IMG/VR virus record: IMGVR_UViG_3300005732_000058
Coordinates: 1-40,856 of that record
Strand: one strand, 5' to 3'
Length of the DNA: 40,856 bases
DNA from: a virus
Taxonomy: Duplodnaviria > Caudoviricetes
Program-made: the position numbers and the translations under genes
In this document: positions 1 to 40,856 of the stretch, one piece after another
How positions within the stretch are numbered: the stretch's first letter is position 1
Layout: each line of letters begins with the position of its first letter
Notes under the pieces: generated by a model
The model's database searches: none
The model's input: the letters and a program-made list of their open reading frames with translations, nothing else
What the model was told of the DNA's origin: nothing

Positions 1-68
1 ACTGAGCGAGCGCGGCATTGATCTGGCGATGTCCAATGACGACATCATGGCCGCGCTCAATGGTGGGC
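1..68. repeat. 68-bp terminal direct repeat (copy 1), most likely the assembly overlap of a circular or permuted genome
   Basis: Bases 1-68 are identical to 40789-40856, and the reading frame continues across the junction (ATG 40817 = ATG 29). Confidence 0.95.
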
Positions 69-3000
69 AGCCTCAAAAGACCGATCCTGTTTCATTTGCT
101 AAATCTATTGCGGCCAAAATTAGAGAGCTTCTTCCTGAGGTCGCGGCAAGCATAAAAGTCAATGTTGTGCCTGTTGGCGATGCTGCCCTGAGACGGAATA
201 AGGTCGCGGAAGAGTCAGGAGTAGATATTCATGCTGATGCCACAAGTTCAGGCGGGACAATAACGATCACGCCAGAATCAAGTGTTGAGCTTATCGTGCA
301 TGAGTTCCGGCACGTTCTTGATATTGTTGTTGTAGGGTTGGGCCTGCGTGATGCTGTCACAAGTCTTGAAAGCACAAATGAGGGTCGTGACCGCCTGCAC
401 GGTTATCTAAACGCTGCGCGTGATGCGGGTCATATTCCTAAAGACGTTTACTTTGCAAATGAAGCTGAAATCGCAAATGGGCTTGTCGCTGCCTTCTGGT
501 CTGATCCCGATGGAATGGAGGCGGCGATACCTGAGATTTTTGACATCCTATTTGACAGCCGGATAAGTGAATTTTCATTTTTGAATGATATGCTTGCCGC
601 CCTGCAGGATGATCCCGATGGTCAGCAATATGATCAGGAAGGCCGCCTGCTGACTGACACGCCGGAATTCCGCGCGTGGTTTGGCGATAGCAAGGTGGTC
701 GATGAGAAGGGTGATCCGTTGACGATGTACCACGGGACGCCAGATGCTAGCTTTGACGCATTTAGTGAGGACCAGTTTTTTACGGAGGACCGTGAGTATG
801 CTTCGCGTTTTTTAAGTTCGTCCACGGCGTCATCCAGCATGTATGGTGTGCGAGACGGGGACGCTCAAGTTATTGAGGTTTACATAAAATCTGAAAACCC
901 TTTTGACACAAGAAGCCCTGACCATGCTCTGGTACTAAAAAATCAATTTTCGGGTGTTTTTGGTGAGGGCGTTTTGACAGAAAACGGCTTGCCTGATTGG
1001 GTTGAGGGGCGCGATATTGCGGAGTTTTTGCGCGAAAATGTTGCCGAACTGGGGTTTGACTCCGTAATCGTAGATGAGGGTTCCGATAACGCTGGTCAGC
1101 GCCCGCCTGCTTACATTGTTTTTTCTCCTGAGCAAATCAAATCCATCAACAACCGCGGCACCTTCGACGCCAACGATCCGCGCATTATGTTTCAGGACCA
1201 AGCGCACCCGTTTGAAGGCGTGACGCGCGATGAGTTTTTAGGTTCACCAAAGATCACATCAAATGCAAATGCATCCAGCTTGGTCCCTAAGGTTCTGGCT
1301 TCGGTCGAACCTGTTGAGGCGGTGCCTTTCAATGCTGGCGTCGGTCTCACTGCCAAGTATCACGAAAATGGCGCTGCTGTTCTCAAGGGCGACAAGGTGA
1401 TTGCCTCGTATAATCTTGGTGACACGCTGGTTGTTGCGAAAGGCCAGCGCCGCCAAGGAATTGCTGAGGAATTGGTTTATCAGTGGCGGATGAGGTTTCC
1501 GAATTCTCAACCTGCGACAAGCCGGACAAAGGCGTCCCAAAAACTACAGGAAAAGGTGTGGGATCGGATTCAGTCTGAAATTCAATCTGGCGAAACATCT
1601 TACAATCAGCAAAAGCGCGGCTCGATCGTTCTGCCGCGCGGCGGACTAACCGAGGGCCAGACCGTCATCAACCTGTTTGAAAGCGCTGATCTGTCCACGT
1701 TCCTGCACGAAAGCGGTCACTTTTTCCTTGAGGCGTTCACGGCGATGGCCACATCTGAGGGTGCGCCGCAGGCGATGGCCGATGATCTGGCTGTGATCCA
1801 CAAATTCCTTGAGGTCGAGGATGGTGCATCACTGACCCGCGATCAGCACGAAACATGGGCGCGCGGATTTGAGGCATACCTGATGGAAGGCAAGGCACCG
1901 TCGCTGGGGCTGGCCAGCGCCTTTGCGCGGTTCAAGGCATGGCTGACCCGCATTTACCGCACCGTGCGCAACCTCGATGTGAAGCTGACGCCAGAGGTTC
2001 GCGAGGTCATGGATCGCATGCTGGCCACGGATGAGGAAATCGCGGCAATGCGCGATGATCTGGCCATGCGCCCGCTGTTCGCTGATGCTGCGCCTGCGGG
2101 GATGTCGGATGCTGACTTCGCCACATATCAGCGGATGGCCCAGCGCAGCGCTGACCAAGCTGAGGCATCGCTTATGAAACGCACCATGGAAAAGGTGCGG
2201 CGCGAAACCCAGAAATGGTTCAAGGACGAAAAGAAAGCTGTGCGGGCAGAGGTTGAGGCCCGCGCCAACAAGATGCCTGTCTATCGCCTGACCGAAATGC
2301 TGGCCAACCAGCGATGGATCGGTGACGCGGATCGCGAGGTGCCTAACATTCAGATGGATCGTGATGCGCTGGTTGATCAATTCGGCGAGGGTGTCATTGC
2401 AGAGCTGGGGCGCACGCGCCTAGGCGGCAAGCGCGCGATCTATGCCAAGGGCGGTGATCGCCCTGAGATAGTCGCTGAGATGTTCGGCTTTTCCAATGTG
2501 GTCGAGATGGTCGAGGCGCTGCAGAACGCGGGCAAGCGCAAGGATTACATCGACGGCGAAACTGACCGCATCATGGTCGAGCGCCACGGTGATCCGCTCA
2601 ATGATGGATCGATTGAGGAGGCCGCGGCGCTGGCCGTTCATTCTGAGCAGCAAGCCGCCATGGTCACGACTGAGGCCCGCGCGATCGCCAAGCGCTTGGG
2701 GCTGCCGACGCGCAATATCAAGGCCAAGGAATACCGAGCCCGCGCCAAGGCCATGCTGGGGCGCATGAGCGTGCGTGAGGCGTCACGGTCGGCGTCGTTT
2801 CTGCAGGCTGAGCGTCGGGCGGCCAAAGCTGCTGAGCGTGCGTTTGCGCGGGTTGCGCGCGGCGGCACGCGGGCTGAGGCGTCACTGGCTGAGGCGATGC
2901 AGGCGAAAGAGCAGCAAATCCTCAATCATTTCCTCTATCAGGAGGCCCGTGATTTTGAGGCGCGCCTGCAGCGCGCGCGCGAAAAGTTCCGCTCATTCCA

Positions 3001-5413
3001 AAAGGAAAGCGTCCGCAAGGCTGTGGGCCTGGCTTATCTCGATGAGGCAACGGGTGAGATGGTGCCCGGCCATATTGAGCAGATCGATGCCCTTTTGGAG
3101 CGCTATGACTTCCGCTCACGCAGCGACAAGCAGGTGCGCAACGCCGAGTCCCTGATGGCCTATGTGCAGCGCATGACCGATGAGGGCCGTGCGGATGAGC
3201 TGGCGATTGATCCCGTCATTTTGCGCGATGCTGAGCGCCGCCATTACACGCGCCTGTCGGTTGATGAGTTCGCTGGGCTTGTGGACACTGTGGCCAACAT
3301 CGAACACATGGGGCGGCGTCGGGCCCGGCTGGTGGATCGTAAGCGCAAGCGTGATCTGAATGAGGTCGCGTCCCGCGTTTCTGGCCTGGTGCGTGATCGG
3401 TTTGGTCGCGGCAAATCAGACGCCCAAAGCGGCGCGGTGCGTAACTTCTTCAACCTGCTCATGCGTGTGGACACTGTGGCCATCGACATCGACAAGGCAG
3501 AGATGGGCGATTTCTATGACGCCATCAAGCGCCCGATTGATGAGGGCTCTGCGGCTGAGCAGCAAATGAATGCCGAGTCTGCTCTTGAGATTGAGGCGCT
3601 GTTTGATGTCTACACATCCAAGGAAAAGCGCGACTTCAACACGGCTCGCGTGATCCCTGGCGCAAACGGCCAACCTTGGTCAAAGCAGCAAATCCTTTCA
3701 GTGGCGCTGAACACAGGCAACAAGGAAAACCTGCAGCGCGTCCTAGATCGTCGCGTTGATCGTTCTGTGCGCCTGACCCAGCCCCAACTTGATGCCTTGC
3801 TCGACACGTTGGATAAGCGCGATTGGGATTTCGTCCAAAGCATCTGGGATTTCGTGGGCAAGTTCCAAAGGGAATCCTTTGATGTCGCTGAACGGATGAC
3901 CGGCGTGCGACCCAAGGCGGTTGAGGCCGCGTCGGTGCAAACCAAGTTCGGCACATATCGCGGCGGGTATTATCCGATCGGCTATGACCCAACCAAGTCG
4001 AAAGCGGCACAGCTCGACGCTGAGGGCGCGCTGGATCAGTTTCTGTCTGCGGGGCGGGGTAACGCGGCCAAGGTCGCTGATGGCTTCACCAAGGGCCGCG
4101 CGCAAAGCGGCGGCGGGCGCGCCGTCCTCTATGATTTTTCTGTGATGATGCGCCATTCTGTTGATGCCGCGCGCCTGATCGCGCTGGCTGAGCCTGTGTA
4201 TAATGCTCAGCGCATCCTCAACCACCGATCGGTGTCTGATGCCTTCCGCGATGGCGGCCAGGCCAACCTGCTTTCTCAGCTCAATCTGTTCCTGCAGGAC
4301 ATTGCGTCGGGCCCAGTTTATAGCTCTGACCCGATCAATGCAGCCTCGCGCTTTATGAAGAACAACTTCACCTTGTCGCGGTTGGCCTTCAATCTCAAGA
4401 CAGTGGCGCTGCAGGTGACTGGCTTGGGGCAGTCGGCGGCGGTGATCGGAAAACGCAACCTGATGCGCGGCTTTAATGTCTATCGCCAAAACCCAGCACG
4501 GGTTGCTCAAGATGTTCTGGCTAAATCGGCATTCATGGCTGAGCGCCAGACCACGTTTCAGAAAGATGTCTTTGATGCGCACAATGAGGCGCGGGTGTCG
4601 TCTCCGATCGCCTCGCGCTGGCGCGCTGGGACTGAGGTTCTGTCAAAAGCGGGCTTTGCGCCTATGGTCAAAACGCAGTTCTACGTGGTGGACCTGCCCA
4701 CGTGGCTGGGCGCATTTGAGGCTGAAATCCGTCGCAACGGTGGCGATGAGGCCAAGGCCATTCACTTTGCGGATCGGATGGTCGATCGCTCTCAGGGTGG
4801 CGGGTTCATGGCTGATCGCAACGCGCTTGAGCGCGGCACTGTATCCCGCAACGTGCGCCAATCAGATTTCGTGCGATTGTGGACCACGCTGGGCGGATAC
4901 ATGGTGACAAAGCTGAACCGCGGATACGTGACAACACGCCAAGGCGCGCGAGCCATTGGGCAGGCTAATGGCCCGGTCGAAAAGGTCGCTCAGGCCGCGA
5001 ACATGGCCGCTGATCTGACTCTGTTATTTGTGTTTGAGGCGGCTCTGATGGGGCTGGCTTATTCCTTGCTGACTGACGATGAGGATGAGGAGGATGTTGC
5101 CGCGTTCATCGCCAAGGAAACGGCTGCGGCGGCGCTGGGTGGCATCCCGTTTGTTCGCGAGTCTTTCAGCGCATTCAATGGATACGGTGCTGGCGGCGTT
5201 CTTAGCTCGGCGCTTGAAATTCCTGCAGATGTTTGGACGCAAATTTCGCAGGGCGAGAATGACAAGGCGTTTCGGCGCGCGGTCGGAGACGCCATCGGTT
5301 TCGGAACCGGATTGCCGACAACGCAGTCAATTCGTGTTATTGAGGAAATCATAGCCGGTGATGACGGCTCAATCGCAGAGGCCGCTTTTGGCCGAAACCC
5401 GCTGGCTGATTAG
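29..5413 (+). CDS. C-terminal ~1,794 aa of a giant polyvalent internal virion/ejection protein (true start ~38411, across the origin)
   Basis: In frame with the open frame 38411-40856. Contains HEFRH (299-313) and HESGH (1706-1720) zincin motifs, an ART-PolyVal-like segment (FRAWFGDSKVVD...YHGT...FFT...VYIKSENPFD) and a GNAT-like segment (VAKGQRRQGIAEELV). It is the last ejection gene before the tail fibre. Confidence 0.85.
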   Translation: MSNDDIMAALNGGQPQKTDPVSFAKSIAAKIRELLPEVAASIKVNVVPVGDAALRRNKVAEESGVDIHADATSSGGTITITPESSVELIVHEFRHVLDIVVVGLGLRDAVTSLESTNEGRDRLHGYLNAARDAGHIPKDVYFANEAEIANGLVAAFWSDPDGMEAAIPEIFDILFDSRISEFSFLNDMLAALQDDPDGQQYDQEGRLLTDTPEFRAWFGDSKVVDEKGDPLTMYHGTPDASFDAFSEDQFFTEDREYASRFLSSSTASSSMYGVRDGDAQVIEVYIKSENPFDTRSPDHALVLKNQFSGVFGEGVLTENGLPDWVEGRDIAEFLRENVAELGFDSVIVDEGSDNAGQRPPAYIVFSPEQIKSINNRGTFDANDPRIMFQDQAHPFEGVTRDEFLGSPKITSNANASSLVPKVLASVEPVEAVPFNAGVGLTAKYHENGAAVLKGDKVIASYNLGDTLVVAKGQRRQGIAEELVYQWRMRFPNSQPATSRTKASQKLQEKVWDRIQSEIQSGETSYNQQKRGSIVLPRGGLTEGQTVINLFESADLSTFLHESGHFFLEAFTAMATSEGAPQAMADDLAVIHKFLEVEDGASLTRDQHETWARGFEAYLMEGKAPSLGLASAFARFKAWLTRIYRTVRNLDVKLTPEVREVMDRMLATDEEIAAMRDDLAMRPLFADAAPAGMSDADFATYQRMAQRSADQAEASLMKRTMEKVRRETQKWFKDEKKAVRAEVEARANKMPVYRLTEMLANQRWIGDADREVPNIQMDRDALVDQFGEGVIAELGRTRLGGKRAIYAKGGDRPEIVAEMFGFSNVVEMVEALQNAGKRKDYIDGETDRIMVERHGDPLNDGSIEEAAALAVHSEQQAAMVTTEARAIAKRLGLPTRNIKAKEYRARAKAMLGRMSVREASRSASFLQAERRAAKAAERAFARVARGGTRAEASLAEAMQAKEQQILNHFLYQEARDFEARLQRAREKFRSFQKESVRKAVGLAYLDEATGEMVPGHIEQIDALLERYDFRSRSDKQVRNAESLMAYVQRMTDEGRADELAIDPVILRDAERRHYTRLSVDEFAGLVDTVANIEHMGRRRARLVDRKRKRDLNEVASRVSGLVRDRFGRGKSDAQSGAVRNFFNLLMRVDTVAIDIDKAEMGDFYDAIKRPIDEGSAAEQQMNAESALEIEALFDVYTSKEKRDFNTARVIPGANGQPWSKQQILSVALNTGNKENLQRVLDRRVDRSVRLTQPQLDALLDTLDKRDWDFVQSIWDFVGKFQRESFDVAERMTGVRPKAVEAASVQTKFGTYRGGYYPIGYDPTKSKAAQLDAEGALDQFLSAGRGNAAKVADGFTKGRAQSGGGRAVLYDFSVMMRHSVDAARLIALAEPVYNAQRILNHRSVSDAFRDGGQANLLSQLNLFLQDIASGPVYSSDPINAASRFMKNNFTLSRLAFNLKTVALQVTGLGQSAAVIGKRNLMRGFNVYRQNPARVAQDVLAKSAFMAERQTTFQKDVFDAHNEARVSSPIASRWRAGTEVLSKAGFAPMVKTQFYVVDLPTWLGAFEAEIRRNGGDEAKAIHFADRMVDRSQGGGFMADRNALERGTVSRNVRQSDFVRLWTTLGGYMVTKLNRGYVTTRQGARAIGQANGPVEKVAQAANMAADLTLLFVFEAALMGLAYSLLTDDEDEEDVAAFIAKETAAAALGGIPFVRESFSAFNGYGAGGVLSSALEIPADVWTQISQGENDKAFRRAVGDAIGFGTGLPTTQSIRVIEEIIAGDDGSIAEAAFGRNPLAD

Positions 5414-5424
5414 GGGAGACAAGC

Positions 5425-8079
5425 ATGACCATTTCGAGCAGCACCAATAAATCTGGGCCATATAACGGAAATGGCTCTACTACAGTTTTTGCGCGAACAT
5501 TTCGCGTTCTCGACGCGGATCACCTAAAGGTTTACCAAACTATTTCCGGCGTCACATCAGAGGTCACTACCGGCATCAGCAAAGACGGGATTGGCTCGGA
5601 TAGTGGAAATGTTACCTTTGACACGGCCCCCTTGGCCGGAACACAGATCACGCTCTTGCGCGACATCCCGTTAACGCAGGAAACGGATTATTCTGCGCAG
5701 GGCAAGGTCTCTCCTGTTCAAGTTGAGGATGACCTTGATTTGCAGGAAATGCAAATTCAAGACATGCATGGCAGGGTCGAAAGAAGCATTAAGGTGCCTA
5801 TCACATCTGACGGCGGATTCGAGGTTTCGGAGCCATCATACGGTCGTGCACTGATCGGTAATATCGGTGAGGATGGATGGGAGGCCGGTCCCAATGCCCA
5901 GGAGATTGCCAACGCGCAATCTTATGCAATAAGAGCTGAGGAGGCTCTGGCAGCTACGGGCGGTCGATTATATGAGTCTTTTGCCGAAGCTGAGGCCGCT
6001 TCTGTCCCGTCCGTCGCCATTATGATTTGGGTCAAGTTCAACGGCATGTTGTTGGCCTTTGAGCGTGACGATGATTATTCGTGCTTCACCGATGCAAATG
6101 GTGATTCATGGCGGCCTCACACAGCATACCCTGCTTTTTATGAGCATTGGCAAATTGCAACCCGATACATTGACCCTGATGAACGCACTTTTACACCGGC
6201 GGTAACGGTCGGTTCTATCATGTCATCAGAAACAGACTACACCACGCAAATCAACGCTTGCCACTCTGAACACAAGGGCATCGTTTATGTGAATGGATTT
6301 GTCAATCATCGGCAAATTCAATGGCATCGCGAGTGTGTTGTCTTGAACGGGGCAGGCGGCGAGTTTGTAGCGGGTTTCAACGCTATTTATGATGACACGA
6401 TTGATCACTATCACCTCGGAGATATTGGTGAGCGCGGATTCTTGTGCGGCAACTTAACGTTCTATGCAGAGCAGCCAACAGATGCCGCAAGTCGAGATGA
6501 TTTGATCCGTTATCCATGGGCAATCAAAATGTCCGACAGCGCACGATCTGTGCCGTCATCGATCCGCATCGTCGGATATATCAACGGCGTTGACATGAGC
6601 GATAGCCCGGCACCCTCAAACGCGGGTGGCGCTCATCTCGAAGATTTGGAGACCATGTGCTATGGCATAGGCGTCTATATCAATGAGGCATTGGATTACG
6701 TCACGATAGCACCGTATCGGTCCTGGCCCTTTATGATGGCGGGCTTTCAGCCGCTTGTAGATATTTTTTCCGATGGGCTTACGGATGCCATTCGTGTGGA
6801 GAAATGTGACGGGTTCATTGGTGAAATTGCCACATGGAAAACTAGAGCCTCATTTGGTCGAAATGCTGGCACACATCTTGTTCTAACGGGGGATGTCGGC
6901 TGGTTGACCGAAGGTGAAACTATCACTCAGTCTGTCAGTGGTGCCTCTGGGGTTGTGGATTACATTATTGCCGGGCCCAGAACTCAGGTTCGGTTAAAAG
7001 ATGTGTCGGGCTCCTTTGACACCACAAACACCCTTTCGGGGTCTGATACTGGGGCAATGGCGGCGGCCTCTGTTCCCACGTCCGCAACATCCATATCAGC
7101 GCAGTCAGAGGGCGCAATAACCTATGATGTCAATTTGTATCTCGACGCGCCCGGCTCTTATCTGCAGCTCCGCGGCGGGAAAAGTAGGATCAAGCTTTAT
7201 TCATCAAAGGTTGAGGAAGAAAGTCAGCCTACTATCCATGCGACATTTGGTAAGCACTTTGTCACAGGCGACATAAGGTCAAGCACTGATGACGCGGTTT
7301 TGGTGGATGGCGCGTCCCTTCTTGTGCACGATGCGATGTTGCGATCTGAAATATCAGATGTGACCTTTGCAAAGGTTTCAAGCGGTCGCCTGACTATTAA
7401 GGGGTGTCAATTTCAGTGGCCAGATGATGGCCTTCATGCTGGCATTCCGTTTGTTGAGCAGGCTGGCGGTCAGCTCGTCGTTACAGATTGCGACACTGCT
7501 GACATGCAGCAAGCCCGAACTGCGGTTTCATTCTCTTCCGAAAACCTGTTTCACCACGTTTCTGGAAACAGGTTTGGCCCGCATGAGGTCAATTATTCAG
7601 ACACGTATACATTGGGTCTTTACGAGGGTGAAACCAAGCGAAACCAAACGGCGCAGGGAAACACATCTTACATTCGAACAATTCTCTCCGATACTGTTAC
7701 GAATGCCAGGAATGAAGTGACGCGCCGCGCTCGCGGCGTAAAGGGTGCTATCACCAAAGTGATTGTTGGTGTCGTAGTAAAAAATTGGCTTTTTCAGGTT
7801 TGGACGGGCTCTGGATGGCAAAATCTAATGCAGGATCGCACAAAGGTTTTGGCGGAATCCGGTGGGGTTTCGTCTGGTGTGCGAGACGTTTTCGTAGCTG
7901 ATAGCAGCGGAGTTTTGCAGCATGTGACATCACATGAGGCTGCCCGCTTTGTTTCTAAGCAGGACGCGAGAGTGGAAGGGGATTTAGATGTGACTGGAAG
8001 CGCTACGTTTGCCGGAAATTCCACTGGCAATATAGATCGAAATTTTCTTAACGACTACGAAACCGCGAGGGATGCGTAA
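5425..8079 (+). CDS. Tail fibre/tailspike 1 with T7 gp17-like N-terminal virion anchor
   Basis: N-terminus YNGNGSTTVFARTFRVLD...ITLLRDIPLTQETDY...EDDLDLQEMQIQ is typical of podovirus fibre anchors. The central region is beta-rich. RBS GGGGAG. Ends in DRNFLNDYETARDA. Confidence 0.85.
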   Translation: MTISSSTNKSGPYNGNGSTTVFARTFRVLDADHLKVYQTISGVTSEVTTGISKDGIGSDSGNVTFDTAPLAGTQITLLRDIPLTQETDYSAQGKVSPVQVEDDLDLQEMQIQDMHGRVERSIKVPITSDGGFEVSEPSYGRALIGNIGEDGWEAGPNAQEIANAQSYAIRAEEALAATGGRLYESFAEAEAASVPSVAIMIWVKFNGMLLAFERDDDYSCFTDANGDSWRPHTAYPAFYEHWQIATRYIDPDERTFTPAVTVGSIMSSETDYTTQINACHSEHKGIVYVNGFVNHRQIQWHRECVVLNGAGGEFVAGFNAIYDDTIDHYHLGDIGERGFLCGNLTFYAEQPTDAASRDDLIRYPWAIKMSDSARSVPSSIRIVGYINGVDMSDSPAPSNAGGAHLEDLETMCYGIGVYINEALDYVTIAPYRSWPFMMAGFQPLVDIFSDGLTDAIRVEKCDGFIGEIATWKTRASFGRNAGTHLVLTGDVGWLTEGETITQSVSGASGVVDYIIAGPRTQVRLKDVSGSFDTTNTLSGSDTGAMAAASVPTSATSISAQSEGAITYDVNLYLDAPGSYLQLRGGKSRIKLYSSKVEEESQPTIHATFGKHFVTGDIRSSTDDAVLVDGASLLVHDAMLRSEISDVTFAKVSSGRLTIKGCQFQWPDDGLHAGIPFVEQAGGQLVVTDCDTADMQQARTAVSFSSENLFHHVSGNRFGPHEVNYSDTYTLGLYEGETKRNQTAQGNTSYIRTILSDTVTNARNEVTRRARGVKGAITKVIVGVVVKNWLFQVWTGSGWQNLMQDRTKVLAESGGVSSGVRDVFVADSSGVLQHVTSHEAARFVSKQDARVEGDLDVTGSATFAGNSTGNIDRNFLNDYETARDA

Positions 8080-8099
8080 TGAGCCTTGAGACAAGATTA
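8035..8099 (+). repeat. Gene-junction repeat copy 1 (DRNFLNDYETARDA-stop/MSLETRL)
   Basis: Homologous to 8499-8563. The 20-nt core GCGAGGGATGCGTAATGAGC (8065-8084) is identical, and the flanks differ mostly synonymously. Confidence 0.9.
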
Positions 8100-8543
8100 A
8101 CCGCAGCATTCCAACAGATCGGCACTGACGTTGGGGGCATCAAGAGTAAAACTGACCACATATCTGTAACGCAAGCCGTTGATTTAGACGCTATTGAAAC
8201 GCGAGTAAATGCACTCGATCAAGCTGTTGTGCTGAAAGGCACATTCAGCGCTTCCGGCGGCAGCTTCCCAGGGTCTGGATCAGCGCAGGCGGGTGAGGCT
8301 TGGATTTCCACATCTGCGGGCACCATTGATGGAATGGAAATCAACATTAATGATCGTGTCATCGCGGTATCGGATAATGCATCTGTTTCTGATAGCGATG
8401 ATTGGCACCTGGCCGACTACACGGATGAGGTTGTGTCTGTTAATGGGCGATCAGGTTCCGTCACCGGCCTTCAAGAGGCTTCGGATGTAGGCGATACTGA
8501 CCGAAATTTTCTGAATGATTACACAACGGCGAGGGATGCGTAA
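8079..8543 (+). CDS. Small fibre-associated protein (putative linker/extender), 154 aa
   Basis: TAATG-coupled on both sides. Has fibre-type motifs LKGTFSAS..FP...GEAW...W and VVSVNGRSGSV. Starts MSLETRL and ends DRNFLNDYTTARDA. Confidence 0.8.
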   Translation: MSLETRLTAAFQQIGTDVGGIKSKTDHISVTQAVDLDAIETRVNALDQAVVLKGTFSASGGSFPGSGSAQAGEAWISTSAGTIDGMEININDRVIAVSDNASVSDSDDWHLADYTDEVVSVNGRSGSVTGLQEASDVGDTDRNFLNDYTTARDA

Positions 8544-8563
8544 TGAGCTTGGAAACCCGTTTA
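8499..8563 (+). repeat. Gene-junction repeat copy 2 (DRNFLNDYTTARDA-stop/MSLETRL)
   Basis: The 20-nt core at 8529-8548 is identical to 8065-8084, 464 bp apart. Confidence 0.9.
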
Positions 8564-11500
8564 CGAGACGCATTTCAGGGGGTGGGCGCTGATGTCGGTG
8601 AGGTTTTGGACCGACTTCTTAAAACGCCTACTGTCTATGCCGCGCGGTCCAATCTGGTCACTGCAATATCCGCTGGTGATTTGGATGATTATCCTTCGGG
8701 GGCTGTCGTTACCGCCGGTGAGCAAAGGTACGTCAAAATGCCTACCGCCCACGCCGCATACGGCACCACCCCAATATCAGACATGGCAGGCTACGCGCCT
8801 CTTTTGCCTGTGGCCGCTGAGCATTTCGGCTTTGTGGTGGGGGATCGCAGCGAAGCTTTGAACAACGTGGCCAAGTTTAACGCAGCGCTTTCGTACTGTC
8901 GCACCTACAACACAGAGCTTTGGTTGTGGTCAGGGTCTGGCTTCCTTCGTCCAAACGCTATGAGCTTGGAGGGCGTAACGGTTCGAGGCTACGGCATCGG
9001 GCTTGTGCAGCACACCGCTTACTACTACGGAAACAACACTCAAACCCCATGTGCAACGCAGATCGTGCTTACTGGCACCACGACGAATGCGATGCAAGTT
9101 CACGGTATTTCCTCCGCGCAATCTTGCGGCGCGTCACGCTCGTTTACGGCTCGCAGCGATCTGGACGAAAGTACGTGGAAGATGGTGTCCTTTATGAACG
9201 AGGATGCCACCACGGGCGCGGCCACGGTTAAAGACTTGGCGGTAGGCCTACTCGTTGATGGTGAAGGCGGAGCGAACTGCATGGGGTTCCGTGTCGTCGT
9301 GGATGCGGGCGGCACCCACGGCTTGGATGACTACAACAGCACGTCTACAGCGGAAATCATTGGCGATGTAGACATTGGCATCCTGCAGGTGGGGGCGGGG
9401 GAGACGGCGTACACAGACGTTCAAACTCTGGGCCACTACCAGATGGCGGGGTACGCAAATGTAGCCATTGATTTAGATGGCAATTACTCCGATTACCACG
9501 CACCTTATGGCACGACGATGACCCGCTGTAACTTCCAAGGTATGCGGGCCTTTATCGTGCGCGGACCTGACCGCTTCAAGATCATCGCAGAGACTTCCAC
9601 AACCGTTGACCTCCCTTGGGCGGATGACCATCCGTTCACCTTGGATAGCGGACACACCACTATCCGACTGACCGACACAGGCACCGGAACGGGTGGGGGT
9701 AGCACGTTCACATATACAGGGGTGAGCAAGGTCGATTTAGGAGGCGGAGACGTTCGGGTGCGCCTTTCCGGCCTCACGAGCTTTTCGTCTGGGTCTTACG
9801 AGGCGGTGGTCCCCACTTCTGCAGGCGGGGCCAACAGCCACATCGTATTCCGAGACTGCCAGATCGGTGGTTTAATAATCCCAGCGGGATGGCAAGCGAA
9901 CGACAGCACTGCCCTTTCTGACCACATTGCGAACGGAGCTATTGGTGGTTTTGAAATAAGTGGATGGCGCTGCGCAGAGATCGACGTACATGGTCGCCTG
10001 CAACATCCCGGCTCTTTGGCTGGGTTCATCCACGATGCGCGCGAAACCATCCTTGATTTGCAGTGCGAGGCGGGCAGCAACCGGCGACACAGCGATGCGA
10101 TGACTTGGATTGTAAGCCCACAACACAACGAAAACACTCACTCCACACATGTGGCGGGGGGTGCCCGTTGGATTGATTGGCGATACACTATGGTTTCGGA
10201 GCGTTCCGCAAGCGACACTGACTTTGCACCATTCATGGACTTCATTCCTCGACCCTCTGCGTTTAGTGGGGGTGACGGTTGGTTTGAGACGTATTTTGCT
10301 ACGCGTGCCCCGACTGTTCGCAGCCGTACAGACAGCGGCAGTGATGACATCAACAAGCTCGTCGCCCCAGCGCTTGCAGTGGGCCCGGAAGCGGAAGGAT
10401 TTAACGGTTGGAATCCTGACGGCCTGTTCCACGTCCGTGCGGCTACAGGGTTTGTTGATGCGGTTATTGAATCCGTCGAGGCAAATCGTGACCCTCGACT
10501 ATTCTTCAAAAGCAACACGTCCGACTGGATGGTGAGCAGTGATGCATCAAGCGGCGGGGATTTTGTAATTTCGCAAGACGCGGATCAAGACGGCACATTT
10601 GACATTCGTATGCGTTACGAAGGCGGCGGCACCGAAACTGGCTGGCACCTACAGTCCAATGTTTGGCTGGAAGGCGTGACCACAACGGATGACCAAATTC
10701 ACGTCACAGCGTCATCCGGAAACGTCAACCTAACACTGCACTCGAACGATGGCCTATCGAACACAGAGCTTCGACAATACGACGATGAAAGTTTTTGTAT
10801 CTACGCACACGACTACCTGCGTTTCCGAGCGGGCTCAGCGGACGTGTTGCAACTAGACATTGATGGCAGCGCCACGTTCTATGATGATGTTGACATCACA
10901 GGCACGACGCGCGGCATCGGGCAGGGCAATATCTTCGCGAGTGGCGCGACTGCACGGGATGATCTTGATGCAATTCTGGGCTCCACAAAGTCCGTCCTGG
11001 CGGTTGCTTACAACGTACCCTCGTCCATGACCTACAGCATATCATCAACGACAGAGTTGGTGGTAGCCCGCTCGGCGTCGGTTAACATGACGCTGTTGAC
11101 GGCGGGTACGAACTCGGCCCGTATCAACTTCGCGGATGAAGCGGACGAAGATGTTGGGCAAATCGAATACAACCACAACATTGACACGTTTAACTTCAAG
11201 GCCGACGCGGCCACTCGAATGTCAATCAGCGCGGAACGTACACAGGTCAAGAACAAGTTTAACATTGGCGTGCGCAACGCTAAAACAATCGCGTCGGGCG
11301 CAATTACATACACCAACGGGTTTACGGTGGTGGCTCCTGAAAGTGGTTCGGCGGATGATCTTGATACCATCAACGGCGGTGCAGACGGAGACCTGTTGGT
11401 TGTTTGTACTAATTCGTCATCCAACACGATCACTTTGAAAGACGGCACCGGGAACCTGGCACTGGCCGGTGACTTTGCAATGGACAACGCACGTGACATG

Positions 11501-11569
11501 ATCGTGTTGATTTACGACAGCGCGAGCAACGTGTGGGCGGAACTTTCTCGCTCTAATAACGCGGCATAA
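8543..11569 (+). CDS. Tailspike/receptor-binding protein 2, 1008 aa
   Basis: Starts MSLETRL with no gp17-like anchor. VAAEHFGFVVGD..A..N...FNAAL resembles the entry of a pectate-lyase-like beta-helix. C-terminal TIASGAIT...DDLDTING...WAELSRSNN domain. Lies in the tail module. Confidence 0.75.
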   Translation: MSLETRLRDAFQGVGADVGEVLDRLLKTPTVYAARSNLVTAISAGDLDDYPSGAVVTAGEQRYVKMPTAHAAYGTTPISDMAGYAPLLPVAAEHFGFVVGDRSEALNNVAKFNAALSYCRTYNTELWLWSGSGFLRPNAMSLEGVTVRGYGIGLVQHTAYYYGNNTQTPCATQIVLTGTTTNAMQVHGISSAQSCGASRSFTARSDLDESTWKMVSFMNEDATTGAATVKDLAVGLLVDGEGGANCMGFRVVVDAGGTHGLDDYNSTSTAEIIGDVDIGILQVGAGETAYTDVQTLGHYQMAGYANVAIDLDGNYSDYHAPYGTTMTRCNFQGMRAFIVRGPDRFKIIAETSTTVDLPWADDHPFTLDSGHTTIRLTDTGTGTGGGSTFTYTGVSKVDLGGGDVRVRLSGLTSFSSGSYEAVVPTSAGGANSHIVFRDCQIGGLIIPAGWQANDSTALSDHIANGAIGGFEISGWRCAEIDVHGRLQHPGSLAGFIHDARETILDLQCEAGSNRRHSDAMTWIVSPQHNENTHSTHVAGGARWIDWRYTMVSERSASDTDFAPFMDFIPRPSAFSGGDGWFETYFATRAPTVRSRTDSGSDDINKLVAPALAVGPEAEGFNGWNPDGLFHVRAATGFVDAVIESVEANRDPRLFFKSNTSDWMVSSDASSGGDFVISQDADQDGTFDIRMRYEGGGTETGWHLQSNVWLEGVTTTDDQIHVTASSGNVNLTLHSNDGLSNTELRQYDDESFCIYAHDYLRFRAGSADVLQLDIDGSATFYDDVDITGTTRGIGQGNIFASGATARDDLDAILGSTKSVLAVAYNVPSSMTYSISSTTELVVARSASVNMTLLTAGTNSARINFADEADEDVGQIEYNHNIDTFNFKADAATRMSISAERTQVKNKFNIGVRNAKTIASGAITYTNGFTVVAPESGSADDLDTINGGADGDLLVVCTNSSSNTITLKDGTGNLALAGDFAMDNARDMIVLIYDSASNVWAELSRSNNAA

Positions 11570-11576
11570 GGAGCTT

Positions 11577-12191
11577 ATGATGCAAACCGTAGATGAAATG
11601 ATTGACGAACTTTTGCCTCGCGAGGGTGGATTTGTAAACGATCCCGACGACCCAGGCGGCGCGACCAATATGGGTGTCACTATCCACACGATGCGCCGCC
11701 TCGGTATCGATATGGACGGCAACGGGGTTGTGGACATCCGCGATGTTAAAGCTTTGGACCTGGCCACCGCGCGCAAGATTTACAAACGTGAGTATTTCGA
11801 AGGTCCGCGCATTGACGATCTGCCAGAACCCATTCAGGCCAATGTGTTTGATATGTTTGTCAATAGCGGGGGGAATGCTATTAAAATCCTGCAGCGGCTC
11901 TTGAACAAAATGGGGCAGTCTGTTGCTGTTGACGGCGCGTTAGGCCCTCAGTCCATCGGGGCAACACATGAAGTTTTTGAAAAAGCATCCTCTCACTTGA
12001 ACGACGCTTACGCGATCGAGCGACGAAACTACTATTTCCGCTTAGCTGATCGACGCCCAAAGTCGCGCAAATATGCCCGCACAAGGGCTGGGGGCAAGGG
12101 CGGGTGGATTAAGCGGGCAGAGGAGTTTATGTCGCCGAAATACCACATGACGCAGGCGCAATTTGACAAGAGGGTGGCGGCATGGGGGTAG
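11577..12191 (+). CDS. Endolysin, glycoside hydrolase family 108 with C-terminal peptidoglycan-binding region
   Basis: GH108 signature EGGFVNDPDDPGGATNMGVT, plus FDMFVNSG and VDGALGPQS. RBS AAGGAG. Confidence 0.9.
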   Translation: MMQTVDEMIDELLPREGGFVNDPDDPGGATNMGVTIHTMRRLGIDMDGNGVVDIRDVKALDLATARKIYKREYFEGPRIDDLPEPIQANVFDMFVNSGGNAIKILQRLLNKMGQSVAVDGALGPQSIGATHEVFEKASSHLNDAYAIERRNYYFRLADRRPKSRKYARTRAGGKGGWIKRAEEFMSPKYHMTQAQFDKRVAAWG

Positions 12192-12673
12192 GTTCTTTGT
12201 TTGCGTTTTTGTTTGGCGGCAACAGAAATGTTGTCGTCGAAACCGCGGAAGTTTTTCGCGAGAATGCTGAGGCCGGAGCGCAACGCGAGGCTGATTATCG
12301 ACAGGCTGCGCTTACACAATACGGCCAAGAATTTCATCGTCGAAACAACCGTACATGGCTTGACGCTTTCGCTGACGCCCTGAACCGCCTTATTCGTCCA
12401 GTCCTTACCATCGCTGCTCTTTACCCTCTAGTGGCAACGGTTCGTGACCCAGAAACGATGTCACGTGTCTGGAACGCACTGGCCACACTGCCAAACGGCT
12501 ATTGGGCGCTTTTGGGTATTATTATTCCGTTTTATTTTGGCGGCCGAATGCAAACCAAGGCGCTGGATGCGAGCATGTTTCAAAGCGCAGCGGCTGCAGT
12601 GTCAAGCCTTGCTCAGCCTGAAAGTGATGAGGCAGAGGAAAACGCGGCTTTATCTGATTGGAGGAATGAATAA
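12182..12673 (+). CDS. Holin, 3-TM (GTA-holin-like) family
   Basis: DAFADALNRLIRP + hydrophobic helix + LATLPNGYWALLGIIIPFYFGGR; overlaps the endolysin stop. Confidence 0.75.
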   Translation: MGVGSLFAFLFGGNRNVVVETAEVFRENAEAGAQREADYRQAALTQYGQEFHRRNNRTWLDAFADALNRLIRPVLTIAALYPLVATVRDPETMSRVWNALATLPNGYWALLGIIIPFYFGGRMQTKALDASMFQSAAAAVSSLAQPESDEAEENAALSDWRNE

Positions 12674-12945
12674 TGGAAGCGGATTTGAAATGGTTGGTGG
12701 GGATCGCAGTATCTTTGTCTGTGTCAATTATTATGGCGTTCATTGGTGGGTTTAGGAACTTGGCAAGCCGCATATCTACATCCAATCGTGAACTCCACCA
12801 GCGCGTTGATGACGTGAAAGAAAAGTATGTTCGTCGCGATGACCTGGACGGGCACCTGCAAAGGATTGACGAAAATGTCAGGGACATCAGGGATGAAATG
12901 CGGGAGAACCATAGGCAGCTCCTAGAGGCCGTTCGTAAAGATTAA
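12673..12945 (+). CDS. Small membrane-anchored coiled-coil protein of the lysis cassette
   Basis: N-terminal TM (WLVGIAVSLSVSIIMAFIGG), YVRRDDL motif and coiled coil; TAATG coupling to the holin. Confidence 0.65.
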   Translation: MEADLKWLVGIAVSLSVSIIMAFIGGFRNLASRISTSNRELHQRVDDVKEKYVRRDDLDGHLQRIDENVRDIRDEMRENHRQLLEAVRKD

Positions 12946-12970
12946 AAAAGCCCCGGTTGATCCGGGGCTT
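12944..12970 (-). terminator. Rho-independent terminator of the leftward operon (possibly bidirectional)
   Basis: Hairpin AAGCCCCGG-TTGAT-CCGGGGCTT (12948-12970) with an A6 tract at 12944-12949, between convergent genes. Confidence 0.85.
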
Positions 12971-13026
12971 AGTTTGTCAGCGATGCGCTTTGTCACAGGC
13001 AAGACGCGCGAGCGCTGACTGCTCGA

Positions 13027-14340
13027 TTATACCTTATCGCTATCAAACAGCGAAGCACCGGGCTTATGTGCGGGCTGGGAAGATTCCGCCGCTGCCCTTG
13101 GATTTTCTCCCACTTGGATGTCTTGGCCTTTTACGTGGCCGTCCTCAAGGACAAAGCCGATCGTTCCAGTGCTGTCCACGCGCTCAATCCAGATTTGATA
13201 GTCATGATCCTCAGCCATAGCGGCCAGTGTTTTCATGGCCTCATCATCGAGCAAGCTGCCATCGCGAACACGGATGACCTTGAGCTTAGGGTTGAGCGCC
13301 ATGGCAATCCCGATCGACGCCTGCAATTGCTGGGCATCGCTGGCCTGATTGAACGGCACGCCATCCAAATGCACGGCACCCTCATCAATGCTTAAGCCGC
13401 TGACTGGCATGTCCGCGTTTGCAATGGCCTTGCGAGCCTTGGCCTTTCGATGGTCCATGTCGGCGGTCAGTTGGGCAGACTTTACCTCAGCCTCTTTGGC
13501 TATCGTGATTAGTTGACTGTGGCGGTCGCCAGCATCGGCAAGCCGGTTGGTTTCCTCAGCTTCGTCCATGCGTGCGCGGATGGCGTCTGTGTCGATGCGA
13601 TCTGGAACGGCAGGCGAGTGTGAAAACTCGGCATCGATCTGCGCAACCCGTGCCTGCAGCTCGCCGATCTGCAACTCAATGCGCTGTTTTTCTTCGTTCA
13701 GATCGGCGCGTCGCTGCATCTCTTCGTCAACCTTTTGATTGTGCAGGTGGGCCTCATTCCACTCAGTTGAGATTTCCGAGAACACCACGCGCTGCGGCAC
13801 CTCATCGGGCAGGTCTATGGCCGCGGCCTGTGTGCGGGCATCCTTAGCGCGCCGGTTGGCCTCTGTGCGCTCGGCAAAGTCGCGCTTGTTGTCAGCATCC
13901 GCTTGATCAAAGTCAAAGTCAGGCACCAGGCTGCGCAGCGCCATGACCTGATCCGCATCTTTCATGCGGGTGAAGGCCAGAGGGTCAAAGGTCAGCTCGC
14001 CTAGCAATTTATCCAGCATGGTTTGCGGGCTGGAAAAGCGCGCGCCCTCGCCGTTTTCAACAGTGATCGAGGTGGTGTATCCGCCATCTTCTTGGGCATT
14101 GAACCGGCGGGTGATTTTAATTTCGCCCAGGTCGAGCCGCACAATTGCGCGCTCCTCACCCTTGCGGATCGGCGTGGTCTGGACGTTCTTAGTGCCGTCT
14201 AGCGCCCACCAGATGGCATCCAGCACTGATGTCTTGCCTTGGCCGTTGCGTCCTGTGATCTGAACTAGATTGCCATCAGGCTCGATCTGCACGGCGGTCA
14301 GGCGTTTCAGGTTTTCTGCGTAAAGGTTGATGATTTTCAT
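13027..14340 (-). CDS. SMC/Rad50/SbcC-like coiled-coil ABC-type ATPase
   Basis: Walker A GRNGQGKTS, long coiled coil, signature-like QASDAQQL, Walker B/D-loop-like IRVRDGSLLD. Confidence 0.85.
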   Translation of the reverse strand: MKIINLYAENLKRLTAVQIEPDGNLVQITGRNGQGKTSVLDAIWWALDGTKNVQTTPIRKGEERAIVRLDLGEIKITRRFNAQEDGGYTTSITVENGEGARFSSPQTMLDKLLGELTFDPLAFTRMKDADQVMALRSLVPDFDFDQADADNKRDFAERTEANRRAKDARTQAAAIDLPDEVPQRVVFSEISTEWNEAHLHNQKVDEEMQRRADLNEEKQRIELQIGELQARVAQIDAEFSHSPAVPDRIDTDAIRARMDEAEETNRLADAGDRHSQLITIAKEAEVKSAQLTADMDHRKAKARKAIANADMPVSGLSIDEGAVHLDGVPFNQASDAQQLQASIGIAMALNPKLKVIRVRDGSLLDDEAMKTLAAMAEDHDYQIWIERVDSTGTIGFVLEDGHVKGQDIQVGENPRAAAESSQPAHKPGASLFDSDKV

Positions 14341-14364
14341 GTCTTGCCCTCAGTTGTGGGTCGC

Positions 14365-14946
14365 TCAGGCGGCCTTGTTTAATTCAAAATAGACGCGACG
14401 GCATGCTTGCACATCGACCATGGCATCATGCGCGCCGCTCAACGCCTCGCCAAAAAAATGCTGAATGCACTCCCCAAGGTTTGGTGACTTCCAATGCGTG
14501 CGACCGGCGGCCGCCATCTTAGGGGTCGGCGGGGCCTTCACGATGTCGGTGGCGTTTTTCATGGTGCAATAGAACGGCGTTGTGAAAGCAAAGGCTGCGC
14601 CTTGCATCCGGCGCGCGATCGCGCTAGCCATGACCTGTTTGTCAAAGTTGCAGTTATGCGCAACCACCTTGTCCGCGTGCCCATAGAGCTTGAGGAAAAA
14701 GTCCACTGCGGTTTCTTGGCTCACACCAAACTCCTCAGCGATTTCATTGGTGATGCCATGCACATCAGACGCCTGCTTTGGGATAGGCACGCCAGCATTC
14801 ACCACCAATGAAAACTCCATGAATGTGGTGTTGTCTGGGCGCACAAGCTGGGCCGCGATCTGCGTGAGGTGCGGCTGATCTGGGTGATCTGCGGGCTTGT
14901 TTGGCCGTGTAAAGCCAGTGGTCTCTGTGTCGAAAAATAGGATCAT
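14365..14946 (-). CDS. DEDDh 3'-5' exonuclease (DnaQ-like)
   Basis: ExoI FFDTETTG, ExoII VAHNCNFD, ExoIII AHDAMVDV. Confidence 0.9.
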   Translation of the reverse strand: MILFFDTETTGFTRPNKPADHPDQPHLTQIAAQLVRPDNTTFMEFSLVVNAGVPIPKQASDVHGITNEIAEEFGVSQETAVDFFLKLYGHADKVVAHNCNFDKQVMASAIARRMQGAAFAFTTPFYCTMKNATDIVKAPPTPKMAAAGRTHWKSPNLGECIQHFFGEALSGAHDAMVDVQACRRVYFELNKAA

Positions 14947-15752
14947 GTGTCTTGCCCTTGCTGTTGTGCGGCGACTTCGCGTGCCGCGGTTGAAAGTTTG
15001 TCATGGTGTCCGTGAGTGATCAGCCATCCTTTTTGCACGTTGGTCAGGCCATTGAGCCATCGCGCATATTCTTTCGGCCCATTTACTGCCGCGACTTGTC
15101 CAGCGTCGATCAGCTCTTGGTTTTCGCCGGGCCCCGCAAGCTGAGCGCGCGGCTGAGATTTGCCGTCGCGATCCAAGCCCTTCTGCACGATGCCAAAAGC
15201 CGCTGCGAGGGAATAGCGCTGGCCGTATGTTGTGGATGACCCAAGCGCCTGGGCTGCGCTCTTGGCCCCGCCCGCATCGGGCGGCACAGGCATGCGACCA
15301 CGCTCCTCGCGCCAAGTATACTCACTGTCCATGTAGGTGATGACGGTCCAGACGGTGACGCCGCCCTTGCCGCCATCGATTTGGTCGCTGTCATGGGTCA
15401 CGGTGAGGCCAAGCGGATTGATCACGTCATCGACAATCGCGCGCAAGTCCTCGTATTTTTTGAACCATCCGATGAACCGGCCATTGTGTTCAATCTTGTC
15501 GTCTTTGGTGATGATCGGCATTTTTTGGCATGCCTGAGCAAACGCACGATCAAAGCGATCCTTGGCCGCTCGATCGATCATCTTTTCCTGCAACTCGACC
15601 AGGTGCCCAATCTTGGCGGCATCAACGCTGGGGTCTTTGGCCATCTCGATCATCGACGCCCACATGTCGCTAACAGACATGCCGTCTGATTTCGCTGGTG
15701 CTGAATTGTTTTGAGGTTCTGCCGTTGCTGGCAGGTTCGTTTCGTCTGTCAT
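14943..15752 (-). CDS. ERF-family single-strand annealing protein
   Basis: ERF motif AQALGSSTTYGQRYSLAAAFGI; lies downstream of a RecE-like nuclease. Confidence 0.85.
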   Translation of the reverse strand: MTDETNLPATAEPQNNSAPAKSDGMSVSDMWASMIEMAKDPSVDAAKIGHLVELQEKMIDRAAKDRFDRAFAQACQKMPIITKDDKIEHNGRFIGWFKKYEDLRAIVDDVINPLGLTVTHDSDQIDGGKGGVTVWTVITYMDSEYTWREERGRMPVPPDAGGAKSAAQALGSSTTYGQRYSLAAAFGIVQKGLDRDGKSQPRAQLAGPGENQELIDAGQVAAVNGPKEYARWLNGLTNVQKGWLITHGHHDKLSTAAREVAAQQQGQDT

Positions 15753-15776
15753 GTCTTGCCCTTTCGTGATGACCTG

Positions 15777-15805
15777 AGCATAAATTATGCGTTACCTTAA
15801 CGCAA
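15777..15805 (-). promoter_or_regulatory. Leftward sigma70-type promoter overlapped by a perfect 17-bp palindromic operator
   Basis: On the minus strand TTGCGT-N17-TATGCT; palindrome TGCGTTA-CCT-TAACGCA at 15788-15804. Confidence 0.7.
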
Positions 15806-15831
15806 GACCTATGCCTTGTTGATGTGCTTTT

Positions 15832-16083
15832 TTAGGCCGTCTTTGTATTGCTGCTCGATGTGACCGCCGCCCCGTTATTTCTCATCTGCCGACGAATTTC
15901 CTTACCCGTCCAGTATGAGACGGAAAATCCTGTAGGCTTTGGCCACTCTGGCATCCCGCGTTGATTGCCGTACGGTCCAACCGCAATCCATGCTTGATTT
16001 TGATCGCAAAGCCACCGCTCATGCGCGTCGATCCGATCACAAAGATCGGACCACGCTTTTTTGCAAAATTCCTCGTAAGTCAT
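15832..16083 (-). CDS. Hypothetical protein, 83 aa (MTYEEFCKKAW...)
   Basis: ATGA overlap with the stop of 16080-17270; start revised from the ORF track's 16158. Confidence 0.55.
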   Translation of the reverse strand: MTYEEFCKKAWSDLCDRIDAHERWLCDQNQAWIAVGPYGNQRGMPEWPKPTGFSVSYWTGKEIRRQMRNNGAAVTSSSNTKTA

Positions 16084-17270
16084 GCTGGCATCGAGTCCAG
16101 GAAATAGTCGCGGAAATCCTCGTCGCCGATCTCTCCCATCATATCCAAGGGGAACCATGGCGCATCAGGCCCGTAGACTGTCATCGCTTGCTGGAAAAGC
16201 TGCTTGGCGCGTGCAATCTCGATGTCAGCCTTGCGGCACAGCACGCTGTCAGACATCTTGATGTCGTGATCCTCTGCACCAATGGATTGTTCATCCACGC
16301 CATCAGGATAGATTTGCAACTTGAGGCGTCGGGCCAAAAGATTTGGAATTCCACCTTTCTCTTGAAATAGTAACCATGGCCGGTGCGGTGCGTCTTTGCC
16401 GCGCAGCGCACTGACCAATTGCCCCGTTTGATCGCTCTGCCCGCGTTGAATTTTTAGGTCGAGCTGGCGGACCATGCTGATCGCCACCTGATACACGCGC
16501 ATGCTCAGATAATACTGGTAGTATTGCACCTGATCCGCGATCGCCTGATTGACGGGCTTGCCATTGGCGTTAGCAAAGCTTTTGAGGTCCACGAAATACT
16601 CAGGCTTGAGTTTGTCGATGCGCGCCTTCATAGGGATGCCCGTGTCGGGGCAGGTCCACAGAATTGTCACCTCGGACGCGCCGCCTGTTACTAGGTCGTG
16701 GATTTCGGGGTTCGCCTCAATACGCTCAATATCTCGGATGATCTGTTTCCAGTATTCATCTTTGATCGCCATGCGGTCATCCAAGTCCTGAATGAATTCA
16801 GCCTGGATGATCGACTTGATCGGGGCAGTGCACCCCATGTCGCGCAGTCGGTGCGCCCGATCCAGCGCTAACTCTCCGGCCTTGGTCTGCGGGGCACCAA
16901 GCTCTTTCAGCCGCGCTTTCACCGCCGTGTCTGTCTCTATCAGGCCATCAAACGATGACCAGTCGGGCTCGCCAACATAGCGCTTGTGTAGGCTGTCGCG
17001 CTCAAAGATCGCGCAATGATATGCTCGCCCTAAGATTTGCGCCTTGGTATCATCATCGCCCAACCTTTCTGGGTTCATCCAGCTTTTTGCCCAAAAGGTT
17101 GGCAGGCTGGTCAGGATGTTCTTGATCCCGCTGGCGCTGAGCCGCGGCAATCCGTGATATTCTGCCTCTGGCAGGTTGAAATAAATGCCGTCTGCCAATG
17201 CCTTATTGTCTACAGCATTGTTCTTGATCAACTCTTGATCGTCGGCGCGGTCGTTGTCGAATAGGCTCAT
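16080..17270 (-). CDS. RecE/exonuclease VIII-like PD-(D/E)XK nuclease
   Basis: GIYFNLPEAEYH..LSASGIK, GRAYHCAI, KARIDKL...FVDLKS, YQYYLSMRVY. Confidence 0.85.
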   Translation of the reverse strand: MSLFDNDRADDQELIKNNAVDNKALADGIYFNLPEAEYHGLPRLSASGIKNILTSLPTFWAKSWMNPERLGDDDTKAQILGRAYHCAIFERDSLHKRYVGEPDWSSFDGLIETDTAVKARLKELGAPQTKAGELALDRAHRLRDMGCTAPIKSIIQAEFIQDLDDRMAIKDEYWKQIIRDIERIEANPEIHDLVTGGASEVTILWTCPDTGIPMKARIDKLKPEYFVDLKSFANANGKPVNQAIADQVQYYQYYLSMRVYQVAISMVRQLDLKIQRGQSDQTGQLVSALRGKDAPHRPWLLFQEKGGIPNLLARRLKLQIYPDGVDEQSIGAEDHDIKMSDSVLCRKADIEIARAKQLFQQAMTVYGPDAPWFPLDMMGEIGDEDFRDYFLDSMPA

Positions 17271-17273
17271 GGT

Positions 17274-17477
17274 TTACCCCCAATCCTTGCGGTCATCTTC
17301 ATTGTCAAAGCCGTCGCGATATTCGGCGATCTGCTCTGCGGTCATATCATCAGCCATGACGGGCGACCCCTTGCCTGTGCCCTCTGGCCAATAGTGTGGA
17401 TTAAATGGTCGCCCATAGTAGGCGTCGGCTGACCCGCGGTCTGCGGGTGATCCGTGCTTTGGTAGCGTCACATTCAT
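17274..17477 (-). CDS. Small conserved phage protein (HGSPADRGSADAYYGR type)
   Basis: Motif familiar from phage hypothetical proteins; first gene of the leftward operon with an AGGGCAAGAC leader. Confidence 0.7.
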   Translation of the reverse strand: MNVTLPKHGSPADRGSADAYYGRPFNPHYWPEGTGKGSPVMADDMTAEQIAEYRDGFDNEDDRKDWG

Positions 17478-17500
17478 CGTCTTGCCCTTTGATGTTTCTG

Positions 17501-17555
17501 TTGACCTGTTCGGAATACTGCGTTAAACCAGCGCTGTCAACGTTAAAATAACGCA
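17501..17555. promoter_or_regulatory. Overlapping divergent promoters with two operator-like palindromes
   Basis: Rightward TTGACC(17501)-N17-TAAACC; leftward TTGACA(17540-17535)-N17-TATTCC; operators TGCGTTA-AAC-CAGCGCT (17519-17535) and AACGTTA-AAA-TAACGCA (17539-17555). Confidence 0.7.
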
Positions 17556-17564
17556 GGAGATGAC

Positions 17565-17717
17565 ATGGCGAAAACATCGGGAATGTCCATCAACGTGACA
17601 GAGGAGGAGCGGGCGCTGGTTGCTGAGGCTGAAAAGCTGACGGGGCTGAGCCGCAAGGCTCTTATCATGTCGCTGGTGCGCGAAAAGCTGATCGCGCTCA
17701 AGGGGCAGGATGGCTGA
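17565..17717 (+). CDS. Ribbon-helix-helix (Arc/CopG-like) regulator, 50 aa; below the ORF-track cutoff
   Basis: MAKTSGMSINVTEEERALVAEAEKLTGLSRKALIMSLVREKLIALKGQDG fits strand-helix-G.S-helix; RBS AGGAG; overlaps the start of rusA. Confidence 0.75.
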   Translation: MAKTSGMSINVTEEERALVAEAEKLTGLSRKALIMSLVREKLIALKGQDG

Positions 17718-18144
17718 TCGCGTTTACCGCTTGCGCCTATCGACGCCGCCGCCCAGCGTAAATGCTATGTGGCGCGCCGTGGTGCGCGGCAAAAATGCGG
17801 TCAATATTCTATCCAAGGATGGACGCGCGTGGAAAGAGATGGCTGAGCTTGAACTGATGTCCCAGCAAGGTCTCGGCTCTGATCCTCGATATTGGCGCGC
17901 TGACATCCTCATTCCAGGCAAAGGCACTCGTGCTGACCTGGATAACTACCTCAAAGGAATTCTTGACGCGCTCGGCGCGGCGGGAAAGTCGCCAGATGAC
18001 CGATACTTGGTCGATCTGCGCATTCGTTTTCACTCAGGCGATCATGTCGCCATTGCTCTCAAACAGGAGGACCTATCCACATGGGCAAAAATCCGAAACG
18101 CATCGAAATCACTGATCCTGAAACTGGCGAAGTTTTCGAGCTGA
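17710..18144 (+). CDS. rusA: RusA-family Holliday junction resolvase
   Basis: PPSVN, DLDNYLKGILDAL, DDRYLV. Confidence 0.85.
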   Translation: MADRVYRLRLSTPPPSVNAMWRAVVRGKNAVNILSKDGRAWKEMAELELMSQQGLGSDPRYWRADILIPGKGTRADLDNYLKGILDALGAAGKSPDDRYLVDLRIRFHSGDHVAIALKQEDLSTWAKIRNASKSLILKLAKFSS

Positions 18145-19184
18145 ACGCATCCAGCTTGGTGTCTGATACCATCGGCGTTCTGATGTCATGGCGGCGCAAC
18201 GTCATTCAATCCATGGTCTGGGAGCAGCTCAGCGAGGAGCAACAGCAAGAAGCGATCGGCAACGCCGAGTCTCTTGCGACCGATCTGGTCACAAGCCTTG
18301 TCGAGATTATCGCGACCGGCGGCAATGACGTGATCCACGCGTTGCTCGACAACTTCAAGATCAAGGATGGGACCGTGACCGTTACTGCCAAGGGCATTGC
18401 GGATGACGCCGCGCTGCTGGCGCTCAACTCTGTGGGCAAGAAAGCTCTCAAGATCGTGGTTGCTGATGCTGAGCAGTTTGATCAGACGGGCGATCGCCCT
18501 GAGGCAACGCCAGATCAGCCATCCATGGACTTGGATGAGGATGAAGGTGACGGAATGTCGGATGAGGAGATTGATGACATCGCCTCTGATATGGACGCCG
18601 ATCTTGGCGACATCGAGGAGCCCGATGACCTGCATGACGGCGATAGCAACGTGCCGGTCAGTGACCCTGTTTCGGATGAGCAGGTTGAGGGTTATCACGC
18701 CCGCATGCAAGGCCAGCACAGTCAGCGCAACCCATACGACATGGACACACCTGCCCGCGAGGAATGGTATCTGGGCTGGAAGCGCGCGGATGACGATGAT
18801 GTCGCACCCGATGTTGAGCCATGGCCGCCAGAGGATGACGGCAAATCAGATGGCGAGACTAAAAATGTCGATACGGAAACCTCGCCTGCCGATACAGAGG
18901 CGGAAATCCCAGATATGCCGCCGCGCGAGGCTGGCCAGCAAGCACGGGTCAAAGGCGATGGTCCCGACAGCAACCCATATGACGGCGGCACCGATGAGCA
19001 TGCAGCCTGGGCTGAGGGCTACACATCCGCCGATGCTGAAATCCAAACCCTGATCGATGCTGGCAAAAAGGCAGGGCTCGACGGCGCGCCGAAAAAAGAC
19101 TGCCCCTGGAAGAAAGGGACGGATGGCGAGCGCTTTTGGCTGCAGGGTTATGAGCGGGGCAAGGCTGAGCGCGATCAGGGTTGA
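18081..19184 (+). CDS. Acidic protein with three C-terminal RMF-like repeats
   Basis: Strong RBS AGGAGG; three G..A...G.....(N/C)P(Y/W).......W..G(W/Y) units. Confidence 0.75.
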   Translation: MGKNPKRIEITDPETGEVFELNASSLVSDTIGVLMSWRRNVIQSMVWEQLSEEQQQEAIGNAESLATDLVTSLVEIIATGGNDVIHALLDNFKIKDGTVTVTAKGIADDAALLALNSVGKKALKIVVADAEQFDQTGDRPEATPDQPSMDLDEDEGDGMSDEEIDDIASDMDADLGDIEEPDDLHDGDSNVPVSDPVSDEQVEGYHARMQGQHSQRNPYDMDTPAREEWYLGWKRADDDDVAPDVEPWPPEDDGKSDGETKNVDTETSPADTEAEIPDMPPREAGQQARVKGDGPDSNPYDGGTDEHAAWAEGYTSADAEIQTLIDAGKKAGLDGAPKKDCPWKKGTDGERFWLQGYERGKAERDQG

Positions 19185-19253
19185 CCTCAGCGCTGCCGCG
19201 CGGCCATAACAGGGCTGGGGCGCACGTCTTGCCCAAGATAGCCCTTCTGTTGG

Positions 19254-19289
19254 ACCCCGCATCGGTAAAACGGTGCGGGGTTTTCTCTT
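19254..19289 (+). terminator. Rho-independent terminator
   Basis: ACCCCGCATCG-GTAAAA-CGGTGCGGGGT followed by TTTCTCTT. Confidence 0.8.
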
Positions 19290-19316
19290 GCACGCACCAA
19301 ATTTGCAGGCTATTAA
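19288..19316 (+). promoter_or_regulatory. Sigma70-type promoter of the replication operon
   Basis: TTGCAC-N17-TATTAA upstream of RBS AGGAGG and ATG 19342. Confidence 0.6.
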
Positions 19317-19341
19317 AAATTAACAGATAGGAGGGCAGGGC

Positions 19342-19536
19342 ATGAATGCATCTGAGGCGGCCCGTAAAGAGGGGCTGAAAAACCGCAAGGCGGTTTGGGA
19401 TTTTTTTCGTGACAATCCGTGCCACACAAAGGGCGAATGCGCCGAGGCGCTGGGTCTGACGCGCACGACTGTCGGCGGTCACTGCCAGGCGATTAAGGAT
19501 GGTTGGCGTCCAGGTGAGGCGGACCAAGATGGCTGA
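19342..19536 (+). CDS. Small (winged) helix-turn-helix protein
   Basis: VWDFFRDNP..TKGECAEALGLTRTTVGGH; RBS AGGAGG. Confidence 0.75.
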   Translation: MNASEAARKEGLKNRKAVWDFFRDNPCHTKGECAEALGLTRTTVGGHCQAIKDGWRPGEADQDG

Positions 19537-20500
19537 CGGTCGGTATCAGGGCAACAAAGGGCTGGAATACTACAAAGCTTATCCTCGCGACTTTTTTGAG
19601 GGAACGCTAGGCATGCCCGGCCAGCTTCGCGGTTTCTACCGCATGGCGCTTGATCTGATCTACATGCACGATGGCTTTTTGCTGAACGACTGGGGGCACA
19701 TTGCGGGGCTCACAGGATACGGGAAAACGCAGTGCAAACGCATGATGTTGCAGCTTGTCGATATGGGGAAAATAGAGGTTTCGGGAGAAAACGACGAGTT
19801 TTTTACGCAAAAACGAGCGAAAAACGAGCTAAAAGACAGCAGAAAATTTCAGGAAAACCAGTCAAAAAAAGCGGCCAAGAGATGGAAAAACAATGACTTA
19901 CCAGATGCCGCGGATGATGCCGAGCCGATGCCACCACAAGACCACAAGACCACAAGACATAAGAGTCCTTCGGACTCTGGCGCGCCCAATTCCATGCCAC
20001 TCTTTGGGGGGCAGGCCAAATCAAAGCCCAAGCCGCCTGATCGGTTCGAGGAATTTTGGAACACATACCCTCATCGGGGCGGGGCAAAAAAAGGCAAGGC
20101 TGCAGCCCGCAAAAAATGGGACGCAGCACTTAAGCGCAAGGTCGATCCAAGCATCATCATTGCTGGGGCTGTGGATTTTCAGCGTGATCGAAAGGTGGTT
20201 GATGGCTATGCGCCTGATCCCGCAAGATGGCTGCACAACGAGATGTGGCTAGACGAAATTGAAGAAGTGAAAGGGCAAGGCAATGGGAACAGATTTGAAA
20301 ACGGTGGATCAGGTGGCGGCGCTGCCGGAACACGTAGACCCACAAACGGTGGCCACCATGACGCACTCTTGGCCGGATTTGGCCAAGCGGCACTTAACGT
20401 CGAAAGAGGAACGCGATCTGACGGCTTTGGTCATTCAGAAGATTTCCACGCCAGCCACGCCGCGGGCGATCGCGGCCAAGGTGGTGCCGATCCTGAGTGA
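19529..20500 (+). CDS. Replication initiator, DUF1376/YdaU-type (lambda O analogue)
   Basis: YYKAYPRDFFEGT..M....RGFYRMALDLIY N-terminus; FEEFWNTYP...GK..A.KKW and PDPARWLHNEMW C-terminal domain; internal iterons. Confidence 0.8.
   Translation: MADGRYQGNKGLEYYKAYPRDFFEGTLGMPGQLRGFYRMALDLIYMHDGFLLNDWGHIAGLTGYGKTQCKRMMLQLVDMGKIEVSGENDEFFTQKRAKNELKDSRKFQENQSKKAAKRWKNNDLPDAADDAEPMPPQDHKTTRHKSPSDSGAPNSMPLFGGQAKSKPKPPDRFEEFWNTYPHRGGAKKGKAAARKKWDAALKRKVDPSIIIAGAVDFQRDRKVVDGYAPDPARWLHNEMWLDEIEEVKGQGNGNRFENGGSGGGAAGTRRPTNGGHHDALLAGFGQAALNVERGTRSDGFGHSEDFHASHAAGDRGQGGADPE
19934..19964 (+). repeat. Tandem CCACAAGA x3 plus CATAAGA: candidate iterons/replication origin
   Basis: Perfect 8-bp units at 19934, 19942 and 19950 inside the initiator gene, downstream of an A-tract-rich stretch (~19770-19900). 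Confidence 0.65.
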
Positions 20501-20918
20501 GTATTTCGTGGCCCTTGATCGGGCTGGTGTCTCTGAGCAGGTGGGCGAGATTTGGCAGGATGAGCTTGCACCGTATCCGCTATGGTCGATCCATAAGGCG
20601 TGCCGCTGGTGGCTTTCCAAAGACAACGCCAACCGCCGCAAGAAGCCGCTGCCAGGTGACATCTCTGAGCGCTGCGAGGTCGAGATGATGTTGGTGCGGA
20701 TTGCCCAGCGCAAGGTTGATCATTTCGACCAGCACGGGCCGCCACCTGAGGAGCCTGAGGTTGAGCCAAGCCAGCCTATGACGGATGAGCAGCGCGCAGA
20801 ATTTGAGCAGACGCTGGCGCGCTTTACTGGCAGCAAGCGGATGCCAAAACCTCAAAGCGAGGGAGAAACTCAGCGGAACATTCAGGAGGCTCAGCGTATG
20901 GTTGCTGAGGGTGATTGA
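20283..20918 (+). CDS. Putative replication accessory/helicase-loader-like protein
   Basis: W.DEL..YP.WSI.KAC..W......KP.PGDI resembles lambdoid loader-type proteins; follows and overlaps the initiator; RBS AAGGGCAAGG. Confidence 0.55.
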   Translation: MGTDLKTVDQVAALPEHVDPQTVATMTHSWPDLAKRHLTSKEERDLTALVIQKISTPATPRAIAAKVVPILSEYFVALDRAGVSEQVGEIWQDELAPYPLWSIHKACRWWLSKDNANRRKKPLPGDISERCEVEMMLVRIAQRKVDHFDQHGPPPEEPEVEPSQPMTDEQRAEFEQTLARFTGSKRMPKPQSEGETQRNIQEAQRMVAEGD

Positions 20919-21133
20919 TGCCCGTCAAATACACCGCTGCCCGCTTCATGGGCCAGATCGCGCTGCGAGGTGAGGCGTGGTCGATCGAGTTCCCCGACGC
21001 CGATTATCCGGGCTGGCTTGCGTTCTATGAGCGTATGACCGAGCGGTATGGTCACAAGTCAGCAAGCTACGCCTCCGCGCTTGAAGCTCTGCGCGGGCTT
21101 GACGTGCCCATTCATCCTGTGGATGCTGGCTAG
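20918..21133 (+). CDS. Hypothetical protein
   Basis: Coupled to the upstream stop; plausible composition. Confidence 0.5.
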   Translation: MPVKYTAARFMGQIALRGEAWSIEFPDADYPGWLAFYERMTERYGHKSASYASALEALRGLDVPIHPVDAG

Positions 21134-21181
21134 GCGTAGATTGCTGGGCGGTTCCAGCGAAACAAAACAGGAGGGTTTTGG

Positions 21182-21493
21182 ATGAAACGCATTCTGGCTT
21201 TTGCTGCCATTGGCCTGTCACTCATGGCAGGTGCCGCGATGGCTGATGTCTATTTTTCGGATGGTGTGGGCCTGTCGCCACCTGTCGAGGTTGAGCTGAC
21301 CATCGATGTCGGCCCTGCTGATTTCTCCGCTATTCATGTGCTGGATGACGCGGTGCCGCCTGAGCGCTTCGCCGCTGTGAGCGATGGTGTGAGCGAAGAA
21401 CATTTTTCGGTGCCGCTGGCCATTCTGGCGTCTGACCTGGCGACTGTCATTCCCGACTTTGCGCTTTCCGGCGGCGATGGCCGCCCGATCTAA
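21182..21493 (+). CDS. Secreted/periplasmic hypothetical protein
   Basis: Signal peptide MKRILAFAAIGLSLMAGAAMA-D; RBS AGGAGG; followed by a terminator. Confidence 0.7.
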   Translation: MKRILAFAAIGLSLMAGAAMADVYFSDGVGLSPPVEVELTIDVGPADFSAIHVLDDAVPPERFAAVSDGVSEEHFSVPLAILASDLATVIPDFALSGGDGRPI

Positions 21494-21514
21494 GCCAATA
21501 ATTCAAAGCTTTAT

Positions 21515-21542
21515 GGCCGTCTCGATTGAGGCGGCCTTTTTT
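21515..21542 (+). terminator. Rho-independent terminator
   Basis: GGCCGTCTC-GATT-GAGGCGGCC-TTTTTT. Confidence 0.9.
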
Positions 21543-21546
21543 ATGC

Positions 21547-21584
21547 TTGACGCGGCCACATGATTTATGCGTTACAATAACGCC
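21547..21584 (+). promoter_or_regulatory. Promoter region with palindromic operator upstream of cspA
   Basis: Operator TGCGTTA-CAA-TAACGCC at 21568-21584; TTGACG (21547) and TACAAT (21573) are present but their spacing (20) is non-canonical. Confidence 0.6.
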
Positions 21585-21613
21585 ATCTGAAACTTGAACT
21601 TGGAAATAGAACT

Positions 21614-21829
21614 ATGGCAACTGGAACTGTGAAGTTTTTCAATGAAACGAAGGGTTACGGATTTATCCAACCCGAAGGCGGCGGCAAAGATGTGTTTGTG
21701 CACATCTCCGATCTGATCGCATCCGACATGGGCGCGGTCGGTCAGGGCGATGCTGTTGAGTTTGAGGTGGCCGAAGGCCGCGACGGTCGGCCCAAAGCGG
21801 TCAACCTGTCGATTTCGTTGGTCGATTAA
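21614..21829 (+). CDS. cspA: Cold-shock protein (CSD)
   Basis: GTVKFFNETKGYGFI (RNP1), DVFVHIS (RNP2), GRPKAVNL. Confidence 0.95.
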   Translation: MATGTVKFFNETKGYGFIQPEGGGKDVFVHISDLIASDMGAVGQGDAVEFEVAEGRDGRPKAVNLSISLVD

Positions 21830-22140
21830 GAATACCTGAGAGAGGTTCCCGTGCTGGTCCAGATCAGGCCAGCGATCCCAGATGCACCGATTGGAGAGGC
21901 CGCGCGTGGCCAGCGTCCGATCAGCGGGGCCAGACTGAGCGGGATAGGTCTGGTCGCTGCGACACGAAATCCAGGAATGTTGGGGCGGCACCCGGTCGCA
22001 CGAAACATCGTCTATGGAGAAAAGGCCGGGGCGTTTATGGTCAATTTTTGAACGCGATGCGGGGCAGTGCCGCACAAATCAAAGGGACGGCGGCGGCCAC
22101 AAAGCGCTGACAGCCCGGAAAGACGGGCAACCAACACAGA
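21830..22140 (+). ncRNA. Candidate structured RNA (run of hairpins ending in GCCCG-GAAAGA-CGGGC)
   Basis: Consecutive stems GCTGGTC/GGCCAGC, GATTGGA/TCCGATC with inner GGCCGC/GTGGCC, GGCCAGAC/GTCTGGTC, and a hairpin at 22113-22128; no convincing ORF. Confidence 0.45.
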
Positions 22141-22152
22141 TGAGGGCAAGAC

Positions 22153-22254
22153 ATGAAGCGATTTTTCGAGATTTTAGGTGACGTGTGCGGCGTGATAGTG
22201 CTGTTTGGCGGGTTGTGGGCTGCAATGCTTATCGGCCATGCGATGGGGTGGTGA
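22153..22254 (+). CDS. 33-aa single-TM protein (MKRFFEILGDVCGVIVLFGGLWAAMLIGHAMGW)
   Basis: Preceded by the AGGGCAAGAC leader; hydrophobic helix; not in the ORF track. Confidence 0.6.
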   Translation: MKRFFEILGDVCGVIVLFGGLWAAMLIGHAMGW

Positions 22255-22257
22255 GCG

Positions 22258-22392
22258 ATGTGTGACGAATACGACGATTTCCCCACCGACGAGGATATGA
22301 ACGCGCTGTTTTGGTTCGGTCTGTTTCTCTTGTTTGTGATCATTTTGCTGGGCGTCGGGGCAGCTTGGGCCGTGCTGGCGTGGGTGCTATGA
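22258..22392 (+). CDS. 44-aa single-TM protein with acidic N-terminus
   Basis: MCDEYDDFPTDEDMNALFWFGLFLLFVIILLGVGAAWAVLAWVL; tightly packed, ATGA overlap with the next gene. Confidence 0.55.
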   Translation: MCDEYDDFPTDEDMNALFWFGLFLLFVIILLGVGAAWAVLAWVL

Positions 22393-22592
22393 TGCAGCGC
22401 GACGACGACAAAAACGTGAGCGGTGCTGAGTATGAAAACGCCATGCTTGGTGATGATCTGATTGATGCGCTGCGCGGTGAGCGTGAAAACCTTTATGGCA
22501 GAATAGAAGATGGTCAGGCTGGCGTGAATGAGTTGCGGTGCCGCCTCAAGATCGTGACACACGAGTTGCTTAAGGCAGAGGTGGCGCGATGA
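22389..22592 (+). CDS. Hypothetical coiled-coil protein (~67 aa)
   Basis: ATGA overlaps at both ends; start revised from 22311. Confidence 0.55.
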   Translation: MMQRDDDKNVSGAEYENAMLGDDLIDALRGERENLYGRIEDGQAGVNELRCRLKIVTHELLKAEVAR

Positions 22593-23788
22593 TTTATGGG
22601 TCAGTTTGCAGCGGCATAGAAGCTGCCACACAAGCTTGGCACCCGCTTGGATGGACGCCAGCTTTTTTCAGTGAGGTGGATAAGTTCCCCTCAGTGGTTC
22701 TTGCGCATCATTATGGGTCAAACATGCCCGATGAGCCGCATAGCGATAATGGCGTTCCAAACTATGGGGATATGACAGAATTTGAAAGGTGGCCAGATCA
22801 TGCAATCGACGTTCTCGTTGGAGGAACACCCTGTCAAAGTTTTAGCGTGGCGGGATTACGCAAGGGCCTTGCTGACCCACGGGGGAACCTCATGCTTACA
22901 TTTGGCGCAATTGCTCAAAGATATAAACCCAAGTGGATTGTCTGGGAAAATGTCCCCGGTGTTTTGTCCAGTAACGAAGGACGAGATTTTGGAACCTTCC
23001 TCAGGCTCTTGGGGGAATGCGGGTATGGGTTCGCCTACAGAGTTCTTGACGCTCAATATGTCCGAGTGGAACGGTTTGGACGGGCTGTCCCTCAAAGACG
23101 AAGACGTGTTTTCGTTGTCGGATATCTTGGAGACTGGCGACGTGCTGCCGCGGTTCTTTTTGAGCCAGAAGGCATGTCAAGGAATCCTGCGCCGCGCCGA
23201 AGAAGCGGAAAAGGAGCTGCCGGCCGCAATGAAAGAGGCATTGCAAGCGGGAAGCCAACTGTAGGCACGCTTATGGCAAACGCTGGATCAAAGCAGTGGC
23301 TGGGCAACCAAGAGGCGCTGTCTGGTGACTATCACATTCTTGAGCCTGTGGCATTTACGGCAAATGACAACGGTAGAGATTCGACCACAGATGGAGTGGG
23401 TCCAACCCTTAGAAAGGGCGGCCAAGGGAGTTCTGGCGGTCCAGTTTGCCCAGCAATTGCATTTAAGCCTTCGCACTACACGCGCGGCAAAGATGGTGCC
23501 CCATCTAACGTATTTCCGCCGCTAAGTGCGGATGCCGACAAAGGTGATCAAGACCCTGTAATTTTATCGGAGTGGCGAGTGCGCAGGTTGACGCCGATTG
23601 AATGTGAAAGGCTGCAGGGATTCCCTGATGATTTCACCAAAATTCCTTGGAAGGGGGGCTTGCCGCAGGATTGTCCAGACGGGCCACGATACAAAGCGCT
23701 TGGTAATAGCATGGCGGTCAATTGCATGCAGTGGCTGGGCCACAGAATACAGATGATTGAAGATTTGTCTGCTGAGTTGGCGCTATGA
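22589..23788 (+). CDS. DNA (cytosine-5)-methyltransferase
   Basis: Motif I SVCSGIEA, IV GGTPCQSFS, VI WENVPG, VIII QRRRRVF, IX RRLTPIECERLQGFP, X YKALGNSM. Confidence 0.95.
   Translation: MIYGSVCSGIEAATQAWHPLGWTPAFFSEVDKFPSVVLAHHYGSNMPDEPHSDNGVPNYGDMTEFERWPDHAIDVLVGGTPCQSFSVAGLRKGLADPRGNLMLTFGAIAQRYKPKWIVWENVPGVLSSNEGRDFGTFLRLLGECGYGFAYRVLDAQYVRVERFGRAVPQRRRRVFVVGYLGDWRRAAAVLFEPEGMSRNPAPRRRSGKGAAGRNERGIASGKPTVGTLMANAGSKQWLGNQEALSGDYHILEPVAFTANDNGRDSTTDGVGPTLRKGGQGSSGGPVCPAIAFKPSHYTRGKDGAPSNVFPPLSADADKGDQDPVILSEWRVRRLTPIECERLQGFPDDFTKIPWKGGLPQDCPDGPRYKALGNSMAVNCMQWLGHRIQMIEDLSAELAL
22800..23264 (+). CDS. Overprinted +1-frame ORF, similar to the beta polypeptide of two-chain C5-MTases (M.EcoHK31I type)
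   Basis: 154-aa frame nested in the MTase with AAAGGTGG upstream; KMSPVFC...SSGSWGNAGM...SLSDILE...FFLSQKACQGILRRA...LP resembles the recalled EcoHK31I beta pattern. Confidence 0.65.
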   Translation: MQSTFSLEEHPVKVLAWRDYARALLTHGGTSCLHLAQLLKDINPSGLSGKMSPVFCPVTKDEILEPSSGSWGNAGMGSPTEFLTLNMSEWNGLDGLSLKDEDVFSLSDILETGDVLPRFFLSQKACQGILRRAEEAEKELPAAMKEALQAGSQL

Positions 23789-24378
23789 CGTGGCCTTTTG
23801 GAATGATGCGCCAAGGCGTTCATGGCGTCATCTATGCTGATCCAGCCTGGCAATACCGCGGCTATGTCAGCGAGGGCGTGCCACAGACATCGAAAGATCA
23901 GCACTATCAGACCATGCACGTCGAGGACATGGCCAAGTTGCCAGTGTGGCGTCTGGCCGCTCCTGACTGCGCTCTGTTCATGTGGGGCATCAGCTCGCAC
24001 CTTGAGCAAGCGCTTTGGCTGGGTCGCAAATGGGGCTTCACCTTTTCGTCCAAGGCGTTCACCTGGGCCAAGCTTAACAAAAACGCGATCGCCGATGAGC
24101 GGCGGTGCGATGATCCAAGCGCTTATTTCATTGGCATGGGCCATGGGACACGGCGCAATACAGAGGACTGCTGGCTGTTCACACGCGGCAATCCCAAACG
24201 CATGGACAAGGGCGTGCGCGAGTTGATCGTCAGCCCTATCCGTGAACATTCGAGGAAACCAGATGAAACTTATGAGCGCATTGAAAGGCTTTTTCAGGGG
24301 CCATACTGCGAGCTATTCGCGCGCAACCAAAGATCAGGCTGGTCAAGCTGGGGCAACGAAACCTCAAAGTTTGGCTGA
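23785..24378 (+). CDS. MT-A70-family (N6-adenine) methyltransferase
   Basis: VIYADPAW, LFMW, WGF, FTWAK, GMGHGTRRNTE, EHSRKP, ELFAR...GW..WGNE. Confidence 0.9.
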   Translation: MTWPFGMMRQGVHGVIYADPAWQYRGYVSEGVPQTSKDQHYQTMHVEDMAKLPVWRLAAPDCALFMWGISSHLEQALWLGRKWGFTFSSKAFTWAKLNKNAIADERRCDDPSAYFIGMGHGTRRNTEDCWLFTRGNPKRMDKGVRELIVSPIREHSRKPDETYERIERLFQGPYCELFARNQRSGWSSWGNETSKFG

Positions 24379-24613
24379 TCTTTTGGCGACAAGCGGTACT
24401 GGATGGGCTGCCGTTATCAACGGCACCATGGATGTTCGCACAATTTCTGATGGCAAAAACACCGCAGCACTCAGCGCGATGCACGCCTGCGGTTTTGGCG
24501 TAATATCCACATGCTCTGATCCTGATTGCGATTGCATGGTTAATGTGCTGGATCAGCATCGGCCTGATGTAAAGCTGGTGCGCGTGCGCGTCGAGGTGTG
24601 TGGCGATGCTTGA
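24371..24613 (+). CDS. Hypothetical Cys-rich protein (start uncertain)
   Basis: 3' part of ORF 24242-24613; TTG at 24371 overlaps the upstream stop; CSDPDCDC. Confidence 0.45.
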   Translation: MADLLATSGTGWAAVINGTMDVRTISDGKNTAALSAMHACGFGVISTCSDPDCDCMVNVLDQHRPDVKLVRVRVEVCGDA

Positions 24614-24659
24614 TCCAGATGTGAGCGCAATGGCTGGAATGCAGCCGATGACCTGTTGA

Positions 24660-24900
24660 AAAAGTTTGACTTGGCGGCCTTTGTCGTTGGCGCGCGTCAA
24701 GCTGTCAGTGGTTTCTAAGTGATTTCCCCAGCGGACGGTGGGCACGGCGGTCACGCCAAAAACATCCGCAGTCGGGGGCCAGAATTTACCTCCCTCTGAG
24801 CGTCGGTGCGGCGGTGCAGAACTGGAATGAGCCAGGAAAGACTGCGGCGCGCGATAGCAAAAAGGAACGGCTGACCCGACATTCACGCAAAATTCACGGA
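24660..24900 (+). ncRNA. Candidate structured RNA/leader with an anti-SD loop and GGAAAGAC hairpin
   Basis: GTCGGG(24771)/CCCGAC(24876) closing stem; CAGA-ATTTACCTCCC-TCTG; GCCAG-GAAAGA-CTGCGGC (24831-24848). Confidence 0.4.
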
Positions 24901-24911
24901 AGGATCACGAT

Positions 24912-25202
24912 ATGCAAGACGAAGTGACGCAATACAATTTCAGCGATGCGCTGACCAAAATCAAACAAGGGCACCGCATGCAGCGTGCGGGTTGGAACGG
25001 CAAAGGGATGTTTGTCTTTCTGGTCGCTGGGTCCGTTTTCACGGTCAATCGCGAGCCGCTGTTGTCTATTCTGGGCGAGGGCGCTGAGGTGACATACCAT
25101 CCTCACATCGATATGCGCACGGCTGACGGCTCTATTGTGCCGTGGCTGGCATCTCAGACAGACATCATGGCTGAGGACTGGCAGGTTGTCTCGCCAAGTT
25201 GA
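24912..25202 (+). CDS. DUF2829-family protein
   Basis: FSDAL..IKQG.RMQRAGWNGKGMFVFL...PWLASQTDIMAEDW. Confidence 0.85.
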   Translation: MQDEVTQYNFSDALTKIKQGHRMQRAGWNGKGMFVFLVAGSVFTVNREPLLSILGEGAEVTYHPHIDMRTADGSIVPWLASQTDIMAEDWQVVSPS

Positions 25203-25380
25203 TGAAATACTTGACGCACTCAGGCGCTGCAAAACAGTGGCTGAGGTCAACGCGACGGCCAAGCATTACGCTCAGGCCGTCGCAATCATTGAGGCTGACC
25301 CAAAGTTGAGGGTCCGCGCAATCCATATAAAGAACATGGCCAAATATCGGCGCATGTGCATTCAGAAGGGCTGGGGCTGA
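25186..25380 (+). CDS. Hypothetical protein (start uncertain)
   Basis: Fills the gap between DUF2829 and ssb with TGATG coupling; a TTG start after GAGG is assumed. Confidence 0.45.
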
Positions 25381-25865
25381 TGGCGGGCAGTTTGAATAGG
25401 GTTCAATTGATCGGAAACCTGGGGCGTGATCCTGAGGTGCGATCGTTCCAAAATGGCGGGAAGGTCTGCAATTTCAGAGTGGCGTGCAGTGAAAGCTGGA
25501 AGGATCGCAACACGGGCGAGCGCCGCGAAAAGACCGAGTGGGTCAACGTGGCGGTGTTCAGCGAGGGGTTGGTGCGCGTCTGTGAGCAGTATCTGCGAAA
25601 GGGCTCCAAGGTCTATGTCGAGGGGAAGTTTCAAACCCGCAAATGGCAGGACCAAAACGGCAATGACCGATACACGACTGAGGTGGTCATTCAGGGTTTT
25701 GGTGGTCAGATTTTGATGTTGGGCGGCAAGAACAATGATCAGGGCGGTGGTGACTACGGCGGTTCTGGTGGTGGTTACAGTGACAATTCAGGCGGTTCTG
25801 GCTATTCTAACGGCAACCAAGGCGGCGGCGCGGGCTCCGACTTGGATGACGAAATTCCATTTTAG
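25380..25865 (+). CDS. ssb: Single-stranded DNA-binding protein
   Basis: [21 protein letters not shown]...[15 protein letters not shown], Gly-rich linker and DDEIPF tail; alphaproteobacterial type. Confidence 0.97.
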
Positions 25866-25876
25866 GGGCAAGGCGA

Positions 25877-26377
25877 GTGTTTGAGGGCGATCGAAAAGAT
25901 GATGAGGAAGGCGGACGCGATGATAAGGGCCACTTTCTTCCAGGTAATAAATTCTGGCGGTCGCGCAAAAGCCACGGGCCCGGCCTGAAATTTGAAACGC
26001 CAGAGGATTTGCAGGCGGCGTGTTTCGAGTATTTCGATTGGGTCGATGAAAATCCTCTTTGGGAAATGAAGGTTTTCGGCACCGGCCTGCAGGCTAAGTT
26101 GCCGCATCCGCGGGCTATGACCATACGTGGGCTTTGCGGTTTCATCGGCTTAGCTCGTCGCGCGTGGGACAATTACCGTGATCGCGATGGCTTCAAAGAG
26201 GTCTGCGAGATGGCTGAGGACATCATGTTTGACCAGAAATTTGCGGGGGCAGCGGCTGGGCTTTTCAACGCAGCGATCATCGCCCGCGATCTGGGCCTTG
26301 CCGACAAGCGCGAGGTCGATGAGAATTTGACAGTGGAAGTGGTGGACCGATTTGGCGAAGATAACAATCCCGAATGA
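25877..26377 (+). CDS. terS: Terminase small subunit (P22 gp3-like)
   Basis: GNKFW...F.TPEDL..AC.EYF.W...NPL...RAMTIRGLC.FIG...QKFAGAAAGLFNAAIIARDLGLADK. Confidence 0.9.
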   Translation: MFEGDRKDDEEGGRDDKGHFLPGNKFWRSRKSHGPGLKFETPEDLQAACFEYFDWVDENPLWEMKVFGTGLQAKLPHPRAMTIRGLCGFIGLARRAWDNYRDRDGFKEVCEMAEDIMFDQKFAGAAAGLFNAAIIARDLGLADKREVDENLTVEVVDRFGEDNNPE

Positions 26378-27734
26378 TTGGGTGTGTCGCCCTTACCAGC
26401 TCCCCGTTTATAACAATTTCGGGCATGGCAAGCCCTATCAGCGTGCCGCGTGCGTTTGGCATCGACGCGCTGGCAAGGATAGCATGGGGCTCAACCTTAC
26501 GGCGCGCGAGATGTTCAAGCGTGTCGGCACATATTGGCACCTGTTCCCAGAGCAAGCGCAGGCTCGCAAAGCGATCTGGAACGGCATAGACGGGCAAGGT
26601 CGCAAAATTCTCAATCAGGTTTTCCCTGGCTTTTCGCAAGCGCAGACGCGGCGGGGAAGTGGTGGAATCGTCAAGCGTGTCAGCAATCAGGAAATGCTGG
26701 TCGAGCTGAAACACGGTCCTGTTTGGCAGATGGCCGGATCAGACAACTATGACAGCTTGGTGGGCTCCAACGTGGTCGGGGTCGTGTTCTCTGAGTGGTC
26801 GCTGGCCAACCCGCTGGCCTGGGATTACATCCGCCCAATCCTGTTGGAAAACGGCGGATGGGCGCTGTTTATCTACACGCCGCGCGGGCGCAATCACGGC
26901 TATCACACATTCCAGATGGCGTTGCATAATGACAAATGGATCGCCGATCGCCAGACCGTCGATGACACGGGGCGGCTGACGCCTGAGGACATCCAAGAGG
27001 AACGCGATTCAGGGATGTCAGAAAACAAGATCAACCAAGAGTATTACTGCGATTTCGAGGCTGAAATGGATGACCAATTGATCCCGTCCGCTGCGGTAAC
27101 GGCGGCGCAAAAGCGTGAGGCGATTTCTCACATTGATGATCCGATGGTGCTGGGCGTGGACGTTGCCCGCTTCGGTGATGACAAGTCGGTGATTTATCCG
27201 CGTCGTGGCAATGATGGTCGAACCATGCCGATCGAAATTTACGAAAAGCTGGACACCATGCAATTTGCTGCGCGCGTGGCTGAGGCCATTCACAAATACA
27301 ACCCAGATGGGGTTTTTGTGGACGTGGGCGGCATTGGCGCTGGTGTTGTCGATCGACTGGCCCAGCTCAATTTCGATGTGATTGGCGTGAACTTTGGGGG
27401 CAAGCCGGATCGGTATTTGCCTGGCGGAACGAAAACAGCCAACAAGCGGTCTGAGATGTGGACGGCAATGCGTGATGCGCTCAAGGCGGGGCTCGCAATA
27501 TCTAGTGACACCCGACTAGAATTTGAGCTTTTAAGCCCGAACTATACATACGACGCCGATAACGCTATTTTGCTGGAAAGCAAGAAAGAAATGAAAAAGC
27601 GAGGCTTGCAGTCTCCTGACATCGCAGACGCCCTAGCCCTGACTTACGCTTATCCGGTCGAGGCGCGGTCAATTCAAGATCAAGAGGATGAGCGAAACGA
27701 TGATGAATATGATCCTTTTGGATGGGGAAATTGA
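26352..27734 (+). CDS. terL: Terminase large subunit
   Basis: Walker A WHRRAGKD, Walker B VVFSEW, YTPRGRNH, RNase-H-like GVDVARFGDD and SPDIADALALT. Confidence 0.95.
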   Translation: MAKITIPNDWVCRPYQLPVYNNFGHGKPYQRAACVWHRRAGKDSMGLNLTAREMFKRVGTYWHLFPEQAQARKAIWNGIDGQGRKILNQVFPGFSQAQTRRGSGGIVKRVSNQEMLVELKHGPVWQMAGSDNYDSLVGSNVVGVVFSEWSLANPLAWDYIRPILLENGGWALFIYTPRGRNHGYHTFQMALHNDKWIADRQTVDDTGRLTPEDIQEERDSGMSENKINQEYYCDFEAEMDDQLIPSAAVTAAQKREAISHIDDPMVLGVDVARFGDDKSVIYPRRGNDGRTMPIEIYEKLDTMQFAARVAEAIHKYNPDGVFVDVGGIGAGVVDRLAQLNFDVIGVNFGGKPDRYLPGGTKTANKRSEMWTAMRDALKAGLAISSDTRLEFELLSPNYTYDADNAILLESKKEMKKRGLQSPDIADALALTYAYPVEARSIQDQEDERNDDEYDPFGWGN

Positions 27735-27736
27735 CC

Positions 27737-27910
27737 ATGTGCAGCGCACCAGACGTTCCTGAACCTCAGCGATTTCAGCAAGCCCAAGCGCCTGTTTATC
27801 GCGATCGCCAAGACGCGCCCAGCACGGGCCGTCGCGGCACAATCTTGACTGGCGGTTCTGGCATTCAGAATTCCAGCCCAACCATGAAAAAGACCGCATT
27901 GGGGCAGTAA
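27737..27910 (+). CDS. Small virion protein preceding the portal (T7 gp7.3-like position)
   Basis: MCSAPDVPEP...GRRGTILTG...KTALGQ, a pattern typical of podovirus pre-portal proteins. Confidence 0.7.
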   Translation: MCSAPDVPEPQRFQQAQAPVYRDRQDAPSTGRRGTILTGGSGIQNSSPTMKKTALGQ

Positions 27911-29575
27911 ATGGTTGATAGCCCACGAGAATTGCTTTCAGCGCTTGGCCGTCGCCGCAAGGGGATGGACGATGAATATACACAATGGGAACCGCATTAC
28001 CGCGAGCTGCGTGATGCGATTCAGCCGTCTCGTGGGCGCTTTTCGCTTGGCGAGAACCGCAAGGCATCGACGCTCAACAAGCGGATCATCGACTCGTCTG
28101 GCCGCAAGGGGCTGCGCACGCTCAAGTCTGGCTTGATGGCGGGTATGACATCACCGTCTCGGCCATGGTTTAAGCTGGGCCTGCACAATGATGCTCAGGC
28201 TGATGACCCCGATGTGAAGGCGTATTTGCACGAATCGCAGCGCCGCATGTATTCGGTTTTGCGCGGCTCGAACATCTATCGGACGCTTGACGCCTGTTAT
28301 GGCGATCTAGGTTTGTATGGCACTTTTGGCGGCCTGATTGTCGGTCATTTTGATAACGTGATCCATTCGCACGCTTTCCCGATGGGGCTTTATCGCATCG
28401 CTGAAAACGAGGATGGCGTAGTGGATGTTCTGCATTGGGACATCCGCATGACGGTCAAGCAGGTTGTGACCAAATTTGGCTTGGATGCCTGCAGTCGCCA
28501 GGTTCAAAACCGCTTCAAATCCAATGACCTCCACTCGTGGGTCGATGTCTGTGCTGCGGTCGAGGTCCGTTATGAGCGCGATCCCATGTCGCCGCTTTCA
28601 TCTGACAAGCCGCTGGCCGCGTTTTATTGGGAAAAGAACTGCAATGATCGCTTCCTGATGATCGGCGGCCACGGCATCAGCGGCATCCTCGCGCCTCGCT
28701 GGGAACGTGTTGAGGGTGAAGCGTGGGCTGTTTCCTCGCCGGGCATGGATGCGCTGGGTGACTGCGTTCAACTGCAGCAACAGCACAAGGACAAAGCCAT
28801 GGCCATTCAGATGTCCTACAAGCCGCCAATGCAGGGCCCGGCTGGGTTCAAAAAGCATTTCCGCAACGTGCCTGGCGGTGTGACTAGCGTGAACACGGCT
28901 GATTTGCAGAAAGGCGGCCTGCGCCCGACGCATGAGGTCCGCCCTGATATTAAGGGACTGGTCATGGACATCAATGAGACGCGCCGCCGGATCAGCGAGT
29001 CATTCTATGAAGATTTGTTCCGCATGGCGTCTCAGTATGGCATCGACGGGGTGAAGAACGTGACCGCAACCGCGATCGCGGAAATGCATGAGGAAAAGCT
29101 GATTGCTCTGGGCCCGGTTCTGGAAAGCCTCGATCACGGCCTGCTGACGCCAATTATTGAGGCGACATTCCATTACATGCAGGAGGCTAACATTCTGCCT
29201 GAGGCTCCTGATGTCCTGGATGGCCAGCCTATTAAGGTGGAGTTCATTTCTTTGCTGGCTCAAGCGCAAAAGGCAATCGGCCTCGCCTCAATTGAGCGCA
29301 CCATTGGCTTTGCAGGGTCGCTGGCTCAGATCAAGCCTGAGGCGCTGGATAAGATCGACGCTGACCAGACCATGGATGAGTTTGCAAGTCAGGTCGGGCC
29401 GCCGCCCGGCATCATTAAGACCACAAAGCAGGCTCAGGATGAACGCAAGGCGCGCGCTCAGGCTCAGGCTCAGGCTCAGATGGTTGAGCAAGCCCAGCCG
29501 ATGGCTCACGCGGCCAAGCTCATTTCTGAGGCAAACGCCCGCGGCGAGGCGGGTCTGGCTGAGGGGGCTATTTGA
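27911..29575 (+). CDS. Portal (head-to-tail connector), T7 gp8/BPP-1 type
   Basis: GLMAGMTSPSRPWF, SPGMDALGD...LQ, TATAIAEMHEEKL..LGPVLE.L, VEFISLLAQAQ. Confidence 0.93.
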   Translation: MVDSPRELLSALGRRRKGMDDEYTQWEPHYRELRDAIQPSRGRFSLGENRKASTLNKRIIDSSGRKGLRTLKSGLMAGMTSPSRPWFKLGLHNDAQADDPDVKAYLHESQRRMYSVLRGSNIYRTLDACYGDLGLYGTFGGLIVGHFDNVIHSHAFPMGLYRIAENEDGVVDVLHWDIRMTVKQVVTKFGLDACSRQVQNRFKSNDLHSWVDVCAAVEVRYERDPMSPLSSDKPLAAFYWEKNCNDRFLMIGGHGISGILAPRWERVEGEAWAVSSPGMDALGDCVQLQQQHKDKAMAIQMSYKPPMQGPAGFKKHFRNVPGGVTSVNTADLQKGGLRPTHEVRPDIKGLVMDINETRRRISESFYEDLFRMASQYGIDGVKNVTATAIAEMHEEKLIALGPVLESLDHGLLTPIIEATFHYMQEANILPEAPDVLDGQPIKVEFISLLAQAQKAIGLASIERTIGFAGSLAQIKPEALDKIDADQTMDEFASQVGPPPGIIKTTKQAQDERKARAQAQAQAQMVEQAQPMAHAAKLISEANARGEAGLAEGAI

Positions 29576-29919
29576 TGGCAGAGAATTTGGATGATCTGAC
29601 CCCAGAGGAGAAGGCGCAGGCACTGCTCGATGCAGAAATTCAGCACGCATGGCTCGGCCTTCTCAGTCAAGAGGCCGGTCGGCTCATCCTTTGGTCGATC
29701 TTGGACAAGTGCGGGTGCTTTGCGTTCCCGCATTACGGCGATTCAACGGACACGCTCATGCGTGGTCGCCAGCAAATTGGATCAGAGCTTTTGCAGGATC
29801 ATGTGTTTCCGCATGGCATGAGCTTTTACACCGATATGCTGCTTGAGGCTGAGGCCCGCGATCAACGCTTGCAGATGGCCGCTGAACAAACAGAAGCGGA
29901 AAACGAGGACGAAACATGA
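29572..29919 (+). CDS. Conserved small protein between portal and scaffold (Bbp19-like)
   Basis: LLSQEAGRLILWSILDKCG.F...GRQQIG..L; gene order matches BPP-1-like phages. Confidence 0.7.
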   Translation: MMAENLDDLTPEEKAQALLDAEIQHAWLGLLSQEAGRLILWSILDKCGCFAFPHYGDSTDTLMRGRQQIGSELLQDHVFPHGMSFYTDMLLEAEARDQRLQMAAEQTEAENEDET

Positions 29920-30674
29920 CGCTCAAGGCTTTGATGATGAATTCGGTCGCCCCTGTGTGGGCTCCTGACGATGGCGCAGGCGGTGCTGGTGGTGACGGCG
30001 GTGCTGGTGGCGATGCTGGCGCTGGTGCTGGTGACGCGGGCGCTGGCGGGCAATCCACTGCGCTGGGCGGCGGCGGTAATGGTGACGCTGGCGGTGAGGC
30101 TGATGGCGGCGAAGGTGACAACGCTGGTGACGGCCAGCAAGGTAATGGCGAGGGCTCAGATGCTGGTGACGCCGGTGAAGGTGGTGAGGGCGATGGCTCT
30201 CCTGCAGAGTTCAAGCTGACTGCCCCTGAGGGCATGGAGAATTTCCAAGGCGAATTCGACACGTATTCGTCTGAGGCATCGGAGTGGATGCAAGCTAACC
30301 CCAACGCTACGGCGGCGGATGCGCTCAAGTGGGCCGCCGAACGTCAGGCTGAGGCGGTTACAAAGCAAACGCAGGATATGTCTGAGGCGTTCACGCGGCA
30401 GATCGAAACCTGGGAAGGTGAGGCGAAAGCTGACAAGGACATTGGTGGCGATGCTTTTGACGCAAATTTGGCTACGGCCAAGAAGGCGATCGATGCATTT
30501 GGCTCTGATGGCCTCAAGGCTGTTTTGAATGAGTCAGGGTTGGGCAGCCACCCTGAGGTCATCAAATTCGCCGTTAATGCGGGCAAGGCTTTGGCCGATG
30601 CGCCCGTGATCAAAACCGGCGACGGTGCCGCAAAAAAATCGCTGGCCGACTCGCTCTATGGAAAGAAAACCTGA
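29916..30674 (+). CDS. Capsid scaffolding protein
   Basis: Gly/Asp low-complexity N-terminus; DKDIGG..F..NL..AK.A..AFG...LNESGLGSHPEVIKF...LYG; immediately before the capsid gene. Confidence 0.8.
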   Translation: MTLKALMMNSVAPVWAPDDGAGGAGGDGGAGGDAGAGAGDAGAGGQSTALGGGGNGDAGGEADGGEGDNAGDGQQGNGEGSDAGDAGEGGEGDGSPAEFKLTAPEGMENFQGEFDTYSSEASEWMQANPNATAADALKWAAERQAEAVTKQTQDMSEAFTRQIETWEGEAKADKDIGGDAFDANLATAKKAIDAFGSDGLKAVLNESGLGSHPEVIKFAVNAGKALADAPVIKTGDGAAKKSLADSLYGKKT

Positions 30675-30688
30675 GAAAGGAATGAGAC

Positions 30689-31726
30689 ATGGCTGAACTT
30701 GGCCTGATCAACCCGTCCCTGATCGATGTGCTGTCGCGCACTGATCCTGACGGCAATATCTCCACCATCATTGAGGTGGCGGAAAAGTCCAACCCGATCA
30801 TCGCGGATGCGACCTATCAGGAGTGTAATGACGGCTCCAAGCACCGCACTGTGATCCGCACGGGCATCCCTGAACCGGCGTTCCGTCGCTACAACCAAGG
30901 CGTCCAGCCCTCGAAAAGCACCACCGTGCCTGTCGAGGACACCACCGGCATGATCGAAGATTATTGCGAAGTGGATAAGGCGCTGGCCGATTTGAGCGGC
31001 AACGCCAACGCCTTCCGCGCCTCTGAGGCCGCTGCCAAGCTGCAGGGCTTCAACAACTTTGTGGCGCACAACATGTTCTATGGCGACACGAAAACGACGC
31101 CTGAGGGCTTCATGGGGCTGGACGCGCGGTTTAACGACTCCTCTGCGGATTCGGCGCGCCAGATCATCGATGGCGGCGGCACCGGCTCGGACAATACGTC
31201 TATCTGGTTTGTGACTTGGGGTCCGCGTGGTTGTCAGCTTCTGTATCCGAAAGGTTCGGCGGTTGGCTTCCAGCACAATGACCGTGGCCAGACCACCAAG
31301 CAGGAGGGCTCCGGCTCGACCCGCAAGCTGCAGGAAATCTATCTGGATCACATGAAGTGGGATTTGGGTATGACCCTGGGCGACTGGCGTTCCTGCGCCC
31401 GCGTAGCCAACATCGATGTCAGCAACTTGACCAAAGATGCGGCCTCTGGCGCTGACTTGCTTGATCTGATGATCGATGCTGAGGAGATGATTGACACCTC
31501 TGCGGCCATCGGCGTGGACATGCAGGGCAACTTGGTCGAGGGCAAGACCGTCATCTATGTCGGTCGCACCGTCGCCAAGTTCCTGCGCAAGCAGGCGCTG
31601 AACAAGGCCAACGTCAACCTGACGGTTGAGGAGGTCGCGGGCAAGCGCGTGACCATGTGGGGTGACTACATGGTGCGCCGCATCGACGCCATCAAGGAAA
31701 CCGAGTCGCAGATCACTGGTCTGTAA
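30689..31726 (+). CDS. Major capsid protein (BPP-1 Bbp17-like HK97 fold)
   Basis: IRTGIPEP.FRRYNQGVQPSKS, EVDKALADL.GN, IIDGGGTGSDNTSIWFV.WG, DWR..ARVANID; RBS AAAGGA. Confidence 0.92.
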   Translation: MAELGLINPSLIDVLSRTDPDGNISTIIEVAEKSNPIIADATYQECNDGSKHRTVIRTGIPEPAFRRYNQGVQPSKSTTVPVEDTTGMIEDYCEVDKALADLSGNANAFRASEAAAKLQGFNNFVAHNMFYGDTKTTPEGFMGLDARFNDSSADSARQIIDGGGTGSDNTSIWFVTWGPRGCQLLYPKGSAVGFQHNDRGQTTKQEGSGSTRKLQEIYLDHMKWDLGMTLGDWRSCARVANIDVSNLTKDAASGADLLDLMIDAEEMIDTSAAIGVDMQGNLVEGKTVIYVGRTVAKFLRKQALNKANVNLTVEEVAGKRVTMWGDYMVRRIDAIKETESQITGL

Positions 31727-31735
31727 TTCAGGGCC

Positions 31736-31753
31736 GGGCCCTTCGGGGCCTTT
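31736..31753 (+). terminator. cUUCGg hairpin after the capsid gene (weak terminator or stabiliser)
   Basis: GGGCCC-TTCG-GGGCCT followed by only a short T run. Confidence 0.5.
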
Positions 31754-31784
31754 CCCATCAACTGAGTGCTGAAAGGAGACTGAA

Positions 31785-32216
31785 ATGCACCTCGATGAAC
31801 AAGCCCTGTTCTCTGATCAACAGGCAATCACGGCCACTGCAGCATCGACCAACTATATCGATCTGGGCGCGGCCAACACCCCGCCTGGTGGCTCCAACGC
31901 CATCAAGCAAGACTTTGGGGGCGGCAATGACATTCCGCTGCTGATCCAAGTCACTGAGGCGTTTGACAACCTCACCTCTCTGACCGTTGCTGTGCAGGTG
32001 GATGACAATACGTCATTTTCCTCGCCCAAAACGGTTGCAACCTCTGGCGCTATTGCTCTGGCTGATCTGGTCGCAGGCAAGAAAATCCCGCCATTCAACG
32101 TCCCGATCGGTGTGGATCAGCGCTATATGCGCCTGAATTACACTGTGGCTGGCACTGCGCCGACTGCTGGCAAAGTGACTGCGGGCATCGCGGGGGGCTT
32201 GCAGACCAATGGCTAA
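31785..32216 (+). CDS. Capsid cement/decoration protein (Bbp16-like)
   Basis: LFSDQQAITATAASTNYIDLG...QVTEAF..LTSLTV...RYMRLNYTV.GT.PTAGKVTAGI. Confidence 0.88.
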   Translation: MHLDEQALFSDQQAITATAASTNYIDLGAANTPPGGSNAIKQDFGGGNDIPLLIQVTEAFDNLTSLTVAVQVDDNTSFSSPKTVATSGAIALADLVAGKKIPPFNVPIGVDQRYMRLNYTVAGTAPTAGKVTAGIAGGLQTNG

Positions 32217-32580
32217 GGAAAAGAACGTTTGGGTGAAGGCGGTTCTACCCGTTCAAAAGCCTAACCGCACTTGGGCTCAGCCAGGCGATGTTTTTCAGGT
32301 GCCAGAGGGCAAGGTGTCCAAGCGGTCTATGTGTGAACCCTCGAAAGAGGAAATCGCGCTGGCCAAAGAGGGCGCTGCGGCTGACGCTGAGGCTGACGAT
32401 GGCAAGGACGCGGAAATTGCTGATCTGAAAGCCAAGCTGGCTGACGCTGAGGCTGGTCGCGCAATCATGCAGGAGGCGGCTGACCTTTTGCAAGTTGAGC
32501 AGGGCGAGCTGATCGATGAGATCAAAAAGCTTAAGTCACCGCCTGCGCCTAAAAGCACAGTCGCTGGTCAAGCTAAATGA
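32209..32580 (+). CDS. Hypothetical virion-module protein
   Basis: PGDVFQVP N-terminal motif plus coiled coil; overlaps the cement stop. Confidence 0.65.
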   Translation: MAKEKNVWVKAVLPVQKPNRTWAQPGDVFQVPEGKVSKRSMCEPSKEEIALAKEGAAADAEADDGKDAEIADLKAKLADAEAGRAIMQEAADLLQVEQGELIDEIKKLKSPPAPKSTVAGQAK

Positions 32581-32585
32581 AACCT

Positions 32586-32612
32586 AGGTCGCCCTTCGGG
32601 GCGGCCTTCTTC
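32586..32612 (+). terminator. cUUCGg hairpin terminator ending the head genes
   Basis: AGGTCGCCC-TTCG-GGGCGGCCT followed by TCTT. Confidence 0.6.
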
Positions 32613-32626
32613 GATGAGGTGAGAAA

Positions 32627-33232
32627 ATGTCAAAAGTCCAAATCTGCAACCGCGCGCTTTCCACCTATCTAGGGGTTGCTCGGATTAACTCTCTGTCTGA
32701 ATCAACGCCTGCCGCTGAGCAGTGCAATCTGCATTTCAATGACACATTGGCTGGATTGCTTGAGGCGCACCCTTGGCGTTTCGCAAATGGCCGCCAAGTG
32801 CTGGCTGAGCTGATCAATGATCGGACGGCTGAATGGAATTATCACTATGCGCGTCCGGCGGATGCGCTGTTTGTCCGTTGGGTCAATGACCCTGAGGTAG
32901 CGCGCTACATGATTGCGCAAGATCAAAGCCCAGACAGTGATCGTGAGATGACTGAGCAAAGCATCTATTCAGATGTCAAAGGTGCGGTCTGTGAATTTAC
33001 AAAGCTGGTGACTGACACCACGCTTTACCCGCAATTTTTCAAAGACGCGATGTCTGCAGCGCTTGCGGCCAACATGGCCATGCCGCTGACTGAGGACATC
33101 AAGCGCGCTCGCAACGCCATGGATCAGGCTGAGCGCAAGATGGATATGGCGATGGCCCGCGATGAGCAAGAGGACAACACCGGCGGCTACCAGACGCTGC
33201 CAAGCTACCTGACTGAGCGAGGTATCTCCTGA
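32627..33232 (+). CDS. Tail tubular protein A/adaptor (T7 gp11-like)
   Basis: SKVQICNRAL, LLEAHPWRFA, W.Y.YARPAD, F.DAMSAALA; position. Confidence 0.85.
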   Translation: MSKVQICNRALSTYLGVARINSLSESTPAAEQCNLHFNDTLAGLLEAHPWRFANGRQVLAELINDRTAEWNYHYARPADALFVRWVNDPEVARYMIAQDQSPDSDREMTEQSIYSDVKGAVCEFTKLVTDTTLYPQFFKDAMSAALAANMAMPLTEDIKRARNAMDQAERKMDMAMARDEQEDNTGGYQTLPSYLTERGIS

Positions 33233-35268
33233 TGCCAACGGCTCGTTTCCAGCCATCATTTGCCGCCGGCGTGTTGGGGCCCGGCCTTCATGGGCGCATC
33301 GACATTGCTAAATATGATGTCGCGCTCAAGGTCGGGAAAAACGTGTTTGTCCACGCTCACGGGGGCGTATCCAATCGCCCCGGCACAGAGTTCATTTGCG
33401 AGGTGATGGACCACACTAAGGCGCACCGTCTGATCCCGTTCACCCGTGACGATGATGAAAATTACATCATGCTGATGGGCGATTCCGAGATGAAAATCAT
33501 TGAGGATGGCGCTGTGGTTCAAAGCGGCGGGTCGGATTACAACCCCAGCACGCCATATGCCTCGACTGATCTTGATGATCTGGATTATGTGCAGTCGGTC
33601 GATGTGATGTATTTTGCGCATCAGGGCACGTTTCCGCAAAAGATGTCTCGATCTGGCGTAACGAACTGGACGTTTGCCAACCTGCAGATTGATCCAAGCC
33701 TGACCGCGCCATCATCGCTGTCTGTCGCTCCGGCAACATCGGGGTCTGAAACCTACACATACAAGGTCAGCCCTGTGGCTGACGGAGTGGAGGGGTTTGC
33801 CTCATCTGAGGCGTCAACATCTGCGGCTGAGGATTTGAACAATGATGACGCTCAAAACGTTATATCATGGTCTGGCAGCGCTGATGAATACAACGTTTAT
33901 CGTGAGCGAAACGGCGTGTTTGGATACATCGGTTTTACTGAGGACACCACGTTTACTGATGACAATATCAGTCCTGATCTGACGTTCACGCCGGTCGAGG
34001 CTGCTGACTTGTTTGGCACCGCCAGTGATTACCCTGGGCGCGTGACACTGTTCCAACAGCGCCTGACGTTTGCTAACTCGATCAACCAGCCTGAGACAAT
34101 TTGGATGTCTCGCATCGGCGATTACAACAACTTTACGCGGTCGCGCATTCTCAAGGATACGGATCGGATCGAGCTGGATTTAAGCGGCGAACAGATCAAC
34201 CGCGTGCGATCTATGATGCAGCTTCGCGAGCTGCTGGTGTTTTCTTCGTCTGGTGAGTTTTCCGTCACCGGGCCCAATGGCGTGATGCTGGCCACCAACC
34301 CGATCCAGACCCAATATGGATATTCTGGCGCGGTTTCAGTCAAGCCGCTGGTGGTTGAGGACACCGCGCTGTTCGTCGATCGCACGGGCCGATCTGTGCG
34401 TGATCTGCGCTATGCGTTTGAGCAAGACGGATACACGGGCAATGATCTGACCATCTTTGCCAGCCACTTCTTTGAAGGCCGTCAAATCGCTGGCTGGGCC
34501 TATGCCAAGAACCCTTATTCTGTGATCTGGGCCTATCTCGACAATGGCAAGCTGATGTCATTCACCTACAAGCGCGAGCATCAGGTTTGGGCTTGGTGTG
34601 AACACGACATTGATGGAGAGGTGGAAAGCATCGCTGCGATCCCAGAGGGCACTGAGGACGCGGTTTATATGGTGGTCAAGCGGTCGATCAATGGAGCCGA
34701 CAAGCGCTATGTTGAGCGAATTCATCGCCGCGACTTCACTGATGTTGAGGACGCTTTTTTTGTCGATTGCGGCATCACCTATGATGGGGCCGCTGCAACA
34801 TCGATCACGGGCCTCAGCCATCTTGAGGGGGAAACGGTTGTCGCTCTTGCTGATGGAGATGTCGTTTCTGGGCTGACTGTTTCGTCTGGCGCTGTGACCC
34901 TGCCTGAGGCCGCATCCAAGGTGCATGTCGGATTGGCGTATGAGGCTGAGGTGGAAAACCTGCCGCCTGCGATTGATTTGCAGGATGTGGGCGCGGCCCG
35001 CGGTCGCCCGATCAAGGCGACACGGCTATTTCTGCAGCTCGAAAAGACGAGAGGCATCAAGGCCGGACCCAGCCGCGACAAGCTGACAGAGTTTGTGCAG
35101 ACATCGGTTGATCTGGCAGCGGAAATACCTCTGTTCACTGGAATGGAGGGCTTTCAGCTTTACCCTGATTGGAACCGTGACGGCACTGTGGTGATCAAAC
35201 AGGAATACCCATTGCCGATGACCGTTCTGGGCATCTCTCCTGAGCTGAGCGTGGGGAGGTCTGGATAA
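33232..35268 (+). CDS. Tail tubular protein B/nozzle (T7 gp12-like)
   Basis: QPSFAAG.LGP.L.GR.D..KY, GGVSNRPGT, YP..V.LFQQRL.FA, FFVDCG, VHVGL.Y, PLPMTVL. Confidence 0.9.
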   Translation: MPTARFQPSFAAGVLGPGLHGRIDIAKYDVALKVGKNVFVHAHGGVSNRPGTEFICEVMDHTKAHRLIPFTRDDDENYIMLMGDSEMKIIEDGAVVQSGGSDYNPSTPYASTDLDDLDYVQSVDVMYFAHQGTFPQKMSRSGVTNWTFANLQIDPSLTAPSSLSVAPATSGSETYTYKVSPVADGVEGFASSEASTSAAEDLNNDDAQNVISWSGSADEYNVYRERNGVFGYIGFTEDTTFTDDNISPDLTFTPVEAADLFGTASDYPGRVTLFQQRLTFANSINQPETIWMSRIGDYNNFTRSRILKDTDRIELDLSGEQINRVRSMMQLRELLVFSSSGEFSVTGPNGVMLATNPIQTQYGYSGAVSVKPLVVEDTALFVDRTGRSVRDLRYAFEQDGYTGNDLTIFASHFFEGRQIAGWAYAKNPYSVIWAYLDNGKLMSFTYKREHQVWAWCEHDIDGEVESIAAIPEGTEDAVYMVVKRSINGADKRYVERIHRRDFTDVEDAFFVDCGITYDGAAATSITGLSHLEGETVVALADGDVVSGLTVSSGAVTLPEAASKVHVGLAYEAEVENLPPAIDLQDVGAARGRPIKATRLFLQLEKTRGIKAGPSRDKLTEFVQTSVDLAAEIPLFTGMEGFQLYPDWNRDGTVVIKQEYPLPMTVLGISPELSVGRSG

Positions 35269-35732
35269 TGCGTTTTGATCTGTTTGACTTGCGTGACGAT
35301 GACCTGGCTGTGATGTGTGATCGCATCCGGCCAATGGATCGTTTTGAGTTTGATGTCATGTCGGGCGGCAAGCAGATTGATGAGTGTTTCAATCATTTGC
35401 GCCGTCGATCGGTGCGGGCGCGTGCGGCCTATGCGGATGGCGAGCTTGTCGCCGTTTATGGCGTTTTGGCTCCGACGCTGATGGCCGAGTCTGGCAACCC
35501 ATGGCTTGCGGCAACGCCCGCTGTTGATCGCCCAGATGTGCGGCGCGAATTTATCCGCTACACTGAGCAGGAAATGACTTGGCTGTCAGGGGGCTTTCGG
35601 CACCTCTGGAACCTTGTTTCACATGAAAATCAGGTCGCAATTCGCTGGCTCAAGTGGATCGGCTTTCAATTTGATGATGATCTTATCGACGTGCGCGGCC
35701 ATCCGTTTCGTCGCTTTAGCATGGGGGAATAG
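35268..35732 (+). CDS. T7 gp13-like assembly protein (GNAT-like fold)
   Basis: PWL.AT, LWNLVSHENQVAIRWLKWIGF, GHPFRRF; position after the nozzle. Confidence 0.75.
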   Translation: MRFDLFDLRDDDLAVMCDRIRPMDRFEFDVMSGGKQIDECFNHLRRRSVRARAAYADGELVAVYGVLAPTLMAESGNPWLAATPAVDRPDVRREFIRYTEQEMTWLSGGFRHLWNLVSHENQVAIRWLKWIGFQFDDDLIDVRGHPFRRFSMGE

Positions 35733-35734
35733 GC

Positions 35735-36298
35735 ATGTGCTTTGATCCAGTAACTGCAATCGCGGGCATTAAGGCCGCAACTGCCTCGATCGGCACCACT
35801 CTGGGCACCATCGGCACGGTGGCCTCGATCGGCGGCGGCGTCATATCAGCCTATGCTCAGGTGCAGAATGCCAAGGCGCAAGCTGAGGCGGCTACGCGCA
35901 CGGCTCAAGCCCAAGAGGAGGCGGCAAGAGACGCCCTTGAGCAAGGCGCTCAAGAAAGCGATCGACGCCGCCAAGCTGGGGCAGCCATGGCTGCGGAAAA
36001 TACGGCGGCCATGGCGGCAAACGGTGTGGACGTGACCGGCGCTCAGGCGATCGATGTGCTGGATGACACGCGGTTTATGGTTGAGGAGGATGCCTTTGCG
36101 ATCCGTGAAAACTCGCGGCGTCGGGCTGAGGGGCATTCTCAGGCTGCAGCAAACGCTCTTGCAGACGCATCGTCGGCGCGCAGTAGCGCTTTCTTTAAGC
36201 CGGTTCAAACACTTCTTAGCACCGCGTCGTCTGTTGGCAAAAGGTATGCATCTTGGGTGCCCGATGCTGAGCGTAAATCACAGGGGGCATATGCATAA
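35735..36298 (+). CDS. Internal virion/ejection protein (gp14-like)
   Basis: MCFDPVT start, hydrophobic Gly/Ala N-terminus, AAMAANGVDV.G motif. Confidence 0.75.
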   Translation: MCFDPVTAIAGIKAATASIGTTLGTIGTVASIGGGVISAYAQVQNAKAQAEAATRTAQAQEEAARDALEQGAQESDRRRQAGAAMAAENTAAMAANGVDVTGAQAIDVLDDTRFMVEEDAFAIRENSRRRAEGHSQAAANALADASSARSSAFFKPVQTLLSTASSVGKRYASWVPDAERKSQGAYA

Positions 36299-38421
36299 TG
36301 GTTGCGATCGTCCGAAAATATCAGCGCACAGAAGTCGAACAAGCGGTCAATCCCGTCACAACAAAAGCACCCCAAACCAGCCTTGGCGCTTTGGGTGAGG
36401 GCCTGTCTGATGTTGGCGACATGTTCTCGGATTGGCAGGATGAGGTGGATACCGCTGACGCCAAAGCTGCCGACGCCGCCTATTCTGATTTGATCCGGCA
36501 AGAGCTTTACGGCGATCAGACTGGCTACATGTATTCGCAAGGTGGCGATGCGATGAACCGTCGCGGCTCTGTTTCTGAACGGATAGAGGCTGAGCAAGCG
36601 CGCATCCTTGATGAAATGAGCCCAGGCGCTCGCGCACGTGCGCAGTCTGCTATGGAGGCTCGCCGCCAGCGGGCTCTTTTGTCGATCGACCAACATGCCA
36701 ATGGGCAGCGGCGCACATATCTCGATACGGCAGCTGAGGCTCGCGTGACTGCGACCATCAATGATGCGGTCTACAACCCTGATCTGGTGCTGCAATCGCT
36801 CAACACCAACCGCACTGAAATCTTGGACATGGCCGATCGCAACGGCTGGTCGCCAGAGGTGACTGATTTGAAACTGCGCGAATCCGAAACCAAGATTTAC
36901 GGCGGTGTGGTTGAGCGCCTTGCCGTTGCAGACCCGATCCGCGCTCTCGAATATTTGCGCGAGAACCGCGACAATATGCTGGGTGCAGAGGTGGCGCGCC
37001 TTGAGTCCAGATTGGTCCCGATGGCGCGAGAATATCGGGGGCGTGCGGCGGGTGCGGCGGCGGCCACTGGCGCGATTGACCCTCGCACCTTTGATTGGTC
37101 CAAATACTCGACGGGCGGGGCGGCTACGCGAGCTGACAGTTTCACCGGCCTTAATCCAGAGTTTGCATCTCGCGTGGCTAACATGCTTGTGGCCGCTGAG
37201 GCAGATGGCATCGACCTCAAGGTCACATCGGCCTATCGTTCAAATGAGTTGCAAGCTGCGCTGTTTGCACGCGCGGTCGAGCGATATGGCAGTGAGGCGG
37301 CGGCGCGAAAGTGGGTCGCACCTCCTGGCCGATCTCAGCACAACACGGGCATGGCCGTTGATTTCGCGAGCGCGAGCGGTGGGCTGTTGCGTGATGCGGG
37401 CAGCGCTGAAGCCAAATGGCTGCAGGCAAATGCTGAGCGCTTCGGCCTTCATTTGCCGATGTCTTGGGAGCCTTGGCAGGTTGAGATGTCTGGATCGCGT
37501 GGTGGCCCGGCCATCGAGCCAACGGCCATTAGCGGCGGCGGCATCGAAAGCCTTCTGGCCATCGCTGATCCCGATGAGCGGGCTGCGGCAATCAATGAGT
37601 ATAACCTGCGCACGGGCATTCAGGCCAAGCAAGCTGAGGCGGGCCGCCAGGCGGCTGAGGACGCAGCGTTTCAGATGATCGAGGCGGGCGGCAACATCAA
37701 TGACCTGCCGCTTGAGTATCGCCAGCACATCGGACGTGAGGCGATGAATAGCCTGCGCATCTATCAGGAGCGGGTGGCCAGCGGGCAGCCCGTTCTGACT
37801 AACGATGCGTTTTATGTGCAGCTTGCCGACATGATGTCTCAGTCGCCTGAGGAGTTCATGCGCACTGATCCAATGACATGGCGCGACAAGCTGGATGACG
37901 GTGATTTCCAGTATTTCGTCAAGCAGCGCGCTGATCTGATCGCCGGTCGCCGCGAGGCCGGTGCTGATGGGCCGTCCATTTCTTCGCTGCGCACGGCATC
38001 CTCAACGGCGCTCAAAGCGGCTGGCGTCGATGATGATCCTCAGGTGGTCGCAACATTTGAGCGTGACCTGTTGCGGTGGTCTGCGGCATTTGCTGAGCGC
38101 GAGGGCCGTAACCCCAGCGCGTTAGAGACCAACACGCGGATCAATGAGATGCTGGTGCCCGTAGTCATTGACCCCAAGGGATTGGGTAACAAGCAAGACG
38201 GCTTTGCCTTCCAGATGGATTACGATGGTCGGTCATATGACCCGAATGATGACGTGACCCCCGCGATGTTGCGGGATGGTGCGCTGACCATCAATGATAT
38301 TTCTGTGTCTAATGGCATGATGGAAACCTTTGCCCAAGGCTTTGAAATTCGGTTTGGCCGCGCGCCAACCGTTCAAGAGTTGATTGAGGGCATGATTGCA
38401 TCGGGGCTTTATGATGAATGA
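36298..38421 (+). CDS. Internal virion/ejection protein (gp15-like) with embedded M15 (VanY-like) peptidase domain
   Basis: Helical protein containing SAYRS..LQ..LF, VAPPGRSQHNTGMAVD, W...NA.RFGL, EPWQVE (~37140-37490). Confidence 0.82.
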   Translation: MVAIVRKYQRTEVEQAVNPVTTKAPQTSLGALGEGLSDVGDMFSDWQDEVDTADAKAADAAYSDLIRQELYGDQTGYMYSQGGDAMNRRGSVSERIEAEQARILDEMSPGARARAQSAMEARRQRALLSIDQHANGQRRTYLDTAAEARVTATINDAVYNPDLVLQSLNTNRTEILDMADRNGWSPEVTDLKLRESETKIYGGVVERLAVADPIRALEYLRENRDNMLGAEVARLESRLVPMAREYRGRAAGAAAATGAIDPRTFDWSKYSTGGAATRADSFTGLNPEFASRVANMLVAAEADGIDLKVTSAYRSNELQAALFARAVERYGSEAAARKWVAPPGRSQHNTGMAVDFASASGGLLRDAGSAEAKWLQANAERFGLHLPMSWEPWQVEMSGSRGGPAIEPTAISGGGIESLLAIADPDERAAAINEYNLRTGIQAKQAEAGRQAAEDAAFQMIEAGGNINDLPLEYRQHIGREAMNSLRIYQERVASGQPVLTNDAFYVQLADMMSQSPEEFMRTDPMTWRDKLDDGDFQYFVKQRADLIAGRREAGADGPSISSLRTASSTALKAAGVDDDPQVVATFERDLLRWSAAFAEREGRNPSALETNTRINEMLVPVVIDPKGLGNKQDGFAFQMDYDGRSYDPNDDVTPAMLRDGALTINDISVSNGMMETFAQGFEIRFGRAPTVQELIEGMIASGLYDE

Positions 38422-40856
38422 TTTGGTGAATGGATCACTGTTTGACCGTCACTTTGATGACCTTGAGCGCCGCAATGCTGCACGTCAAAGCACTGCTTTA
38501 ATTCTTGGCACTGACACACCGGATCGGGCGGCTGAGGGCGTCCAGCTTGGCTCTGAGCTGAGTGTGCCGCCTCAGGCCGTCATGGGCGCGCCTGAGGTGT
38601 TTCGAGGCCAGGCGGAAACCTTGCGGGCAACGACTGCCTTGCGCAGCGCGCCAAACCTTTCTGACTGGCTGGGTGATCCGATCAATGGCGCTCTGAGCAA
38701 GGATGATCTGGACAACCTGACATGGTTTGAGCGCAACTTTGGCGCGGGTGGCCGCGCCATCGGTCGCGGTGTGCGCCGCCTTTCTGCGGTTCCTGATTAC
38801 TTCGGGGCGCTGGCGGATTCGACGCGCGCCGGTGATGTCGGCAAAACCTATGATGAGATTTTGGCTGAGGAGGTGGCGCGCTGGGGCGAGGGTGTAACCT
38901 TTGATATGTTGCCTGCGCATTCCCGCATGAATGCTATTCAGGTTGCTCAGCTTCGATATGACGCCATTGCGGGTCAAGGTGAGGCAGAGCAGATTGAATA
39001 CATCCGGCGCGGCGCTGAGCGATTGGCGAACGCTCAGGAAATCCTGCGTATCACACAAAACATCCCGATGTCTGAAACGGCCACGATGTTCCGCGATGGT
39101 CGGTTGGCCAACGCTGAAAATACGCTAATGGGCACGCTTAGTGCCTTTGTCGATGATCCGATTGGTGGGGCGGCGTTCATTGCTGAAACAGCGGCGGAAA
39201 CGCTTCCGGTTCTGGCGGGTGCGACAGCAACCACGGCGGCCACTCGATCCCCAGCCGCTGGCGTGACCGTCATGGCCGGTGGCTCATTCCTTATGGAAAA
39301 CACCAACTCGGCCATGCAATTCCTGCAGGAGCGCGGCGTGGATATGTCTACGCCAGAGGCTGCCGCGCTGGTGCTACAAAACCGTGAGTTGATGGCCGAG
39401 GCCCAAAAGCTGGGTGTTGAGCGTGGCTTGATCATTGCCATGTTCGATGCAGTTTCTGGCGGCGTGGCTGGTAGGGCGCTTCTTGAAAATCCAGCGGGCG
39501 ACATGGTTGTGCAGGGTATTGCTCAAGCCGCGTTGGGCGCTGGTGGTGAGGCAACGGCGCAGCTTGCGACTGAGGGCGAAATTGACTGGCGCGAGGTCGT
39601 GATTGAGGGCTTGGCCGAATTGGCCACGGCACCGATTGAGGTTGTTGGCGTTGGTGGGCGCGGCATGCTGGACATGCTGTCACGGTTTTCGCGTAGCGGC
39701 GAAACATCGGCGGCCATTGCCGAGATTGATGTGGTTGCTGCGGAATCCAAGGTGCGGGCTCGGTCGGTCGATAAGTTTCTTGAAGCCCTGCAGGCTTCAA
39801 ACATGGATGACAAGGCGCTCTATGTCTCGGCTGAGGGGCTGCAAGAGTATTTTCAGGCCAAGGACACGCCGCTGAATGATGAGACACTGCGCGCATGGGG
39901 CGTTGACCCGTCTGACTTCGCGGAAAAGCTGACCAGCGGTGGCGATGTGACGGTGCCCGTTGCCAACTATGCAGCGCGGATAAGCGGCACCGATGATGCC
40001 ATGTGGTTCCGCGAAAACTCTGTGCTGGACCCTGGCGAAATGTCAGTGGCAGAGGCCGCTGAATTCAATGATCGTGTGCGCGACATCATGGCAGAGGAGT
40101 TTGATAAACGTGAGGCGCAGCTTGAAGATGACCGCCAGTCGCGCGCGTCGGACGTGCAGATTTATGATCAGGTGTTTTCGCAATTGCGGGCGGCGGGGCG
40201 CTCGCCGGATGTAGCACAACAAGAGGCAACCGTGTGGGCATCGTTCTGGCGGGCGATGAGCGAGCGCTATGGCGAGGACGCGCTTGACCTTGCCCGATCT
40301 ATGGGTGTGGCCATTCAGGGGCCTCAGACGCCAGAGGTGGCGCGTCGGCGCGATCAACTGGACATCATGCTGAACACGCTGCGCTCAAAAGGTGACAAGG
40401 CGCTGGCTCCGCGCGGCGCTGGTATTCTCGACTTTGTGCGCGCTCAGGGCGGTGTCCGCGATCGAGGCGGCGATGTCGAGGCGCTGGATGCTCCAAAGGG
40501 TGTAATCGCTGAAAGCCGGTCTCAAATCCTTGAGCGCGAAAGCCAGCCGTCATTGGGCGGCGGTGCCGACTTTAATGGGCGCGGAATGGGTTTGGATGAT
40601 ATTGGCCGCGCGATGATCGAGGCTGGTTATTTTCCTGAGTATATGGGCGGCGCTGACATCCAAGCTGACGGCACTGTGGTGGATGAGGCTGCCATTGCGC
40701 TTGAGGCAATTTCTGAGGCCGTGGCTGGGCGTGATCGCTTCCTTGATGGTGAGGGGCCGGATCAGGACTTGGTGGATTTTGCTGAGCAACTGAGCGAGCG
40801 CGGCATTGATCTGGCGATGTCCAATGACGACATCATGGCCGCGCTCAATGGTGGGC
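38411..40856 (+). CDS. N-terminal part of the giant ejection protein; continues through the origin to 5413 (~2,596 aa total)
   Basis: Read by hand: ATG 38411/38414 overlaps the upstream stop, there is no in-frame stop to the window end, and the frame matches ORF 29-5413. Absent from the ORF track. Confidence 0.88.
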   Translation, partial: MMNDLVNGSLFDRHFDDLERRNAARQSTALILGTDTPDRAAEGVQLGSELSVPPQAVMGAPEVFRGQAETLRATTALRSAPNLSDWLGDPINGALSKDDLDNLTWFERNFGAGGRAIGRGVRRLSAVPDYFGALADSTRAGDVGKTYDEILAEEVARWGEGVTFDMLPAHSRMNAIQVAQLRYDAIAGQGEAEQIEYIRRGAERLANAQEILRITQNIPMSETATMFRDGRLANAENTLMGTLSAFVDDPIGGAAFIAETAAETLPVLAGATATTAATRSPAAGVTVMAGGSFLMENTNSAMQFLQERGVDMSTPEAAALVLQNRELMAEAQKLGVERGLIIAMFDAVSGGVAGRALLENPAGDMVVQGIAQAALGAGGEATAQLATEGEIDWREVVIEGLAELATAPIEVVGVGGRGMLDMLSRFSRSGETSAAIAEIDVVAAESKVRARSVDKFLEALQASNMDDKALYVSAEGLQEYFQAKDTPLNDETLRAWGVDPSDFAEKLTSGGDVTVPVANYAARISGTDDAMWFRENSVLDPGEMSVAEAAEFNDRVRDIMAEEFDKREAQLEDDRQSRASDVQIYDQVFSQLRAAGRSPDVAQQEATVWASFWRAMSERYGEDALDLARSMGVAIQGPQTPEVARRRDQLDIMLNTLRSKGDKALAPRGAGILDFVRAQGGVRDRGGDVEALDAPKGVIAESRSQILERESQPSLGGGADFNGRGMGLDDIGRAMIEAGYFPEYMGGADIQADGTVVDEAAIALEAISEAVAGRDRFLDGEGPDQDLVDFAEQLSERGIDLAMSNDDIMAALNGG
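40789..40856. repeat. 68-bp terminal direct repeat (copy 2)
   Basis: Identical to 1-68. Confidence 0.95.

Follow-up and report, generated by a model that had tools for sequence, protein, structure and literature searches.

A phage tail fibre cassette whose three proteins probably join end to end through paired terminal helices

The window analysed here is a stretch of 40,856 nucleotides from a virus of the Caudoviricetes (IMG/VR virus record IMGVR_UViG_3300005732_000058, positions 1 to 40,856), and our subject within it is a run of three genes, A, B and C, in which the adjacent open reading frames A/B and B/C overlap by TAATG. Two short terminal segments recur in the encoded proteins, a C-terminal peptide that we call the plug and an N-terminal helix that we call the socket; A has a plug without a socket, C has a socket without a plug, and B has both. 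The features are as follows.

5425..8079, + strand: gene A, 884-aa anchored tail fibre/spike (anchor aa 1-128, body aa ~170-858, C-terminal plug)
5425..5808, + strand: anchor domain of A for the podovirus tail, resembling domain D1 of Carin-1 Dpo31/Dpo36 (phmmer, PHROG)
8026..8134, + strand: junction repeat copy 1, comprising plug 1, TAATG and socket 1 (direct-repeat comparison)
8035..8076, + strand: plug 1, last 14 aa of A, DRNFLNDYETARDA (translation, plug profile, codon comparison)
8079..8543, + strand: gene B, extender of 154 aa, with a socket at aa ~1-21, a fibre-shaft module at aa ~22-140 and a terminal plug
8079..8141, + strand: socket 1, amphipathic helix at the N-terminus of B (sequence; residues 3-24 are helical in an AF2 model of a B from the family)
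8490..8598, + strand: junction repeat copy 2, comprising plug 2, TAATG and socket 2 (direct-repeat comparison)
8499..8540, + strand: plug 2, last 14 aa of B, DRNFLNDYTTARDA (sequence; residues 155-163 are helical in the same AF2 model)
8543..11569, + strand: gene C, anchorless spike of 1008 aa, with a socket, then a head segment and a body that is likely a pectate-lyase-type beta-helix
8543..8605, + strand: socket 2, amphipathic helix at the N-terminus of C (sequence)

An earlier sequence-only reading of this DNA had quoted the termini of the 884-, 154- and 1008-aa proteins, and these are found exactly in the open reading frames 5425-8079, 8079-8543 and 8543-11569. Its assignment of a virion anchor to the first fibre also holds: residues 1-128 of A match the N-terminal domain of the Carin-1 tailspike (PDB 28lx/8ck1) with an E-value of 1.6e-11 (phmmer), and the anchor additionally matches the N-termini of PHROG tail proteins. 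The body of A (aa ~170-858) looks spike-like, and a single-sequence AF2 model of A has a pLDDT of 31. The 1008-aa protein had been described as having neither an anchor nor the C-terminal peptide, which agrees with our finding of a socket and no plug in C. Its body is likely a pectate-lyase-type beta-helix spike, with an ESM Atlas feature score of 0.94 to PF12708 clusters and no sequence match in Pfam or the PDB; residues 182-396 match phrog_33794. Neither Mtd_N nor any other Pfam family was matched by A, B or C, and PDB sequence searches with the window's B, with C and with a socket profile returned nothing significant.

The two junctions of the cassette form a direct repeat of 109 nt, 72% identical, which is the largest repeat family within positions 4000-13000. 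Both are written in the same dialect, a plug with Y..AR next to a socket with D. When the copies are compared codon by codon, 8 of the 14 plug codons are identical, 5 are synonymous and 1 is a replacement; the corresponding figures for 19 socket codons are 5, 9 and 5. Synonymous changes thus account for 14 of the 20 differing codons, in keeping with the earlier remark that the DNA copies differ mainly at such positions. A plug profile, trained on 120 plugs that include the window's own two, gives plugs 1 and 2 scores of 20.5 and 20.0 bits among the 421 open reading frame ends of the window, the next-best end scoring 4.2. One reservation is that the nucleotides identical at the plug end also include a Shine–Dalgarno-like GAGGG for the following gene.

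Is this arrangement peculiar to one virus? A pattern specific to the window's junctions was found in 0 viral contigs; the plug and socket themselves are widespread neighbours. We define a cassette plug as h-x3-[YF]-x2-A-[KRL] at a C-terminus, directly 5' of an N-terminal socket helix, an arrangement that the window shows. A plug-only DNA pattern gave 71 matches in IMG/VR, all C-terminal, and the gene that follows begins with a strict socket in 65 cases and with a socket-like segment, judged by eye, in the remaining 6. In the opposite direction, a strict plug lies upstream in 109 of the 124 matches listed for a socket-only pattern, as against 14 of 1929 background open reading frame ends, in a socket set that represents 120 of about 290 stretches and is rich in near-copies. 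Variant plugs can be recognized by eye in 14 of the other 15, bringing the total to 123 of 124; the exception (L033) has no plug upstream of its socket by either measure. A looser plug pattern matched 16 times in metagenomes, where two matches (L206 and L219) are genuine plugs, placed at a C-terminus and followed by a socket-like gene, and the other 14 look like chance.

The order A-B-C is also found in Gordonia phage Runhaar, Nocardia phage P3.1, Caulobacter phage CcrBL9, Sinorhizobium phage phiN3 and Pseudomonas phage FBPa45, and the module occurs in podo-, sipho- and myovirus-like genomes, adjoining head genes in some phages and tail genes in others. What surrounds the junctions varies greatly: the anchors are unrelated (PF03906 in L206, Mtd_N in L155), many A genes encode fewer than 100 aa, and the tip proteins are hypervariable and range from 49 to 730 aa. 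The T7-like phage L206 has a 177-aa protein consisting of anchor plus plug, followed by B and a 773-aa beta-helix C. The two peptides do occur apart in one group, a lambda-like class with the gene order terminase-B-C-gpW-like-portal, which supplies 50 of 137 B proteins; here B has a socket and no adjacent upstream plug, and a search of 10 records, including one that is 100% complete, found no second plug elsewhere. A socket can therefore be present when no other gene encodes a plug.

Plug and socket also vary in step, and do so in many phages that are not related to one another. Plug Tyr goes with socket Asp, and plug Phe with a non-Asp socket, in 190 of 191 unique junctions, or in 186 of 186 once five mis-registered rows are left out. 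Even a mixed cassette (L199), in which the two ends of B are in incompatible dialects, obeys the rule at each junction separately. The intergenic spacers range from -11 to +30 nt and fall in all three frames (103, 61 and 22 of 186 junctions), and where the spacer is 8 nt or longer the plug Lys/Arg is retained at 19 of 21 junctions; together these indicate that the constraint acts on the protein. The covariation may nevertheless be largely ancestry: a plug and its socket are separated by no more than 30 nt and descend together, and although dialect needs 8 changes on a tree of B, strongly supported branches force only 1.

A natural fusion provides a different kind of evidence. Residues 84-866 of the protein P0278 align with A 83-858, and residues 861-954 align with C 15-120 (E 7e-12), indicating that the plug, B and the socket have been replaced by a peptide bond. 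P0278 is the only one of three long relatives of A with a BLAST match to C.

The middle protein belongs to a large family. A profile of B matches at least 4423 protein clusters at an E-value of 1e-10 or better, some of them through the shaft alone, and the family has no Pfam or NCBIfam model; canonical members match phrog_4757 (PHROG 4757), whose function is not assigned. The window's B carries family-type ends and a shaft (aa 22-140) that is a widespread fibre module different from the canonical phrog_4757 shaft; it has no PHROG match and is not assigned to phrog_4757. For one B of the family, an AF2 model shows helices at 3-24 and 155-163. As a monomer, a family B has no Foldseek match in the PDB at an E-value of 0.001, and in BFVD it retrieves family members and generic fibres. 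Canonical B proteins have a shaft repeat in common with the Bxb1 gp4 collar fibre (PDB 9d93), which supports a fibre role, and the 9d93 structure covers neither socket nor plug. The idea that B builds the head filament of phiCbK found no support: phiCbK is absent among the matches listed (60 of 140 records), and gp76 is proposed for that role instead in PMC3556154.

Since the matching end helices adjoin at the junctions and vary in step, we consider it likely, at a probability of roughly 0.75 on sequence evidence, that A, B and C join end to end as a serial, extendable fibre whose tip can be exchanged. The sequence-only reading had arrived at this plug-and-socket logic from the window; junction co-occurrence, matched residue variation and the A-C fusion now support it, and the lambda-like class counts against it, as a partial instance of the independent occurrence that the same reading had named as a refutation. 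In such a fibre, A would be held on a podovirus tail by its anchor domain, the plug of A would grip the socket of B, and the plug of B that of C, each protein probably being a trimer. The joint may be pictured as a sleeve: the three short helices of the plugs would lie, probably in parallel orientation, in the grooves of the three-helix coiled coil at the N-terminus of the next trimer. In one dialect, the Tyr and Lys/Arg conserved in the plug would lie opposite the Asp of the socket; in the other, Phe and Leu would lie opposite Arg and Glu. B would then serve as a spacer that holds the second receptor-binding spike out beyond the first.

How many copies of B would one fibre contain? One is expected in most phages; in the window the number is possibly variable, because its two joints are near-identical. 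A tentative extension of the serial model, which we consider less likely than not, treats the ~12-residue C-terminal and ~20-residue N-terminal helices as a universal sequence-coded coupling by which B itself polymerises: A would nucleate, B would add plug into socket repeatedly, and C would cap a beaded filament of variable length between the two spikes. The two ends of B agree in dialect in 82 of the 83 full cassettes and in 62 of the 63 rows of the tree, and in the lambda-like class the plug of B is the only one found in the 10 records. Moreover, the window's A and B plugs are the most alike of the 83 cassettes (9 of 10 residues, against a median of 5), so that nothing obvious forbids B-B joining. 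On the other side, 25 of 66 type-I cassettes have joints that differ from each other at a further position, with an aromatic plug and hydrophobic socket at the A-B joint and a non-aromatic plug and polar socket at the B-C joint, which suggests ordered 1:1:1 assembly; the ends of B in L199 are incompatible; and B varies from 119 to 387 aa, so fibre length could be tuned through gene length. No report of long filaments in cassette phages was found in the open-access literature.

More remote from the serial fibre is the proposal that the socket acts on its own as an N-terminal coiled coil docking on the neck, head or tail of the virion, with B and C as parallel appendages and the plug merely capping a C-terminus. 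The lambda-like B and the placement of cassettes beside either head or tail genes are in its favour; we judge it improbable, however, as it leaves unexplained the succession of plug and socket in 71 of 71 cases, the plugless terminal C genes, the dialect match and the P0278 fusion. Slightly less plausible still is that the DNA of the junction is the conserved unit, combining a recombination handle, a ribosome-binding site and translational coupling for the swapping of receptor-binding genes, with peptides that do not bind. The 109-nt repeat does have an unbroken identical core around TAATG, GAGGG lies inside the last plug codons and tips are hypervariable, but the preponderance of synonymous differences, the spread of spacer lengths and the basic plug residue kept across long spacers all argue for selection on peptides, and the anchorless B and C would be left with no means of attachment.

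We think it very unlikely that C docks by its N-terminal peptide on a branching domain near the anchor of A, as in KP32. Like KP32 RBP2, whose peptide has 29 aa according to PMC13352976, C lacks an anchor and begins with a short conserved peptide; yet A has no branching-domain match in Pfam or PDB sequence searches, many A genes are under 100 aa, and the conserved partner is the extreme C-terminus of the upstream protein. That A, B and C are one polypeptide made by stop-codon readthrough or frameshifting is hardly credible, for although the same TAATG overlap occurs at both window junctions and fused relatives exist, the junction frame is not conserved.

The serial fibre, if correct, has several implications. 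It offers a testable role for a large unannotated phage family, and would make it possible to deduce the order of fibre assembly from the sequences of T7-like, lambda-like, T4-like, Caulobacter and actinobacterial phages. A serial route to carrying two receptor-binding spikes would also stand alongside branching and gene fusion. Should the binding hold, a pair of helical tags of such small size, available in two dialects, would offer a compact means of linking trimeric proteins and, if the dialects are orthogonal, of assembling them serially in a programmable way. Should B polymerise as well, the product would be a phage appendage of variable length that needs no ruler, with two receptor-binding enzymes in series on each virion and a fibre length set by the B:C ratio.

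Several known systems bear comparison with the cassette. Carin-1 Dpo31/Dpo36 (PDB 28lx, 8ck1), whose D1 domain attaches to the podovirus tail, is homologous to A in the anchor alone (residues 1-128), and the excerpts of PMC13317679 available to us hold no pointer to a plug or second spike. The resemblance to KP32/G7C-type systems is one of layout, with an anchored first receptor-binding protein (A) and an anchorless second one (C) that has a short conserved N-terminal peptide. The branching domain of the first protein in those systems is labelled gp10-like. Past residue 128, A has no meaningful Pfam or PDB sequence match to such a domain, and any that it does have would be of very remote fold. 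In Klebsiella phages KP32, K11 and KP34, according to PMC13352976, the short peptide attaches the second spike to an internal folded branching domain of the first, giving a side branch. In A-B-C the peptide probably meets the final ~12 residues of the protein encoded just before it, so that the spikes would line up in series with the extender in the middle.

If its proteins do join end to end, the cassette would resemble the distal half of the T4 long tail fibre (gp35-gp36-gp37), in which distinct trimers follow one another in the order of their genes and in which, according to PMC3004832, gp36 binds the N-terminal region of gp37. The head-to-tail logic is thus less new than the sequence-only reading had supposed; what appears undescribed is the pairing of helical motifs, together with an extender that can be reused, and no helical plug-socket joint was found in the open-access literature, Pfam families or known structures. 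T4 gp34, gp36 and gp37 consist mostly of beta-structure according to PMC3004832, whereas the A-B-C joint would be a pair of short helices. Unlike T4, A-B-C would use the same joint twice, has a middle piece that carries both halves of it, and moves as a module among podo-, sipho- and myovirus-like genomes.

The window is a complete virus record of 40,856 bases with terminal repeats, and its genes for portal, major capsid, nozzle and internal virion proteins mark it as a podovirus of the BPP-1/T7-like type; a GTA-type holin hints at an alphaproteobacterial host. Three genes, which we call a cassette, are flanked by a 1794-aa gene on one side and the lysis genes on the other, the expected place for tail fibres:

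5425-8079: A, an 884-aa anchored tail fibre ending in a helical peptide, the plug
8079-8543: B, a 154-aa extender starting with an amphipathic helix, the socket, and ending in a plug
8543-11569: C, a 1008-aa anchorless spike starting with a socket

The sequence-only reading, which saw here an anchor-extender-tip fibre joined by repeated plug and socket peptides, was accurate as to the three reading frames, their termini and TAATG overlaps, and the mainly synonymous divergence of the junction copies (33 codons compared: 13 identical, 14 synonymous, 6 replacements); the two junctions are copies of one 109-nt repeat, at 72% identity. The N-terminus of A shares homology with the anchor domain of the Carin-1 tailspike (E 1.6e-11), which attaches to the tail (PMC13317679), and the body of A matches annotated tail spikes weakly. 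Language-model features of C resemble pectate-lyase-type beta-helix proteins (0.94); Pfam and PDB sequence searches with C gave no match. Residues 22-140 of B form a common fibre module matched by 1068 representatives, the 150 listed being mostly longer proteins with the module internal, and both B ends are kept in three relatives (P0002, P0003, P0022). At one locus (L001:6627-12153) a 1277-aa fibre with B's shaft module precedes a small gene and then one that is reverse-transcriptase-like, an order resembling a diversity-generating retroelement.

Among other genes of the window, the 1794-aa product (29-5413) is likely an internal virion protein and has an ART-PolyVal ADP-ribosyltransferase domain (aa 225-378); a 367-aa protein (18081-19184) contains three ribosome-modulation-factor stretches (PF04957), and a C5 cytosine methyltransferase gene adjoins an MT-A70 methyltransferase gene (22589-24378).

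With the isolated ends, tblastn gave weak matches (E 5-7) that pointed to Gordonia phage Runhaar and Nocardia phage P3.1. Both have three genes in a row that follow the window's A-B-C grammar, as do Caulobacter CcrBL9, Sinorhizobium phiN3 and Pseudomonas FBPa45; Ochrobactrum POA1180 has neither motif, the shaft repeat alone being in common. From these cassettes, and partly after known prophage proteins of this kind, two DNA patterns were built. The socket-only pattern yielded 120 of about 290 loci in IMG/VR, many of them near-copies: a strict plug closed the reading frame ahead of 109 of 124 matches, compared with 14 of 1929 other frame ends, and among the 15 misses a variant plug was seen by eye in 14 and none in L033. 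The plug-only pattern found 71 loci, all with the plug C-terminal (71/71) and followed by a strict socket in 65 and a socket-like start in 6; sockets followed 31 of 1367 background frame ends, a background that includes true junctions.

Do the two peptides also change together? Across 191 unique pairs, plug Tyr met socket Asp in 124 and plug Phe a non-Asp socket in 66, with one exception; the rule holds in 186 of 186 once five mis-registered rows are left out. In the pairs of highest mutual information (plug 5 and 9 with socket 10 and 14; plug 1 and 4 with socket 4 and 5) the positions increase in step, as would suit parallel helices, although the split into these two dialects confounds this. 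The covariation is limited by the physical linkage of plug and socket and by ancestry: a tree of 63 B shafts requires 8 dialect changes (mean of 16 after shuffling), of which strongly supported branches force only 1. The basic plug residue persists in 19 of the 21 junctions whose spacers measure at least 8 nt, so it is more than a ribosome-binding-site by-product.

None of the four strong relatives of the A body ends in a plug by eye, and three run about 450-650 aa past A's end. In one, P0278, residues 84-866 align with A 83-858 and residues 861-954 with C 15-120 (E 7e-12); the fusion point of this second spike thus coincides with the place that plug, B and socket occupy in the window, the best evidence, from alignment, that C would follow on past the C-terminus of A instead of branching off sideways. 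P0277 and P0279 gave no BLAST match to C. In P0280, residues 1-25 look by eye like a socket helix, not an anchor, ahead of A's spike body, so in other settings this domain may act as the tip.

We put the probability of a serial A-B-C chain at roughly three in four. The window sequence itself looks permissive of A-C, A-B-C and A-B-B-C. Repeated stacking of B, which the sequence-only reading had entertained, seems less likely than not. In its favour, the two ends of B agree in dialect in 82 of 83 full cassettes, and the window is the extreme of these 83, its A and B plugs being identical at 9 of 10 positions (median 5), probably through a duplicated junction. Against it, a second position differs between the two joints in 25 of 66 type-I cassettes, the B of L199 is self-incompatible, and B ranges from 119 to 387 aa; for much of the family these observations speak rather for a spacer of fixed number.

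The proposed pairing at adjacent junctions held in both search directions and gave way in one class. The next gene starts with a socket in all 137 unique B proteins (the profile was trained on the same set), and the upstream plug falls below threshold in 54, four of which have one by eye. The other 50 form a lambda-like class ordered terminase-B-C-gpW-like-portal; ten of its records, one 100% complete, showed no plug besides B's own, confirmed in two by scoring all reading-frame ends. A socket can therefore exist without a plug on another gene, and its partner there must be either the plug of B itself or some other site on the virion. Prophages L031, L158, L244 (G009:C1) and L248 (G006:C1) of this class, whose records contain no A plug, place B together with a 130-aa C (phrog_11355, tail fibre) between terminase and gpW-like/portal genes, possibly as a head or neck appendage.

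Canonical B proteins correspond to phrog_4757 (unknown function), have no family in Pfam or NCBIfam, match at least 4423 clusters by profile, and have a shaft repeat in common with the collar fibre of Bxb1; an AF2 monomer of one places helices at 3-24 and 155-163. Tips span 49-730 aa, and the upstream A position is taken by, among others, a T7 gp17-type anchor (L206), an Mtd_N protein (L155) and an 899-aa tail protein (L035). One four-part cassette (L186:2474-4281) has an extra 201-aa plug-ended, socketless gene between a socket gene and C. An LtfC-like beta-sandwich gene (PF23926) often directly precedes small A genes (L005:2498-2848, above cut-off; L148:3684-3995, below; L008, L009 and L136 by position alone); its product may form the foot of the chain on the virion side. 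GenBank annotation misses C's socket start in Runhaar (L005:4001-4805), where the socket frame ends after 43 codons and relatives L166-L168 have intact 266-267-aa genes, and in P3.1 (L006:4064-4496). In CcrBL9 (L007:5273-6717) and P3.1 (L006:2936-5200) the cassette lies a few genes downstream of the major capsid gene, and B is called 'head fiber protein' in some Gordonia records, so other phages may use this joint to make head fibres.

A search of the open-access literature found no paper on this helical plug-socket pair. For KP32, docking of an anchorless spike is proven: its 29-aa N-terminal peptide attaches it to an internal branching domain (PMC13352976). The window system would likewise carry two spikes, yet it appears to fall outside the KP32 type, as Pfam and PDB sequence searches matched no branching domain in A. 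End-to-end fibre joints are known already from T4, gp37 being bound by gp36 in its N-terminal region (PMC3004832); the window system would work like the T4 joint, yet lies outside the T4 type by the motifs at its termini.

Follow-up and report, generated by a model that had tools for sequence, protein, structure and literature searches.

The window, i.e. the whole stretch of 40,856 nt analysed here, is the complete record of an uncultured aquatic virus, with direct terminal repeats. Its capsid protein finds its best matches at 51-56% identity, epsilon15 among these, and no cultured close relative was found in the collections searched. PHROG and Pfam scans identified exonuclease VIII, ERF, a 3'-5' exonuclease and an ATPase in a leftward block, and a 50-aa protein, RusA, an RMF-repeat protein, a replication protein, a cold-shock protein and methyltransferases in a rightward early block. 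The same scans of 44 ORFs found no integrase or CI-like family, and to that extent the phage is one without CI, as the preliminary description had put it; however, the 50-aa protein at 17565 has a weak ribbon-helix-helix-type match (NikA-like, E 0.028) and may be a DNA-binding repressor. The RMF-repeat gene, our marker gene in the comparisons below, encodes 367 aa, and PF09397 is also present in some of its homologues. Lying directly upstream of the element studied here, this ribosome-modulation-factor-like product is a possible translation-acting phage protein. The promoter style, the best plasmid matches of the cold-shock protein (57-58%) and one relative that sits in a Rhizobiaceae-group bin hint weakly at an alphaproteobacterial host. 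Elsewhere in the window, a Tad2-like (Thoeris anti-defence 2) domain protein is encoded at 24912-25202 (+; Pfam E 8e-27), a very long reading frame (38414-40856 and 29-5413, +) appears to cross the join of the record, so that the 1794-aa ORF probably represents the final part of a larger virion protein. About 320 nt (21830-22150, +) that separate the cold-shock gene from gene 22153 carry no clear gene, are G+C-rich and contain hairpins, e.g. GCCCGGAAAGACGGGC, with no Rfam match; the relative found in run X1 differs in or skips part of this interval.

The stop codon of the marker gene ends at 19184 and the plus strand reads CACGTCTTGCCC at 19223-19234, as described before. We confirmed that CACGTCTTGCCC pairs at 11 of 12 positions with GGGCAAGACAUG at the starts of the ATPase (14340), ERF (15752) and 22153 genes and at 10 of 10 with GGGCAAGACG of gene 17477, and found a fifth exact leader, that of the 3'-5' exonuclease gene 14946, which the first reading had missed. 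Within this stretch, GUCUUGCCC (19226-34, +) is the exact complement of a tag, GGGCAAGAC, that occurs in seven exact copies in the window against 0.35 +/- 0.56 expected, a number reached by none of 100 shuffles. One copy lies within the capsid gene and one is the antisense copy at 19226-34; the remaining five precede genes 14340, 14946, 15752, 17477 and 22153, all in the sense orientation and 0-2 nt from the start codon. Near-match tags stand before 19342 and 20283, and the start of gene 20283 has the exact tag in L039, L041 and L047. Counting 20283, the tag is present at 6 of 22 early starts but at none of the 20 late ones (p 0.02); with the exact tag only, the early count is 5 of 22 (p 0.049). 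The predicted targets belong to both the leftward and the rightward early operons, with no late gene among them. The idea of a rightward transcript that silences the leftward genes is not supported in that form, since the leftward genes are no better as predicted targets than the rightward genes 19342, 20283 and 22153. The features are collected in Table 1.

Table 1. Predicted features of the sRNA unit and of the tagged leaders in the window.
Feature	Position	Strand	Remarks
Upstream (marker) gene	18081..19184	+	three RMF-like (PF04957) repeats
Predicted sigma70-type promoter	19181..19210	+	TTGACC-N18-CATAAC
Lock arm	19205..19221	+	only in read-through RNA of the upstream operon; predicted to bury the seeds
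Predicted ~70-nt sRNA	19217..19289	+	start predicted ~7 nt after the -10 box
Seed 1 GUCUUGCCC (19226-34) in apical stem GUCUU/AAGAU, GCCC loop, short form	19226..19239	+	
Seed 2/linker CCCUUCUGUUGGAC	19242..19255	+	complement of (C)AACAGA(A)AGGG, which precedes the tag in several leaders
Intrinsic terminator hairpin and U-tract	19254..19289	+	common to the sRNA and the upstream operon
Leader of first leftward gene 17477	17478..17505	-	GUCAACAGAAAC...GGGCAAGACG-AUG; best predicted target, rank 1/42, -18.1 kcal/mol
Tag before 22153, first small gene of a rightward block	22144..22152	+	rank 2/42; counterpart of the compensated L045 leader
Variant tag GGGCAGGGC with upstream AACAGA, before gene 19342	19333..19341	+	rank 3/42, -16.2 kcal/mol
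Tag before 3'-5' exonuclease gene 14946	14949..14957	-	rank 4/42
Variant tag GGGCAAGGC before gene 20283	20273..20281	+	rank 9/42
Tag before SMC/AAA-type ATPase gene 14340	14341..14349	-	rank 10/42
Tag before ERF annealing-protein gene 15752	15753..15761	-	exact tag, but rank 22/42, -7.1 kcal/mol

A second inverted copy occurs at 12998-13005. It lies behind the ATPase gene, where 12941-13019 (-) folds into a hairpin that carries CGUCUUGCCU at its tip and precedes a terminator, and a perfect TATAAT overlaps the stop codon. The arrangement resembles a paralogue of the sRNA, but we downgraded this copy as a second sRNA: its binding energies with the seven leaders are only -1.5 to -4.2 kcal/mol. 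It is absent in L041, L055, L050 and L056, and L059 has a hairpin similar to that of 12941-13019 with two mismatches.

Relatives were collected with an RMF-repeat protein profile, which gave 16 loci (15 distinct), and an exonuclease VIII scan, which added L056, so that 16 relatives were counted. The 3' end of the marker gene is visible in these 16, and the core seed was kept in nine and present as a variant in two (L045 and L053). The nine keepers (L039, L041, L044, L046, L047, L049, L050, L051 and L056) share GUCUUGCC, followed by a CUGUU/UUGUU linker and a terminator, while L052 is more divergent with the same promoter and L040 has no unit. L042, L043 and L054 carry an unrelated unit in the same place. 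These distant promoter-hairpin-terminator units (L043:4309-4418, L054:8975-9090 and L042:1944-2049) are unrelated in sequence; the L043 unit has weak matches, GGGACAA and GGGTTTC, before a few starts, and de novo seed/leader searches of the L042, L043 and L054 records gave no convincing target set. The seed is kept even between genomes whose marker proteins share only ~37-60% identity. In the core group, each of the longer contigs (L039/L055, L041, L046, L050 and L056) has at least three tagged leaders. In L041, the tag of the first leftward leader is lost. Part of AACAG in the first leftward leader overlaps the reverse complement of the -35 box of the opposite promoter, which could explain the conservation of AACAG. 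At L065:5019, L046:9005, L055:393 and L056:9414, the tagged leader is kept and the ORF behind it is replaced by unrelated genes, an arrangement that resembles a fixed expression cassette.

Wider searches added little to this set. DNA-pattern scans of viral contigs gave no new member, and 24 of 26 and 5 of 8 matches were discarded as chance for want of homologous genes. Neither the marker gene nor ERF retrieved anything in single-protein scans; the marker gene has no homologue in GenBank phages or plasmids and occurs in 2 of 401 genomes of one bacterial class, and the element gave two chance matches only in GenBank phages. A covariance model run over 37 sources returned the known members and a weak positional match in L042. 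Four 14-base element strings did not occur in six of the nine supplement files of a survey of phage structured RNAs (PMC10690425), and our literature search found no description of the element. Rfam gave no match over the window at E<=1; for a 200-nt region there were 21 weak matches, all below the gathering score and none of them C4.

The element appears to be a transcription unit of its own. In the window, the -35 box TTGACC (19181-86) overlaps the stop codon of the marker gene and is followed by an 18-nt spacer ending in GGC and the -10 box CATAAC (19205-10); the relatives share TTGAC, an 18-nt spacer ending in GG(C/G) and then (C/T)AT. Among the nine genomes with an 18-nt spacer, the near-copy L044 being left out, pairwise identity was 1.00 in the -35 box, 0.29 in the spacer and 0.87 in the first three bases of the -10 box. 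The -35 box lies anywhere from 17 nt inside the upstream gene (-17) to 33 nt past its stop (+33), indicating that the promoter position tracks the seed and not the TGA. In L056, ~3 kb separates the unit from the downstream gene, but its place is unchanged. The signature resembles the alphaproteobacterial consensus of S. meliloti, CTTGAC-N17-CTATAT (PMC2873474). A generic E. coli-type scanner listed neither the sRNA promoter nor its terminator, and both rest on the comparison of relatives. In the terminator, 6 of 13 consensus pairs are changed on both sides. The plus strand folds better than the minus strand in 13 of 14 members, and 13 of 14 contain 2-6 G-U pairs. The preliminary description had taken the RNA for a processed 3'-UTR of the rightward mRNA. 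This part is not supported as it stands: a promoter signature is conserved in the relatives while its spacer drifts, and the RNA is thus likely to be an independent sRNA of ~70 nt. As judged from sequence, it combines its apparent promoter with an intrinsic terminator, as trans-encoded base-pairing sRNAs do, and the conserved internal promoter signature would set it apart from the 3'-UTR-processed class, though its 5' end may yet be made by cleavage.

We then compared the predicted folds. Folded individually as the short RNA, most members form a basal RGGG/CCCU stem and an apical GUC(UU)/(AA)GAY stem with GCC in the loop. The apical stem is 78% paired, and its changes are one-sided only, none two-sided. 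RNAalifold on an automatic alignment gave no consensus fold for the 5' part. The interval 19185-19289 folds at -48.6 kcal/mol (z -2.7) with the AACAGGGCT/AGCCCTTCTGTT stem and the GGGC/GCCC pairing that the preliminary description had reported, the latter as a possible cover of the seed. Both are thus present in this fold, but neither seems to describe the active RNA: in all 11 genomes compared, the long stem is predicted to hide the seed, whereas in the short form the seed is exposed and GCCC is predicted to be open. The stem and the GGGC/GCCC pairing probably belong to the read-through form only, as their 5' arm overlaps the conserved -10 region. Opening the loop costs a mean of 0.15 kcal/mol in the short form vs 5.9 in the long form, which includes the promoter region, with the same direction in 11 of 11 genomes (L044, L052 and L043 left out). 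Pairing is better with a genome's own upstream segment than with swapped segments (p 0.0016), and the upstream arm locks the loop more than shuffled upstream sequences do (combined p 3e-7; 5 of 11 individually at p 0.01). These two results indicate that the long hairpin is also under selection. The window itself is a weak case of the lock, with p 0.10 against shuffled upstream sequence and an upstream arm ranking 11 of 13. On these folding models, the long hairpin is likely a seed-locked off state that would form only by read-through from the upstream operon.

Metatranscriptomes gave little direct evidence on the RNA. In one run, a relative at 90-95% was seen over 22 of 30 early-region bins, and runs X2-X4 cover only a short stretch of the cold-shock gene. 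A 260-nt contig of low depth from this relative (19008-19261), with no listed seed change and with strand and ends not given, spans the upstream sequence and the element; such contigs may come from DNA, and this one is thus no demonstration of the sRNA. If it does derive from RNA, it could speak for another reading, in which processing of the arc-like/rusA/rmf-repeat mRNA releases a longer 3'-end fragment as the active RNA, the long hairpin serves in processing or stability, and the leaders are repressed by pairing. The selection on the long hairpin, the presence in L049 and L056 of matched changes beside the seed, and the binding of the long form in the window, which is as good as that of the short form (-14.1 vs -13.1), would agree with such a fragment. 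However, the promoter signature is conserved at a fixed distance from the seed, and the long form, besides burying the loop in all 11 genomes, binds worse than the short one in 6 of 7, so we consider processing of a longer fragment unlikely.

We also examined the predicted pairing of the RNA with the leaders. Tagged leaders take ranks 1-4 among 42 starts, which were listed by hand, a few of them being off by some bases. The seven leaders bind at a mean of -13.6 vs -7.0 +/- 2.4 for shuffled RNAs, and none of 100 shuffled RNAs was as good. The duplex with the 17477 leader is bipartite, with seed 1 on GGGCAAGACG and the linker on GUCAACAGAA; in several leaders, AACAGA, a match to the second seed CCCUUCUGUU, stands directly upstream of the tag. 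These models describe an accessible, conserved seed that is complementary to RBS regions, as expected of trans-encoded sRNAs. Pairing in cis with the RBS of the next gene is unlikely as a sole role, given that the terminator intervenes and ~3 kb is inserted in L056. It might be that the RNA pairs with the leaders and that the outcome is cleavage, premature termination, or protection or activation of the message. There are precedents in PMC4825925, where P4 CI RNA acts via termination and IsrK activates its target, and several tags lie in short 5' leaders next to promoters. Against this, the predicted duplexes cover the SD-like AGGG and extend to the start codon, and no sequestering leader structure was seen in them for the RNA to open; an outcome other than repression therefore strikes us as distinctly unlikely.

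Compensatory changes between seed and leader were found in one of the relatives. In L045, CCUUUGCCC and CCCUUGAGUU replace GUCUUGCCC and CCCUUCUGUU, and the sole other copy of the seed complement in its 6 kb is the leader AACUCAAGGGCAAAGG of gene L045:5491. In this leader, 5 of 5 changed seed positions are compensated, across both seed sites, with Watson-Crick pairs restored (chance ~1e-3). The gene is flanked by the orthologues of 20283 and of the ORF near 22390, and its product is a small hydrophobic peptide similar to 22153 (24% identity). The sRNA of L045 itself binds this leader best of 14 (-18.9; next -15.0), and the leader is the best non-self site among 180 start windows. L045 groups among the common-seed genomes in a poorly resolved tree, and its 6 kb shows only one compensated target. 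Smaller signals came from other genomes, all with p values uncorrected for multiple tests or relatedness. The base next to the seed is C with a GACG leader (3 genomes) and U without (4 genomes), i.e. C/G vs U/A (p 0.03), and its states are scattered on the tree. L046 has UUCUUG with CAAGAA, and L056 has GCC-A with AAAGGC leaders. Leaders of the first leftward gene prefer their cognate RNA (p 0.03, 6 genomes); without L045, the test over all leaders was not significant (p 0.09) and the 22153-type leaders gave no cognate signal (p 0.78). Most of the covariation thus rests on one genome, L045. The covariation that the preliminary description had proposed to look for is there, and its central claim of a phage-encoded multi-target antisense RNA aimed at RBS/start regions gains support from it.

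These data also bear on two readings without RNA pairing. The tag might merely be a preferred Shine-Dalgarno sequence with its spacer, and the inverted copy a relic or a coincidence in a terminator region. The tag does contain an SD-like AGGG at the usual spacing, and the other inverted copy, at 12998, shows neither conservation nor good binding; however, the seed persists across the diverged marker proteins, L045 shows compensation and no late gene uses the tag, making such a coincidence highly improbable. Alternatively, the tag could be the binding site of a phage or host protein, on DNA or mRNA, with the inverted copy as another operator or a minus-strand decoy. A DNA site that is free of orientation would account for the inverted copy, and a weakly predicted ribbon-helix-helix protein is encoded nearby. 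Yet all five tags are in the sense orientation 0-2 nt from starts, the halves of the element are split by a 7-10 nt insert but overlap in the L045 leader, and the plus strand is the one that folds better, with G-U pairs, and that bears the U-tract. We regard a protein site as very unlikely. Taken together, it is very probable that the RNA base-pairs with the leaders, be it as the independent sRNA, as the longer fragment or with an outcome other than repression, and we consider it fairly probable that the unit 19181-19289 is an independent phage sRNA gene with its own promoter, repressing five to seven tagged early genes.

In the mechanism that we propose for this independent sRNA, the host sigma70 polymerase would start near 19217 and produce the short RNA, whose GCCC would stand in an open loop and make the first contact with GGGC of the tag. 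Pairing would then spread over GUCUU/AAGAC to the start codon, and the linker would grip AACAGA upstream. The paired sRNA would block the RBS, and translation of the tagged early genes would be repressed together. Read-through mRNA of the upstream operon would end at the same terminator with the seed folded away, so only the short form would be active. As the RNA builds up during infection, it would damp recombination, replication-linked and other early genes, acting as a timer. Another possible role, suggested by analogy with c4 of P1/P7, is immunity against a superinfecting sister phage, in allele-specific groups; a lysogeny switch is less likely because no integrase was found.

Between phages P1 and P7, the specificity of C4 RNA changed by compensatory bases. 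C4 regulates ant (PMC8201110), and CI of the satellite phage P4 pairs with seqA and seqC (PMC4825925). Like these, the present RNA would be short, encoded by the phage and trans-acting, with two pairing regions and with genes of the same phage as its targets; pairing at two sites with a phage leader is predicted in the 17477 duplex, and both sites are compensated in L045. P4 CI is processed from the transcript that it regulates and acts on one operon in the lysogen, whereas the present RNA appears to have its own promoter and terminator and to act on five to seven targets spread over three transcription units, and no integrase was found in its phage. From its promoter signature and the location of its targets in other units, it does not seem to be processed from a regulated transcript. 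IsrK of Gifsy-1 is similar in that one locus yields short and read-through forms with different folds; according to PMC4825925, its short active and long inactive isoforms have a common 5' end and the short one activates the long one, whereas the present forms would have a common 3' end and the short one is predicted to repress other mRNAs. VpdS, PreS, sar and OOP are likewise phage sRNAs that affect the life cycle, but sar and OOP are described as antisense to one phage mRNA each, the target of PreS is dnaN of the host and VpdS works via Hfq, and the accessible portion of a review (PMC12197685) mentions no sRNA targeting a shared tag built into many phage leaders.

A similar layout exists in Cluster K mycobacteriophages, where the SAS is a short asymmetric motif just before the starts of non-structural genes, with one copy in the opposite orientation in four genomes and a function given as unknown in 2011 and 2024 (PMC3203893, PMC11373665). 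The tag shares this arrangement of a repeated asymmetric motif at non-structural starts with a rare inverted copy, although the sequences are not homologous and the phages are unrelated. Anaya has 15 forward SAS and 1 inverted, and the inverted core lies in an intergenic predicted hairpin loop at L081:29871-29883 (JF704106 ~59870-59882). The inverted SAS of Cluster K1 (L081 and L084-L087) falls in a strong predicted hairpin loop within a structured intergenic region near the right genome end, and the inverted copy was in a predicted hairpin loop in four genomes checked. Among 11 genomes, the anti-SAS core was exact in four (Anaya, Angelica, Shaobing and Biglebops), near in Ekdilam and absent in six (Amgine, Yuna, ShedlockHolmes, Marshawn, TM4 and Pixie). 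Of these six, TM4 and Pixie do carry SAS, and the parallel is thus only partial. Alternatively, the CCUCC loop may be a generic anti-SD.

Known phage antisense RNAs mostly have one target, while here one RNA appears to address a whole early regulon, and the tag with its sRNA would amount to repressor-operator logic in RNA. Tentatively, and with more doubt than confidence, we suggest that a private tag in the early starts and one sRNA may form an RNA-addressed regulon with a read-through safety catch and allelic immunity groups, and that this may be a general strategy that explains some orphan motifs, e.g. the SAS of Cluster K1. The window and L045 are a natural allele pair, ready for a 2x2 test, and the compact seed/tag pair is a candidate orthogonal translational switch. 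The model is testable for the start-associated motifs of other phages, and for the SAS, a puzzle since 2011, a cultured phage would allow a direct test.
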